From Candidatus Wildermuthbacteria bacterium (GTDB lineage Bacteria; Patescibacteriota; Minisyncoccia; Minisyncoccales; CAVTZN01), in NCBI GenBank assembly GCA_963739285.1, contig CAVTZN010000004.1:31227-95226 (forward strand): 64,000 nucleotides of DNA, written 5' to 3'. This document shows, piece by piece, positions 1 to 64,000 of the stretch. Numbering within the stretch: position 1 is the first letter of the stretch; each line of letters opens with the position of its first letter. Below the pieces are notes generated by a model. The model was not told the DNA's origin, ran no database searches, and was given only the letters and a program-made list of their open reading frames with translations. The position numbers and the translations under genes are program-made.

Positions 1-87
1 TTAAAATTGGGAGCAGTTGACTATTTGATTAAGGCGCATTTCGCCCCCAGAGAAATTATTGAAAAAATCAAAAAGAATCTAAAGTAA
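1..87 (+). CDS. C-terminal fragment of a CheY-like response-regulator receiver domain (gene starts upstream of the window)
   Basis: Frame 1 reads LKLGAVDYLIKAHFAPREIIEKIKKNLK then TAA at 85-87; GA-x-DYL-x-K resembles the end of receiver domains. Confidence 0.45.
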   Translation, partial: LKLGAVDYLIKAHFAPREIIEKIKKNLK

Positions 88-92
88 TTAAT

Positions 93-842
93 ATGCCCGA
101 GTTGCCTGAAGTTGAGACAATTCGACGTCAATTGGCTCGGAAAATTATTGGTAAAAGATTGAATGGTCGGAAGATCATTGGCGTACGAAGGAGGGCTAAA
201 ATTCTGATAGTTGATTTTGCCGACAGTTCAAGTTTAATCTTCCATCTGAAGCTGACCGGCCAATTGATTTTTAATGGAAAACCTTCGCAGCACACTCGCA
301 AGGTTTTTAATTTTGATGATGGTTCACAATTGATTTTTAATGATACGCGTAAGTTTGGCTGGTGGAAAAAAGTAAAGGGAACGAGAGAGATAGAAGAAAA
401 ATTCGGGCCTGAGGCGCTAGAGATTAACCTCGAATCTTTTAAAACCCTCTTGGAGAAAAGGCAAAATTCAAAAATTAAACCCTTGCTTATGGACCAAAAA
501 TTTATTGCTGGCATAGGCAATATCTATTCAGACGAGATTTTGTTTGCGGCTAAAGTTAATCCTCTCAGGCAAGTAAAAACGTTAAGCGATAAAGAAATTC
601 AACAAATTCACCAAAATATTAAAAAAATTTTAGAAAAAGCTATCCGGTGTCGCGGGACCACCGAGCAATATTACCGTGATGCTTGTGGTCGCGAGGGCGA
701 TTACGCCAAATACCTTAAAATTTATCGGAAAGAAGGAGAAAAATGCAGCCGTTGCGGAACTATTATCAAAAGAGTAAAAATTGGCGGCAGGTCAGCTCAT
801 TTTTGTCCTAAGTGTCAACCCATTCGACAGGCTCAGGGTTGA
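93..842 (+). CDS. mutM: Formamidopyrimidine-DNA glycosylase (Fpg/MutM)
   Basis: 249-aa ORF with N-terminal MPELPEVE and a C-terminal CxxC...CxxC zinc finger (CSRCG...CPKC). The last codons (IRQAQG*) come from a GC-rich repeat hairpin. Confidence 0.9.
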   Translation: MPELPEVETIRRQLARKIIGKRLNGRKIIGVRRRAKILIVDFADSSSLIFHLKLTGQLIFNGKPSQHTRKVFNFDDGSQLIFNDTRKFGWWKKVKGTREIEEKFGPEALEINLESFKTLLEKRQNSKIKPLLMDQKFIAGIGNIYSDEILFAAKVNPLRQVKTLSDKEIQQIHQNIKKILEKAIRCRGTTEQYYRDACGREGDYAKYLKIYRKEGEKCSRCGTIIKRVKIGGRSAHFCPKCQPIRQAQG

Positions 843-860
843 TGCTGAGTTTATCGAAGC
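819..860 (+). repeat. GC-rich dispersed repeat, copy 1 (imperfect hairpin TTCGACAGGCTCAG / CTGAGTTTATCGAA)
   Basis: CCATTCGACAGGCTCAGGG matches the CCCTTCGRCAARCTCAGGG motif seen at five other sites. It forms the C-terminal tail and stop of mutM. Confidence 0.55.
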
Positions 861-869
861 ACAACGATT

Positions 870-1800
870 ATGATTCTTTTTCTTTACGGGCCCGACACTT
901 ATCGGTCGCGGCAAAAATTAAACGACATAATCGAGAATTACAAAAAAATCCATAAAAGCGGGCTGAATTTAGTTAAGTTTAATATGGCAGAGAATACTTT
1001 CGAAGACTTTAAAGAGCAGATAGAGACCGCTTCAATGTTTAAGGAAAAAAAATTAATAATTTTAGAGAATACTTTTTCCAGCCAAGACTTTATTGAAAAA
1101 TTTTTGAAATATAAAAAACCTTTCGGTGATAATATTGTTCTGTTTTTTGAAGAGGGAACGGTAGACGCGAAAAAATCCTTATTTAAATTCTTAGAGAAAA
1201 ACTCAAAATTGCAAGGGTTCAGTTTGCTTAGGGGAGAGAAGTTAAAAAACTGGATAAAAAAAGAATTTCAAAAATACGAAAGCGAAATCTCTCCCGAGGC
1301 AGTCCAATCCTTAGTTGATTTTATCGGTCATGACCCTTGGCAACTTTTTAATGAGATTAAAAAATTAGCTATCTACAAAAAAGGCAAAAGAATTGAGAAA
1401 GGGGATATTGAACTTTTGATTAAACCGAAAGTTGAGACATCCATTTTTAAAACGATTGACGCCATAGCTGAAAAGAAAAAGAAAGACGGCTCTGTCCTTA
1501 ATCCATCAGCATTTAGAAAAAGGAGACTCTCCTCAATATCTTCTCTCAATGATCAATTTCCAGTTTCGGAATTTGTTGGAGGTTAAAGACATGATGGAGA
1601 GGGATAGGCCCTATTATATGATTCTGAAAAAAAGCAACCTCCATCCATTTATCGTCAGGAAAAGCTATGAGCAGGCGCAAAAATTTACGATTGAGCAATT
1701 AAAAAAAATCTACCAGAGGATTTTTCAGGTAGATTCAGCCATCAAGACGGGAAAAATTGCGCCAGACGTGGCCTTGGATTTACTGATTACCGAGATTTGA
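870..1800 (+). CDS. holA: DNA polymerase III delta subunit-like (HolA), one frame break
   Basis: ORFs 870-1586 and 1549-1800 are two halves of one protein (MILFLYGPDTYRSRQKL... / ...LLSMINFQFRNLLEVKD...). The frames switch in the A-rich stretch 1471-1486. Confidence 0.7.
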
Positions 1801-2050
1801 GAATCGATTTTGTAATCCTTGATTTTTTTCTGTCGGCGGCATTCTTTTTAATCAGCCCGTTTTTGGCTGCTTTGTCTAAAACTTTATAGATCTGCGGGAG
1901 AAGTTTTTTTGCCTCCTCGATTTTTTTCTGAGAAATCAAACCCCCTACCTCTTTTAAGAGGTTTTTCATTTTCGTTTTGACTTTAATATTTCTCGCCCTT
2001 CTTTTCGGGTTTTGACGAAGGGCTTTTTTCGCCGACTTGGTGATAGCCAT
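1787..2050 (-). CDS. rpsT: 30S ribosomal protein S20
   Basis: 87-aa basic ORF, MAITKSAKKALRQNPKRRARNIKVKTKMKNLLK, a typical S20 N-terminus. Confidence 0.9.
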   Translation of the reverse strand: MAITKSAKKALRQNPKRRARNIKVKTKMKNLLKEVGGLISQKKIEEAKKLLPQIYKVLDKAAKNGLIKKNAADRKKSRITKSILKSR

Positions 2051-2059
2051 ATATAATAT

Positions 2060-2088
2060 ATCTTACTTTATTTTAATTTTTTTATCAA
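2060..2088 (-). promoter_or_regulatory. Candidate promoter of rpsT (TTGATA-17-TAAGAT), nearly leaderless
   Basis: On the minus strand: TTGATA (2088-2083), 17-nt spacer, TAAGAT (2065-2060). Only 9 nt separate the -10 box from the ATG and there is no SD. Confidence 0.35.
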
Positions 2089-2168
2089 CCTTTCCATTCC
2101 CTCGGGGTTGAATCTGAGAGTAGTTCGCCCTTTTGTTTTAAGCAAAATTAGCTTAAAATTAAATTGAG

Positions 2169-3367
2169 ATGAAAAATCTAATTAAAAAATTTATTCCCTC
2201 TTTTCTGCTTAGTTGGTACCATTTTTTACTAGCTTTTTTATCTGCGATTATTTACAGATTTCCTTCGCGGAAAATTGAAAGTAATCGGTGTAACTGGAAC
2301 CAATGGAAAGACAACGGTGGTTAATTTTACCACTAAAATTTTAGAAGAGGCAGGTTATAAGATTGCTTCTTTGTCTTCTATTAAATTTAAAGTCGGTGAT
2401 AAAGAATGGCCAAACACTCTAAAAATGACAATGCCTGGTCGTTTCAAAGTCCAGAAAATTTTAAGACAGGCAGTAAACGCTGGTTGTCAGTACGCGGTTT
2501 TAGAAGTTACCTCCGAAGGAATTAAACAATATCGTCACAAATTTATTAATTTTGAAGCCGCGGTATTTACCAATCTTACCCCTGAGCATATTGAGGCTCA
2601 TAAGGGTTTTGAAAATTACAAAAAAGCAAAAGGTAAGCTTTTTCAAGCGACCAAAGAAATTCATATTATTAATATTGACGATGAGAACGCCGATTATTTC
2701 TTGCGGTTCCCGGCTAAGAAAAAATACACTTATGGTTTAAACAGAGGAGATATTAATACTCAAAATACTCAATTTAAATTAAAATTAATCGGCGAATTCA
2801 ATATTTATAATGCTTTGGCAGCAATTTGCGTAGGCGTTATCGCAAGGAGTTAATTTGGAAACATGCCAAACAGCTGTAGAAAAAATTGAAGGAATCCCTG
2901 GCAGGATGGAAGAAGTAATTTCAGAACCATTTAAAGCGTTTGTTGATTATGCTTTTACCCCTAATGCTTTAGAAAAAGTTTACCAAACCTTCTACAAACC
3001 AGAAAACAAGAAAAATGATTTGCGTTTTGGGTTCTTGCGGCGGCGGAAGGGATAAATGGAAAAGGCCGGTTTTGGGCGAAATTGCGGCAAAATATTGCGA
3101 CGAAATCATTGTCACCAACGAAGACCCTTATGACGAAAATCCGCATGGAGATTATTGAACAAGTGGCGGAAGGCGCCAAAGGAAAAGCAAAGAAAATATT
3201 AGACAGAAGGGAAGCAATAAGGATATCTTTGGAATTGGCGCAGGCTGGCGATGTAGTTGATTATTACCGGTAAGGGTTGCGAGCCGTGGATAGTTGAGGC
3301 CAGTGGCAAAAAAATACCTTGGGACGACAGACAAGTAGTTAGAGAAGAATTTCAAGAAATTAAAAAC
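2169..3367 (+). CDS. murE: Mur ligase family protein (MurE-like), at least 4 frame breaks
   Basis: Fragments 2169-2275, 2275-2853, 2855-3055, 3082-3273 and 3257-3367. They carry the GVTGTNGKTT P-loop, EVTSEGIKQYR, TNLTPEHIEAH and a C-terminal ITGKGCEPW...WDDRQVVREE. Confidence 0.75.
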
Positions 3368-3774
3368 ATGAAATATGAAATTCTTGAGCATAAAGCGGAT
3401 TTGAAAATCAGGGCTTTCGGCAAAACCAAAGAAGAATTATTTTTGAATATGCTTTTAGGAATGGCTGAAAGTCAAAAGCCAGAAATTAAAGGTGAGGAGA
3501 AAAATAAAAAGAGCAAATTAAAATAAAATCTCTTGATTCACTAGCCCTTTTAGTAGATTTTTTGAGTGAAATTTTATATCAAAGTCAAATCAATAAAGAA
3601 ATTTATTTGATGTTAAAATTTAAAAAGTTTTCCGATAACGAATTAGAAGCCGAGATTTTCGGCCAAAAAGTAGAAAGATTCGGCGAAGATATAAAGGCCG
3701 TCACTTATCACGATTTAGAAATTCATCAAAATACAGAAGGAGAATGGGAAGCGACGGTTCTTTTTGATATATAA
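3368..3774 (+). CDS. Archease, one frame break
   Basis: MKYEILEHKADLKIRAFGKTKEELF... (3368-3526) and ...IKAVTYHDLEIHQNTEGEWEATVLFDI* (3562-3774). It lies just upstream of rtcB, the classic partner. Confidence 0.8.
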
Positions 3775-3821
3775 ATCATCCAATTAGTTCATTTATTTTG
3801 TAATAAAGAGAAGCGAAGAGA

Positions 3822-3980
3822 ATGCTCTATTTTAACTTAATGGAAGAAGACTTGGGATGTCCAGATTGTCGACAGAAGAGATCTAGGAAACCGATAGGTT
3901 CATATTCAAAAAAAAGAGAAGAGTACTGTATTATGGTCTGTGAAAAATGTTACTATAATATTTCGGATAGACGGAAATAA
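3822..3980 (+). CDS. Hypothetical 52-aa zinc-ribbon peptide (below the ORF-track cutoff)
   Basis: ATG 3822 to TAA 3978-3980: MLYFNLMEEDLGCPDCRQKRSRKPIGSYSKKREEYCIMVCEKCYYNISDRRK. It has a CxxC...CxxC pair; the SD is weak and I recognise no homology. Confidence 0.25.
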   Translation: MLYFNLMEEDLGCPDCRQKRSRKPIGSYSKKREEYCIMVCEKCYYNISDRRK

Positions 3981-4238
3981 ATGTGATAAATTCTGAGATG
4001 ATCTAGATTCAAGTTTTCATCCGTCTGTTCTAAAATGGTCATCATCATCTGGTTTCTCGAGAAGAAGAGCAAGAAGAGAAAAGAACTTGTTGGAGAATTA
4101 AGAAGACAGAAGAGAAAAACTAGGAGTAAATAACAGAGGATAATGAGAGAAAAGGGAAGAAACTATTTGTCTTAAGAGGGCTACAATCAAAGTACAGGCC
4201 CTTTTTAATTGAAATTATGAGACAAATAAGTTAAAATT

Positions 4239-5683
4239 ATGTTATCCTATGCAAAAATGATTTCAAAAAAATATCGGATTGGCTTGTGGGAAATTCCAAA
4301 AAGCTTTCGGCCAGACATGAAAGTGCCGGCCAGAGCTTATGTTTCAGAGAAAATGCTAGAAGAAAGTTTTAAGGATAAATCGCTGGAGCAATTGGTTAAT
4401 ATTGCTACTTTGCCAGGAATTGTGAATTATAGTCTGGCCATGCCTGATATGCACGAAGGTTATGGTTTCCCAATCGGCGGAGTGGCGGCATGGATATTGA
4501 AAACGGAGTAATTTCGCCGGGCGGCGTTGGTTATGATATAAATTGCGGAATGAAATTTTTAAAATCGGAATATAAGGAGGAAGAAATTAGGCCACATTTA
4601 GAAAAATTAGCAACCGAAATTCAAAAAGAAGTTCCTTCCGGTCTTGGACAGGGAAGACAAATAAAACTGGATATTTCTTTCATAGACAAAATTTTAGAAG
4701 GAGGCGCTCAAAGAATAGTTGAGCAGGGTTATGGCGAAAAAGAGGATTTAGAAAATTGCGAATCAAACGGAAAATTGCTTAGGCTGATGCGGCGACCGTT
4801 TCTGACTACGCCAAAAATCGAGGAAGAGATCAAGTTGGAACTCTCGGGTAGCGGGAACATTTTTGGAAATTCAAAAAGTTGAGGAAATTTTTGACGAAAA
4901 AGCGGCTGAAATTTTCGGTTTATTTAAAGACCAAGTGGTGATTATGATTCATACTGGTTCGCGGGGATTGGGCCATCAAATTGCCACTGATTACATCAGA
5001 ATTATGATGCAGGCAATGACAAAATATGGAATAAGATTACCCGACCGAGAATTGGCCGCCTGCCCGATTAATTCTCCAGAAGGCAAAAGATATTTTTCAG
5101 CCATGGCTTGCGGAGCAAATTATGCCTGGGCAAATCGCCAGATGATTACCCATTTTATCAGAAAGGCTTGGAAAGCGGTTTTAGGAGAAAAAGCCCTGCC
5201 GCTTTCGGTACTTTATGATGTTGCTCACAATATTGTCAAAATTGAAAAACATTTGGTTGATGGCAAAGAAATAGAACTTTGCGTTCACCGAAAAGGAGCC
5301 ACCCGGGCTTTTCCGCCCGATCAGGAAATCCCGGAAAAATATCGCCAAGTCGGCCAGCCGGTTTTAATTCCCGGCTCAATGGGAACGGCTTCTTATGTTT
5401 TAGTTGGACAAAAAGAAGGGGCGGAGGCCTGGTTTTCAACCTGTCACGGGGCGGGCAGAACAATGTCGCGCCATGAAGCAATGAGAAGAATCTCTGGACA
5501 AGAGGTCGTAAAAGATTAGAATCAAAAGGTATTATTGTTAAATGCTGGAGCTTCAGAGGGATTGCCGAGGAAGCGCCAATGGCTTATAAAGATATTGATA
5601 GAGTTGTTGAGGTTGTCCATAACGCCGGATTATCAAAAAAAGTGGCAAAGTTAGTACCATTAGCCGTAATAAAAGGAGAATAA
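4239..5683 (+). CDS. rtcB: RNA-splicing ligase RtcB, at least 3 frame breaks
   Basis: Fragments 4239-4511, 4490-4882, 4863-5519 and a tail to TAA 5681-5683. Motifs: [48 protein letters not shown], ...[15 protein letters not shown]... Confidence 0.85.
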
Positions 5684-5721
5684 ATATCGAATTATGATTT
5701 ATGAATTAAGAATTAGTAATT

Positions 5722-5850
5722 ATGGAAAGGAGAAAGTTATCCAAAAGCACCAGAAAATTTGTTCGCTTAGAAAAAGCCCGGATTCGCCGGGAAGTTTTAG
5801 ATTTAAAGGAACAAGAAAAATTAATTAACGAGCTATATCAAAAAATATGA
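5722..5850 (+). CDS. Hypothetical 42-aa basic peptide
   Basis: MERRKLSKSTRKFVRLEKARIRREVLDLKEQEKLINELYQKI*; open frame between rtcB and pepA, no clear SD. Confidence 0.3.
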   Translation: MERRKLSKSTRKFVRLEKARIRREVLDLKEQEKLINELYQKI

Positions 5851-5863
5851 AAATTAAAACAAT

Positions 5864-7298
5864 ATGGAAATAAAATTAAACGAGCAACAAAAAATTAGTT
5901 GGGAATTGAGCTGGTTTTATTTTGCCCTTTTTTTCAGATGAGAAAGTAAGATTGAAAAAGAGGGAATTAAAAAGGAATTTTAAAAATTTTCCAAGGATCT
6001 CATCTCGCTAAAAGAAAAGGAAGATCCGCTTGATTTTCTCTGAAGAAGGGAAATTTATCTTTTTAAATGTCGGAGAAAAGAAAAAATGGAATCAAAGAAA
6101 ATTTCTATTAAATTTGAGAAAGGGCATTAGATATTTAAAGGAAATAATTTCGCCCGAGCAATTCTATTATTAAAAGAGTATTCCCCGAGAAACAGATTTA
6201 AATAATTTAGTTAGACAGATACCGGAAAATATTTTATTAGCCGATTACGAATTTACTCGCTATAAAGAAAAACCAAAAGAAGGATGGTCGCAAATAAAAA
6301 CAATTGAAATTAGTTGGCCTAATCCTCAAAAATATCTAAAGGAGTTAAATCAAGGGAAAATTATTGGGCAGGCGATAAATTTCACCCGAGATTTAGCAAA
6401 TATCCCTGGAGGCGAAATGACCCCTGACAAGTTACCAAAACAGCAGCAGTCATGAGCAAAAGGGTTAAGAATGTTAAAGTTAAGATTTTTGACGAAAGGA
6501 AGCTAAAAAAGAATAGGTATGGGAGGAATCTTAGGGGTTTCCCAAGGAAGCTTCCAAAAACCAAGGCTCATTATCTTAAAATATTTCGGCAAAGACAAAA
6601 AGGAGAAATTCGATTTGGCCTTCGTCGGCAAGGGAGTCACTTTCGATAGTGGCGGTTTAGATATTAAACCTTTTGATGCAATGAAAGAGGGAATGCATAT
6701 GGATATATCTGGCGGATCAGCTGTTTTGGGAGCAATTTTAGCTATCGCTCAAATTAAACTTCCCTTGAATATCGTTGCCGCAATCCCGGCAGTTGAAAAT
6801 ATGCTCTCCGGCCAATCTTATAGGCCTGGCGATCTTTTGAAAAGCTACAACAGAAAGACAATTGAAGTAATTAGTACTGATGCTGAGGGTAGAATTATTT
6901 TGGCCGATGCCCTATCTTTTATTGCTAAGAATTTCAAACCGAAAACAATAATTGACGTTGCTACCTTAACTGGTGCGGCCGTGGTAGCTTTGGGGCAACA
7001 AATAGTTGGCTTATTCACCAATCTTCCAAAGATGGAAAATGCTTTTCGCCAGATTGGTGAAGAGTCTGGTGATTATGTTTGGCCCTTACCTCTATGGGAA
7101 GAGTATGAAGAAGAAATTAAAGGAACCTTTGGCGACATCGCTAATTTAGGTAAAACAAAATATGGTGGAGCAATTACTGCCGCTCTATTTTTAGAGAATT
7201 TTGTTGAAGAAATTCCCTGGATTCATTTAGACATTGCTCCAACAATGACCTCGATTGAAAATCAGGGATTAGCTAAAGGATTACTGGCACAGGGGTAA
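5864..7298 (+). CDS. pepA: Leucyl aminopeptidase (M17, PepA); N-terminal half heavily frame-broken
   Basis: The C-terminal ORF 6519-7298 carries VGKGVTFDSGGLDIKP and NTDAEGR-like STDAEGRIILADA. Region 5864-6520 translates in pieces to an M17 N-domain (...INFTRDLANIPGGEMTPDKL...). Confidence 0.8.
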
Positions 7299-7382
7299 GA
7301 TATTTAGTAAAATTAGCTAAAGATTTTCAAAAATTAAAAATAACTTCTAAGTTGTCTTAGGCAACAAAAATATTTTAAGATT

Positions 7383-7408
7383 AAAACTGGCTGAAGGGCC
7401 AGTTTTTT
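7383..7408 (+). terminator. Rho-independent terminator after pepA
   Basis: ACTGGC-TGAAGG-GCCAGT stem-loop followed by a T6 run. Confidence 0.6.
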
Positions 7409-7427
7409 GATAGAATTAACTAGAAAT

Positions 7428-8556
7428 ATGAGAACAGGTATTGCGACAATTCCATTGGATTATGGGAAATGCCCGCGTTGGCTTTTTGAGAGGATGAAAA
7501 GACTGGGTCGTGGGATAGCTATGGCTATTGTAGAAGAATTCGGACCAGAAGAATTTTTAAAACGACTTTCTGATCCGGTTTGGTTTCAGAGTTTGGGATG
7601 CGTAATTGGCTTTGACTGGAATTCGAGCGGTCTAACTACCATCACTTTAGGCGCTTTAAAGACCGGGCTTTTTGATATTCAGGATAGATTAGGTATTTAT
7701 GTCTGTGGAGGAAAAAGAGAATCGAGAAAAACACCGGAGGAAATTGAAGCTTACGGGAGGTCGCGAGGTTTTTCCTTCTCTCCCAATTTAATCTATGCTT
7801 CAAAAATGGCGGCCAAAACCGACTCTTCGTTGATTCAGGATAATTACCAAATTTATCAGCATAACTTTCTCTTTACCAAATCTGGCAATTGGACAGTTAT
7901 CCAGCAAGGGATGAATACGGATAATCAGACCGCGCGTCGCTACCACTGGTTGTCTTCTACTCTCAAAAAAAACGAAGATGCTCCTGATTTTATTGAAGAA
8001 CCTCATTCCGGGATTATTTCTGGGGCTAAAGTCAAGCCATTAAATTTAACCGCCAAAGAAAGCAATAAAAATCGGGAAGTTTCGGTGGCTCAGGTTAGAG
8101 AAGAGCCAAAAAAATTTTTAAGAAATCTAAATCTAATCCAAACTAAAAAATCGAAAAACCTCACATCAATGGAGCTTTACGACACAGAATTTTATTGGCA
8201 TCCGGTTGTCGAGGAAAAGTTTGATTTGAAAAGATTAGAAAAAACAATATTTTTTGCCAATTCCCAAGAACCAAAAAGCTTTGAGAAACTTTTATCGCTG
8301 AAAGGAATCGGGCCAAAAACAATAAGGGCTCTGATCTCTCGTTTCCGAAATAATTTATGGCGCAAAGCCTTCCTACGAGGATCCAGCCAGATATTCATTT
8401 TCAGTAGGAGGCAAAGACGGAACACCATATCCGGTTGATAGAAAGACTTATGATAAAACTTTGGAAATAATGGAAAAAGGAATAAAAAAGAGCTTGATTT
8501 CAATTGAAGAGAAAAATAAAGCCCAAAAAAGATTAAAGGAAAGGTTTTTGCTATGA
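7428..8556 (+). CDS. DUF763-family protein with helix-hairpin-helix motif, one frame break
   Basis: MRTGIATIPLDYGKCPRWLFERMKRLG... is the DUF763 N-terminus as I remember it. The LKGIGPKTIRAL HhH motif is present. The frame switches near 8330 and continues ...GGKDGTPYPVDRKTYDKTLEIM... to TGA 8554-8556. Confidence 0.65.
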
Positions 8557-8687
8557 GAAATTACGCTTCAAAACGAGCTAAAAAAGGAAAACTGGCTTAT
8601 CGGACGCCAGACCGATTTATTTATAGAAAATTTCTGAAAACTACCAAAGAAAAATGTCGGAGAAGAAAAATCATTAAAAATTCTTAA
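8553..8687 (+). CDS. Hypothetical 44-aa basic peptide, start overlaps the DUF763 stop (ATGA)
   Basis: MRNYASKRAKKGKLAYRTPDRFIYRKFLKTTKEKCRRRKIIKNS*; the ATGA overlap at 8553-8556 suggests translational coupling. Confidence 0.3.
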   Translation: MRNYASKRAKKGKLAYRTPDRFIYRKFLKTTKEKCRRRKIIKNS

Positions 8688-10096
8688 CCATGTAGGTATC
8701 TTTCAATCCATATCCCAATTTTCGGAAATAATCGCGAGCCCCCACAGCAGAAATTACAGCTATTTTCTCTAAGCCAAATTCCTTTTTAGTAATTTTTTCT
8801 GCCTCTCTAACTAATTTTTTGCCAAGCCCCTGATGTTGCGGGGCTAATTTTTTTTGGGCAATCGGAATAAGTTGTCCGTAAGTATGAATTTCTCGGATTA
8901 TCGCCTTGTTTTCGGGAAGTTATTCGCAAGCGAAGCAAACTATACAGTTTTATTCTTTTTTTATTTTCGAAACTCAAAAATATTTCTTTTCCGTCCGAAG
9001 CATTATAATCTTGACGGAAAAGATAAGGTTTTTCTTTTGGGCTGTATTTTTCTCTAACTTCTCGGCATCTAATACATTTACATTTCCAGCCCTCTTTTTT
9101 TATAATTTCGGTAAGAATTTGGCGCAAGTTAGAGATTCTCGCCGCTCCGGCGACAATTCTTCTGAGAAGGAATATCTCTGGTTATTCTTTGAATCCTGAC
9201 ATAGTAAGGGATTTTCTTTTTGATTTCTTTAATAAGATTTATTAAAACTTTCTCGGGATAAGGTTTGTATTTTCTTTTTAAATACCATTTATAAAGCGGC
9301 GCTTCTTTTAAAAGGCGCAAGGATAAATTTTTAATAAATCGGGCTGAAAATCGGGATTTTGAAATAATTCTTCAAACATTTTCTCGTCTCGTTTTGGATT
9401 AGAACCGGGTAAATTCGGCATCATTTGATATAGAACCTTAAATCCAGCGTCTTTTAAAAGTTTTGTGGCTAAAATTGTTTCTTTTACCCCGTGACCTCGC
9501 GCGTTTAGCTTCAAAACATCATCATAAATTGATTGAACTCCCAACTCAACCATTGTTGCTCCTAATTCTCTCAATCTCTTAATTTCAGAGATATTAATAA
9601 AGTCAGGCCTGGTTTCAATAGACAAGCCAACAATCCTGTGTTTCGCTTTTTCATTTAATATTTGGGCTTCTTTTAGATTTCTACTTTTTCTTTCATTACA
9701 GGCGTCAAAACATCTTTTTACAAACCAATTTTGATATTTTTTAGGATAATAGCTCCAAGTCCCGCCGACTATTCTTAGTTCAATTTTATCAGTCGGATGG
9801 CCTTCAATTTTCAACATTTCAATTCTCTTTTTGACTTGTAAATAGGGATCAAAATTCAATCTCTTCGCTCTTTCTACCGCCGGCTCCCCCGAAACATAGC
9901 TTTTAGGAATGCCTTTTTCTATCGGGCAATAAAGACATTTTCCCGGGCAGGGATAGGGTTTAGTTAAAACCGAGATATTAACAATTCCAGAAAGCGAGCG
10001 AATGGGTCGTGTTCGAAGCAATCTTTCTAAATTTTCGAATATTTTTTTATTCCTGCGTCCTCCGTAGCCTTGGCGAAGGAGGGTTTTATTTTTCAC
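8674..10096 (-). CDS. elp3: Elp3-like radical-SAM / GNAT acetyltransferase (tRNA wobble-uridine modification), at least 3 frame breaks
   Basis: 9308-10096 holds the radical-SAM core (CPGKCLYCP, IVGGTWSYYPKKYQ). 8674-9320 holds the GNAT part (...QHQGLGKKLVREAEKI...ARDYFRKLGY...). Confidence 0.8.
10059..10083 (-). repeat. GC-rich dispersed repeat variant, copy in the Elp3 N-terminus (translates LRQGYGG)
   Basis: The minus strand reads CCCTCCTTCGCCAAGGCTACGGAGG, related to the CCTTCGRCAAGCTCAGGG motif. Confidence 0.4.
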
Positions 10097-10244
10097 TAAT
10101 TTATGATAAATTTTAGTAGAGTAATATTAGCTCGGGCAGGCAATTTTATATTTTTTTGCCATTTTTCTTTTTAAAAAGCCAAATCAGCCGGAGTTTTAAC
10201 TCTATTTTTTAGTAATTCTTGAATTAATATTTCATTTGTATAAC

Positions 10245-10942
10245 ATGGATAGAAAATACGCCGAATATTTATTAGAGAAAACTAAAGAGGATTATAACTA
10301 ATTGCCGATGATTTTTCAAGAACTCGTTGGAATATCTTGGACGGAATTAAGTATTTTTGGATAATTATGTTAAAAGCGGAGATAAAATTTTGGATTTAGG
10401 TTGTGGAAATGGAAGATTTTAGAATTTTTCAAAGACAAAAAAATAGATTATATCGGGTATAGATAATATCGGAAAAATTGATCAAAATTGCAAAAAAAAA
10501 TATCCTCAAGAATAATTTTCAGGTTGCCGATGCTTTAAATCTACCATTTCCCGATAATAATTTCGATAAGATTTTTAGCATAGCTGTTTTACATACATAT
10601 TCCTTCTAGAAGAATTAAGAAGTGAATTTTTAAAAGAAGTAAAAAGAGTTTTAAAGCCAGAAAGGAATTTTGATTTTAACAGTTTGGGATATTTGGAGGA
10701 AAGATACTTTCCTTTATGCTTTTAAAATATTGCTTATTAAAATTTTAGGAAATCAAAATTGATTTCGGAGATATTTTTGTCCCTTGGGCTGATAAAATCC
10801 GAAAGATATTATCATTTTTTACAAAAAAGGAGTTAGAAATCTTTAGTGGAGAAGGCTGGTTTCAAATATTATTAAGCGAAAGTGGCAGAAAATCGAAACT
10901 AAGGCAAAATACATCAAATATTTATTTAATTGCCCAAAATGA
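10245..10942 (+). pseudogene. Class I SAM-dependent methyltransferase, extremely degraded (many frame breaks and stops)
   Basis: Pieces translate to MDRKYAEYLLEKTKEDYN, ILDLGCGNGRF, VADALNLPFPDNNFDKIFSIAVLH-like and KRVLKPE. No ORF of 60 aa or more survives in any frame. Confidence 0.6.
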
Positions 10943-10943
10943 T

Positions 10944-11018
10944 GCCCCTATAGCTTAACGGATAAAGCGCGACCCTCCGGAGGTTGAAATCTCCGTTCGA
11001 TTCGGAGTAGGGGCACCA
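10944..11018 (+). tRNA. tRNA-Arg (anticodon CCG), CCA encoded
   Basis: Manual cloverleaf: acceptor GCCCCTA/TAGGGGC, D stem GCTT/AAGC, anticodon stem CGACC/GGTTG, loop CTCCGGA, T arm CTCCG-TTCGATT-CGGAG, then ACCA. Confidence 0.9.
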
Positions 11019-11054
11019 ATGGAAGAAATAATTTTAATTTGTTAAGATATAAGT

Positions 11055-11606
11055 ATGAAGTATAAAATTGCTGTTTCCGGAGCGGCTCAACCCGAAACCT
11101 GCTCTAAAAACGCTGAAAAGTTGGCCAAAGAAGTAGGTAAAGAGATTGTTCGTCAAGGTTGTATTTTAGTTACTGGCGCGACAACAGGCATTCCTTATCT
11201 TGCCGCTAAGGGAGCGAAAGAAGCAAAAGGAATTAGCATAGGTTTCTCGCCGGCCTCCACAGAATCGGCCCATATTAAAACTTATCGTTTGCCGACAGAC
11301 GCCTTTGATTTAATGGTTTATACTGGTTTTGATTATAGCGGCCGAAATCTTTTAATGACGCGGGCCGCCGACGGGATAATTGTGATTTGCGGTAGGATGG
11401 GAACCTTAAATGAATTTACCATTGCCTTTGAGGATAAAAAACCGATCGGAGTTTTGGAGGGCTCTGGCGGAACGGCTGATAATATCAAAAATCTTATCAA
11501 AGGACCCCAGAGAGTAATTAAAAGAAAAATTGTTTTTGATAAAGATCCTAAAAAATTAGTCAAGAAATTGATTAAGCTGATGAAAAAAGAGGATGAAAAA
11601 CCTTAA
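11055..11606 (+). CDS. LOG/SLOG-like Rossmann-fold protein (TIGR00725-type)
   Basis: 183 aa; IAVSGAA...ILVTGATTGIPY...GRNLLMTRAADGIIVICGRMGTLNEF pattern of the lysine-decarboxylase-like/LOG superfamily. Confidence 0.65.
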   Translation: MKYKIAVSGAAQPETCSKNAEKLAKEVGKEIVRQGCILVTGATTGIPYLAAKGAKEAKGISIGFSPASTESAHIKTYRLPTDAFDLMVYTGFDYSGRNLLMTRAADGIIVICGRMGTLNEFTIAFEDKKPIGVLEGSGGTADNIKNLIKGPQRVIKRKIVFDKDPKKLVKKLIKLMKKEDEKP

Positions 11607-11658
11607 TAACAAAGGTCGACATTTTTAATTTTTTTCAAATTAATTTCAAAATAAAATT

Positions 11659-11922
11659 ATGGCAGAAGAAAATCAAGAAGGGAAATTAATAGGCAAAATC
11701 ACCCACTACTTTGGGAAAATCGGAGTAGCTGTTATTGAATTGTCAGATACTTTAAAAGTTGGCGATACTATTAGGATTGCCGGCGGAGCAACGGATTTTA
11801 CTCAAGGCGTAGATTCGATGGAAGTTGAGCATCAAAAAGTGGAAACCGCCAAAACCGGAGAATCCGTTGGCCTAAAAGTTAACGAAAAAGTAAGAGAGGA
11901 CTACCAGGTTTACAAATTATAA
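11659..11922 (+). CDS. Small EF-Tu domain-2-like beta-barrel protein (translation elongation factor-like)
   Basis: 87 aa; GKITHYFGKIGVAVIELSDTLKVGDTIRI...VETAKTGESVGLKV. Confidence 0.5.
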   Translation: MAEENQEGKLIGKITHYFGKIGVAVIELSDTLKVGDTIRIAGGATDFTQGVDSMEVEHQKVETAKTGESVGLKVNEKVREDYQVYKL

Positions 11923-11967
11923 GCCATAAACGAGGGAGGGGAAAACTAAGGAAGGCAGAGATGCTTT

Positions 11968-13095
11968 ATGGATTTTTTTAAGTTTTTAAAAGCCCTTTCG
12001 GTTTTTACCGGCACAATAATTGGGGTAGGAATTTTCAGTCTTCCATACATTGCCTCAAAAGCCGGTTTTTTCGTTGTTTTAGGGTATTTTATTTTAATGA
12101 CAGTTGTCGTGATGTTTGTCCACCTCTTTTATGGAGAAGTTGTTGCCGGAACAAAAGAATCGAATTATTTGCCAGGGCATGCTGCTAAATATTTAGGCGA
12201 AAGATGGAAAATTATCACCCTTCTTGTTATAGGATTAGGTACCTTAGGAGCTTTACTAGTTTATTTAATTGTTGGCGGGGAATTTCTAAATCTATTTTTG
12301 GCACCATTAATAGGAGGAAACAGCACCTTGTGGACCTTAGTCTTTTTTGCTTTCGGAGCCTTTTTAATCTTTCGCGGCGTAAGAAGTTTTGCCGTCTTTG
12401 AATTGGTTTTGTTATCGGTCTTTTTCATAATTCTTATCACTTTTTTTATTAAGGCCGTCCCTATCATTGATTTTAAAAATTTTACTTCTGTCAATTTTAG
12501 TTTTTTGACGCTTCCTTACGGGGTGATTCTTTTTTCTTTATGGGGCGCAACCTTTATTCCAGAACTAAAACGGCTGCTTTCTTCTGACTTAAAATTATTT
12601 AAAAGAGTCATTATCAGCGGAACTATTTTTTCTGCCCTAACTTACTTATTTTTCATTATTACTATTTTAGGCGCTTCGGGAGAATCTACTTCAAAAGAGG
12701 CAATTGAAGGGTTTATGAAATCTACAGGAGGCAACATCGTCAAGGCGGGGCTTATTTTCGGAATAGTGAATATTTTCGATTCTTTTGTGGCCATAGGTTT
12801 GATTTTAAAGAAAATTTTGCGGCATGATTTCGGGCTATCAAAAAACATATCTTGGTTCATAGCTTGTTTTCTGCCATTAGCTTTGTTTTTTATCGGGCCT
12901 AAAGAATATATTCCGATAATAGGCCTTATAGGAACAGTATTGATAGGAACAGAAGGAATGATTATTGTTTTTATTTATCGCAATTTCCTCAAATCAATAG
13001 GCAAAAAAATAAATCCTCTGATTTATTCTCTTTGCGGAATTTTTGTTTTGGGAATTATATTTGAAGCGTTTTATTTCTTTGCAAAAATCGTATAA
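11968..13095 (+). CDS. Amino-acid permease-like polytopic membrane protein (Trp/Tyr permease / Aa_trans-like)
   Basis: 375 aa, roughly 11 hydrophobic segments, N-terminal GTIIGVGIFSLPYIASKAGF motif. Confidence 0.6.
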   Translation: MDFFKFLKALSVFTGTIIGVGIFSLPYIASKAGFFVVLGYFILMTVVVMFVHLFYGEVVAGTKESNYLPGHAAKYLGERWKIITLLVIGLGTLGALLVYLIVGGEFLNLFLAPLIGGNSTLWTLVFFAFGAFLIFRGVRSFAVFELVLLSVFFIILITFFIKAVPIIDFKNFTSVNFSFLTLPYGVILFSLWGATFIPELKRLLSSDLKLFKRVIISGTIFSALTYLFFIITILGASGESTSKEAIEGFMKSTGGNIVKAGLIFGIVNIFDSFVAIGLILKKILRHDFGLSKNISWFIACFLPLALFFIGPKEYIPIIGLIGTVLIGTEGMIIVFIYRNFLKSIGKKINPLIYSLCGIFVLGIIFEAFYFFAKIV

Positions 13096-13117
13096 AACTC
13101 TATTATGAAAAACCATA

Positions 13118-13146
13118 TTGACTTCAAAATAAAAAATTGGTAGAAT
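13118..13146 (+). promoter_or_regulatory. Near-consensus sigma70 promoter (TTGACT-17-TAGAAT)
   Basis: TTGACT 13118-13123, 17-nt spacer, TAGAAT 13141-13146. Confidence 0.5.
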
Positions 13147-13237
13147 AAATAATCAAATTATTTTATAAGGGAGGTAGATATCGAAGAAAGTTCTTTTTTG
13201 TTCTCTAAAAAAATAACGAGAGGAAAGGAGAGTAGTC

Positions 13238-13510
13238 TTGCCAGACACAACTGAGTTAGCGCAGAGGGCTCAAGAGGTTATGGATCGCCCCGTCTTTGGT
13301 AGCATTTTTTTTCTTGCGAAAGAAGCGCCAAGTACCTCGCCAAGGTTTGGTGAGGATAAACTTTGTGTTGATTGCAGGAAAGTCATTCTCCTGGATAGGA
13401 GAGTGGCGGTATTTAACAATACCGGCAAGGACCCAGACAGATGCCTTTCTTGCCAGGGAAAACTTGCTACTTCTCCGTCACAGCATTCCTTAAAATTAAG
13501 CAGGAGGTGA
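13238..13510 (+). CDS. GC-rich small C4 zinc-finger protein, possibly TraR/DksA-like
   Basis: TTG start 6 nt after an AAGGAG SD. CVDC-x22-CLSCQ resembles the TraR/DksA C4 finger. GC is clearly higher than in the flanks and all frames are open, so coding is not certain. Confidence 0.4.
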   Translation: MPDTTELAQRAQEVMDRPVFGSIFFLAKEAPSTSPRFGEDKLCVDCRKVILLDRRVAVFNNTGKDPDRCLSCQGKLATSPSQHSLKLSRR

Positions 13511-13531
13511 AACCGCAAAATGTTTTGCATG

Positions 13532-13566
13532 AGAGGCTGGCCTTGTCCAGCCTCTTATTATTTTTC
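13532..13566 (+). terminator. Rho-independent terminator
   Basis: AGAGGCTGG-CCTTGT-CCAGCCTCT, a 9-bp stem followed by a T-rich tail. Confidence 0.75.
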
Positions 13567-13580
13567 TTTTTTTAAATTAA

Positions 13581-14846
13581 ATGTTAAAACTAAATAGTAT
13601 GCAATTCGTAGCTGATTTTCATATTCATTCCAAATATTCCCGGGCGACTTCCAAAGATATGAATCTGGAAATTCTTGATAAATGGGCAAAAATTAAAGGA
13701 ATTAAAGTTCTGGGAACGGGAGATTTTACCCATCCCGTTTGGCTGAAGGAACTAAAAGAAAAATTAGAGCCGGCGGAACCAGGTTTGTATAGATTAAAAT
13801 CCGAGACAGAAGGCACCCGATTTATTTTAACCGCTGAAATTAGCTGTATTTATTCAAAAAAAGGCAAAGTTCGGAAAATTCATATTGTCATCTTTGCTCC
13901 TTCCTTTGAAACGGTTGAAAAAATTAATGCCCATTTGGGCTGGATCGGAAACCTGAAATCCGACGGCAGGCCAATTTTAGGGTTAGATGCCAAAGAATTA
14001 GCCAAAATTGTTTTTAATACTTCTGAGAATTGTTTATTGATCCCTGGGCACGCTTGGACGCCGTGGTTTTCAATTTTCGGCTCAAAATCTGGGTTTGATT
14101 CAATCGAGGAATGCTTCGACGAGTATTCAAAATATGTTTTTGCCATTGAAACCGGTCTTTCCTCGGATCCGGCGATGAATTGGAGACTGTCTGCCTTAGA
14201 TAAAATTACCCTAATTTCCAATAGCGACGCCCATTCTCCCAGCCGGATTGGTCGGGAGGCCAATGTTTTTGATACCGAAATTTCCTATCCGGCCATTACC
14301 GAAGCTATAAAATCAAAAAATCCTCAAAAATTTCTTTATACTATTGAATTTTTCCCTCAAGAAGGAAAATATCACTACGATGGCCATAGAAATTGCGGAA
14401 TAAGTTTGTCTCCCCAAGAGTCAAAAAAATATAATAATATCTGCCCAAGATGCGGTCGCCCCTTAACCATCGGTGTTTTAAATCGCGTTGAGCAATTAGC
14501 TGACAGGAAAGAAGGTTTTAGGCCGGAGAGAGCCATCCCTTTTAAGAGTCTGATTCCCTTGGAAGAAATAATCGCCGATGCCATAGGAGTAATGACCAGA
14601 TCTAAACAGGTTTTGGAAAGATATAATAATTTAATTAAAAAATTTGGAAACGAATTTAAAATTTTACTCGAAGCCAATCATCAGGAATTAGAAGCGGCCA
14701 CTTTGCCAGAAATAGCCGAAGGCATAATTAGGACAAGAGAAGGGAAAGTCTTTATTGAGCCAGGCTATGACGGGGTTTATGGGAAAATAGGAATTTTTTC
14801 GAGGGGAGAGCAAAAAGCGGCCATAAGGCAAAAAACTTTGTTCTGA
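13581..14846 (+). CDS. Endonuclease Q-like PHP-domain nuclease
   Basis: 421 aa; VADFHIHSKYSRATS, GTGDFTHP, GHAWTPWFS, SNSDAHSP, C-terminal zinc ribbon CPRCGRPLTIGVLNRV. It aligns by eye along the length of archaeal EndoQ. Confidence 0.75.
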   Translation: MLKLNSMQFVADFHIHSKYSRATSKDMNLEILDKWAKIKGIKVLGTGDFTHPVWLKELKEKLEPAEPGLYRLKSETEGTRFILTAEISCIYSKKGKVRKIHIVIFAPSFETVEKINAHLGWIGNLKSDGRPILGLDAKELAKIVFNTSENCLLIPGHAWTPWFSIFGSKSGFDSIEECFDEYSKYVFAIETGLSSDPAMNWRLSALDKITLISNSDAHSPSRIGREANVFDTEISYPAITEAIKSKNPQKFLYTIEFFPQEGKYHYDGHRNCGISLSPQESKKYNNICPRCGRPLTIGVLNRVEQLADRKEGFRPERAIPFKSLIPLEEIIADAIGVMTRSKQVLERYNNLIKKFGNEFKILLEANHQELEAATLPEIAEGIIRTREGKVFIEPGYDGVYGKIGIFSRGEQKAAIRQKTLF

Positions 14847-14860
14847 AACTGGTTTTTCTC

Positions 14861-14890
14861 TTGACAAGCCAACAGGGGAAGGTCTATGAT
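14861..14890 (+). promoter_or_regulatory. Candidate promoter (TTGACA-18-TATGAT) with a ~170-nt leader
   Basis: TTGACA 14861-14866, TATGAT 14885-14890. Confidence 0.45.
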
Positions 14891-15065
14891 GAATTTAGTC
14901 GAATAAGTCGAAGCCCCAAAAGAAAACTTTTAGTTTTCTCTAGGGCAAGTATCTTAAATTTGGCTCTCGTTTTTAGAGATAAAAATTGATGGCCTAGATT
15001 TTAAGCGTAGCGACTTAATTCGCAAAGGTCGCTTTCTTATTAAGTTAAGTATCGTCGTGTTTAAT

Positions 15066-15248
15066 ATGGCCTTCAAAAAATTTGATCGCCCAGCAAAAGA
15101 TTTCGCTCCCCGTCAGATGATTCAAGGAAATTGGAAATGCGCTGATTGTGGAACAGAAATAACCGAACTGCCGTTTGAGCCTGCAGCTGACAGACCGATT
15201 TATTGTCGAGATTGCTGGTCGAAAAGGAGAAGCCAATTTAGAAGATAA
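15066..15248 (+). CDS. Small CxxC-x17-CxxC zinc-ribbon protein
   Basis: MAFKKFDRPAKDF...WKCADCGTEITELPFEPAADRPIYCRDCW; the same motif occurs at C-termini of some RNA helicases and cold-shock proteins. Confidence 0.6.
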   Translation: MAFKKFDRPAKDFAPRQMIQGNWKCADCGTEITELPFEPAADRPIYCRDCWSKRRSQFRR

Positions 15249-15265
15249 TCTAATTGGAAGAACTC

Positions 15266-15294
15266 AAAACCGCCCCAGCTGGGGCGGTTTTGTT
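15266..15294 (+). terminator. Rho-independent terminator
   Basis: AAAACCGCCCC-AGCT-GGGGCGGTTTT. Confidence 0.8.
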
Positions 15295-15391
15295 TCGATT
15301 TTTAGATTTAAGGCTTGACACGCTAAATTGATATAATAAAATGAAGTGTTATGGCCCGTTAACAGGTGATTTTAACGGGTAAAATTAGAAT

Positions 15392-15862
15392 ATGCCGCGC
15401 CATCCTGAAAAATTTTATTTAACTAAAGAAGGATTTGAGACCTTAAAGAAAGAATACGAAGAGCTTCAGAAAATTGCCCGCTCGAAGATTCGGGAGAAAG
15501 TCCCAGAAACTTTTCATTCAGAGGAATTAAATCCCGAATACATCGTTTACCGGGAAGATAATGAATTGTTGCAGGCCAGGTTATCCGATTTAAAATACAT
15601 TTTAAAGAATGCTGAATTAATTAAAACTCCCCCAAGGGAAAAACAAAAGAATATCGATTTGGGAGCAACCGTTCTGGTGGAAACGAATGGTCAGACCGAA
15701 GAGCTTACTATTGTCGGAACGCTAGAAGCGAATCCTTCTTCGGGTAAAATTTCTGACGAATCCCCGGTCGGTCGAGCACTTTTGGGTCATCGGGCCGGGG
15801 AAGAAATCGCTATCTTCACTCCGTTAAAAACAATTTACAAAATTAAGAAAGTAAAATATTAG
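15392..15862 (+). CDS. greA: Transcription elongation factor GreA
   Basis: 156 aa; N-terminal coiled coil (LTKEGFETLKKEYEELQ) and C-terminal GKISDESPVGRALLGHRAGEEI. Confidence 0.85.
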   Translation: MPRHPEKFYLTKEGFETLKKEYEELQKIARSKIREKVPETFHSEELNPEYIVYREDNELLQARLSDLKYILKNAELIKTPPREKQKNIDLGATVLVETNGQTEELTIVGTLEANPSSGKISDESPVGRALLGHRAGEEIAIFTPLKTIYKIKKVKY

Positions 15863-15968
15863 CTGTTTAAGAATTTTAGGATAAATCAACAACTAGGGGA
15901 GAGCCCCGTTTTTTTATTCTGTAAGGGATTGGTATTTTTTGATGGTTTTGATATACTAGAAAATAGTT

Positions 15969-16253
15969 ATGAAAAAAACCATTAAAACCACCCTTCGACA
16001 AACTCAGGGTGATAGTGAGCGAAGTCGAACCATCACCAAGGAAATGACCATTGGAGAGGTACTTCAGAAATATCCCAAAACCGCTTTTGTTTTCCTCGAT
16101 TACGGGCTTCATTGCGTTGGCTGTCCGATGGCTGACCCGGAAACAATAGAAGAGGCGGCTAAACTTCACGGAGTCAATCTTAAAAAATTTTTAGAAGATT
16201 TGAATAAAGTCGTCCTGAACCCGAACAAGTTCGGCGCAGGACAATCAAAATAG
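15969..16253 (+). CDS. DUF1858-type redox-disulfide protein (true start possibly ATG 16044)
   Basis: MTIGEVLQKYPKTAFVFLDYGLHCVGCPMADPETIEEAAKLHGV; the first 25 codons are supplied by a GC-rich repeat. Confidence 0.6.
   Translation: MKKTIKTTLRQTQGDSERSRTITKEMTIGEVLQKYPKTAFVFLDYGLHCVGCPMADPETIEEAAKLHGVNLKKFLEDLNKVVLNPNKFGAGQSK
15991..16028 (+). repeat. GC-rich dispersed repeat, copy 2 (translates LRQTQGDSERSR)
   Basis: CCCTTCGACAAACTCAGGGTGATAGTGAGCGAAGTCGAA; imperfect inverted repeat. Confidence 0.55.
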
Positions 16254-16257
16254 CAAA

Positions 16258-17286
16258 ATGAAAAAATTTTTGCTTTTTTTATTTTTTCTTTTAATTGGAA
16301 CAGCCCTTTTTGGGTGGATTTTTAATCATATCGGATGGAAAGATATCCAGCTGGCCCTTAGGCATTTTTCTATTCAGGCCGGATTGCTTATTTTGTTTTT
16401 GACTATTTTGTCAGCCCTAATCAGGTCTTTAAGGTGGAAAACAATCTTGAATAGCCAGCAGTGCCAGGTCCCCTTTTTAAAGGTTTTCGAATATTATGTT
16501 TCAGGCCTTTCAATCGCTTTCTTCTTTCCGATGGTGATTTTCGGAGGGGAAATCTTCAGAGGGTATGATTTAAAAGAAAAATACTCCATCCCTTGGTCCA
16601 AATCCATTGGTTCGGTCATCATAGATAGAATTTTAGAAATAACTATTTATGCCATAACCGCCATCTTTGGAATAACATTTTTTATTTTTAAAGCAACCTT
16701 CGCCCCAGCGAAAGTTTTTTTAATTATTTTTCTGGGGACTTTTTTACTCCTCGCTTTAATAAGCATTTTCTATTTTAAAATTTTTAAGAAAGAAAGATTT
16801 GTCTTTTCTTTGCTGAAAGGGTTTAATCTTAAAAATTCTAATGGCACAGAGACGATAGTTGACGTTGAAAAAGAGATTTTTCAATACTTTAGACCAAGCA
16901 GAAAAGCGATGTGGAAAGGCTTTAGCCTGAGCCTTCTATATGAATTAACGTTGTTAGCAAGAGCCGCTCTTTTACTTTTGTTTTTAGGAAAAGAAGTGGG
17001 AATTCTATCAGTCGTTTCTGTCGCTGCCTTTTCCTCTATGGCAATGTTGATTCCTATACCAGGCGCTCTCGGTTCGCATGAAGCAATTCAGTCTTTTATT
17101 TTCAATTCTTTGGGCTTGGGCGCGAATACAGCCATGGCTTTTGTCTTTATTATCAGGGGGGCTGAATTAATGGTGGCCTTATTTGGAGCAGTTTTTTTCT
17201 TTAGATTTGGAATTCAAATATTAGAGTCTGTTATATTTAGAAAAATAGCGAGATTAATCAGTCATAAGAAAAAGGATGAGATTTAA
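16258..17286 (+). CDS. Flippase-like / lysyl-phosphatidylglycerol-synthase TM-region family membrane protein (UPF0104)
   Basis: 342 aa, about 8 TM segments, LRSLRWKTIL motif near the N-terminus. Confidence 0.55.
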   Translation: MKKFLLFLFFLLIGTALFGWIFNHIGWKDIQLALRHFSIQAGLLILFLTILSALIRSLRWKTILNSQQCQVPFLKVFEYYVSGLSIAFFFPMVIFGGEIFRGYDLKEKYSIPWSKSIGSVIIDRILEITIYAITAIFGITFFIFKATFAPAKVFLIIFLGTFLLLALISIFYFKIFKKERFVFSLLKGFNLKNSNGTETIVDVEKEIFQYFRPSRKAMWKGFSLSLLYELTLLARAALLLLFLGKEVGILSVVSVAAFSSMAMLIPIPGALGSHEAIQSFIFNSLGLGANTAMAFVFIIRGAELMVALFGAVFFFRFGIQILESVIFRKIARLISHKKKDEI

Positions 17287-17315
17287 AATTTCTACCAAAG
17301 GATTCATAGACATTT

Positions 17316-17883
17316 ATGAAAATTAATAAGATTATCAAAATTTTAATAATTTCTAATGTTATATGGATATCTGGCTCAGGATTGTTGCTCCAATTTTTGC
17401 TATTTTTATTACTCAACAAATTATTGGAGGAAATGTAGAAATAGCTGGTTTCGCCGCTGCTATTTTTTCGATTAGCTTTTGTTTAGCTCGACTTCCGAGC
17501 GCTAAATGGGTGGATAAAAAAATGAATGAAGTTCAACGATTGCATTTATTAATTTTTAGTGGGATATTAGTTGCTTTTTGCTATTTTTTATATACTTTAG
17601 TTTCAGTTTCCCTTGGCAAATGTATCTTCTTCAGGCTTTAATAGGAATAGGAATAGCTCTTAATGCCTCACCTTCTATGAGTTTCTTTACTAGAGCTATA
17701 GACAAAGGAGAAGAGTCTTTTGAATGGGGAATTAGTGCCGTGGCTTTTACAGGTGGTCAGGCTATTGCTGCAGCTCTCGGGGGATTTTAGTCACCAGATT
17801 CGGCTTTAATATTTGCATTTATTTTAGTTGGCCTTTTTATTTTTATGAGTGCGTTAATTTCGTTGTCCTTTATAAAAATTTAA
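17316..17883 (+). CDS. Small MFS-like membrane protein, 2-3 frame breaks
   Basis: Fragments 17316-, 17363-17641, 17578-17790 and a tail to TAA 17881-17883; hydrophobic throughout. Confidence 0.35.
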
Positions 17884-17901
17884 AACAAATAGAATCTCAT
17901 A

Positions 17902-19643
17902 ATGAAAAACCAGGAAATCGCCAAAATTTTATATGAAATCGCCTCTTTCTTGGAGATGGAAGGAGTGGCCTTTAAACCTTACGCTTATGAAAAGGTAGCT
18001 TTGGCTTTAGAAGGTTTAGAAGAGGATGTTGAGGACATTTACAAAAGAGACGGCCTTAAGGGATTGGAAAAAATTCCTGGGGTAGGGAAAAATATTGCCG
18101 AAAGAATAGAAGAATATTTGAAAATAGGGAAGATAAAATATTATGAAGATTTAAAAAAGAAAACGCCGGTCAATATAGGCGAATTAACGGCAGTCGAAGG
18201 ATTAGGCCCCAAGAAAGTCAAAGTTTTATATCAAAAATTAAGAATTAGAAATTTGAAAGATTTAGAAAGAGCTGCCAAATCTCATAAAATTGCCCCGCTT
18301 TTTGGTTTTGGCGAAAAAACTGAAAAAAATATTTTAGAAGGCATTAATTTTCTAAAAAGAAGCAAAGGAAGATTTTTATTAGGAGAAATTTGGCCAAAAG
18401 TTAAAGAAGTTTATGAAAAATTAAAGAGTTTGAAAGAGGTTGAAGAAATTTCCCTAGCCGGTTCTGTCAGAAGAAAGAAAGAGACCATTGGTGACGTTGA
18501 TTTACTGGTTATCTCGAAAAATCCCAAAAAAGTCATGGATTTTTTTGTTTCTTTACCAGGAGTGATAAAAATTTGGGGGAAAGGGGCGACCAAGGCCTCA
18601 GTCAGAATGAGAGACGGTTTTGATATGGATATTAGAGTTGTTCCTAAAAGGTCTTATGGCTCAGCCCTTCAGTACTTCACTGGTTCAAAAGAACATAATA
18701 TCGCCACCCGAAGAATCGCTATGGATAAAGGTTTAAAGCTTTCGGAGTATGGCCTTTTCCGAGGGAAAAGAATGATTGCCAGTGAAACCGAGGAGAGCAT
18801 TTATAAAGCCCTGGGAATGAAATGGATACCTCCGGAGATGAGAGAAAATCAGGGAGAAATTGAGCTGGCTCTTCGGCAAGCTCAGGGTAAAACAGGGGGA
18901 TTGCCCAAAATTATTGATTACGATGATATAAAAGGTGATTTACACTGCCATTCGAAATGGGATGGCGGAGTGAATACAATTCTGGAAATAGCAGAGGCGG
19001 CAAAGAAAATGGGTTATGAATATATTGGCATTGCCGACCATACCAAGTTTTTAAGAATTGAGCATGGTTTAGACGAGAAAAAATTAGCTACCCAACGGAA
19101 AGAAATCGAAAAACTAAATACTAAATACAAGATACAAAATACAAAATTCAGAATTTTACAGGGAGCCGAAACGAATATCTTAAATGACGGCTCCATAGAC
19201 ATAAAAGACGAAGCTTTGAGAAAATTAGATTATGTTATTGCCGGAGTTCATTCAAGTTTTAAAATGGAAAAAGAAAAGATGACTGAAAGAATAATCAGGG
19301 CAATGAAAAATCCCAATGTGGACATAATTTCCCATCCTACTGGAAGAATCTTAAAAAGAAGAGACGAATATCGAATCGATTTTGATAAGATTTTGCGAGC
19401 AGCCAAAGAAACTGGAACAATTTTAGAAATTAATTCTTTTCCCGACAGATTAGATTTAAATGACCAAAATATTCGGAGAACGAAAGAAGCTGGAGTAAAG
19501 ATGATAATAAATACCGATTCGCATCGCCAGGACCAGTTGCGCCTTATCGAATTCGGTATTGCCCAAGCCCGCCGTGGCTGGGCAGAAAAAAAGATATTAT
19601 TAACACCCAACCCTTAGAAAAGTTATTAAAGTTTTTTAAATAA
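17902..19643 (+). CDS. polX: Family X DNA polymerase with C-terminal PHP domain (PolX); frame break in the A7 run 19586-19592
   Basis: HhH motifs, GSVRRKKETIGDVDLLV, PHP HCHSKWDGG...DSH. Adding one A restores ...AEKKDIINTQPLEKLLKFFK* ending at 19643. Confidence 0.85.
18869..18890 (+). repeat. GC-rich dispersed repeat, copy 3, in frame inside polX (LRQAQGK)
   Basis: CTCTTCGGCAAGCTCAGGGTAA. Confidence 0.5.
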
Positions 19644-19644
19644 A

Positions 19645-20083
19645 ATGCCTGTTGAACGTTCTGCCGGAGCGGTAATTTTTAGAAAAGAAGCTGACAAGCC
19701 TCTCTTTTTGTTGTTATATTATCCATCAATAAGCCATCGGGCAGACAAAAATTATTGGGATTTCCCAAAAGGACACATTGAAAAAGAAGAAAAGGCAGAA
19801 GAGGCGGCGAAAAGAGAGGCAGAAGAAGAGACGGGATTAAAAGACATTAGAATCGTGGAAGGGTTTAAAGAGTTAGTTAAATACTTTTTTAAATTTAAAG
19901 AGAAAAATATTCTTGAAATTCGTCACTTTTTATTTAGCTGAAACAAAAACAAAAAATGTAGAAATTTCCGGAGAACACATTGGTTATAAATGGCTGCCTT
20001 ATAAAGAAGCGATAGAACAATTAGGTTTCCAAAATGCCAAAGAAATTCTTCAAAAGGCAAACGATTTCCTTTCGTCCCGTTAG
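19645..20083 (+). CDS. NUDIX hydrolase; frame break at the A5 run 19903-19907
   Basis: Nudix box GHIEKEEKAEEAAKREAEEETG. The second half (VTFYLAETKTKNVEISGEHIGYKWLPY...) is in the +1 frame. Confidence 0.8.
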
Positions 20084-20113
20084 AGATCTGCGAGCATAAA
20101 GAAAACCACTTTA

Positions 20114-20143
20114 CCCCCACACCAAATTTTGGTGTGGGGTTTA
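20114..20143 (+). terminator. Terminator hairpin CCCCACACCAAA/TTTGGTGTGGGG (member of the CCCCCACACCA arm family)
   Basis: 12-nt perfect inverted repeat followed by TTT. Confidence 0.6.
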
Positions 20144-20293
20144 CTAAAAAAGGAAAGTATGGTAATAAGAAAATGTGCGGAAGACCATAGGCGCATTTTC
20201 TTGAATCGGAATTGAAAATCCGATATTCTAAAAAATAGGAGGGTTGTTCTTTGACAACCTGATTTTAAATAAAGATAAGGGAGGTTATAGAAA

Positions 20294-21655
20294 ATGGCAG
20301 GATTGTTTGCATTAAGCATCAACACCCAAAAATATCGAGGAGATTTTCTGGAAGATTTATTCTGGGAAACATTTTACCAACAGCATGCGGGCGAGGAGTA
20401 TGGTGGATTATCAACGTACAATCCAGACAGAGATGAGATAAAAATCCGTACCCATCGAGGGTTATTTAGGCCCACCTTCAGTGAAGATTTACTGGGTCTT
20501 GAGGGAACAGAAGGTATTGGTTATTGCGGTGCCGCCCGAGAACCGTTTTTTGTAGATTCGAGATTAGGAAAGATGAGTGCCTGTTTCTCAGGCAACCTCA
20601 TCAATTGCTCTGAATTAGTTGAGCAGTTTAAGAACTTTAGGCATACCTTCGAGAGGGGAGACGATATTGAAATAATTACCAAACTCATCGCCCAAGGGGA
20701 TAATATAATCGATGGCATTAAAAGAGCAAACGGAGGCATTAAAGGAGCATATTCTCTTCTCATTCTGACTTCAGAAGGAATTTATGCTGTCCGTTGCCCG
20801 AGTGCCCACTGGTCCCTAGCCATAGGCGAAAAAGAAGGAGCAGTAGCGGTTGCGTCTGAACCGGGAGGGTTTCGAAATCGTGGGTTCAAACTTATCCGCA
20901 GCCTTGAGCCTGGGGAAATTGTGCTAATGAAAAACGGTAGCCTCGAGACAAAAGAAAAAATACCCGGAGATAAAATACAATTTTGTAGCTTTCTCTGGGT
21001 TTATAGCGCATTTCCTAATGCTGTGTTTGAAGGAATACCAGCTTCAGCCGTAAGAAAAAGGTTGGGAACTAATTTAGCTCGTCAGGATATCAAAATGGGA
21101 TTTATCCCGGACATAGTGGTTCCTATTCCTGATTCGGGTAGGTTCCATGCTATTGGATATCATCAGGAATTTTGCCGGCAAGTGAACGAAGGAAAAATAA
21201 ATAAAATTCCCATTTATGATGAGGCTTTGCTAAAATATCCGTACGCTGGCAGAAGTTTTACTCCTCAGACCGAAGAAGCGAGGGAGTTGGAGGCCAATAT
21301 AAAAATATTGGAAAGTGGAGAAGACTACTATCAGGGCAAAGAGGTGGTTGTATGCGACGACTCGCTAGTCAGAGGAGTCCAGACCCGAGCGAATTTGGTC
21401 CCTAAATTAAGGGCACTAGGGATAAAAGGAATCCACTTCCGAATTTCTAATCCCGAATTACGTTCCCATTGTCCTTATGGAAAAACTACTAAAAAAGGAG
21501 AAACCTTAGCTACCCAGTTTCCTTCTAAGGAGGACAGAAATCGGGTTTTAGGAATCGAGAGTTCGGAATATAATACCATTGATGGTTTAACAGGTGCCAT
21601 CGGGCTGCCAAAAGAACAACTCTGCGTAGATTGTGATTTAGATCTCCCCGAGTAA
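20294..21655 (+). CDS. Amidophosphoribosyltransferase (PurF)-like protein lacking the N-terminal catalytic Cys
   Basis: 453 aa, intact. PRPP loop VVVCDDSLVRGVQTR; Cys residues at Fe-S ligand-like positions (QFCSF, SHCPYG, LCVDC). The N-terminus is MAGLFAL instead of MCG. Confidence 0.7.
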   Translation: MAGLFALSINTQKYRGDFLEDLFWETFYQQHAGEEYGGLSTYNPDRDEIKIRTHRGLFRPTFSEDLLGLEGTEGIGYCGAAREPFFVDSRLGKMSACFSGNLINCSELVEQFKNFRHTFERGDDIEIITKLIAQGDNIIDGIKRANGGIKGAYSLLILTSEGIYAVRCPSAHWSLAIGEKEGAVAVASEPGGFRNRGFKLIRSLEPGEIVLMKNGSLETKEKIPGDKIQFCSFLWVYSAFPNAVFEGIPASAVRKRLGTNLARQDIKMGFIPDIVVPIPDSGRFHAIGYHQEFCRQVNEGKINKIPIYDEALLKYPYAGRSFTPQTEEARELEANIKILESGEDYYQGKEVVVCDDSLVRGVQTRANLVPKLRALGIKGIHFRISNPELRSHCPYGKTTKKGETLATQFPSKEDRNRVLGIESSEYNTIDGLTGAIGLPKEQLCVDCDLDLPE

Positions 21656-21682
21656 AACGCGTACCATAATCATAATAACTCA

Positions 21683-21716
21683 AAAGGCTACCCGTTTAAG
21701 GGTGGCCTTTTATTTT
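21683..21716. terminator. Bidirectional terminator between the purF-like gene and rplT
   Basis: AAAGGCTACCC-GTTTAA-GGGTGGCCTTT with T and A runs on both sides. Confidence 0.7.
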
Positions 21717-21730
21717 AAAATATTTTTAGA

Positions 21731-22078
21731 CTATTTTTTTATTTTCTCTACTATTTTTTCGAAGATTTCAGGTTGGTTTTTGGCGAGTTGGGATAGAATT
21801 TTTCGGTCAATCTCTATTTTGTTTTTCTTTAAACCGGCGATGAATTTAGAATAAGAAATATCCAACTCACGGCAAGCAGCATTAATTTGAATTTGCCAGA
21901 GTCGTCTAAAATCTCTTTTTTTGACTTTTCTATCTCGATAGGCATATTCCCAGGCGTGATATATAGCCTCTTTCGCCGCCCGGTATTTTGTTTTTCTTCC
22001 CCAACGAAAACCTTTGGCATATTTTAAGAGATGCTTTCTTCTTTTATGAGCAATTTTTCCTCGTTTAACGCGTGTCAT
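21731..22078 (-). CDS. rplT: 50S ribosomal protein L20
   Basis: MTRVKRGKIAHKRRKHLLKYAKGFRWGRK. Confidence 0.92.
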   Translation of the reverse strand: MTRVKRGKIAHKRRKHLLKYAKGFRWGRKTKYRAAKEAIYHAWEYAYRDRKVKKRDFRRLWQIQINAACRELDISYSKFIAGLKKNKIEIDRKILSQLAKNQPEIFEKIVEKIKK

Positions 22079-22130
22079 GAATTAGTGGAGTAATTTTTTA
22101 AATTTCGAACGGAGTAAGAAATCAAGGTCC

Positions 22131-22313
22131 TTACCTCAGTAAGGATCTTATCTTTTTAGCTTCCGGCGGCGAAACTCTGACCCATTTGCGACTTTTTCTG
22201 ATTCTTTCCCCTGATTTTTTCGCCCGATAATGGTTAAGACCGCTCCGTCTTCTTAAGATTTTTCCGGTTTTGGTAATTTTGAATCGTTTTAAAATTGACT
22301 TTCGTAATTTCAT
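22131..22313 (-). CDS. rpmI: 50S ribosomal protein L35
   Basis: MKLRKSILKRFKITKTGKILRRRSGLNHY. Confidence 0.9.
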   Translation of the reverse strand: MKLRKSILKRFKITKTGKILRRRSGLNHYRAKKSGERIRKSRKWVRVSPPEAKKIRSLLR

Positions 22314-22468
22314 AACCCGAAGGAAGTTAAATATTTTCTGTGATTATTTTAATTAAACTTTTGAATAATAGATAAACTATTGCCTCATAGATAGCCAGGG
22401 ATTTTTGATAGAAAATATTTTGTCATTATTTTAGCCACGAAAATCCCTTTGTTTTCCTACGGGGCATA

Positions 22469-22978
22469 TCATTGTTTAGAAATAATCATATTAAATCCTC
22501 TGAACTCTCTTTTTAATTCCCTTTCAGTTTTGATAGGGGTCAACTTTGCTAAACTTTCTAAAAATTGTTTGATTTTATCTTTGGCAAAATCTCCATGAGC
22601 TTTTTCTCTGCCCCTGAGAACCATTTCTACCCTGACCTTGTTCCCTTCTTTTAAAAATTTTTCTGCCTGCTTAACTCTAATTTCTAAATCGTGAATTGAG
22701 ATTCCAAAAGAAAGTCTTATTCCTTTGATTTCGCCGCCCTTTTGTTTTTTGGCCCCTTTCTCTCTTTTTTCTTCAAGATAAGAGTATTTCCCATAGTCCA
22801 TTATTTTACAGACCGGCGGGTCAACCCTTTCTGTAACCTGAATTAAATCTAAATTGCGCTCCCGAGCTATCTGGAGCGCTTCTTGTAATGAAAGAATTCC
22901 CAGTTGTTTTCCAGTTTCGTCAATCGTTCTTACTTCCCGAGCCCTTATTTGATTGTTGATTAAGGTTCGTTTATACAG
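22469..22978 (-). CDS. infC: Translation initiation factor IF-3, non-ATG start (CTG 22978 or in-frame ATC)
   Basis: The frame is open upstream of the annotated Met: ...LINNQIRAREVRTIDETGKQLGILSLQEALQIARERNLDLIQV...KIMDYGKY... There is no in-frame ATG at the N-terminus, as is typical for infC. Confidence 0.8.
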   Translation of the reverse strand: MYKRTLINNQIRAREVRTIDETGKQLGILSLQEALQIARERNLDLIQVTERVDPPVCKIMDYGKYSYLEEKREKGAKKQKGGEIKGIRLSFGISIHDLEIRVKQAEKFLKEGNKVRVEMVLRGREKAHGDFAKDKIKQFLESLAKLTPIKTERELKREFRGFNMIISKQ

Positions 22979-22985
22979 ATTCTTG

Positions 22986-23333
22986 TGGAGGTGTGGGCAT
23001 TGAAGCCCAATCCGGAAATTTCACCAAAATATTTCTACAGGGATGTCCCGTTTTATATTTGAAATACTAGATTTAAAAACAGGCAAAAATTCTAGTACCA
23101 CTTGTCTCTTTTTTTTCGATAAGTTCGCGAGACAAAAAACCATCTATCTCGATGATATGACACCCTTTTTACCTATCGAGAGTTAGTAAAGAGGATGCTG
23201 CTTTAAGCAAAAGCTAAAGCAGGTTTAGAAAATAAGTTTTTGGCGCTTATTTTGTTGCTAGAAGTTTAATGAGTTTCTAGCATACTCCCCCTGCCTATTT
23301 TGACGAATATTCCCGTCGATTCCTTGCACCCCC
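22986..23333 (-). ncRNA. ssrA: tmRNA (SsrA); predicted tag AKNLFSKPALAFA
   Basis: 5' GGGGGTGCAAGGAATCGACGGGA... pairs with 3' ...CACCTCC-A, including a G3-U wobble. T arm is TGGGC-TTCAAT-GCCCA. Tag ORF GCC...GCT TAA lies at 23244-23203. It is adjacent to smpB. Confidence 0.8.
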
Positions 23334-23456
23334 CCCTCTATCCAAAGATTTCTTCTGAAATCTTTGTCGAGCCCTATACATAAAATTTTCTATATCGGGC
23401 TCGACGATTAGTATAGAGCCCGACATTAACTTCTTTAGGGGTTAATGTATAGGGCC

Positions 23457-23903
23457 CTAGTAATTTTTCATTTCTCTTTTTATCTCTCTTTCCGCCTCTC
23501 TTTTTTTAATTAGCTCTCTTTTATCGGCTTTTTTAAGACCCTTTCCTATTCCAAATTCTAATTTTATTTTACCTCTCTTAGTATAAACCTTTAAAGGGAC
23601 CAAAGTCAAGCCCCTTTGCTTTACTTTACCGATTAAATAATCAATTTCCCTCTTTTTTAGAAGAAGTTTTCTTGAGCGCAAAGGGTCATAATCTTCAGGA
23701 ATGTTTTTCGGCTGATAGGGAGGAATTTTAGCGTTGATTAAATAAAATTCCGAGTCCCTTAAAACTATATAGGAACCGGCTAAATTTATTCTCCCTGATT
23801 TTATCGATTTTACCTCTTGGCCGATTAAAACAATCCCGGCCTCGAGTTTTTCCAGGATTTCATAGTCGAAATACGCTTTTTTATTCTCGGCAAGAAACTT
23901 CAT
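23457..23903 (-). CDS. smpB: SsrA-binding protein SmpB
   Basis: MKFLAENKKAYFDYEILEKLEAGIVLIGQEVKSIK...; the ORF-track start at 23957 is an upstream extension. Confidence 0.9.
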   Translation of the reverse strand: MKFLAENKKAYFDYEILEKLEAGIVLIGQEVKSIKSGRINLAGSYIVLRDSEFYLINAKIPPYQPKNIPEDYDPLRSRKLLLKKREIDYLIGKVKQRGLTLVPLKVYTKRGKIKLEFGIGKGLKKADKRELIKKREAEREIKREMKNY

Positions 23904-23932
23904 CAATTTTAGTTTAGCATGCTCACTATAAC

Positions 23933-23960
23933 TTGACAAATTTTTAATAAAGTGCATAAT
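23933..23960 (+). promoter_or_regulatory. Candidate promoter (TTGACA-16-CATAAT) for the XRE-sigma4 gene
   Basis: TTGACA 23933-23938, CATAAT 23955-23960. Confidence 0.4.
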
Positions 23961-24005
23961 GGAAATATCTTGGGCAATCTATATGCCCAGACCAAGGAGG
24001 AATGG

Positions 24006-24593
24006 ATGGGAGAAGAATTCCGTTTCGGCCTGAAGCAGAGAATCTTTAACTGGTATATGCGAGTGGCCAGGGAGAGAATCGGGCTTCTTCAGAAGGACTT
24101 AGGTAGATTAGTGGGAGTGAGCAAAGAAGCTATTTGTTCCTACGAGAATCTTCGGACTTTCCCGAGACCAGCGATTCAAGAAAAAATTGCTGAAGCTCTA
24201 AGGGTTCCCGCAGAGAGCATTTTTCCTCCATGGCTTAAGGAATTTAAGTTAAAAGCCGTTCCAGCGGCTATCGAGGAAAGGTCTATAAGTCTAACGGAAA
24301 CAATTTCCCTAAAACTTATTAGACCAGAAATGCTGATGATTGAGGGGCCCGAAGAGGAAGCTGAGCGGAGCGCCCTGAAAGACCAAATCAACGAGGAACT
24401 AAAAACTCTTAAACCTAGAGAAAGAAAAGTTCTTGAACTGAGATTTGGCCTGGGAGATGAGGAGCCGATGACCCTTGAGAAAATTGGCCGAGAGATGGGC
24501 GTAACGAGTGCGAGAATTCGCCAAATCGAAGTCAGAGCCCTCAAAAAACTCCGCCGCCCTGCTCGCAGTAGGAAGCTTAAAGAGTTTCTCTAA
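24006..24593 (+). CDS. Fusion protein: N-terminal XRE-type HTH + C-terminal sigma-70 region 4 (no region 2)
   Basis: AAGGAGG SD 5 nt before ATG 24006. The N-terminus (RIGLLQKDLGRLVGVSKEAICSYENLRTFP...IAEALRV) is XRE-like. The C-terminus (LKPRERKVLELRFGLGDEEPMTLEKIGREMGVTSARIRQIEVRALKKLRRPARSRKLKEFL) looks like primary-sigma region 4.2. The gene is GC-rich. Confidence 0.6.
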   Translation: MGEEFRFGLKQRIFNWYMRVARERIGLLQKDLGRLVGVSKEAICSYENLRTFPRPAIQEKIAEALRVPAESIFPPWLKEFKLKAVPAAIEERSISLTETISLKLIRPEMLMIEGPEEEAERSALKDQINEELKTLKPRERKVLELRFGLGDEEPMTLEKIGREMGVTSARIRQIEVRALKKLRRPARSRKLKEFL

Positions 24594-24787
24594 TCTCGTT
24601 GGTAGAGAACTACCCTCCTGAGCCAGGAGGAATCTGAAAACAATACGGTACTCAGATTCGAGCTGTAGCAAGGACAAGCAGTAGGCTAATTAGGTTTCAA
24701 CCAAGTCCTGTGCCCGCCGAAAATGGGCCGAAACCGCGAAAGTTGAAACAAGTCTCCTGTGGAAAAAGCAGGAGGCTTTTTATTTTT
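24594..24787 (+). ncRNA. Candidate structured RNA (3' UTR element or sRNA), unknown family
   Basis: Four clean hairpins (24601-24614, 24614-24630, 24630-24659, 24694-24749) plus a terminator; GC-rich; no ORF. Confidence 0.35.
24753..24787 (+). terminator. Rho-independent terminator
   Basis: CTCCTG-TGGAAAAAG-CAGGAG followed by GCTTTTTATTTTT. Confidence 0.75.
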
Positions 24788-24804
24788 ACCATAAATAAGA
24801 TAAA

Positions 24805-24877
24805 CCCCCACACCAAATAAAGACTGACTTCGTCAATCCGTCGCTAAAAGCGACTTGTCTTTGTTATGGTGTGGGGG
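24805..24877 (+). repeat. 73-nt nested hairpin with CCCCCACACCA / TGGTGTGGGGG arms, 16 nt upstream of argS
   Basis: 11-bp outer stem plus a 9-bp extension with one bulge, and an inner GTCGCT-AAA-AGCGAC hairpin. The arm sequence is shared with the 20114 terminator. Confidence 0.5.
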
Positions 24878-24892
24878 TAAACTAAAAGAAGC

Positions 24893-26427
24893 ATGATACG
24901 TCAAGAGATTAAAAATTTAATTGAAAAAGCAATAAAAAACCTTTACAAAAAAGAGGTTGAGGTTAAGATAGAGCGGCCAACAGAGCCAGATTTCGGCGAT
25001 TATGCCACTGGCGCAGCAATGCCAATTAAAAAAAATCCCCAAGAAATTGCCGACACTATTAAGATGGATATTTTAGGAAAAATAGATGTAAAAAATGGCT
25101 TCATCAATTTTTTTATTTCTAAAGGATATCTGCAAAAACAGGTTCAAGAGATTTTAAAGCAAAAAGAAAAATTCGGAGATTTAAAAATTGGTAAGGGACA
25201 AAAAGTTAATATTGAATTTATTTCGGCAAATCCGACAGGTCCCCTGACCTTAGGTAACGGCCGTGGAGGCTTCTGCGGAGATGTGCTATCCAACGTTTTA
25301 GATAAAGCAGGTTATAAAATAAAAAGAGAGTACTACATAAATGACATTGGAGAACAGGTTAGAAAATTAGGCCATTCTATCGTCGGCGATTCGGAAGCTG
25401 CTTATAAAGGCAAATATATTGATGATTTGAGAAGCAGAATCAAGGGCGGCGATCCCGAAAAAGTCGGTGAAGAAGGTGCCAAGATTATTTTAGAAAAAAT
25501 GATAAAGCCCTCGATCAAGAAAATGGGAATAAAGTTTGATATTTGGTTTTCTGAGAAAGGTTTACATCAAAAAAAAGAAGTAGAAAAAGTAATAGATTTT
25601 TTAAGAAAGAAGAATTTGGCTTACGAAAAAGAAGGAGCCGTTTGGTTTAAATCAACCCAATTTGGTGATGAGAAAGACAGGGTTTTGATAAAGGCAAACG
25701 GCGAGAAGACCTATTTTTTATCTGATATAGCTTATTTAAAAAATAAATTTGAGAGAGGATTCCAGAAGTTAATTTTTTTCTGGGGTGCGGATCATTACGG
25801 TTATATTAACCGAATGAAAGCTGCGGCAGAAGCATTAGGATACAAGAGAGAACAATTAGATATTATAATTATGCAACTTGTAGCTATAATGTGGGGTGGA
25901 GAGAAATTACGAATGTCAAAAAGGGAAGGTGTTTATAGAACGATTGAAGAGTTGATTGATGGATTAGGTTTAGATATTGTAAGGTTTTTCTTTTTGACGC
26001 GAAGTCCAGAGAGTCACTTAATTTTTAATCTGGATTTAGCAAAACAGCAATCAGAAAAAAACCCGGTTTATTATGTTCAGTACGCCCATGCGAGAATTTG
26101 TAGTATTTTACGTAAAGTAGAGAACGCTAAACCAAATACAAGATAAACGAGGAACCCTTAGAACATCCATGAGAATTAAGCTTAATTAAACAGTTAATCA
26201 GATTGCCAGAAATTATTGAAGATACAGCGAGAGATTATCAGGTTCAGAGATTACCTCAATACGCGATAGATTTGGCAACTTCATTCCACCAGTTCTACCG
26301 AGATTGCCAGGTTATAAGCGAGGAAGGAGGATTAAATAAAAACCGCTTAAATTTAATTTCGGCAACGAAAATTGTTCTGAAAAACACTTTAAATCTAATG
26401 GGCATTTCCGCCCCAGAAAAAATGTAG
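24893..26427 (+). CDS. argS: Arginyl-tRNA synthetase; one frame break (about 26134) and one in-frame TGA (26170-26172)
   Basis: ORFs 24893-26146 and 26203-26427. Motifs: SANPTGPLTLGNGRG, class I signature region, C-terminal ...QYAIDLATSFHQFY...GISAPEKM*. Confidence 0.85.
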
Positions 26428-26431
26428 ATCT

Positions 26432-29304
26432 ATGGAACTAAATTTTCCCGAAATTGAGGAGAAGATTCTCAAATTTTGGCAGGAGAATAAGATTTTTGAG
26501 AAGCTCAGAAAGAAAAACCATGGTAAAAAACGTTGGTCATTTTTGGACGGACCAATAACTGCCAATAACCCAATGGGCGTCCATCATGCCTGGGGGAGAA
26601 CTTATAAAGATGTTTTCCAAAGGTACAAAGCCATGCAAGGATTTGATCAGAGATTCCAGAATGGTTTTGATTGCCAGGGTCTTTGGGTTGAGGTTGAAGT
26701 AGAGAAAGAGCTCGGTTTCAAAACAAAAAAAGATATTGAAGAATATGGCATAGCTAAATTCGTTGAGAAATGCAAAGAAAGAGTTTGGCAATATTCTAAA
26801 ATTCAAACAGAACAATCAATCAAATTAGGTCAATGGATGGATTGGGAAAATTCTTATTACACGATGTCTGATGAGAATAATTATGCTATCTGGAATTTTC
26901 TTAAAAAATGCTATGAAAGGAATCTTTTATATAAAGGAAAAGATGTCGTGCCTTGGTGTCCGCGCTGCGGAACAGCTATTTCTCAACACGAAATTTTAAC
27001 CGAGGAATACCAAGAAATTACCCATAAAGCAGTTTTTCTCAAACTGCCAGTTTCAGGAAAACAAAATACTTTTTTCTTGGTTTGGACCACAACCCCCTGG
27101 ACTCTCCCAGGTAATGTGGCCCTAGCGGTACATCCCGAATTTTTATATACAGAAGTTCAAGATAAAGAAGGAAATATTTTTATCGTCCTGAAAGAAAAGG
27201 CAAACTTAATTCCAGAAGGGAAAATAATCAAAGAATTTCCTGGTAAAGAATTGAAAAATTTAGAATATCAAGGGATGTTCGATGAATTACCAGCAGTTAA
27301 AAAAGCTATAACTGAAAAAAAATATCGGGTTGTTCTATGGAAAGACGTCTCAGAGGAAGAGGGAACGGGTATTGTCCATATAGCTCCTGGATGTGGACAG
27401 GAAGACTTTCAATTAAGCAAAGAATTCAACCTTCCTGTCATTGATCCAACAGATGACGAAAGCAAGTACAAAGAAGGGTTCGAAAATTTAACTGGAAAAT
27501 TAGTAGCAGAAGTGAATAATTTAATTTTTGAGAACCTAGAAAAGAAAGGTCTAGTTTTTAAAATTGAAGATTATAAACATCGTTACCCAACTTGCTGGCG
27601 TTGTAAAACAGAATTAATTTTCCGTTTAGTTGATGAATGGTATATTGCCATGGAAAAGCTGAGAAAACCATTAATGCAAGTGGCAAAGAAAATTAAATGG
27701 ATTCCTGCTTTTGGATTAGAAAGAGAACTTGATTGGTTAAAGAATATGCAAGATTGGTTGATTTCTAAGAAAAGATATTGGGGGTTAGCTTTGCCAATTT
27801 TTGAGTGTTCTTGCGGTCATTTTGAAGTTATTGGCTCAAAAGAAGAGTTAAAACAAAGAGCAGTTGATGGCTGGGGCAAATTTGAAGGACATTCTCCGCA
27901 TCGGCCTTGGGTTGATGAAGTTAAAATTAAATGCCAGAAATGCGGAAAATTAATTTCCCGAATTCCTGACGTTGGTAATCCTTGGCTGGACGCCGGCATT
28001 GTGGCATTTTCAACAATGGGTTATTTCAACAATAAGAATTATTGGAAGTCGTGGTTTCCGGCTGATTTAATTTGTGAATCTTTCCCCGGCCAATTTAAAA
28101 ATTGGTTTTATTCTCTGATTGTGATGAGTACGGTTTTAGAAAAGACCAATCCTACTAAAACAATTTTCGGATATGCCTCGGTTCGCGATGAAAAAGGAGA
28201 AGAGATGCATAAGTCCAAAGGCAATGCTATTTGGTTTGATGAAGCGGTAGAAAAAATCGGTGCCGAACCGATGCGTTGGATGTATGCGAGACAAAACCCA
28301 GTTTATAATCTACTTTTTGGTTATAAAGCTGCCGAAGAAATAAAAAGAAAACTTTTAACTTTATATAATTCTATTGAATTTTTTACTACTTATGTTTCGC
28401 CCGAAGAATATCCGAAAAGAGAAAACGTAATCGAGATTAAACATTCTTTAGATCTTTGGATTTTATCTCGTTTAAATAATTTAGTCGAGCAGGTAACAAA
28501 AAATTTAGATAATTATAATGTAATGTCGGCGACCTTAGCGATTGAGGATTTTTTCATAAATGATTTATCACTTTGGTATATTAGAAGATCCAGAAAGCGT
28601 TTCCAAAGACCGAAAAACCAAGAAGAAAGAAAAGAAGCGCTGCAAACTCTTTACTGCGTTATTATGAATTTACTGAATCTGATAGCTCCTATAATGCCAT
28701 TTTTTGCCGAAGAAAATTATCAAAAATTTCGAAAAGATGGAATGCCAGAATCCATTCATTTAGTTAGTTGGCCAGAGACCAATAGGAAATTTATTCGAAA
28801 AGACCTTGAGAAAAAGATGCAAAAAGTGAGAGAAATTGTTGCTTTGGCTTTGGCAGAAAGGGCAAAAGCCACGATAAAAGTTCGGCAACCTTTGTCGAAT
28901 TTAAAAGTTAAAAAGTAAGAAGTTAGAGGATGAATTAGTGAATTTAATAAAAGAAGAAGTAAATGTCAAAGAGATAATCTTTGATGAAAAAATTGAGAAA
29001 TGAAGTTGAATTAGATACAAAAATAACTCCGGAATTGAGAGAAGAGGGAATAATTAGAGAAATAATTAGAAATATTCAGGAAATGAGGAAAGAAAGCCGG
29101 TCTAACACCAAAAGACCAAGTTTTAATTCAGTATTCTTCTTTACCGGTCTTAACTGAAGTTTTTAAAAAGAATCAAAACTTGATTCTTAAAGAGACTTTA
29201 GCTAATAGTTTAGAATTTATTTCAAAAGAGAAACTAGTTTTGATGAAGAAAAAGAAATTCTGATTGACCAAGAAAAACTTTGGTTAGCGATTAAGAAATT
29301 TTAA
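26432..29304 (+). CDS. ileS: Isoleucyl-tRNA synthetase (type 2, eukaryote/archaea-like); C-terminal ~130 codons frame-broken
   Basis: 828-aa ORF with PMGVHHAWGRTYKD and KSKGN-like MHKSKGN. 28918-29304 continues in pieces (...ELREEGIIREIIRNIQEMRK...WLAIKKF*). Confidence 0.88.
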
Positions 29305-29307
29305 TGT

Positions 29308-30045
29308 ATGTTCGTTAATTATCGAACTCAGGGGATAATTATAAAAAAAGAAGACCGTGGGGAGGCTAACCAATTATTTACGATTTATACAAAAGATTTT
29401 GGAAAGTTAGAAATTTTTGGGAAAGCAATTAGAAAAATTTCTTCAAAACTAAGAGCGGGAACAGATGTTTTTTATTTAACTGATATTGAATTTATTCAGG
29501 GAAAGGCCCATAAGACCTTAACTGATGCAGTTTTGATTGAAAAATTCGAAAACCTGCGAAGAGATTTGAACAAATTAAAAATCGCCTACCAAATTTCAGA
29601 AATTTTAGATGAATTAATCAAAGGGCAGGAACCAGATGAAGAGATTTGGGATTTGCTTAATAAAACTTTCCGGCGGTTAAATGATTTGAAATTTAAAATT
29701 AAAAATTGGAAATTAATCTATTACTATTTTCTTTGGAACTTTCTTTCTCTTCTGGGATACGAACCACAACTTTATAATTGTGCTATTTGCCAAAAAAAAT
29801 TAATTCCGGCAAAGCTCTACTTTAATCCAAGAGAAGGAGGGATAATTTGCGCTCAATGTTCAAAGAAAATTGAGAGAAAAAGAGAAATTAAGATAGAGAC
29901 TATTAAAATAATCAGAATTTTGCTTAAAAAAAACTGGCCAATCTTAAAAAGATTAAAATTAAAACCCGAAGATTTAAAGGAATTGAAATTAATTTCTGAT
30001 TATTTTCTTTTATATATCAAAAAAGAAGTAAGTGGGAATAACTGA
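29308..30045 (+). CDS. recO: DNA repair protein RecO
   Basis: 245 aa; OB-fold N-terminus (TQGIIIKKEDRGEANQLFTIYTKDFGKL) and zinc-finger CAICQKK...CAQC. Confidence 0.85.
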   Translation: MFVNYRTQGIIIKKEDRGEANQLFTIYTKDFGKLEIFGKAIRKISSKLRAGTDVFYLTDIEFIQGKAHKTLTDAVLIEKFENLRRDLNKLKIAYQISEILDELIKGQEPDEEIWDLLNKTFRRLNDLKFKIKNWKLIYYYFLWNFLSLLGYEPQLYNCAICQKKLIPAKLYFNPREGGIICAQCSKKIERKREIKIETIKIIRILLKKNWPILKRLKLKPEDLKELKLISDYFLLYIKKEVSGNN

Positions 30046-30070
30046 TTATTTCTGATATACTTAACCAAGA

Positions 30071-31696
30071 ATGAGAAGAATCACTATTTTTTTAATAATT
30101 TTGGCAGTGATTTTGGGCATAGTCGGTTTTTGGTATTATCAAAGAAACTTTTTCTCCAAAGAAGTTTTGAAGTTAGAAATCTTGGGATCGGAAGAGGTGA
30201 TCATGGGAGATGAAATCGAATACTTGGTTAAATATAAAAACACTGGCCAAATTACCCTAGAGGAGGCGAAATTGACTTTTGAATATCCGGAAAATTCCAT
30301 ACCTTCAGGCGGAGGCAACTCGAGGATTGAAAAAAAATTAGAAGATATTTATCCTGGCAAAGAGGAGACAGTCTCTTTTAAGGGGAGGATTTTAGGGAAA
30401 GAAAACGAATTAAAGGTCGCTAAGGCCTGGTTAAGTTTTCGGCCCAAAAATTTAAAAGCATTTTTTGAGTCATCCACTACTCGGACTTCGACGATCAAAT
30501 CAGTCCCTTTAACTTTTGAATTTGATTTGGCTTCCAGAGCTGAAAGCGGTCGAAATCTGACATTTTCCTTGAACTATTTTTCTAACTGCGATTTCCCCCT
30601 TTCTGATTTGGGAATAAAAATTGAATATCCTTCGGGGTTCGAATTTATTGAAGCAAAACCAAAAGGAGTTGATGAAGCCGATTGGGAAATAGCTCTTTTA
30701 AATAAAACCGAAGGAGGAAGAATAGAATTCAAGGGAAAATTAGTCGGCGAACTTTTTGAGCAGAAGATTTTTAAGGCGAATTTGGGAATTTGGAAAGATG
30801 ATCAATTTATTGTTCTGAGAGAAGCTCAAAAAGGAATAGAGATCATTAAACCATCGCTTTACTTATCTTATCAAATTAATAGTTTGCCAAATTATACCGC
30901 TTCCTTGGGCGATTTGCTTTATTATGAAATATTTTTTCGTAATATTGGTGATGACCCATTTGAAAATATCTTTTTGGCTGTTCAGCTTGAGGGAGAAAGC
31001 TATGATTTGAACACCCTGAAGACTGACGTTGGCGATTTCAGAAAAGGAGAAAACACGATTTTATGGGATAGCCAATCTCTGACGAAACTCCGTTTTTTGG
31101 ATGCTGGCGAAGAGGGAAAAGTCGAATTCTGGGTAAAATTAAAATCAGAGATGCCAATTTCTGATGAAAAAGAGAAAAATCCTTCAATCAAGGCGAAAAT
31201 CAGTATTGGCCAGGTCAAGGAAGAGTTCGTCACGAGGATTAATTCTAAGTTAGAGATTTCTCAGGAAGGTCTTTTTGCCGATTCAACTTTTCAAAATTCA
31301 GGACCTCATCCGCCCCAAGTCGGCGAAACCACAAACTACACTATTTTTTGGAAAGCGAAGAATTATTATAACGACTTGAAAAATGTTAAAGTAAAAGCCA
31401 CCTTACCTGCTCAAGTTAAATTAACCGGTCAGATGAAACCCTCTGATGCCAAATTAACTTTTGACCAGAATAGCCGGGAAATTGTTTGGGAAATCGGCGA
31501 TTTGAATTGGGGGACAGGAGTTTTGACCCAGGGACCGGAGTTAGCCTTCCAGATCGCTTTGACGCCCACTTTGAACCAAAAAGGTCAGGTCCCTTTACTT
31601 ATTCCCGAAGCTAGGATTTCCGGAGAAGATACTTGGACAGAAACAAATATTGAATCAATAGCGCCTTCAATTGTTGGCGAAGGAGTTATTCAATAA
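30071..31696 (+). CDS. Membrane-anchored extracytoplasmic protein with about four DUF11/CARDB-like beta-sandwich repeats
   Basis: 541 aa; N-terminal TM helix, then repeated E-x-Y-x-V/I-x-Y/F-x-N-x-G style strands. Confidence 0.45.
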   Translation: MRRITIFLIILAVILGIVGFWYYQRNFFSKEVLKLEILGSEEVIMGDEIEYLVKYKNTGQITLEEAKLTFEYPENSIPSGGGNSRIEKKLEDIYPGKEETVSFKGRILGKENELKVAKAWLSFRPKNLKAFFESSTTRTSTIKSVPLTFEFDLASRAESGRNLTFSLNYFSNCDFPLSDLGIKIEYPSGFEFIEAKPKGVDEADWEIALLNKTEGGRIEFKGKLVGELFEQKIFKANLGIWKDDQFIVLREAQKGIEIIKPSLYLSYQINSLPNYTASLGDLLYYEIFFRNIGDDPFENIFLAVQLEGESYDLNTLKTDVGDFRKGENTILWDSQSLTKLRFLDAGEEGKVEFWVKLKSEMPISDEKEKNPSIKAKISIGQVKEEFVTRINSKLEISQEGLFADSTFQNSGPHPPQVGETTNYTIFWKAKNYYNDLKNVKVKATLPAQVKLTGQMKPSDAKLTFDQNSREIVWEIGDLNWGTGVLTQGPELAFQIALTPTLNQKGQVPLLIPEARISGEDTWTETNIESIAPSIVGEGVIQ

Positions 31697-31701
31697 TTTA
31701 T

Positions 31702-33022
31702 ATGGAAAACTTAATGGAAAAAATTACATCACTTTGCAAGAGACGAGGATTTATTTTCCCTTCCTCAGAGATTTACGGCGGTTTTGGGTCTGGCTATGAT
31801 TTTGGGCCTTTGGGAGTGGAGATGAAAAATAATATTAAGAGGGCTTGGTGGGAAGAGATGACGCAGAAACAGAATCTGCCAGTTGGCGGAATCGTTGGCT
31901 TGGATGCGGCAATTTTGATGAGCCCGAAGGTTTGGGAGGCATCAGGTCATTTAACCGCTGGTTTTGCCGATGAATTGGTGGAATGTAAGGGGTGTAAAAA
32001 AAGATTTAGACTGGACCAAGTAGATAAAAAATGCCCTGAATGCGGTGGCGAATTAACCGCTCCTCGAAAATTTAATTTAATGATGAAAACTTTTGTTGGG
32101 CCGGTTGAAGATGAGGCAGCCGTCACTTATTTAAGAGCTGAAACCTGCCAAGGGATTTATATGAATTATGAGAACGTTTTGAATTCAATGCGGCTGAAAA
32201 TTCCCTTTGGTATGGCTCAAATTGGCAAGGCCTTTCGAAATGAAATCACCCCAAAAGATTTTATCTATCGTACTCGGGAATTTGAGCAAATGGAAATGCA
32301 GTGGTTTTGCCAGCCAAAAGAGGCTGACAAATGGTTTAATTATTGGAAAGAAGAAAGAATGAAATGGTATTTGAACTTGGGGATAAAAAAGGAAAATATA
32401 AGAATTAGAGAACATAAGAAAGAAGAGCTTCCTCATTATGCCAAAGCCGGAGCAGATATTGAATATAAGTTTCCCTTTGGCTGGAAAGAAATTGAAGGAA
32501 TTCATAACCGGGGAGATTGGGATTTATCAAATCATTCAAAATATTCTGGTAAGGACTTAAAATACTACGATGAAGAAACAAAAGAAAAATATTTCCCTCA
32601 TATTATTGAAACTTCGGCCGGAGCTGATAGAAGTTTTCTTACCTTTTTAGACAGATGCCTATCAGGAAATCAAGGGCGGTAGGACAAAAACGACCAAGGC
32701 CACAAAAGAAACGGAAATAGTTTTAAAACTGGCAAAAAAAATTGCTCCGATCAAAGTCGCAGTTTTACCCTTAGTTAAAAGTAAACCAGAATTAGTCAAA
32801 AAAGCGAAAGAAGTTTACAAAATTTTAAAATCTGAAGCTGTTTGCCAATATGACGAATCGGATTCTGTCGGTAGGAGATACCGAAGACAAGATGAAATCG
32901 GGACGCCTTATTGTATAACAATTGATTTTGAAACATTGGAAAAAGACGACGTGACGATTCGCGACCGCGACACAATGAAACAAGAAAGAGTAAAGATTAA
33001 AGAACTTGGTCAAAGTTTTTGA
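31702..33022 (+). CDS. glyQS: Glycyl-tRNA synthetase (alpha2 type), one frame break near 32650
   Basis: [40 protein letters not shown]. The tail (...[22 protein letters not shown]...) runs to TGA 33020-33022. Confidence 0.88.
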
Positions 33023-33056
33023 AAGAAAAATTGGAAAAATAAAGTTATTTATCTTC

Positions 33057-33088
33057 GCGCGCCGCGTCAGACGCGGCGCGCTTTTTTT
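33057..33088 (+). terminator. Strong GC-rich rho-independent terminator
   Basis: GCGCGCCGCGTC / GACGCGGCGCGC perfect 12-nt inverted repeat followed by T7. Confidence 0.85.
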
Positions 33089-33120
33089 ATCGGGGAAACT
33101 AAAGTATAATAGAAAAAGAT

Positions 33121-34381
33121 ATGTTTCGCAAAACCACTCTTAAAAATGGATTGAGGATTATTACTTATCCGATGGAGAAATACTCAGGCGGTAACGGTTT
33201 TAATATTGGTTGGCGCAGGCTCAAAATACGAAAGAAAAGATATAAATGGCCTCTCTCATTTATTGGAACACATGGCTTTTAAAGGGACGAAAAAACGATC
33301 CAATCCTACAGACGTTGCCAAAGAGATAGACAAAGTTGGCGGTATTATTAATGCTTTTACCGGTAAAGAATTAATGGGCTTTTGGGTAAAGGTTGATTCA
33401 AAGCATTTTGATTTATCTTGTGACGTTTTATCAGATATGATTTTCAACTCTCTTTTTCAGGAAAAAGAAATTGAGAAAGAAAAAAAGACGATTATCGAAG
33501 AAATTAATATGTCTTTAGACACTCCCCAAAATTACATTCTTGATTTATGGGAAAAGCTTTTATACGGCGACCAGCCAGCCGGCTGGCTGACTATTGGCGA
33601 AAAAGAAATAGTAAATAAAATTTCCCGGAAAGACATCCTAAGTTATTTAAAATCGCAATTCGGGGCGAAAAACGTTGTTATCTCTTTGGCTGGAAATTTT
33701 CAGGAAAAAGAAGTTTTGCCAAAATTAAATAAATTTTTTGGAAAATTTAAAAAAATAAAAACTCCCTTTAAAAAAACGGTTATTGAACAACAAAAAACCC
33801 CTCAAATTCTGCTTCAACAAAAAGAAACCGACCAGACCCATTTAACCTTGGGAGTTCGGGCTTATGATATTTTTTCTCCAAAAAAATATCCTTTAGCAGT
33901 TTTGGCTAATCTTTTGGGAGGAATTATGAGCTCCCGGCTTTTTATTGAAATCAGAGAAAAAAGAGGAATGGCTTATTATATTAGAACTGTCCCCGAAAAT
34001 TATACTGATACTGGTTACTTGGTTACTCACGCTGGTATTGATAATAAAAGAGTAGGGGAGGCAATTAAAATTATTTTAAAAGAATATCAGAAATTAAGAG
34101 AGAAAAAAGTTCCCAAAGATGAGCTTCAAAAAGCCAAAGACAATATAAAGGGTCATCTTTATTTGGGGTTAGAAACTTCCGACGCTTGGGCGGCTTATCT
34201 TGGCGCTCAAGAAATTTTACAAAGAAAAATCTCCACTCCCGAAGAGGAATGTAAGATGATTGATAAAGTCAGCCAGGATGATATTCTTAAGGTAGCCAGA
34301 GAGATTTTCCGGCCAAACAAGTTAAATTTAGCCTTAATCGGGCCGTTTAAGGATAAAGAGGAAACTTTAATAAATTATTAG
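33121..34381 (+). CDS. M16-family zinc peptidase (insulinase/PqqL-like), one frame break near 33180
   Basis: MFRKTTLKNGLRIITYPM... then GSKYERKDINGLSHLLEHMAFKGT (HxxEH motif). Confidence 0.8.
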
Positions 34382-34386
34382 ATTTT

Positions 34387-35424
34387 ATGAATCGTAAAGA
34401 TATAATCAGGATTTTAGACATTTCTTGGGGGACAATTTTGAAGATCGGGGTTGGTATTCTGATTTTTTACATTCTCTTTTTAATCAGAGACTTGATAGTT
34501 TGGTTTATTTTCGCTTTGATTATTTCTGTTTTATTCAACCCGGCAATTGATTTTTTCCAAAAAAGAAGAATCCCTCGGGTCCTAGCAGCAATTTTTGTTT
34601 ATTTGGCGATTTTTGGGATTTTTGGCCTTTTGATTTATGCCGTTGCTCCAACTTTTGTTTCCGAAATTCAAAAATTTAGCCAGAATTTCCCTCAATATTT
34701 TGAAAAAATTGCTCCGACTCTGAAGAGTTTAAAAATCGCCGCTTTCGAAAATTTAGAAAACCTTACCGGCATTTTGGAAAATATCCTGTCAAAGGCTAGT
34801 CAAAATATTTTTAATGCTCTTTCTCTGATTTTTGGAGGAATCTTTGCCACCTTTTTTGTCATTTCTATCGCTTTCTTCCTTTCTTTGGAAGAAAAAGCCA
34901 TCGAAAGGGTTTTGGGGATTCTTTCGCCGAGGAAATACGAGGTCTATATTTCCAATCTTTGGTCAAGATGCCAAAAAAGAGTTTCCGGCTGGTTTGCCTC
35001 CCGACTTTTATCCTCTTTGTTTGTGGTCATGGCCTCTTTTCTGGTTTTTAAATTATTTAAAATAGATTTTGCTTTCTCTCTAAGTTTTTTTGCCGGAGTT
35101 ACTAATCTTATCCCATTTATCGGTCCCCTTATTGCCGGAGCTATTATTTTTCTTATTGTTGTCATGAGCTCTCTCAGCAAAGCCATTTTTGTCTTAATTG
35201 CCTTCATTCTCATCCAGCAAATTGAGGGTAATTTAATCGGTCCAATCTTGTCTAAAAGATTTATCGGATTACCCCCAGTTTTGGTTTTGCTGGCCCTGGC
35301 AATCGGCGGAAAACTCTGGGGGATTTTAGGAGCAATTTTAGTAATTCCCTTGGCCGGAATTTTATACGAGTTTTTGAGAGACTTTTTGAAGAAAAGAAAA
35401 GAAGAAAAAGCGGCAGAAATCTAA
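34387..35424 (+). CDS. AI-2E family transporter (PerM/UPF0118)
   Basis: 345 aa, multi-TM, LIQQIEGNLIGPILSKRFIGLPPVLVLLA signature. Confidence 0.8.
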   Translation: MNRKDIIRILDISWGTILKIGVGILIFYILFLIRDLIVWFIFALIISVLFNPAIDFFQKRRIPRVLAAIFVYLAIFGIFGLLIYAVAPTFVSEIQKFSQNFPQYFEKIAPTLKSLKIAAFENLENLTGILENILSKASQNIFNALSLIFGGIFATFFVISIAFFLSLEEKAIERVLGILSPRKYEVYISNLWSRCQKRVSGWFASRLLSSLFVVMASFLVFKLFKIDFAFSLSFFAGVTNLIPFIGPLIAGAIIFLIVVMSSLSKAIFVLIAFILIQQIEGNLIGPILSKRFIGLPPVLVLLALAIGGKLWGILGAILVIPLAGILYEFLRDFLKKRKEEKAAEI

Positions 35425-35457
35425 ATTTGAGAAAAAGGCAAGAAAAAGGTAAAATTA

Positions 35458-35481
35458 AAGGGAGGTTAGAACCTCCTTTTA
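35458..35481 (+). terminator. Terminator hairpin after the AI-2E gene
   Basis: GGAGGT-TAGA-ACCTCC followed by TTTT. The ORF-track start at 35427 reads through it and is probably not real. Confidence 0.55.
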
Positions 35482-35486
35482 AGGTT

Positions 35487-36951
35487 ATGAAAAATTTTTA
35501 CGTTACAACCGCAATAGATTATGTAAATTCTTTTCCTCATTTAGGACATGCTTTAGAGAAAATCCAGGCAGATGTTATCGCCAGATATCATCGGATTTTA
35601 GGCGAGAAAGTTTTCTTTTTAACCGGAACAGATGAGCATGGGGCAAAGGTTACTAAGGCGGCAGAAAAAGAGGGGAAGGATCCGAAAGAATTTGTTGATA
35701 AAATTTCAGGGGAATTCAGAAAGTTGAAAGAGGCTCTAAATTTGTCTAACGACGATTTTATCAGAACGACCGATGAAATCAGGCATTGGCCAATAGTTAA
35801 AAATTTTTGGCGAAAACTTAAAGAAAACGGCGACATTTATAAAAAGAAATATCAAGGGCTTTATTGCGTGGGGTGCGAAGCTTTTATCACAAAAAAAGAT
35901 TTAATTGACGGAAAATGTAGAATTCACCAGAAAGAGCCGGAATTGGTAGAAGAAGAAAATTATTTTTTCCGCCTTTCAAAATATTCAAAAAAAATAGAAG
36001 AATTAGTTAAAAAAGACGAAGTCAAAATAATTCCGGAAGAAAGAAAAAACGAGATGTTAAGTTTTATCGGCCAGGGACTGGAAGATGTCAGTTTTTCGAG
36101 GCCAAGAAAAGATTTGAAATGGGGGGTTCCGGTTCCAGACGACGATTCTCAAACAATTTATGTTTGGGCTGATGCCTTGGTAAATTATATTTCTGCTTTG
36201 GGCGGTTTTGAAAATGGGAAATTTAAAGAATTTTGGCCGCCGGATATTCATTTTTTAGGAAAAGATATTTTAAGATTCCACGCCACAATTTGGCTAGGGA
36301 TGCTGTTATCTTTAGGATTAGAATTGCCTAAAAATATTTTCGTTCACGGGTTTATAACTTCCAATGGCCAGAAAATGTCAAAGAGCTTGGGAAACGTTAT
36401 CGATCCTTTTGAATTGGTAAAAAAATATGGCACCGACGCTGTCCGCTATTTTCTTTTGAGAGAAATTCCGCCTGCCGAAGACGGCGATTTTACTTATGAA
36501 AAATTTGAAGCAAAGATATAATTCAGATTTAGCCAGCGGGCTAGGTAATCTTAGTTGCACGGGTTCTACAGTTAGCTATGGAGATATCTAAATTAAAAAA
36601 GAAATTTTTAATTCTATTAAAATTAGCAAGATATAAATTTAAAATTGGCGATTGATAGAAACAAAAAAGAGATGAAAGAATTTTTAGAAGAATTTTGCAT
36701 TTAATGAGGCTTTAATTTCTATTTGGGATTTGATTAGTTGTTGTGATAAATATATTGAAGAAAAACGTCCTTGGGAAGTAGTCCTAACGGCTGGGGAGAT
36801 GATATTGAAAGTAAAAAAGTTGTGAGTGATATAGTCTTTATAATTAAAGAAATATCAAAATTGTTGGAATCCATTTTTGCCAGAAACCTCAGATAAAATA
36901 TTAAACCAATTAAAAACCAAAGAAAGTAAGTCTTTATTCCCAAGAATTTAA
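35487..36951 (+). CDS. metG: Methionyl-tRNA synthetase; C-terminal anticodon-binding part (36521-36951) heavily frame-broken
   Basis: MKNFYVTTAIDYVNSFPHLGHALEK (HIGH-like), KMSKSLGN; the distal part translates only in short pieces. Confidence 0.85.
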
Positions 36952-36953
36952 TT

Positions 36954-37788
36954 ATGCTAATTGACACCCACGCTCATTTGAATTTTAGTGCCTACAAAAA
37001 TGATGCTGAAGAAGTAATTAAGCGTTCTTTAGATAACAATATCTGGATGATAAATGTTGGCTCTCAATACGAAACAAGCAAAAGAGCGGTAGAAATTGCC
37101 GAGAAATATCCTAAAGGCGTATATGCGGCAGTAGGTCTTCATCCGATTCATTTATCAAGCGGAATTTTTAAAACAAAAATAGACAAAGAGGAAATTGAAT
37201 TTGAAACGAGAGAAGAGGAATTTGATTATGAAAAATACAAAAAATTAGCAAGTTCTAAAAAAGTAGTAGCTATTGGCGAGATCGGTTTAGATTATTATTA
37301 CAAACCAAAAACCAAAATAAAATTAGCCGTCTTTAAAGAAAAGCAAAAAGAAGTTTTTTTAAAACAATTAGAATTGGCCAGAGAATTAAATTTACCAGTC
37401 ATTTTCCACTGCCGAATGGCCCATGACGATTTAATAGAGATACTAAATACCGAAGACAAGAGACAAGAGACAAACCCAAGAGGAGTAATACACTGTTTTA
37501 CTGGCAACTGGGAACAAGCTCAGGAATATATGAAGATGGGGTTTTACCTCGGATTTAATGGCATAATTTTCAAGATGGATTTGGATGAAGTGATTAGAAA
37601 AGACTCCTTTAGGTAAAATTTTGGTTGAAACTGATTGTCCTTATTTAACACCAGAGCCAATGGTTGGTCGTAATGAACCAATATATGTAAAATATGTCGT
37701 TGAAAGAATCGCCAAAATAAAAAATCTAAGTTACAAAGAAATAGCTGAAAACACGACCCAAAATGCTAAAAATTTATTTAATTTATAA
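36954..37788 (+). CDS. tatD: TatD-family metal-dependent hydrolase, one frame break near 37600
   Basis: [11 protein letters not shown]..., [15 protein letters not shown]; the tail (...[11 protein letters not shown]...) runs to TAA 37786-37788. Confidence 0.85.
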
Positions 37789-37790
37789 GA

Positions 37791-40192
37791 ATGGAACAAT
37801 ATAATCCTCAAGAAATTGAGAAAAAGTGGCAAAAATATTGGGAAGAAAATAATTTTTATCGAGCTGAGGATTTTTCTAAGAAGCCAAAACACTATGTTTT
37901 AATTGAATTTCCTTATCCATCTGGAGAGGGTCTTCATGTCGGTCATGTCAGAAGTTACTCGGCTTTAGATGCCGTAGCCAGAAAAAAAAGAATGGAGGGT
38001 ATAATGTTTTATTCCCAATTGGTTGGGATGCTTTTGGTTTCCCGACGGAAAACTATGCTATAAAAACCGGATTCATCCTCAAGTAGCAACCGAACAAAAT
38101 ATTACTAATTTTAAAAGACAATTAAAAAGCTTGGGACTTTCCTTCGATTGGTCAAGGGAAATTAATACCACTGATCCAAAATATTACAAATGGACTCAAT
38201 GGATTTTTTTACAATTATTTAAAAAAGGTTTGGCTTATCAAGCCGAAATTCCGATTAATTGGTGTCCTTCTTGTAAAATTGGTTTAGCTAATGAAGAAGT
38301 AGTTGATGGAAAATGCGAAAGGTGCGGTGCCGAAACCGAGCAGAGAAAAATTAAGCAATGGTTGCTAAGAATTACTAAATATGCCGATAGGTTGATTGAA
38401 GATTTAGGAAAAGTTGATTATTTAGAAAAAATAAAATCCCAGCAAATTAACTGGATTGGCAAGAGCTATGGCACAGAAATTGATTTTAAAATTAGCAGAT
38501 TTTCCAGAGACAATTAAAGTTTTTACTACCAGAACGGACACCATTTTTGGAGTAACGGCAGTAGTTTTAGCCCCCGAACATCCCTTGGTAGAAAAATTGA
38601 TTAAATTAGATTATAAAAAAGCGGTCAGGGAATATATTGAAGAATCTCGGAAAAAAAGTGAATTTGAAAGAGCAAAATTGGAAAAAGAAAAGACAGGCGT
38701 TTTTACCGGTTCTTATTGCATGAATCCCGTAAATTCTGAAAAAGTGCCAATTTGGGTTGGTGATTATGTAGTGGCTACTTACGGCGGGGGAGCTGTAATG
38801 GTAGTTCCCGCTCATGATTATCGAGATTATGATTTCGCTAAAAAATATGGATTAGAAATCAGAGAGGTTATTTCGGGCGGAGATATTTCAAAAGATGCCT
38901 TCGTTGATTATGGGAAATTGGTGAATTCTGGCGAGTTTAATGAATCTATCTTCTGCAGAGGCCATTGAGAAAATTACCAAATGGTTGGAGAAAAAAAAGC
39001 TCGGTAGAAAAATAGTTCAATATAAATTAAGAGATTGGGTTTTTTCTCGCCAACATTATTGGGGAGAACCTATCCCGATAATTCATTGTCCCAAATGCGG
39101 GACAGTGCCGGTTCCTGAAAAAGATTTACCGGTTGAGCTTCCTTATGTTGAAAAATATCAGCCCACCGGAACCGGAGAATCTCCATTAGCAGTAATTTCA
39201 GAATGGGTGGATACTAAATGTCCCGAATGCGGAGGCCCGGCAAAACGAGAGACAGATACTATGCCGAACTGGGCAGGTTCTAATTGGTATTTTATGAGAT
39301 ATTGCGACCCTGATAACGATAAGGCTCTGGCCGATAAAAAGAAATTAAAATATTGGCTGCCGGTTGATTGGTATAATGGTGGGTTTGAGCACACAACCCT
39401 GCACTTATTATATTCTCGTTTTTGGTATAAATTTCTTTACGACATTAATATTGCGCTTCAACCAGAGCCTTACAAAAAAAGAACTTCTCACGGCATAGTT
39501 TTAGCCGAAGATGGCAGAAAAATGTCAAAATCTTTTGGCAATGTTATAAACCCAGACAATATTGTCAAAAATTATGGCGCCGACGCTTTGCGTCTTTACG
39601 AAATGTTTATGGGGCCTTTTGATCAAGCTATTTCCTGGAGTACTCAAGGAGTAAAGGGAGTTTATCGATTTTTAGAAAGGGTCTGGAAGTTGTCTTTAGA
39701 GAGCGCCAAAAATGAAAAAAGTAGTTCTAATATCGTCAGGCCTCTCCATAAACTTAATAAAAAAATTGATGATGATTTAGAGGCGACGAAATTCAACACC
39801 ATAGTGGCCGTTTTTATGGAATTTGTTAATTTTTGGCAAGAAAACAAAAAAGATGTCGGTAAGGATACAATTGAGAAGCTTTTTAATTTTATTAGCTCCG
39901 TTTGCTCCTCATATAACTGAGGAATTGTGGCATCAACTGGGCCACAAAGATAGCATTCATAATCAAATCTTGGCCGAAATATGATAAAAAATTAGTCAAA
40001 GAAGAAATGATAACATTAATTATTCAGATTAACGGCAAAGTCCGAGATAAAATAGAAGCCAAGGCTGATATTTCCGAAGAAGAAGCTAAAAAATTGACAT
40101 TAAACAGGGAAAATGTTAAGAAATGGACAGCGGGGAAAGAAATAAAAAAGATAATTTTCGTCCCCGGAAAACTAATAAATATCGTCGTATAA
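37791..40192 (+). CDS. leuS: Leucyl-tRNA synthetase, at least 5 frame breaks
   Basis: Fragments 37791-38063, 38023-38517, 38456-38968, 38940-39920 and 40007-40192. Motifs: [22 protein letters not shown]-terminal [12 protein letters not shown]. Confidence 0.88.
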
Positions 40193-40236
40193 TTTTTAAT
40201 TTTTCACTTCTAAACTTTTAATTTAGCAAAGCGCTT

Positions 40237-42055
40237 ATGTGCGGTATCGTCGGCTACATTGGTAAAAGTCAAGATATAAGAATAGGATTGGACGCCCTAA
40301 AAAGATTGGAGTACCGCGGCTACGACTCAGCTGGTTTAGCCGTTTTTAGTTCGGAGAAAAAAGAAATTACCTGTTTAAAATCAGCTGGCAGGATAAGTTT
40401 ATTAGAAAAGAAAATTGAGGAAACGGAATTAAATCTCAATGGGAATCCATCAATTTTTCATACCAGATGGGCGACCCACGGCGGAGTGACCGATGCCAAT
40501 GCTCATCCTCACTGGGATTGTCAGAAAAATATTTTCCTGGTTCATAACGGCATCATTGAAAATTTCCAAGAATTAAAAGATGAATTAATTGCCGAAGGCC
40601 ATAAATTTAATTCAGAATGCGATACTGAAGTTTTTTGTCATTTAATTGAAAAATATTTTAAGGGAAATTTAGAAGAAGCGGTCAGCGAAACATTAAGGCG
40701 AGTTCGGGGGGCTTATGCCATTGCTGTCATCGCTCGCGACGATCCTCAAAAGATTGTCGTGGCTCGTCTTTCCAGCCCTCTCTCAATTGGAGTAAATGAC
40801 CAGGACTATCTTATTGCTTCTGACCAAGCGGCTATCGTGCCCTATACCCGGAAAATTATTAATCTTAATGATTACGAAATGGCGACTATCACTCCGGAAA
40901 AATTATCTATTTTTAGAGAGCCGGAGGAAATAACCTTTGTTCCGGAGGAAGCAGAAAAAGGCGGCTACCCCCACTTTATGTTGAAAGAAATAATGGAACA
41001 GCCGGAAAGCTTGGAAAATACTTTACGGGGAAGATTAATTTTAGAAACTGGTCAGGCAAAATTAGGCGGATTGGAGATGGTCAAGGATAAATTAAAAACA
41101 ATTAAGAGATTATTTATTGTTGCCTGCGGAACCGCTCATTATATGACCAGGGTTGGTGAATATATGCTTGAAGAATATGCCGGTATTCCCACCGAAGTTG
41201 ATTCTGGCTTCAGAATTTCGTTATCGAAAACAAGTTTTAGATAAAAATACGGCAGCTATTTTTGTTTCTCAATCAGGAGAAACAGCTGATACTTTAGCTG
41301 CTTTGAAAGAAGCTAAAGAAAAAGGGACCTTGACTTTAGGAATTGTTAATGCCGTCGGTTCTTCTGTTGCCAGAGAAACCGATGCCGGTGTTTATAATCA
41401 CGCCGGACCGGAAATAGCTGTCGCTTCAACTAAAGCCTCAACTTCTCAAATGGCGGTTTTAGCCCTAATTAGCTTTATTTTTAGGAAGACAAAGAGATAT
41501 GGCTTTAGTGATGGGTCAGAGAATTGCCAAAGAGCTTTCCAAAATTCCAGAATTAGCGAAAAAAGTCTTAGAAGTTGCCCCTCAGGTTCAAGAAATCGCC
41601 GAAAAATACAAACAATTTAATAACTTTTGGTTTATTTGGGTAGAAAATATAATTATCCTATTGCTTTTGAAGGGGCTCTAAAATTAAAGAACTCTCTTAT
41701 GTCCATGCCGAAGGGCATTGGCGGAGGAGAGCTAAAACATGGCCACTTGTCTCTTATTGATGAAAATTTCCCAACCGTGGCAATTTGTCCTTCAGATTCA
41801 GTCTATGAAAAAATGGTTTCTAATATTCAAGAAATTAAAGCCAGAGGAGGGCCGGTGATTGCCATTGCCACCGAAGGAAACGAAGACATCAAAAATTTAG
41901 TTGATGATGTAATTTATATCCCCAAAACCTTAGAAATGTTAACTCCGATTTTATCGGTTATTCCGCTTCAGCTTTTTGCATATTATATGGGAGTATTACG
42001 CGGCTGTGATGTGGATAAGCCACGTAATCTTGCTAAATCAGTAACCGTTGAATAA
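40237..42055 (+). CDS. glmS: Glutamine--fructose-6-phosphate aminotransferase, 2 frame breaks
   Basis: MCGIVGYIG..., two SIS domains, C-terminal NLAKSVTVE*. Confidence 0.9.
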
Positions 42056-43695
42056 ATGGAAGAGCTTTTACAAAATAAACCTGGTAAAAAAATTATTTTA
42101 CTGGGTAACGAAGCGATTGTCAGGGGCGCCTTAGAAGAAGGCGTTAATTTTGTTTCCACTTATCCTGGAACTCCGGCTTCTGAAATCGGCAATATTTTTT
42201 ATAAAATTGCAAAAGATGTCGGGGTCTATTTCGAATTTTCAACTAATGAAAAAGTGGCTTTGGAAGCCGCGATTGGAGCTTCTTTTTCGGGATTGAAAAC
42301 ATTGGTGGCAATGAAAAATTTCGGACTGAACGTTGCTTTAGACGCTTTATTTCCTTTTGTTTACACGGGTTCTAAAGGACCGACAGTCATCATTGTTGCC
42401 GATGATCCTTCCTGTCATAGCTCAGCCCAGTCTGAAGAAAATAGCAGGGGAATTGCCTTATCAACCCATATCCCGATTTTGGAGCCAGCCGATCCGCAGG
42501 AATGCAAAGATTTCGTGAAATTGGCATTTCAGATTTCTGAAAAATTCAAAATTCCGGTAATAGTTAGAACCACAACAAGAGTCGCTCATCAAAAAATGCC
42601 GGTAATTTTAAATGAAATTAAAAGCTCGGCTGTGACGAAAGCTGAATTTGTCAAGAATAAAAATCAATTTGTTACTTTGCCGCCGCGGGTGCTGGAAATG
42701 AAAAAAGAAATGTTGGCAAAAATCGAAAAAATAAGAGAATTTTCCGAGAAAATCAACCTATAAATAAAATTGTCAGCAGGGAAATCAAAAATCGGCGTCA
42801 TTACCTCGGCAGTTTCTTATTTATATGTAATGGAGGCATTAAACGAGTTAAAACTTTCCTTACCTGTTTTAAAGTTGGGATTTTTTAATCCTTTGCCGGA
42901 GAAAAAAATCAAGGCATTTCTAAAACCGCTAAAAAAAGTTTTAGTCGTGGAAGAATTAGAGCCGTTTTTGGAAAATGAAGTGGAAAGAATGGCAAAAGAA
43001 GTAAATTGCAAATTGGAAGTTATTGGTAAAGAATTTATTGCCCGAAGTCGGCGAATTAAAACCCGAATACGTAATTTCCGCCATCGCAAAATTAACGAAT
43101 AAAAAATACCAAATACCAGATGCTAAGCACAAGATACAAGGCCAGTAAACGCTTGCCCCAGCTTTGTCCGGGTTGCCCTTACTGGTTAGTTATTTCAGCA
43201 ATAAAAAAAGCAGTGGACGTGAACAAAGTGATATTTGGCGGGGAGATCGGTTGTTATATGCTTTTTGGTAATTCACCTGTTGATTTACAAGATTATCTAT
43301 CTTGTATGGGTTCTTCGGTGGGAATTGCCCACGGTATTAAAAAAGCCACTGGCCAGAAATTAATTACTTTTGTCGGCGATTCTTCTTTTTTCCATGCGGG
43401 CATCCCAGCTTTGATTAATACGGTTTTCAATAAGTCAAACCCTTTAATTATTATTCTTAACAACCAGACAACTGCCATGACCGGTCATCAGCCGCACCCG
43501 GTTTCAGCCGGTGTCGTCACTGATATAAAGATAGAAAATATTGTCAGGGCTTGCGGCGTAAAATACGTGAAAACACTTGATCAAACAAATCAGGAAGAAT
43601 TTGCCAATACAATTAAAGAATTTTTAGAGAAAGATGAAGTTTCGGTGATAATCGCCACTCTTCCTTGTAAATTTGTTGCTCCAAAAAATGCCTAA
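42056..43695 (+). CDS. iorA: Indolepyruvate/2-oxoacid:ferredoxin oxidoreductase alpha subunit (IorA-like), 2 frame breaks
   Basis: GNEAIVRGALEEGVNFVSTYPGTPASEI, TPP-binding part CPGCPYW...GDSSFFHAG. Confidence 0.75.
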
Positions 43696-44269
43696 AAATT
43701 TTGAACAATTTAATATGGTGATAGTCGGCACCGGCGGGCAGGGATTGATTACCCTTTTGCAGATTATTTCTGAAGCGGCCGTTTCCGAAGGTTACGATAT
43801 TAAAACTTCAGAACTCCATGGACTCTCCCAAAGAGGAGGTTCGGTTGAAGTCCATATCAGGTTCGGCAAGAAAATTTATTCTCCGATGGTGGCCCAAGGG
43901 AAAGCCGATTTGGTTTTAGGATTGGAAATGCAGGAGATTTTAAATGGTTTATATTTTGCCAATGCAAAAACAAAATTTTTGATAAACCAATTTATGATTC
44001 CCATTCCTTTAAGAAAAACCTTGTCCGAAAATGAAATTTTAAATCAGTTGAAAAAGGTCAGTAAAAACATCAATTTAGTACCGGCGGATAAAATATGCCA
44101 GGAAAAACTGGGAAACAGCGTTGTTTCAGGTATTTATTTGATAAGTTTCGCCGTTTTCAAGGATTTAATTCCTTTAAAGCCCGAATCAATTCAAAAAGCC
44201 ATTAAAAAAATAATTCCAGAAAAATATCTGGAATTAAACCTCAAAGCGTTTAATTTAACAAAGAAATAA
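43688..44269 (+). CDS. iorB: Indolepyruvate oxidoreductase beta subunit (IorB-like)
   Basis: FNMVIVGTGGQGLITL...TSELHGLSQRGGSV...; its start overlaps the iorA stop. Confidence 0.75.
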   Translation: MPKNFEQFNMVIVGTGGQGLITLLQIISEAAVSEGYDIKTSELHGLSQRGGSVEVHIRFGKKIYSPMVAQGKADLVLGLEMQEILNGLYFANAKTKFLINQFMIPIPLRKTLSENEILNQLKKVSKNINLVPADKICQEKLGNSVVSGIYLISFAVFKDLIPLKPESIQKAIKKIIPEKYLELNLKAFNLTKK

Positions 44270-44281
44270 TCAGAGAATCTT

Positions 44282-45552
44282 TTAATCAGTAATTCTTTCA
44301 ATCTGGGCGCCGAGCCCTTTTAATTTTTCCTCAAATTTTTCGTGACCTCGGTCAATTTGGTAAGCATTATTAACAGTTGTTTCTCCTTTGGCAATCAAAC
44401 CGGCCAAAATTAGAGCTGCTCCTGAACGAATATCGCTGCCATCTACTTTTGCTCCAATTAAATCCTTTTTCCCGAAAATTAAGGCCTGATGGGGGTTAAC
44501 GATTTCAATATCAGCCCCCATTTTCCTTAATTCGTGTAAGTGCTGAAATCTGTTTTCAAAAAGGGGATCATGGACCATGCTTTTCCCTTCTGCTTGAGTT
44601 AGTAAAACCGAGGTTTGGGGTTGTAAATCGGTTGGAAAACCAGGATAAGGCATGGTTTGAATCTTAGTTGCCTTAAAATTTGAAGATTTTTTAACCAAAA
44701 TTTCGCTTTCTTTAATTTCAAGATTTACACCAATTTCTTTTAATTTTTCTAAAAAGAGAGTTAAATGTTCAGGAATAACATTAATTACTTTCCCCTCGCC
44801 GCCAGTTAAGGCCAAAGCTATAAAAAAAGTGCCGGCCTCCAAAGGGTCGGGGCAAATTGAAAAATTGGCTCCGGGAAGTTTTTCTTGTCCCTTCAATTTC
44901 AATGGTATGGGTTCCTACTCCTTCAATTTTTACCCCCATCGCTTTTAAAAATTTTCCCGTATCTTGAACTTGGGGTTCAGCAGCCGCAATTTCAATTTTG
45001 GTCTTTCCTTTGGCTAAAGCAGCCGCCATCATTAGATTTTCGGTAGCTGTAACGCTGAAAATTCTTTTAAAATAATTCTTTTCCCTTCAAAATTTTTCGG
45101 TCTTTCAAAAAAGTAAAAACCACTTTCTTCTTTGACGCTTACTCCCAAATCTTTTAATCCTTCAAGGTGAGTAGTAATTGGCCGAAGGCCAATTTTATCT
45201 CCGCCAGGATGGGGAACTTTAAAAGAGCCAAAGCGAGCCAAAAGAGGACCGATTAATAAAACCGAAACCCTGGTTTTTTCAAAAAGGTCAGCGGGAATTT
45301 TTTCTGGATTAAGATTTCTCGGGATTTATTTTGATTTTCCTTTCGCCCAGCCACTCAATTTCCGCGCCCATTTGTTTTAAAATCTCAATTTGGTCAAAAA
45401 CATCAGTACAAAGAGGTAAATTATCAATGATTGATGATTCTTCCGAAAGCAAAGCCGCGGCTAAAACCGCCCCAGCCGAATTTTTATATCCCGAAATTTC
45501 CACCTCTCCCGAAAGAGGAGACCCCGCCTTTAATTAAAAATTTATCAGGCAT
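44282..45552 (-). CDS. murA: UDP-N-acetylglucosamine 1-carboxyvinyltransferase, about 4 frame breaks
   Basis: Fragments 44282-44902, 44781-45032, 45032-45241, 45309-45503 and an N-terminus from ATG 45552 ([10 protein letters not shown]...). EPSP-synthase fold motifs are present. Confidence 0.85.
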
Positions 45553-45597
45553 ATTTTTGACTTCAAACTATTTTTAGTTTAAGATAAAAAAGAGGAT

Positions 45598-46630
45598 ATG
45601 TCAAAAAAAATCAAAAAAACTCGTCCTGAGCGTTATACGAAGGATTGTTTGTTTGGGTGGCGGAACGGGGGGCTCGATTGTTCTCTCTGGCTTAAAAAAA
45701 TATTCGTTAGATTTAACCGCTATAGTTACAATGTTCGATAGTGGAGGATCAAGCGGTAAATTAAGGAACGAACTTGGTATTCCGCCCCTAGGAGATATAA
45801 GACAATGTTTAGTTGCTTTATCCAGGGAAAACAATTTAACCAATCTTTTCCATTATCGATTTGGAAAGGGCACATTAAAAGGTCATAATTTTGGCAATCT
45901 CTTGATTGCTGCGGCGATAGGAACCACTGGCGATTTGAATAAAGCCATAGAAAAAATAAGCAAAATTTTAGATATTAAAGGCAAGGTAGTACCGGTAACC
46001 CTAGAAATAGCAGATATCGTAGCTTTATTAAAAAACAATAAAAAAATCAAAGGGGAAGAAAAAATTATAAATTACCCATATTTATCTAAGGTAGGTGTTA
46101 AAAAATTATTTTTGAAACCAAAAGTCAAAGTTAATTCTAAAGCAATTTTAGCCATAAAGAATGCGGATTTGATTATTATTGCTCCAGGGAAATTTTATAC
46201 TACCATTTTGCCTCTTTTTTTAGTAAAGGGTATCCCAGAAGCTGTTCGTAACTCCCGAGCTAAAAAAATTTTCGTTTGCAATTTGATGACACAGGTGGGG
46301 AATACAGACAACTTCAGCGTTGAAGACTTTCTGACAATTTTAGAAAAATATTTAGGGGAAGATGTTATTGATTACGTTATCTTAAATACTGGGAAATTAT
46401 TAGCCAAACAGGTTAAAGAGGTAAGAAAAGTTTTTCCCAAAGCAGATTTTATTAAATATGATAAGAGCCTGTTAAAAAATAAAAATTTTATTGGAGCAGA
46501 CGTTATAAACCGCAAAATTCGCAAATTAAATCCAGCAGATATTTTAGTTAAAAGAGCAAATAATAGGACAATGATTCTCCACGATTCAGATAAATTAGCT
46601 AAAATTTTATTAAAACTATGCAAGCGGTAA
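45598..46630 (+). CDS. YvcK/CofD-family protein (UPF0052); frame break in the A8/A7 runs 45603-45619
   Basis: [15 protein letters not shown]...[12 protein letters not shown]. The only ATG with a plausible context (45598) is in the -1 frame relative to the body. Confidence 0.75.
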
Positions 46631-47870
46631 TTTTAGCAGCCGGCGAATCTTCAAGATTCTGGCCATTAAATCAAAGACACAAATCCCTTCTTAAAATAAT
46701 GGGCCGGCCTTTGATTTGGCACACAATTGAAGGTTTAAAGCAGGTAGGGACAAATGATTTAGTAATTATTCAAGGTCCAAAAAAGGATGTAGAAGAGGAA
46801 TTTAAAAATTATAATTTAGGATTAAATACTCATTATGTTATCCAAGAAACGCCAAAAGGAATGGGAGATGCTATTTTCCAAGCTAAAGATTTTTTACAAA
46901 AACAATTTTTTGTTTCAAATGCTGAAAGAATTGACGGTGGAAGATACGCAGAATTTTTGTTTGGAAAACAAAAATCATCTGGTGTTAACCTTGTTTTGTT
47001 CGGAATCCAAACAGATAAACCTTGGCTTTTTGGAATTGTTGATTTAGACGGTGATAAGGTAAAAAATATTATTGAAAAACCAGAAAAAGGAAAAGAACCA
47101 TCAGATATTAGAGTAATTGGAACTTATCTTTTACCCAAAAACTTTTTAGATTATTATAAACGAGTTTCCGAACACCAATATGCTTTTGAAGATGCTCTCA
47201 GTTTATATATGAAAGAGAATGATGTTCGTATAGTTATCACGCAAATGGAAGTTCCTTCTTTAAAATATCCTTGGGACTTATTCAGAACGAATAAATTACT
47301 AATGGATAAATTTTTAAGAACAGAAATTAAAAAATCAGCCCAAATTTCAAAAAACGTTATAATTGAAGGGAATGTTTATATTGGCGAAAATACAAAAGTT
47401 TTTGAAGGGGCAGTGATTAAAGGGCCTTGTTATATTGGAGATAATTGCGTTATTGGCAACAATTCTTTAATTCGAGAATATACCAATTTAGAAAACAATG
47501 TTTTAATCGGTGCTTTTGCCGAAGTTACTCGTTCAATTTTTCAAGAAGACGTCCATCACATTCCGGTTATTTTGGCGATTCAATTTTTGGCAAAGGATGT
47601 CGGTTGGGGGCAGGAACAATTATTGCCAATGTTAGAATTGATAGGGGAGAAGTTAAATCAGCTGTTAAGGGAGAAAAAATTGGCACTGGTTTAGATTCTT
47701 TAGGAGTAATTATGGGCGAGAATTCCAAAACTGGTATTAATTGTTCTTTAATGCCTGGCATTTTGATTGGCTCAAACTGCCAAATTGGTCCCAATTCAGT
47801 TGTTCTTGAAAATATCGAAGATAATATAAATTTTTACACTGAATTTAAAGGAATAAAAAAATATTCTTGA
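46618..47870 (+). CDS. Sugar-1-phosphate nucleotidyltransferase with C-terminal left-handed beta-helix acyltransferase domain (archaeal GlmU-like), one frame break
   Basis: [17 protein letters not shown]... N-domain and hexapeptide repeats in 47340-47850. Confidence 0.7.
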
Positions 47871-47907
47871 CAAAAGAATTTAAAATTGTTAAACTAATTT
47901 TGGTTCG

Positions 47908-47928
47908 GAGGGTAAAAGCCCTCTTTTT
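47908..47928 (+). terminator. Terminator hairpin
   Basis: GAGGG-TAAAAG-CCCTC followed by T5. Confidence 0.5.
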
Positions 47929-47977
47929 AAATCTATATTGGGAAGGCGAAAAATAATCTGAGAAAGGAGGTTGCGCT

Positions 47978-48685
47978 GTGAGAAAACTTAAAACAGCTGT
48001 GCTATTGCACGCGTATAATGCGAACGAGAAGAATTGGGACTATGTTGTCTGGGGAGTGCCGCCGGATAAGCCGGGGAGAATTCCGACAGCAGTGGCTGTG
48101 GCACTGGAAGAAGATGCCGAGCATCTTATACTTTTTGGCTCTTCAATCGGCAAAACTGAGCCGGGCGGTGCGTGGACAAGCAGCGGTTTATGCATGAACA
48201 ACTTGCTCTTTTCCCTGCTTGATGCGCTAAAAGAATTCACTATTCTTTATGCGCTAAGAAGATTTTCATTGAGCAGAATTCGGGCAAAAATATCCAGCGC
48301 ATTTGAAGTAATTGATGGACCTGAGCGGCCGGTAAATACCCTCGAGGAGTTGCGGGCCGCGGCTCAACTATTCCACGAACGAAAGTTAAAGATACAAAAG
48401 TTCATCTGCGTGAGTAGCCCGGATCATATGAGCAGGATTTTTAGGGACGCCCGGATAGTTTTTAAGGACGACCCCCTCGCTCCCCATATTTCTGTGCGGG
48501 GTGCGGTTACTCTCTATACAGAGAGAGACGAGATAACCCCGCTGGAACGGGCTTCGTTGTCTAATGTGGTGATTGCCGAACCGCGGGCCGTAGAGGGGCC
48601 ATTTATGCAACGGATGTTTGGGCTCGGTGAAAATCCCGAGGCCTTAGGCGAAATTGATGCCGTGCTGAAAAAATACGGCAAGTAA
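47978..48685 (+). CDS. GC-rich DUF218/YdcF-like protein
   Basis: GTG start after a GAAAGGAGG SD; 235 aa intact; VSSPDHMSR resembles the DUF218 S-x-x-H-M-x-R motif. GC is far above that of the neighbours. Confidence 0.5.
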   Translation: MRKLKTAVLLHAYNANEKNWDYVVWGVPPDKPGRIPTAVAVALEEDAEHLILFGSSIGKTEPGGAWTSSGLCMNNLLFSLLDALKEFTILYALRRFSLSRIRAKISSAFEVIDGPERPVNTLEELRAAAQLFHERKLKIQKFICVSSPDHMSRIFRDARIVFKDDPLAPHISVRGAVTLYTERDEITPLERASLSNVVIAEPRAVEGPFMQRMFGLGENPEALGEIDAVLKKYGK

Positions 48686-48700
48686 GCAAGACAAATGTTT

Positions 48701-48737
48701 ATGGCTGGAGACCTTCTCTCCAGCCATTTTTATTTTT
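48701..48737 (+). terminator. Rho-independent terminator
   Basis: ATGGCTGGAGA-CCTTC-TCTCCAGCCAT followed by TTTTTATTTTT. Confidence 0.85.
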
Positions 48738-48763
48738 AGAAATTTTGAGATAAAATAAGAACC

Positions 48764-49393
48764 ATGATACTCATTTTTGATTTTGACCATACTTTGTTTT
48801 CGGCAAAAAAGCTTTATTTTGCCCTAAAAGAATCTTTTAGAAAAATTGGAGTAGAAGGAAATTTATTTCAGGAAACCTTTGAGAAATCAAAGGGTCGGGG
48901 CAGAGATTACAAGCCCAAGATACAGTTTCAGTTAATTAAAAAGGCAGGGTCGGAAATCTCCCTCAAAAAATTAGAAAGGGCTTTTAAAATCGTTTTAAAT
49001 AAAGCTCCTAACTTTTTATATCCCGACACAATCTGGTTTTTAAAGAGATGGCGTGAGAACGCCGACTCTATTTTACTTTCATACGGAGAGGAAAAATTTC
49101 AAAAGGACAAAATTAAGGCTTCAAAAATTAGAAGGTTTTTAAAAAGAATAATTATCACCCAAGATATTAATAAATTAAAGCCTTCTAAAAAGATTTTTCA
49201 AAATAAAGGAAAGACAATTTTTGTCGAAGATAATCCCCAAACGCTTTCAAAAGTTAAAAAGATTTTTCCAAACGTGATAACGATAAGAATTAATCGCGGC
49301 GAAGGAAAATACACAAAACTTCCTAATGATAAAAATATCGATTTCTCAATAAAAAATCTAAAACAATTAGATAAGATTTTGAAAAAGAATTAA
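48764..49393 (+). CDS. HAD-superfamily hydrolase-like protein
   Basis: MILIFDFDHTLF (DxDxT motif I), 209 aa. Confidence 0.6.
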   Translation: MILIFDFDHTLFSAKKLYFALKESFRKIGVEGNLFQETFEKSKGRGRDYKPKIQFQLIKKAGSEISLKKLERAFKIVLNKAPNFLYPDTIWFLKRWRENADSILLSYGEEKFQKDKIKASKIRRFLKRIIITQDINKLKPSKKIFQNKGKTIFVEDNPQTLSKVKKIFPNVITIRINRGEGKYTKLPNDKNIDFSIKNLKQLDKILKKN

Positions 49394-49413
49394 TTTGCGA
49401 ATAGAATCGAATT

Positions 49414-49442
49414 AGCTGGCGGCTTCGCCGCCAGCTTTTTAT
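49414..49442 (+). terminator. Rho-independent terminator
   Basis: AGCTGGCGGC-TTC-GCCGCCAGCT followed by T5. Confidence 0.85.
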
Positions 49443-49470
49443 TTATTGAATTTTAGATTAAAATAAAAAT

Positions 49471-50076
49471 ATGAGAATTTTAAAAATCACAAAGAAAAAT
49501 TTTAAGGAAATAATAAAAATAACGGTAGAATCAATCAAAGAAGGCAAAGTTATAATTTGCCCGACTGATACGGTTTATGGATTAATTTGCGATGCCACGA
49601 ATAAAAAAGCAGTTGAGGAGATTTTTAAAATAAAAAAACGCCCCAAGAAAACCAATTCCCGTTTTTGTAAAAAATATAAAAATGGCAAAAAATTTAGCCA
49701 AAATTAATAAAAAACAAGAGAAATTTTTGAAAAAAGTTTGGCCAGGAAGAATAACCATAGTTTTAAAACCAAGAAAAGTCCAGAAAATATTTACCATTGA
49801 TAAAAAAACAATTGGTCTAAGAATTCCAAATTATAAATTAATTATTAGTTAATCAAAAAATTAAATCGTCCCCTAGCCGGAACCTCGGCCAATATTTCTG
49901 GAAAACCAGCTTCAACAAAAATAAAAGAAATTCTAAGACAATTTACCCTTCGACTTGGCTCAGGGCAAGAAAAAGATCAGCCCGATTTAGTAATTTCTGC
50001 CGGGGATTTACCAAAAAGTAAACCCTCAACTGTTATAGATTTAACGGTTTCGCCACCGAAAATTTTAAGATTATGA
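49471..50076 (+). CDS. tsaC: L-threonylcarbamoyladenylate synthase (YrdC/Sua5-type TsaC), about 3 frame breaks
   Basis: VIICPTDTVYGLICDATNKKAV..., GTSANISGKPAS, PSTVIDL; its TGA overlaps the tsaD ATG (ATGA at 50073). Confidence 0.8.
49946..49969 (+). repeat. GC-rich dispersed repeat, copy 4, in frame inside tsaC (TLRLGSGQE)
   Basis: CCCTTCGACTTGGCTCAGGGCAAG. Confidence 0.5.
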
Positions 50077-51112
50077 CAATTTTAGGAATTGATACTTCTT
50101 GCGACGACACCTGCATTGCCTTATTGCAAATTGAAAATTGGAAATTGCAAATTGTTAGTAATGTGGTTTCTTCGCAGGTAAAACTCCATGCTAAATATGG
50201 CGGAGTTTATCCTTTTTTAGCCAAAAGAGAGCACCAACAAAATTTGCCCCTTGTTTTCAAAAAAGCCCTTCGGCAAACTCAGAATAAGCAAATTGATTTA
50301 ATTGGGGTCACGGTGGGACCAGGATTGGAACCTTGTTTATGGCAAGGAGTAAATTTTGCTAAAGATTTGGCTGAAAAATTTAAAATACCAATTATTCCTG
50401 TAAACCATATCGAAGCTCATATACTCGCCAATTTCATTGACGAAAATCCGAAATCCGAAGCCCGAAACCAGAAATTATTTCCAGCAGTTTGTTTAATTGT
50501 TAGTGGGGGACATACTCAATTGATTTTGATGAAAGATATCGGCCAATACAAACTGATAGGCGAAACCAGAGATGATGCAGCCGGCGAATGTTTTGATAAA
50601 GCAGCCAGAATTTTAGGGCTCGGCTACCCCGGCGGTCCAATCGTCGCCGAAACTGCTAAATACAAAATCAAGATGTCAAAATCAAATTGCCGCGGCCGAT
50701 GATTTATCAAAAAAACTACGACTTCAGTTTTTCTGGATTAAAAACCGCAGTTTTATATGATTTTAGAAGTCAGACTCCTAAAATCGGAAAATCAAAAGGA
50801 TATATCCGAGAGATGTGTAAAGAAATTCAGCAGGCAATTATTGATGTTTTGATTCATAAAACTATTAAAGCGGCTAAAGATTTTAGGGCAAAATCAATTA
50901 TCTTAGGCGGCGGCGTCGTTGCCAACGATGAACTACGCAAACAATTAAAAGAGAGAATTGAAAAGGAAATGCCAAATACTAAATACTTAATACCAGATAC
51001 CAAATACTGTACCGACAACGCGGCCATGATTGCGATAACAGCCTATTTTCATCAAAAAGAAGCTATAAAAGACTGGCAAAAGATAAAAGTTGATGCTAAT
51101 CTAAGAATATGA
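50073..51112 (+). CDS. tsaD: tRNA N6-adenosine threonylcarbamoyltransferase TsaD, one frame break near 50690
   Basis: ILGIDTSCDDT, HIEAH, VSGGHT, GYPGGP, GGVVAN. Confidence 0.88.
50265..50285 (+). repeat. GC-rich dispersed repeat, copy 5, in frame inside tsaD (ALRQTQN)
   Basis: GCCCTTCGGCAAACTCAGAAT; 16 of 17 positions identical to copy 2. Confidence 0.45.
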
Positions 51113-52447
51113 TTAGTCTTATTAAAAAAATCGATTCCCAAATTGCAAAACTTATTGATAAAGAAACAAACGCGAAGAAGAGACGTTGGAAATGATTCCT
51201 TCGGAAAATTATCCCTCAAAAGCGGTTAGGAAGCTTTGAGTTCTATTCGTAGCAAAATATTCGAAGGCCGGCCTTATAAAAGATATTACGCTGGGAAAGA
51301 AAATATTGACAAGTTGAAAATTTGTCGAAGAGAGAGCGAAAAAAGTTTTTGGTTTAGCTCTCAAAAATGGGCCGTGAACGTCCAGCCATATTCAGGATCC
51401 CCGGCAAACTCCGCTGTTTATCGAGCATTACTTCATCCTGGCGATAAGATTATGGGTTTGAATTTAACTCAGGGAGGCCACCTTACGCATGGCTGTCAAG
51501 TTAGTCTTTCTGGAAAATTTTAAGGTAGTTCATTACCATTAGATAAAAAAGAGGTATATTAATATAGAGAGATTGAAAAAATCGCCAGAAAATAAAAGCC
51601 AAAATTGATTATGTGTGGCGCCACTGCTTACCCAAGAAAAATCGATTTTAAAAAATTTAGCCAAATCGCTAAAAAGACGGGGGCATATTTTCTGGCAGAT
51701 ATCTCCCATATTGCCGGTTTAATTATTGCCGGTGTTCATAAAAGCCCTTTTCCTGGGCAGATATAGTGATGACAACTACTCATAAAACTCTACGTGGCCC
51801 AAGGGGAGGAATAATTATTTACCGAAAAAGGGCTTAAAAAGGATCCTGCGCTGGGCGAAAAAATAGATAAAGCTGTTTTTCCGGTGGATGTCCAGGGAGG
51901 GCCTCATAATCACCAGACAGCAGCCATCGCCGTCGCCTTAGAAGAAGCGATAAAACCGGAATTTAAAGAATACGGAAAACAAATTGTAAAAAATGCTAAG
52001 GCGTTAGCCGAAGAAATGATGAAAAAAGGAGTAAAACTTGTTTCCGGCGGCACAGATAATCATATGATACTGATTGATTTGACACCTTATGGGAAAGGAA
52101 TGGGGTCATTTTTGCAGGAGGCCAATTAGATATGGCGGGGATTACGTGCAAATAAAAATACTATACCTGAAGATCCTTCCACGCCTTTTTTCCCAAGCGG
52201 GGTAAGATTAGGTACACCAGCCATTACTACGAGAGGAATGAAAGAGGAAGAAATGAAAACAATTGCCGATTGGATAGCTCAAGTAGTTAATGAAATTAAA
52301 ACCTACAAATTGCCAGAAGACAAAGAAGAAAAAAGAGAGTGTCTTAAGAAATTCAAGGAGGAAATGAGAAAAAATGAGGAGATTTTAAAAATCAAGCAGC
52401 AAGTTTTAGAATTTAGCAAAAAATTTCCTATCCCGGCTATTTTATGA
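51109..52447 (+). CDS. glyA: Serine hydroxymethyltransferase, at least 6 frame breaks
   Basis: Pieces: [63 protein letters not shown]. Confidence 0.85.
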
Positions 52448-53265
52448 AAATCCTTGATGGCAAAAACTTGTCAGAAAAAATTTTAGCGACCCTTAAAAAG
52501 GAAATTAAAAACCGTCGTTTAAAATTAAAACTGGCGGTAATTCAGGTTGGCGAAAATCCTACTTCTCAAATTTTCATTAATCAAAAGAAAAAAGCTTGTG
52601 AAAAGGTTGAGATTGATTTTAAGTTATATAAATTTCCGGCAAAAATCAGCGTTTCGGATTTTAAAAAAGAAATTAAGAAAATTGTTAAAAATCCGATAAA
52701 TTCAGGAATTATTATTCAATTACCATTGCCTCCGAAATTTTCCCCTGAAGAATTTTTAAATTTAATTCTCGAAGAAAAAGACATTGATGTTTTGTCTGAA
52801 AAAAGTTTAGGGAAATTTTATCAAGGGGTCTTTAAAATTTCGCCGCCAACCGTTAATGGAATTTTGCGTCTTTTGAAAAATTACAAAATTAAACTAAAAG
52901 GAAAAAATGTTGTTATCGTCGGAGCAGGCAGATTGGTTGGTTTTCCCTTAGCCACCCAATTCTTAAAAGAAAAAGCTACTCTCTCGGTTTTAAACGAATT
53001 TACAAAAGATACTCCTTCTTTTACAAAAAAAGCCGACATTTTAATTTCGGCAGTCGGGAAGCCTAATTTAATTACCGGGAAAATGGTCAAAAGGGGAGTG
53101 ATAGTGATTGATGCCGGAACAAGCGTCAAAAGAGGGAAATCAGTCGGCGATATTGATTTTAAATCAGTTTCAAAAAAGGCAAGCTATATTACGCCGGTTC
53201 CGGGCGGAGTCGGTCCCTTGACCGTCGCTTATCTGCTTGAAAATTTGGTTAAACTCAATCAATAG
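52444..53265 (+). CDS. folD: Bifunctional methylenetetrahydrofolate dehydrogenase/cyclohydrolase
   Basis: 273 aa intact; ILDGK..., [25 protein letters not shown]. Confidence 0.9.
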
Positions 53266-53768
53266 TGGATTTCTATATTTTTCAACAAATTAATCAATTA
53301 GCCGGAAAATGGCCCGCCTTAGATAAGCTGGCGGTTTTTTTCGCCGAATATTTCGGATATTTTTTAATTTTCTTTTTACTTCTCTTTCTTGTAAAAAAGT
53401 TTAAGAGATACTGGTCAATGCCCTTGAAGGCATTTGGAGCCGCAGTTTTAGCCAGATTTGTAATTATTGATATTATTCGCTGGATTTGGGAGAGGCCGAG
53501 ACCTTTTGTGGAAAATCAAGTCAATCTTCTTTTGCCTCACGAGTTGAGCGCTTCTTTTCCCTCCGGTCACGCCGCTGTCTTTTTTGCCATTTCAACGATT
53601 GTCTATGCCTATAATAAAAAAGCTGGCATTTTGTTTTTCGTCGCCAGCTTTTTGATTTCAATCGCACGGATATTTGTCGGCGTTCACTGGCCGTTGGATA
53701 TTTTGGGTGGATTAATCGTAGGAATGTTTTCTGGGTGGTTGATAAATAAACTTTTAAGAAAATTTTAA
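53265..53768 (+). CDS. PAP2-family phosphatase (BcrC-like undecaprenyl-diphosphatase candidate)
   Basis: FPSGHAA... and VGVHWPLD motifs, 4-5 TM segments. Confidence 0.7.
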   Translation: MDFYIFQQINQLAGKWPALDKLAVFFAEYFGYFLIFFLLLFLVKKFKRYWSMPLKAFGAAVLARFVIIDIIRWIWERPRPFVENQVNLLLPHELSASFPSGHAAVFFAISTIVYAYNKKAGILFFVASFLISIARIFVGVHWPLDILGGLIVGMFSGWLINKLLRKF

Positions 53769-53800
53769 TAAAATAATTAAAAAAGAATAAATGTTTCGTA

Positions 53801-53826
53801 AAAAACCGCCGAAGGGCGGTTTTTTG
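53801..53826 (+). terminator. Rho-independent terminator
   Basis: AAAAACCGCC-GAAG-GGCGGTTTTTT. Confidence 0.8.
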
Positions 53827-53959
53827 TGCAATTATTCAACTCTGCTCGGCTTCCGCTCCGAACGAGAGGGATGGAAGGGCTTTACGAATAGCTCGCGGGC
53901 AAAATCCCCCTAACTCTCCTCCATTTTCGTCAGCTTACTTCCAAAATTTGCGGTGGCTA

Positions 53960-53988
53960 TTGTTAAATTTTGTTAGGTATTGTATAAT
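53960..53988 (+). promoter_or_regulatory. Candidate promoter (TTGTTA-17-TATAAT) upstream of the SPFH gene
   Basis: TTGTTA 53960-53965, TATAAT 53983-53988. A second TGcTATAAT box lies at 54050-54060, only 8 nt from ATG 54069. Confidence 0.45.
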
Positions 53989-54068
53989 GAAATTGGTTGA
54001 GTGTAATAATTAAAAAATTCACAAGACTTGACTATTGCATTGCCAAAGCTTGTGCTATAATAAATCAT

Positions 54069-54911
54069 ATGGAAATGCTTTTAATTTGGCCAATTATAAT
54101 TGTCGTCTTCTTTGTCCTCCTTGGCCTGAGGATTATTGATCAATATGAACGTGGCGTTGTATTGACGCTTGGGAAATATACAAGCACTAAGACAACCGGG
54201 TTTAACTTGGCTTCTTGATTGGTTTTCAAAGAATGATAAAGATTGATATACGTATAACGACCACCGATATTCCACAGCAGGAAGTTATTACAAAAGATAA
54301 TGTGCCGGTTGGAATAAATGCGGTTGTATATTTTCAGGTGCAATCCGCAGAAAACGCAATTTTGAATATTAAAGATTATACTCTTGCTGTTTCTCAATAT
54401 GCTCAAGCCGCCCTTCGAGATGTTATAGGTGGTATTGAACTTGACTCTTTGCTTTCGGAAAGAGAAAAAATAGCGGAAGAAATTCAAAAAATTGTTGTAG
54501 CGGCTACTCAATCATGGGGTATATTAGTTACGGATATAAAAATACAGGACATTGAACTTGCCTGCTGATATGAAGCGCGTTATGGCGAAACAAGCTGAAT
54601 CTGAAAGAGAACGACGCGCTATTATTATCAGGGCAGAAGGGGAATTTCAGGCTTCAGAACGATTAGCGCAAGCGGCTCAAGTTCTTAGTTCAACTCCGGG
54701 CGGTCTTTCAATGAGAACTTTACAGACAATCGAAAAAATAAATCCGGATCCATCAAAAACAGTTATTTTTGCATTACCGGTTGAAGTGTTAGAAGGAATC
54801 AAGGCAATCTCCCAAACAATAAAGCCTGGCAACGGTAGAAAATTAATTGAAGGAATTAAGCTATTCAATAGAACAAGTAAAAATCTGTTATTTTATTTCT
54901 TTGAGAAATGA
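54069..54911 (+). CDS. SPFH/Band-7 (stomatin/slipin-like) membrane protein, 2 frame breaks
   Basis: N-terminal TM then RIIDQYERGVVLTLGKY, TKDNVPVGINAVVYFQV, RAEGEFQASERLAQAA. Confidence 0.8.
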
Positions 54912-55544
54912 TTTAGCTAATTGAGCGGTTTCAGAGCTGGGTTGATAAAAATTTTTCCAGACAACGACAATGTCAGCGTCGTTAAAAATTGCTCGTTGCA
55001 CTTCTCTCATAGTATCTCCGCCAGCCACAGCAACTAGAACATTATAATTTCCCTTGATCTGTTTTATTTGATAATAAGGAATTTGTTTTTCTTTTGAAAA
55101 TTCGCTTTCGTCAACGCCCCTATGCAATATCACTACATTGGGGAGTTTTTTTAATTTCTTTAAAACCGAAAGAGCGTTTTCAACATTCATCATATCAATC
55201 ATTGAATCAATGTTAAATTTTTGGCACTCCTCTATGAAATTATCAATTGTTTCAATGGGCGCGACTCCAAGACAGGTTGCCGCATTGGCGCCGGCATTAG
55301 CCATCATTTCTACTTCGCGCGCCGCTAAATCCGCGCATTTATTATCGGCAACTATGTAAGTTCCAGCAGGAGCCATTTCTTTTATTTGCGAAATAGCGTC
55401 TGTTCCGTATATTTTTATTAAAGGCGTTCCTGCTTCAATTAAAATTCTATCCGAAATCGGAAGTTGCGAAATAATTTCTCTTGCTTCTTCAAGAGTACTA
55501 TTGAGAGCGATATGAAGATATTTTTTTCGTTTTTCTAAAATCAT
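54888..55544 (-). CDS. 3-hexulose-6-phosphate synthase-like protein (OMP-decarboxylase suprafamily), paralog 1
   Basis: 218 aa intact; IEAGTPLIK, VADNKCAD (DxKxxD), VAGG. It aligns by eye with B. subtilis HxlA. Confidence 0.6.
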   Translation of the reverse strand: MILEKRKKYLHIALNSTLEEAREIISQLPISDRILIEAGTPLIKIYGTDAISQIKEMAPAGTYIVADNKCADLAAREVEMMANAGANAATCLGVAPIETIDNFIEECQKFNIDSMIDMMNVENALSVLKKLKKLPNVVILHRGVDESEFSKEKQIPYYQIKQIKGNYNVLVAVAGGDTMREVQRAIFNDADIVVVWKNFYQPSSETAQLAKSFLKEIK

Positions 55545-55545
55545 A

Positions 55546-56216
55546 TTATTTAATCAATTTCAAAAATTCTTGCGCTAAATTAGCGGTATTTTCCGGCGTT
55601 TCGTAAAAAGAACGCCAGATTACCGCAATATCAGAATCATTGAAAAAAGTTCTGATAACATCGCGCGGCGTTTCTCCACCGGCAACCGATATTAAAATAT
55701 TGCCGTAAGTTCCTTTTATCCGATGAATTTGATCGTGCGGTATTTGTTTTTCCCTGTTTCTTTCGTTTTCATCTACTCCGCGGTGTAAAACAACTATAGT
55801 TGGAAGTTTTTTTAATTTTTGTAAAATTTCAAATGGAAATTCAATATTCATCATATCAATCATTGAATCAATGTTGATTTTCTCGCATTCTTTAATAAAT
55901 TCATTTATGGTTTCAATCGGCGCCAAACCTAAACAAGTGGCCGCAGAAGCGCCGGCTTCGGCAGCTGCTTCAACTTCTCTTGAACCTCTATCCATACATT
56001 TCAAATCAGCGACAATATATCCTGGTTTTTGTATTTTTTCGCTCCACCAATTTTTTAAGTGCGGCAATGCCTTTCTTCCCATATTTTTTGATCAAAGGAG
56101 TTCCGGCTTCAATAATTATTTTTTCTGAAGAAGGCAAGCATAGCAATCATATTTTTTACTTCATTAAGAGAACGGTTGAAAGCAATTTGTAGATATTTTG
56201 ATTTTTGGTTGAGCAT
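55546..56216 (-). CDS. 3-hexulose-6-phosphate synthase-like protein, paralog 2 (N-terminal frame breaks)
   Basis: MLNQKSKYLQIAFNRSL... (from ATG 56216), IEAGTPLIK, VADLKCMD. The C-terminal 178 aa are clearly paralogous to 54888-55544. Confidence 0.6.
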
Positions 56217-56264
56217 AAAGATATGCCACCTTTCACAATTTTATTATATCCGGTTTTTTGTGTG

Positions 56265-56347
56265 TGCCGCGGGAGAGAGTCGAACTCTCATGAGATTACT
56301 CTCGCAGGTTTTTGAAACCTGTGCGTCTGCCATTCCGCCACCGCGGC
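56265..56347 (-). tRNA. tRNA-Leu (anticodon CAA), long variable arm, CCA not encoded
   Basis: The minus strand reads GCCGCGG TG GCGG...; anticodon arm CAGGT-TTCAAAA-ACCTG; variable arm GAGAGTAATCTCATGAG; T arm GAGAG-TTCGACT-CTCTC; 3' CCGCGGC-A. Confidence 0.85.
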
Positions 56348-56353
56348 AATCTA

Positions 56354-58111
56354 TCATCGGGACCATTCGGCCTTGGTCACTTTTTCTGGCCATTTTTTTT
56401 CACTTCTTTTGAAATTTTCACAAGATATTTTATGAATAGAAGCTCCCTTATTTTTTGTTATATATGCCTTGATTTCGTCTCCCGGAAGAGGCTTGCAGCA
56501 TTTTGCCAAAGAAAAAGAAATTCCGATTTCTCCGCCGACGACCACAATTTTAGAAGGGCTGGCTGTCGGCGCAGCAACCGGAGCTTTTTTAACTCTGAAT
56601 ATTTTTTTAACTATCCTTTTTGGAGAAATACTTTCCGTTAAATTTCCAAAGAACCCTCTCTCAAATTCTTTTTTAATATGAGAACGAGCTAGGTTAGTTT
56701 TTGTAAATTTTAGCCAATCCCGACTGGGCTTTTTATTCTTGCCAATCAAAATTTCCACCACATCCCCGTTTTTTAAAAGAGAAGAAACCGAGACAATTTT
56801 CCCGTTAACCTTTGCTCCCGCACAATGGTTGCCGATTTCGGTATGAACCCGATAGGCAAAATCAACGGGGGTAGCTCCTTCTGGAAGATCAACAACATCG
56901 CCCTTGGGAGTGAAAACGAAAATTCTATTCTTAAAAAAATCAAATTTTAAACCTTCCAAAAATTCTTTTGATTTGGATACTTCCTTTTGCCAGCCATTCA
57001 GCTCTTTTACCCAGGCAAATTTCTTTTTTTGCTGAAGAGGAGTAATCTTTTCTTTTTGAGCCCAATGAGCACAGATACCATATTCGGCTTCTCGATGTAT
57101 TTTTGGAGTTCTGATTTGGATTTCAGTTATTTTCCCTCCTTCGCAAAAGACAGTGGTATGTAAGCTTTGGTAGCCGTTTGGTTTGGGGAAGGCGATATAG
57201 TCCTTGATTCTCCCCGGCAGAGGTCGCCAATGTTTATGTATAACTCCCAAGACGGCATAACATTCTTTGACGTCTTTAACGATAATTCTTAAAGCAACCA
57301 AATCATAAATCCTTTCAAAGTCCATATCATACCTTAAAAGTTTTTGATAAAGACTAAAATAAGATTTTGGCCTTGATTGAATGCTGATTGGAACAATTCC
57401 TTCCTTGCCTAAAAATTTTTTCAAGCTAGGTTTTATCTTCTCAAGATATTTTTTTCTCTTTTCGTATCTCTCTTTAACGTTGTCCATCAGCCATTTATAT
57501 TCTTTCGGATAGAGGTAAGAGAAGGCCAAATCTTCCAAATCTCCCTTTATTTCTCCCATTCCCAATCTGTTGGCCAGGGGAGCGAAAATTTCCAAAGTTT
57601 CCAGCGCCAGCCTTTTCTGTTTTTCTTCCGGGACATGATTTAAAGTCTCCATGTTATGCAACCTATCAGCCAACTTTATTAAAATGACCCTAAGATCGTT
57701 GGCCATGGCAAAGAAGACCCTTCTCAAGTTTTCAGCCTGGACGTCAATGGGCTTTTTTACTTGCTTTTCTATCGGTTGAATTTCCAGAGGTTCTTTTGGG
57801 TAGCGGATTTTCCCTAATTTTGATACCCCTTCTACCAAAGTCGCAACCTCTTTTCCGAATTCCTCCTCAATCTTTTCCAGGGGAGTTTCGGTATCATCGA
57901 CAACATCATGTAAAAGAGCGGCCATAATTGTCTTTTGATCAAGATTTAAATTAGCCAGGGTTTCAGCTACTTTAAGAGGGTGAATAATATAATCTTCGCC
58001 AGAAAATCTTTTTTGACCAGCATGAGCTTTTTGGGCAAAATCAAAAGCTTTTAAAATTATATCCTTTTCCGGATAAGAGCTGGCAATTTTTTGGATTAAT
58101 TCGTTAGACAT
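56354..58111 (-). CDS. rel: Bifunctional (p)ppGpp synthetase/hydrolase, RelA/SpoT (Rel) family, short C-terminus
   Basis: 585 aa intact. HD domain (HPLKVAE...LLHDVVDDT), synthetase domain (YQSLHTTV), TGS, and a Cys-rich ZFD (CCKP...C). It ends without an ACT/RRM domain. Confidence 0.85.
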   Translation of the reverse strand: MSNELIQKIASSYPEKDIILKAFDFAQKAHAGQKRFSGEDYIIHPLKVAETLANLNLDQKTIMAALLHDVVDDTETPLEKIEEEFGKEVATLVEGVSKLGKIRYPKEPLEIQPIEKQVKKPIDVQAENLRRVFFAMANDLRVILIKLADRLHNMETLNHVPEEKQKRLALETLEIFAPLANRLGMGEIKGDLEDLAFSYLYPKEYKWLMDNVKERYEKRKKYLEKIKPSLKKFLGKEGIVPISIQSRPKSYFSLYQKLLRYDMDFERIYDLVALRIIVKDVKECYAVLGVIHKHWRPLPGRIKDYIAFPKPNGYQSLHTTVFCEGGKITEIQIRTPKIHREAEYGICAHWAQKEKITPLQQKKKFAWVKELNGWQKEVSKSKEFLEGLKFDFFKNRIFVFTPKGDVVDLPEGATPVDFAYRVHTEIGNHCAGAKVNGKIVSVSSLLKNGDVVEILIGKNKKPSRDWLKFTKTNLARSHIKKEFERGFFGNLTESISPKRIVKKIFRVKKAPVAAPTASPSKIVVVGGEIGISFSLAKCCKPLPGDEIKAYITKNKGASIHKISCENFKRSEKKWPEKVTKAEWSR

Positions 58112-58127
58112 GACCCTGAAACAATTT

Positions 58128-58156
58128 ATTATAGATAAAATTATGAGTTAATTCAA
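58128..58156 (-). promoter_or_regulatory. Candidate promoter of rel (TTGAAT-17-TATAAT)
   Basis: Minus strand: TTGAAT 58156-58151, TATAAT 58133-58128. The area holds a 12-nt direct repeat AATTATGAGTTA at 58139-58150 and 58156-58167. Confidence 0.4.
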
Positions 58157-58164
58157 ATTATGAG

Positions 58165-60211
58165 TTAGTTCAAGGGTTCTTTGCATTCCCGGTTCGAGCA
58201 TTTTATTTTTCCCCATTTAGTTTTGACCATTAATGAGCCGCATTTTTGACAGGTTTCTCCGGTCGGCCTGTCCCAGAGAGCAAAATTACATTTTGGATAA
58301 TTCGAGCAGCCATAGAAAAACTTTCCAGCCCTAATCTTTTTTAAAAAAATTTCGCCCTTTTTGCATTTCGGGCAATTTACGCCGATTGTTTCTGGAATAT
58401 CTTTTTTATAACGGCATTTGGGAAAGCGGGAACAGGCATAGAATTTTCCGTATTTGCTCATCCTGATGACCAATGGATTGCCGCATTCCGGACATTTCTC
58501 TTTGGTCTCTTCCGTTAATTTCTTTTTGGGGACTTCTTTTTCTTTTGCTTTCAGGTTTTCAATGAATGGCTCGTAAAACTCCTTGATTACGGGAACCCAT
58601 TTTTCTTTTCCCTGAGAAATTTCATCTAAACTTTCTTCCATTTTTGCGGTAAATCCGACATCCACAATTTTCGGAAAATGTTCAACCAAAATATCATTAA
58701 CTAAAATGACCGATTTCGGTTGGTTGGAATTTTTTATTCTCATCTTTCTTTACGTAATTTCTTTCTTGAATTGTTGATAAAATCGGCGCATAAGTTGAGG
58801 GTCTGCCGATGCCGTATTCTTCCAAAGTCTTAATTAAAGTGGCTTCAGTGTACCGAGGGGGAGGTTGGGTAAAATGCTGGGAAGGAATCAATTTTATTAG
58901 TTCTAAAATTTCTTCTTTTTCTAATAGTGGCAGTTCGTTTTCCTCATATTTGATTGGATAGAATTTTAAGAAACCATCAAATTTTAAAATTTGGCCAGTT
59001 GCCCGAAATGTATAATTTTTGGCCGAAATATCAACTGTTGTCGAATCAAAAATGGCTTGACTCATTTGGCAAGCGATGAATCTCCGCCAAATCAGATCGT
59101 AAAGCCGAAATTGCTTATCGTCTAATTTTTCATCAACTTTCAATTTGTCTGGTTCTCTTTCGGGATATGTCGGTCTGATTGCTTCATGAGCTTCTTGGGC
59201 TCTGCCTTTTGCCTTATATCTTTTTAAAAATCCTGCCCAATAATTTTGACCGTATTGATCAATGATAAAATTTTTGGCAGCCAAGAGCGATGAATCGCTT
59301 AAGTTTAAAGAATCGGTTCTGTGATAGGTGATGAATCCTTTTTCGTAGAGCTTCTGGGCGATACTCATCGTGAATTTTGCCGGAAACTTGAATTTCAGCC
59401 AGGCTCCTTGTTGCAGAGTGGAAGTCGTAAAAGGCGGCAGAGGATTCCTTTTAGATTCTTTTTTCTCAATATTTACGACTTTATATTCCGCCCCGTCTAA
59501 ATCCTTAACAATTTTATCCGCCTCCTTTTTTGTTTTAATTCCCAGTTTCGGTATTGTTTTTCCATCTTTTTTGATGAGTAAAGCATCAAATTCATTATTT
59601 TGACTTTTGATTTTTGACGTTTAGCGCTTTGAGGAGAGCGACGATGGTCCAATATTCTTGGGGAACAAAATTATGAATTTCTTTTTCACGTTCCGCAACT
59701 AGATCTGAACTGCTACTGATTGGACTCTTCCGGCTGACAAACCCCTGACAACCTTCTTCCATAAAAAAGGAGATAATTTGTAACCGACAATTCTGTCCAA
59801 AATCCTTCTGGCTTGCTGGGCGTCAACTAAATTCAGATTAATTTCCCGAGGATTTTTAAAAGCCGCTTCAATTGCCTGTTTGGTTATTTCATGAAAAACA
59901 ATTCTTTTCGGGTTTTTTAAATTCAAGGCTTTGGTTAAATGATAAGCGATTGCCTCTCCTTCTCGGTCCTCGTCAGTGGCCAAAATTGTTGAATTTGCTT
60001 TTTGAGATTCTTTTTTCAAGAGCCGGACGGTTTTCTTCGCTTTGGGAATGATAATGTACTTTGGCTTAAAATTATTTTTTAAATCAATGCCAAATTCATC
60101 TTCTGGCAAATCCCGAATATGGCCATAAGAAGAAAGAACCTTATATTCGGATCCTAGAAAATTTTGGATAGTGTTGCCTTTTGTTGGGCTTTCAACGATG
60201 ACTAATTGCAT
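58165..60211 (-). CDS. topA: DNA topoisomerase I, at least 3 frame breaks
   Basis: TOPRIM N-terminus ([11 protein letters not shown]...DEDREGE), core (ITYHRTDS), and C-terminal Zn-ribbons (CPECG..., CPKCKKG..., CQKCG). Confidence 0.88.
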
Positions 60212-61061
60212 AAATATTTCCCCCTAAGTTTCTTACTTTACCTTTTATTTCTAAAATTGCAAGAGTGCTGGCGACGCTGGCAGCTGGTAATTCCGTCTTC
60301 TCAATAATTTTATCAACATATAAAGACTTTTCTTTTAAGGACTCTAAAATTGAAATTTCTTCTTTGTTTCTCCCCTCAGTGAAGCCGGGTGGTCGTAATC
60401 AAAGGCAAATTTAGTTCTCCTAAAATATCATTAGCATTTTCAACCAGCCTTGCCCCTTCTTTAATTAGTTTATGCGGTCCTTTCGAAGTAGACGAATGGA
60501 TTGGGCCGGGAACGGCGAAAATTTTCCTTCCTTGTTTTTTGGCCCACTCAGCAGTAATTAGAGCGCCCGACCTTTCTTTGGCCTCTATTACTAAAACTCC
60601 CAAAGATAAGCCGGAAATAATCCGATTTCTTTGTGGAAAAGTAAAATTAGTTCCCCGTGTTCCTGGCGGATATTCGGAAATTAAACAACCGCCAGTTTCA
60701 ATAATTTTTTCGGTTAATTTTAAATTCGATTGGGGATAAATGCTTTTTTCGTCTAAACCGGTTCCCAAAACCGCAATTGTCCTTTTATTCCTTTCAACCA
60801 CTGCTTGATGGCAAAAGTATCAATTCCCGGCGCTAATCCTGAAACAATAGTTAAACCTGCTTCAGCCAAATCTCCGGCAATTTCCAAAGCCATTTCTTTC
60901 CATGAGCTTGAAAATCTTCTCGTTCCCACAATTGCAAAACAATTTTCCTTACTTTTTATTTCTCCTCGACAGTAAAGGACTTTCGGCGCATTTTTAGTTC
61001 CTTTCAAAAGTTCGGGATATTCTTTTTCGTTTATTGAAATCGTTTTTATTTTTTCAGTCAT
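60192..61061 (-). CDS. dprA: DNA-processing protein DprA (Smf), 2 frame breaks
   Basis: [10 protein letters not shown]..., [22 protein letters not shown]; the C-terminal winged-helix part (...[17 protein letters not shown]...) overlaps the topA start. Confidence 0.8.
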
Positions 61062-61070
61062 TTTTAAACC

Positions 61071-61099
61071 TTGACATTTTAATTAAACTATACTATAAT
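61071..61099 (+). promoter_or_regulatory. Perfect consensus sigma70 promoter (TTGACA-17-TATAAT)
   Basis: TTGACA 61071-61076, exact 17-nt spacer, TATAAT 61094-61099. Confidence 0.65.
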
Positions 61100-61105
61100 A
61101 CAATA

Positions 61106-61339
61106 TTCGGAGGGCTTGATTCTATTTTTACCTTCCAGTCTATCTGCGAGTGGCTTAACCCCGCCCTCTCTTTAGAGAAGGCGGGGGGATGAAATCTAAG
61201 TTATCCCTCCTTAATACTTAGGGCCTTAGGTTATGGATAAAAGTTTCTGCTTTTAATCTATAGCGCTCGCAGGTAGACTGGAGGGCGAAATATCTTAATT
61301 TGGTAGCTCTCCACAAGTAAATAATGAAGGAGAAGTGGA
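61106..61339 (+). ncRNA. Candidate structured leader / cis-regulatory RNA of unknown family upstream of the GGDEF gene
   Basis: 20-bp long-range helix 61131-61150 with 61266-61285 (two U-G wobbles valid only on the + strand); 12-bp hairpin 61159-61186; several SD / anti-SD-like boxes. Confidence 0.45.
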
Positions 61340-61839
61340 ATGATAAAAAGATTTAACGCTGCCTTGATAGCATTTCGTCACCCCGATCTTCTTAATATCA
61401 GAGATCCATTGACAGGGGCTTTGACGCCGAGGGAGTTTAATCGATTGGCCGAACGTCTGGTAAATCGTGCCCGGAAAGGCGGGCAAGTTATTTCCTTGGT
61501 ATTTATTGATGCGGACGGGCTAAAAGAAATCAACGATACCAAGGGACATAAGGCCGGAGATTCTTTTTTAAAGAAGCTCTCTAGGGCCATATCCGCAAAT
61601 ATCCGACCTCTCGATATTTGCACAAGATGGCACGGCGACGGTGGCTGACGAATTTGCCCTACTTTTTCCTGATACAGACTTAGATGGCGCAGAAAAGGTC
61701 GTCAAGCGTATTCAAAAAATCTTCCCAAATTTATACTTGGGGGGCGACTGGATTGGGCGATGAAGGAGATACTATACGATATATGGTGGAAAGAGCAGAG
61801 CAGAAGATGTCTCGGCAAAAAAGAGAAAAAGAGAGGTAA
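61340..61839 (+). CDS. Stand-alone GGDEF-domain protein (diguanylate cyclase-like), 2 frame breaks, one inside the GGDEF motif
   Basis: RDPLTGALTPREF, VFIDADGLKEINDTKGHKAGD, GG-t-DEFALLF (extra T at 61646), G6 run 61739-61744, tail ...YMVERAEQKMSRQKREKER*. Confidence 0.65.
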
Positions 61840-61849
61840 CTAGATTATG

Positions 61850-61889
61850 ACCGGGGATTACAACGTTCAAGTCGTTGCCCCGGTTTTTC
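61850..61889. terminator. Bidirectional terminator between the GGDEF gene and pth
   Basis: ACCGGGG...CCCCGGT outer stem with an inner CAACG-TTCAAGT-CGTTG, followed by T5. Confidence 0.6.
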
Positions 61890-62505
61890 ATTTATTATAT
61901 TTGTTCATCGTTTTTTCCAGTCCTTCTTTTAAAATCGTTTCAACCGCTTCGGCGGATTTTTTTATAACTTCATTAATAATTTTTTCTTCTTCCTTATTAA
62001 AATTTTGAAGGACGAATTTTTCGGGATTTTTAGGTTTCCCTGATTTTGGCAATATTCCGATCCTAAACCTGACAAAATTTTTTGTCCCCAAAGCTTTAAT
62101 TATTGATTCTACGCCTTTGTGGCCGGCTGCTCCGCGGCCGGTTGCTATTTTAATTTTTCCTAAAGGCAGGTCGATATCGTCGTGAACTATAATTATGTTT
62201 TCAGGTTCTAGGTTATAGGTTTTAGTTAGTATTTTGACTGATTTGCCGGAAAGATTCATAAAGGTTTGAGGTTTGGCTAAAATTGTCTCTTTCCCTGAGA
62301 TTTCTCCTTTAGAAATTTGAGCATTGAAAATTTTTTGAAATTTGAAAAGACAAACCAGTCGGCGCTTCCCGCCTCCTTGTAATTGCCCTGCAATTAAGGG
62401 AAATTGAAAATTGGCGGCGATTTCATCGACCGCCCTAAAACCGATATTATGTCGTGTTTTTTCGTATTTTTCCCCGGGATTGCCGAGACCAACAATAAGG
62501 ATCAT
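61888..62505 (-). CDS. pth: Peptidyl-tRNA hydrolase with a GC-rich ~17-codon insertion
   Basis: MILIVGLGNPGEKYEKTRHNIGF..., KPQTFMNLSG, HDDIDLPLGKIK; the insertion LIAGQLQGGGKRRLVCL is encoded at about 62349-62398. Confidence 0.88.
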   Translation of the reverse strand: MILIVGLGNPGEKYEKTRHNIGFRAVDEIAANFQFPLIAGQLQGGGKRRLVCLFKFQKIFNAQISKGEISGKETILAKPQTFMNLSGKSVKILTKTYNLEPENIIIVHDDIDLPLGKIKIATGRGAAGHKGVESIIKALGTKNFVRFRIGILPKSGKPKNPEKFVLQNFNKEEEKIINEVIKKSAEAVETILKEGLEKTMNKYNK

Positions 62506-62567
62506 GTTTTTTCATTTTATCACATCTATTGTAAAATAAAAAAATATGCTATCATAAAAGCAGTATT

Positions 62568-63080
62568 ATGAAAAAACTTCTTTCTTTTCTTTGGGAAACC
62601 TTTAAAATTGTTGTCATCGCTTTGGCCATAGTTATTCCCATCAGGTATTTTTTATTTCAGCCATTTTTTGTCAAAGGAGCCTCCATGGAGCCAAATTTTG
62701 ATGACGGGCAATATTTAATTATTGACGAACTGTCATATCGATTTAGGCAGCCTGAACGTGGCGAGATAATCGTTTTCAAATATCCACATGATACTTCCCA
62801 GCGCTATATTAAAAGAATAATCGGTTTGCCCGGAGAAACGGTGGAAATAAAAAATGAAGAGGTTTTGGTTAACAGTCAAATTTTAAATGAGTCTAGTTAT
62901 TTGCCGGAAGGACTGACGACCGCCGGCTTTACAAAAATTATTTTGTCCGAAAATGAATATTTCGTCCTGGGCGATAATCGGCTCCATTCATCTGATTCCA
63001 GAAGCTGGGGATCGGTGCCCAAAGAAAATATTATTGGCAGAGCTTATCTGCGGGCGTGGCCGTTTACGGTCTGTGGATAA
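62568..63080 (+). CDS. lepB: Signal peptidase I (possible frame break near 63075 extending the C-terminus to about 63110)
   Basis: GASMEPNF, YIKRIIGLPGE, VLGDNRLHSSDSR. Confidence 0.88.
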   Translation: MKKLLSFLWETFKIVVIALAIVIPIRYFLFQPFFVKGASMEPNFDDGQYLIIDELSYRFRQPERGEIIVFKYPHDTSQRYIKRIIGLPGETVEIKNEEVLVNSQILNESSYLPEGLTTAGFTKIILSENEYFVLGDNRLHSSDSRSWGSVPKENIIGRAYLRAWPFTVCG

Positions 63081-63118
63081 ATTTGAAGCGCCCACACTAT
63101 AGTTATTAAAATACCACT

Positions 63119-64000
63119 ATGGCGAAAGTCGGCCGACCTAAAAAAATATATCAGACGCCATCCGGGATGCACGATATTTTGCCGGAGGATTGGTTGTTTT
63201 TTCAGAAAATTTTATAATGTGGTTGAGGATGTGGCCAATTTTTATGGCTTTTCCCGAATTGAAACCCCAATTCTCGAGTCAACCGAACTTTTTGAAAGGG
63301 GAATTGGCTTGACAACAGATATTATTGAAAAGCAGATGTACAATTTTAGGACGAAGGGCGGCGATTATGTTTCTTTAAGGCCGGAAGGGACAGCTCCCAT
63401 AGCCCGTTCTTATATCCAGCAAGGGATGCAAAATCTTCCCCAACCCGTAAAACTTTGGCATTACGGTCCTTTTTTTCGGTATGAGCATCCTCAAGCAGGT
63501 CGTTATCGCCAGTTTTGGCAGTTTGGTTTTGAAATTTTTGGCGAAGAAAGTCCCATAATCGATGCCCAGATTATCCAGATTTTTTATAATATTTTAAAAG
63601 AGCTGAAATTCAGAAATTTGATTATTGAAGTAAATAGCATCGGCTGTCCCAGTTGCCGGGCTTACTACAAAAAACTTTTAGTCAGTTATTTTAAAGGAAG
63701 AGAAGTCTCTCTCTGCGCCGATTGCCGAAGAAGATTGAGGGAAAATCCTTTAAGAATTTTGGACTGCAAAGAAGAAAAATGCCAACCGGTAAAATCACAG
63801 GCTCCTCAGATAATCGATCATCTTTGCGAAGGATGTCATAAGCATTTTAAAGAGGTTTTGGAATTTTTAGATGAATTAGAACTGCCTTACCATTTGAATC
63901 CATATTTGGTGCGGGGATTGGATTATTATACAAAAACCGTTTTTGAATTTTTTTTAGAAACAAAGAAAGAAAACGAGGATTTTTCCCGAGTCGCCTTATT
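63119..64000 (+). CDS. hisS: Histidyl-tRNA synthetase, partial (runs off the 3' edge), one frame break near 63210
   Basis: MAKVGRPKKIYQTPSGMHDILPED..., then FYGFSRIETPILE, LRPEGTAPIAR, FRYEHPQAGRYRQFWQFG, CxxC...CxxC insertion. Confidence 0.85.

Follow-up and report, generated by a model that had tools for sequence, protein, structure and literature searches.

A region of more than 200 nt that is preceded by a perfect consensus promoter and followed by the gene for a GGDEF domain with no sensory domain of its own raises the question of whether the regulatory input to that protein resides in the RNA. A preliminary description of the window (that is, the whole 64-kb stretch of DNA that was analysed) had proposed as much, regarding the region as a dedicated leader or riboswitch. 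The candidate phyla radiation (CPR), or Patescibacteria, to which the sequence belongs, accounts for a large share of bacterial diversity and consists of organisms in which genomes are very small and known regulators few; to our knowledge, hardly any regulatory RNAs have been reported from it, and a search of the available literature for a structured RNA of this kind in CPR bacteria or Parcubacteria found nothing relevant. The region is a real, uncatalogued structured small RNA of uncultivated Parcubacteria, found at one fixed chromosomal site, and the GGDEF gene is one among several interchangeable genes lying behind it. The features of the locus are listed in Table 1.

Table 1. Features of the RNA locus, with positions as numbered in the window.
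Feature	Position	Strand	Details
Sigma-70-type promoter	61071-61099	+	-35 TTGACA (61071-76), 17-nt spacer, -10 TATAAT (61094-99)
5' leader before P1	61106-61130	+	Predicted; conservation poor
P1, 5' strand	61131-61150	+	CCTTCCAGTCTATCTGCGAG
P2, 5' strand	61152-61154	+	GGC, pairs with 61223-61225
P3 hairpin	61159-61186	+	GC-rich, TTTA loop; structure conserved, sequence variable
Purine-rich segment	61187-61195	+	GGAUGAAAU; GGAUGGAUU in most type-A relatives
P5 hairpin	61196-61221	+	Stem CUAAGU (61196-201) / ACUUAG (61216-221); 14-nt loop
Conserved loop motif	61203-61213	+	AUCCCUCCUUA, within P5 loop
P2, 3' strand	61223-61225	+	GCC
P6 hairpin	61230-61264	+	Structure conserved, sequence variable
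P1, 3' strand	61266-61285	+	CTCGCAGGTAGACTGGAGGG
P7 hairpin (alternative)	61280-61312	+	GGAGGGC (61280-86, final P1 bases) with GCUCUCC (61306-12)
SD and start of passenger GGDEF gene	61326-61342	+	SD GAAGGAG (61326-32), ATG 61340
GGDEF-domain gene	61340-61839	+	~166 aa; two frameshifts, near 61645 and near 61745
Terminator-like element	61944-61964	+	CCGC-UUCG-GCGG + AU7, within 3' coding end of convergent pth

The promoter, which had been singled out as the best in the window, is the sole 12/12 match to TTGACA-17-TATAAT in the 64 kb, where 0.05 would be expected by chance, and at least one such match arose in just 5 of 100 shuffled sequences. It is also a feature of the relatives, as a promoter of the form TTGAC[AT]-N16-18-TA[TAG]AAT is found 14-61 nt 5' of the closing helix, P1, at 60 of the 63 homologous loci. 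Transcription is predicted to start at around position 61106, and on our best reading gives an RNA core of approximately 155-165 nt within a primary transcript of about 200 nt or longer. In the MFE fold of the region, the leader sequence GGAGGGCU (61109-16) is able to pair with AGCUCUCC (61305-12), and in many homologues the leader nucleotides equivalent to 61128-30 can lengthen P1, through UUG/CAA or UUA/UAA pairs.

Several candidate transcription ends lie downstream. The terminator-like element within pth is likely to mark the end of the joint transcript of the RNA and the GGDEF gene, and the same element is present at three related loci (L008, L013 and L049). The alternative hairpin P7 has no U-tract after it in the window; in many relatives carrying an open reading frame (ORF) behind the RNA, a hairpin of the type GAGGGC...GCUCUU takes in the final 5-7 nt of P1 and, with the U-rich tract that comes after it, resembles a terminator. 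Loci without such an ORF can have terminator-like hairpins of their own, located 10-35 nt 3' of P1 (L018/L055 and L025/L061), and the GAGGGC..GCUCUU hairpin with its U-tract also occurs at loci other than these.

Homologues were collected as 63 loci found by pattern scan and four (L070, L072, L073 and L075) found without pattern selection, together representing 48 distinct sequences, with contigs of the Ga0210xxx and Ga0315xxx groundwater or sediment sample series among their sources. Treating all 44 sequences with MAFFT and RNAalifold recovered P1 alone, because the inner hairpins vary in length among lineages, and this approach was replaced by a hand-annotated seed followed by realignment with a covariance model. 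Both the model and the pair counts support five helices: the alignment used for counting had been fitted to the structure of the model, and in it 92.9% of cells are paired and double changes occur at 48 of the 60 pairs, hence the helices are conserved and covary in relatives. The covariation score of 0.564 compares with 0.210 for shuffled alignments, none of 500 of which reached the observed value, and with at most 0.137 for slid controls. Among 185,579 species representatives the strict search pattern matched only two, suggesting that the RNA is confined to a narrow clade and is not universal.

It had been argued, from the two U-G wobbles in P1, that selection acts on RNA made from the + strand, and the homologues bear this out. 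G-U cells outnumber A-C cells by 247 to 81, with a single conserved C.A position supplying 33-34 of the latter, and this excess fits a + strand RNA; the covariance model likewise scores 77-190 bits on the + strand, against 20-60 bits on the reverse strand. Folding of the region 61105-61345 gives an MFE of -97.4 kcal/mol for the + strand (z = -6.08, equalled by none of 200 shuffles) and of -76.8 for the - strand (z = -5.0).

In the consensus fold, P1 closes a three-way junction, with one arm formed by P2, which bears P3 and P5, and the other by P6. In the window, P1 consists of the 18 Watson-Crick and two U-G pairs that had been described originally, and it varies from 20 to 23 bp across the homologues, with 92.8% of cells paired and double changes at 11 pairs. 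All three pairs of P2 covary, and in other lineages this helix is extended to 6-7 bp (GAGCUAC/GUAGCUC, UGACUC/GAGUCA). The GC-rich hairpin noted from the outset is present as P3, with double changes in 13 of 13 pairs and 94.9% of cells paired, whilst all 15 pairs of P6 are double-changed, with 89.8% paired. The helix with the strongest support in the family is P5, in which 99.6% of cells are paired and all six pairs covary, such that stems as different as CUAAGC/GCUUAG, AAUAGG/CCUAUU, UCUGAC/GUCAGA and UUCCAG/CUGGAA are found. The sequences at the junction differ between two types of the RNA, A and B (e.g. UUAA/UUA versus 0-1 nt/AAAAUC), but the P5 loop is the same in both.

Other pairings fared less well. 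Two crossing interactions had been suggested: the one between 61196-200 and 61217-221 is the core of P5 and covaries, but the other, between 61201-206 and 61235-240, although present in the window, is paired in 69% of cells, fully paired in 7 of the 48 homologues and unsupported, because it overlaps both P5 and the well-supported P6. The purine-rich segment immediately 5' of P5 is lineage-specific and can pair with AUCC/CCUCC in the P5 loop, forming either the pseudoknot stem P4 or a helix that masks the loop; as P4 (GGAU/AUCC) is conserved in type A only, absent from type B and, at 85% of cells paired, shows zero covariation, it is uninformative. An H-type pseudoknot of P4 with P5 is sterically possible in the type-A members. 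The Shine-Dalgarno (SD)-like and anti-SD-like boxes are present as first written, but the two that make up the P1 base (CCTTCC/GGAGGG) give way to compensating sequences in homologues found without pattern selection, by UCUUCU/AGAAGA in L072 and by UUUUUU../..AGAGAA in L073, which indicates that the helix, and not the boxes, is conserved. The alternative folds by which the P1 boxes were thought to free or occlude the SD are consequently not conserved in these two loci, and nor is an intramolecular pairing of the P5 loop with the GGAGGG of P1.

All of the homologues lie at one syntenic site, comprising topA/dprA/mfd-like genes, the promoter, the RNA, a variable slot and then pth with lepB and hisS, the first block being divergent from and the last convergent to the RNA gene. 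The slot contains a GGDEF gene at 20 of the 63 pattern-found loci and unrelated small ORFs at 26, and is empty at 15, which represent 7-8 distinct RNAs and in which the stop codon of the convergent pth gene is 9-130 nt past P1. A same-strand ORF with a strong SD begins 5-55 nt after P1 at around 46 of the 63 loci (~70%), and since there is no room for promoters of their own, these ORFs are presumably expressed by read-through from that of the RNA. The passengers are functionally unrelated to one another; even the GGDEF genes are of three types, with at least two architectures. That in the window has a reading frame broken by two frameshifts, and a 60%-identical orthologue is found at a non-syntenic locus (P0006; L005-L007) without the RNA.

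Such interchangeable passengers mean that the RNA is not a GGDEF-specific riboswitch, and the idea that it is the dedicated sensory input of the sensor-less protein is not supported: two thirds of the pattern-found loci lack a GGDEF gene behind the RNA, and the fold is kept in the ORF-less RNAs, in which 94.3% of cells are paired and up to 23 pairs are double-changed between any two sequences. An effect in cis on expression of the GGDEF gene in the window could still occur, because the RNA there makes up the 5' portion of the transcript that carries this gene.

No family in Rfam 15 matched the RNA, whether in a permissive cmscan of 60900-61500, a gathering-threshold scan of the whole window or scans of 10 homologous loci, in keeping with the original failure to recognise GEMM-I/II, 6S, SRP or RNase P. 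GEMM-I (RF01051) and c-di-GMP-II (RF01786) were absent at E <= 10 on 60900-61500 and at E <= 1 on the 10 homologous loci; the SRP, RNase P and SSU rRNA models had no match in the Rfam scans, and neither did 6S RNA (RF00013 and variants), the rod-like shape and large central bubble of which are also lacking from the fold. PreQ1-III (RF02680) reached 21.9 bits (threshold 63, E = 0.048), but solely on the minus strand, which is the wrong one, and this was not repeated in the homologues. That match is the sole Rfam resemblance of the region. ARAGORN found no tRNA-like element, and no phage, plasmid or viral contig record matched the RNA. The P1 arm has no second copy in the window, and the covariance model matched once per locus, finding nothing further in the 64-kb window or in ~445 kb of related loci; occurring once only, at a constant syntenic position, and matching nothing among phages, plasmids or viral contigs, the RNA is not a MITE or other repeat, as the preliminary description had considered it might be.

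The P5 loop contains the sole unpaired sequence conserved across all lineages, UCCCUCCUU(A). The core of this motif, UCCCUCCUU, is found in every one of the 48 distinct homologues; at the 63 scan loci the search pattern itself required it, such that the unbiased support comes from the four loci found without the pattern, all of which retain it. In the window the loop motif is complementary to UAAGGAGG and, with one A deleted, identical at 11 of 12 positions to the canonical 3' tail of 16S rRNA, AUCACCUCCUUA, which includes the anti-SD region. Any CCUCC can pair with any SD, and the SDs of the slot ORFs (UAAGGAGGUGA) pair better with 16S rRNA than with the P5 loop, hence the complementarity points to no specific target; a search of the 64-kb window for extended complementarity to the loop showed no specific enrichment and was uninformative as to targets. 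The sequence GGAGGGAU at a translation-initiation region would match the P5 loop better than it would 16S rRNA. Thermodynamic folding leaves the loop completely exposed in some lineages but masks it to a degree in many others, the probability of the motif being unpaired falling to 0.2-0.5 where a purine segment like that at 61187-61195 exists and being at least 0.95 elsewhere.

The reading that we tentatively prefer, the probability of which we would put a little short of even, is that the stretch from 61071 to around 61312 is an independently transcribed sRNA gene acting through its anti-SD-like P5 loop. The locus has what would be expected of such a gene: a promoter of its own, predicted transcription ends in the form of the hairpins at L018/L055 and L025/L061, and a conserved single-stranded seed in the P5 loop. 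We infer that the exposed CCUCC would base-pair with GGAGG-type (SD-like) sequences, either in trans on mRNAs, making the RNA a translational repressor or competitor, or in cis on the passenger ORF. P1 would be a structural clamp and probably also a processing stem of the RNase III type, through which the RNA may be freed from the downstream message. In some lineages the purine-rich segment would mask the loop, and in some the hairpin overlapping the final bases of P1 may function as a leaky terminator. It is also conceivable, if unlikely, that the RNA is an abundant mimic of the ribosomal tail that either competes globally with the 30S subunit for strong SDs or titrates a factor, or a toxin, with specificity for the 16S 3' end.

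The principal alternative is that the RNA is a cis-regulatory leader after all, whether a riboswitch or a protein- or RNA-responsive attenuator, with the three-way junction as sensor and the state of the P1 base setting termination at P7 versus read-through; given the frequency of GGDEF passengers, the signal might be c-di-GMP or GTP. The proximity of the ORFs to P1 at most loci, leaving no space for a separate promoter, favours this, as do the recurrence solely in ORF-carrying loci of a hairpin that has a U-rich tract behind it and 5-7 nt in common with the 3' strand of P1, and the occupation of the slot by GGDEF genes of more than one architecture. However, a riboswitch is always in the 5' untranslated region of the gene it regulates, and 15 of the 63 loci have no same-strand ORF, yet maintain the RNA with compensatory changes. 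Furthermore, a hairpin loop is all that is conserved in sequence, the junction nucleotides differing between RNA types, although they may still form a ligand pocket; a P1 of 20-23 bp greatly exceeds ligand-gated P1 stems in stability; the passengers have no function in common; no riboswitch model, including those for c-di-GMP-I/II, finds a match; and P7 lacks a U-tract in the window. We therefore regard a leader as doubtful. Somewhat more doubtful still is a protein-binding decoy, in which mimicry of the 16S 3' tail by the loop would serve to titrate a tail-recognising factor, for instance Era (through its KH domain), KsgA/RsmA, bS21/bS1, a 3'-end maturation RNase or a MazF-type toxin cutting UCCUU. 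The identity between AUCCCUCCUUA and AUCACCUCCUUA does reach past CCUCC on both sides, the SDs at the loci imply a canonical 16S tail in these organisms, and a strong promoter of constitutive type would suit a titrating RNA; against this, the equivalent of A1534, which Era contacts, is missing from the loop, and the neighbours (mfd-like/dprA/topA and pth) include no candidate partner gene.

The remaining explanations are less probable again. The promoter and a processed, nuclease-resistant structure might constitute a 5' expression or stability module serving any gene in the slot, with the RNA itself non-regulatory, which would accommodate the variable and promoterless passengers, and the long terminal helix could conceivably bar the way to 5' exonucleases or serve as a substrate for RNase III; such a module is improbable, as structural selection persists where the slot is empty, and a stabiliser needs no strictly conserved loop sequence. 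A divergent housekeeping RNA (6S, SRP or Y-like) missed by the Rfam models in CPR bacteria would also be single copy, with a strong promoter and with 5' and 3' ends forming a long helix, and could be co-transcribed with a downstream ORF, as ssrS is with ygfA in Escherichia coli; the silence of all Rfam models even at E <= 10, the three-way junction, the absence of the 6S-type central bubble and of SRP domain IV motifs, and the very few species representatives matched by the strict pattern make this very improbable. Least credible of all is an element acting at the level of DNA, such as a MITE, recombination site or protein-binding palindrome. The near-perfect 20-bp inverted repeats and variable neighbouring gene might suggest one, but the site is fixed and syntenic, there is no further copy in the 64 kb or at any of the loci, no phage, plasmid or viral contig matches, the internal hairpins covary as RNA helices with G-U far exceeding A-C, and a conserved promoter is directed into the element.

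The locus thus provides a new and well-supported class of structured RNA, the fixed position of which makes further members easy to find, and brings to light a small slot of variable gene content that is served by the promoter of the RNA. It also corrects an attractive inference, namely that a riboswitch of the c-di-GMP type feeds a sensor-less GGDEF protein, which is wrong. An invariant loop resembling the mRNA-binding tail of the ribosome offers a concrete hypothesis for post-transcriptional control in CPR bacteria. Were the RNA truly a mimic of this tail, it would control translation globally, or protect ribosomes, in a manner not described so far and peculiar to the CPR with its reduced set of regulators, with the slot borrowing its promoter for accessory genes such as diguanylate cyclases.

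Several known systems share individual features with this RNA. The c-di-GMP-I/II riboswitches are often found 5' of GGDEF or EAL genes, as the RNA is in the window, but their architecture is different, and two thirds of the homologues described here are not in front of a GGDEF gene, with a quarter in front of nothing. The preQ1-II/III and SAM-II/V riboswitches also have anti-SD-like pyrimidines in a loop or pseudoknot near the start site; in the present RNA, by contrast, P4 does not covary and is absent from type B, and the RNA also occurs with no ORF behind it. The E. coli 6S gene, ssrS, is similar in its strong promoter, in encoding a stable RNA with a long helix of the 5' and 3' ends, and in its co-transcribed downstream ORF, ygfA, which requires processing, whereas the RNA described here has a three-way junction, no central bubble or mimic of an open promoter, and no match to the 6S models. 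A further parallel is with sRNAs of the RsaE/RoxS type in Firmicutes, which are independent genes with a promoter and terminator and have a C-rich loop motif complementary to the SD. These come from another phylum and show no homology in sequence or structure (there being no Rfam match). The present RNA has roughly double their length and is built around a three-way junction closed by a helix of 20-23 bp; the entire 16S tail (AUC.CCUCCUUA) is copied in its loop, whilst the motif of RsaE/RoxS is a short UCCC box. The likeness to 16S rRNA itself lies in the 11 of 12 positions that AUCCCUCCUUA shares with the ...GAUCACCUCCUUA tail, but in the ribosome this sequence is a free 3' end beyond helix 45, whereas in the sRNA it is held within a closed hairpin loop.

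The preliminary description placed a promoter and a leader RNA, a candidate riboswitch, ahead of a sensor-less GGDEF gene. Its TTGACA-17-TATAAT promoter is the sole 12/12 match both in the 58-64 kb region and in the entire window, where 0.05 such matches are expected by chance and at least one occurred in 5 of 100 shuffles. The 20-bp long-range helix (P1) is also as described, comprising 18 Watson-Crick and two U-G pairs, with no second occurrence of its arm in the window. The + strand RNA between 61105 and 61345 has a minimum free energy of -97.4 kcal/mol (z = -6.1; 0 of 200 shuffles were as good), the reverse strand of the same region folding more weakly (-76.8). The window sequence probably has indel errors, and one or two of the RNA bases could also be affected.

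Features of the window, with positions and strands
Feature	Position	Strand	Remark
tRNA gene	10944-11015	+	one of only two found in 64 kb
tmRNA gene	22983-23333	-	Rfam, 124 bits
Duplicated segment, ~310 bp	55045-55358 and 55706-56019		direct repeat families D1, D9 and D16; copies 661 bp apart, 70-74% identical; probably paralogous genes
tRNA gene	56265-56347	-	the other of the two
Promoter, TTGACA	61071-61076	+	17-nt spacer follows
Promoter, TATAAT	61094-61099	+
Closing helix P1	61131-61150 with 61266-61285	+
Alternative hairpin P7	61280-61286 with 61306-61312	+	without U-tract in the window
GGDEF ORF	61340-61839	+	frame breaks near 61644-61646 and at a G-run near 61743-61748
pth	61888-62505	-	convergent
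Terminator-like CCGC-UUCG-GCGG with AU7	61944-61964	+	within the 3' coding end of pth

The ORF downstream of the RNA encodes a GGDEF domain (Pfam E = 9e-25), and its two frame breaks are probably assembly indel errors, as the neighbouring topA and dprA are broken too: three consecutive genes between 58165 and 61839 are frameshifted, with topA in at least four ORF pieces, dprA in two and the GGDEF gene in three. Since topA is an essential gene, these are probably assembly errors rather than pseudogenes. After frame repair the window reads GGDEF (about 61630-61660), whilst the motif is degenerate in the closest homologues (GSDEF, CSDEF and GCDEF, among P0001, P0002 and P0006), making cyclase activity of this subfamily uncertain.

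The repaired protein identified homologues at 43-65% identity. Two of their contigs (L001 and L002) have the same RNA upstream, with obvious compensatory changes, and the P0006 gene, 60% identical and in a different gene context, has no such RNA upstream. A pattern was drawn from three conserved blocks, and exact-pattern scans of sequence collections matched two species-representative genomes, one being Parcubacteria bacterium DG_74_1, and 60 metagenome contigs, four of them by chance; once the window and the loci derived from GGDEF were added, the set comprised 63 elements with 39 distinct core sequences. Another four loci, to which only remoter GGDEF homologues led, all have the RNA (77-148 bits with the covariance model); these are free of pattern selection, hence ascertainment-free loop conservation rests on them.

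As MAFFT with RNAalifold recovered only P1, a hand-annotated seed of 19 sequences was used to build a covariance model, R1, to which all homologues were realigned. Across 48 distinct sequences, standard pairing accounts for 92.9% of cells and both partners have changed at 48 of 60 pairs, in an alignment fitted to the model, although the helices are also visible in independent single-sequence folds. Covariation scored 0.564, compared with 0.210 when shuffled (0 of 500 reached the observed value) and at most 0.137 with partners slid. P1, of 23 pairs including a 3-bp extension, has 92.8% of cells paired and double changes at 11 pairs; it closes a three-way junction, one arm of which, P2 (double changes at 3/3 pairs), bears the variable hairpin P3 (13/13) and the hairpin P5 (6/6, with 99.6% of cells paired), the other being the variable hairpin P6 (15/15). 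There are 247 G-U cells to 81 A-C cells, and model R1 gives the + strand a much higher score than the reverse; therefore the RNA is read from the + strand, in agreement with the promoter. Of the A-C cells, 33-34 represent one conserved C.A position in P1, at pair 12 (61139/61277), which is mismatched in 34 of 48 homologues and a U-A pair in the window; the mismatch might mark the helix for recognition or processing.

Rfam 15 contains no family for this RNA: the top match in the region, to PreQ1-III, reaches 21.9 bits (threshold 63) and lies on the wrong strand, and no family recurred in a permissive scan of ten homologous loci. The preliminary description had likewise recognised no known family. 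The tmRNA and tRNA genes were the only Rfam hits in the whole window, and ARAGORN found no tRNA-like gene. A multicopy mobile element had been considered; however, the covariance model detects a single copy at each locus and no other in the 64-kb window, and nothing resembling the RNA was found in phage collections, plasmid collections or viral contigs. The element is a real, conserved, promoter-driven structured RNA outside Rfam 15.

Searches with the window proteins (tblastn) and called genes place all the RNAs at one syntenic site: topA and dprA, usually accompanied by a gene for an mfd-like helicase, on the - strand, then the promoter, the RNA and a variable slot, followed by the convergent pth, lepB and hisS. 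A TTGAC[AT]-N16-18-TA[TAG]AAT promoter lies 14-61 nt upstream of P1 in 60 of 63 loci; L049 and L050 lack it, having instead an A/T-rich repeat (ttaaaaattaaaaattaaaaattaaaaac...) before P1. The interval separating the mfd-like gene from the RNA promoter contains, in L070, a perfect palindrome (2093-2155; ccccgtagtagaatttgacaggattttt...aaaaatcctgtcaaattctactacgggg) with arms of about 30 bp. Though fixed in place, this small gene slot is hypervariable: it holds a soluble or membrane-anchored GGDEF gene in 20 of 63 loci (10 distinct RNAs), small ORFs unrelated to it in 26 (20 distinct RNAs), several being zinc-ribbon-like and none having a Pfam family, and nothing in 15 (7-8 distinct RNAs), where the pth stop falls 9-130 nt past P1; two end with the contig. 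Two of the four pattern-unselected loci have both a small ORF and a GGDEF gene. Thirteen slots of 0.1-0.6 kb (L010, L015, L020, L021, L026, L029, L031, L034, L042, L053, L059, L072 and L075) carry non-homologous ORFs of 50-137 aa, several Cys4 zinc-ribbon-like and some with one transmembrane helix, with no Pfam family among them. The terminator-like element within pth is conserved in L008, L013 and L049; a transcript of the RNA, alone or with GGDEF, would consequently overlap the 3' end of the pth mRNA antisense by about 60-85 nt.

ORF-less RNAs are 94.3% paired, on a par with the others, and show up to 23 double-change pairs in pairwise comparisons at 53-61% identity, hence selection maintains the fold even with no gene downstream. 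A terminator-like hairpin lies 10-35 nt after P1 in L018/L055 and L025/L061. The proposed leader therefore stands as a conserved, promoter-driven structured RNA absent from Rfam 15, but its tie to GGDEF does not: the RNA is tied to the locus, is kept under selection with the slot empty, and is very probably an independent structured RNA that is not GGDEF-specific. The GGDEF gene is one of several passengers, predicted to be expressed by read-through from the RNA's promoter.

The invariance of TGCGAG, ATCCCTCCTTA and GGAGGG in the scan matches is uninformative, as the pattern fixed all three. Shine-Dalgarno (SD)/anti-SD switching through boxes in P1, as suggested previously, is not conserved: P1 differs, with compensating changes, in L072 (UCUUCUGGUCUACUUACAAG / CUUGCAAGUAGACCAGAAGA) and L073 (UUUUUUGAUCUGUUUGCGAG / CUCGUAAAUAGAUCAGAGAA). 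The P5 loop retains UCCCUCCUU in all four pattern-unselected homologues, in L073 despite an inserted 28-nt hairpin, and the junction sequences are unlike between the two main RNA types, A and B. This loop is the only candidate functional single strand. Its sequence, AUCCCUCCUUA, is the canonical 16S 3' tail, AUCACCUCCUUA, minus one A; neighbouring ORFs have SDs of UAAGGAGGUGA, implying that these organisms' own 16S tail is canonical. In type A and part of type B, the loop can be masked by a stretch of purine-rich sequence 5' to P5 (unpaired probability 0.2-0.5), whilst in other lineages it is at least 95% open; in type A the stretch could instead form an H-type pseudoknot (P4, a GGAU/AUCC stem), which lacks covariation.

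The most economical reading, a tentative one, is of a small RNA that acts in trans, and possibly also in cis on the passenger ORF, by pairing its anti-SD-like P5 loop with GGAGG-type sequences. P1, at 20-23 bp, matches an RNase III processing stem in length and regularity, and such cleavage would detach the small RNA from the message of the passenger. An attenuator or riboswitch working in cis by P1/P7 competition could draw on the hairpin GAGGGC...GCUCUU, which in many ORF-carrying loci takes in the final 5-7 nt of P1, with AAUAUUUU after it; set beside selection on the fold in empty slots, it seems unlikely. A protein decoy mimicking the 16S tail is somewhat less likely still. A passive expression or stability module is an improbable role for an RNA with this retained loop, whilst a divergent housekeeping RNA is very improbable given the Rfam results. 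That the element acts as DNA is scarcely credible alongside the G-U excess.

Neither Rfam nor the literature searched describes this RNA. There are precedents for structured small RNAs of bacteria whose C-rich loop is complementary to SDs; the family, its architecture and its copying of the 16S tail are new.
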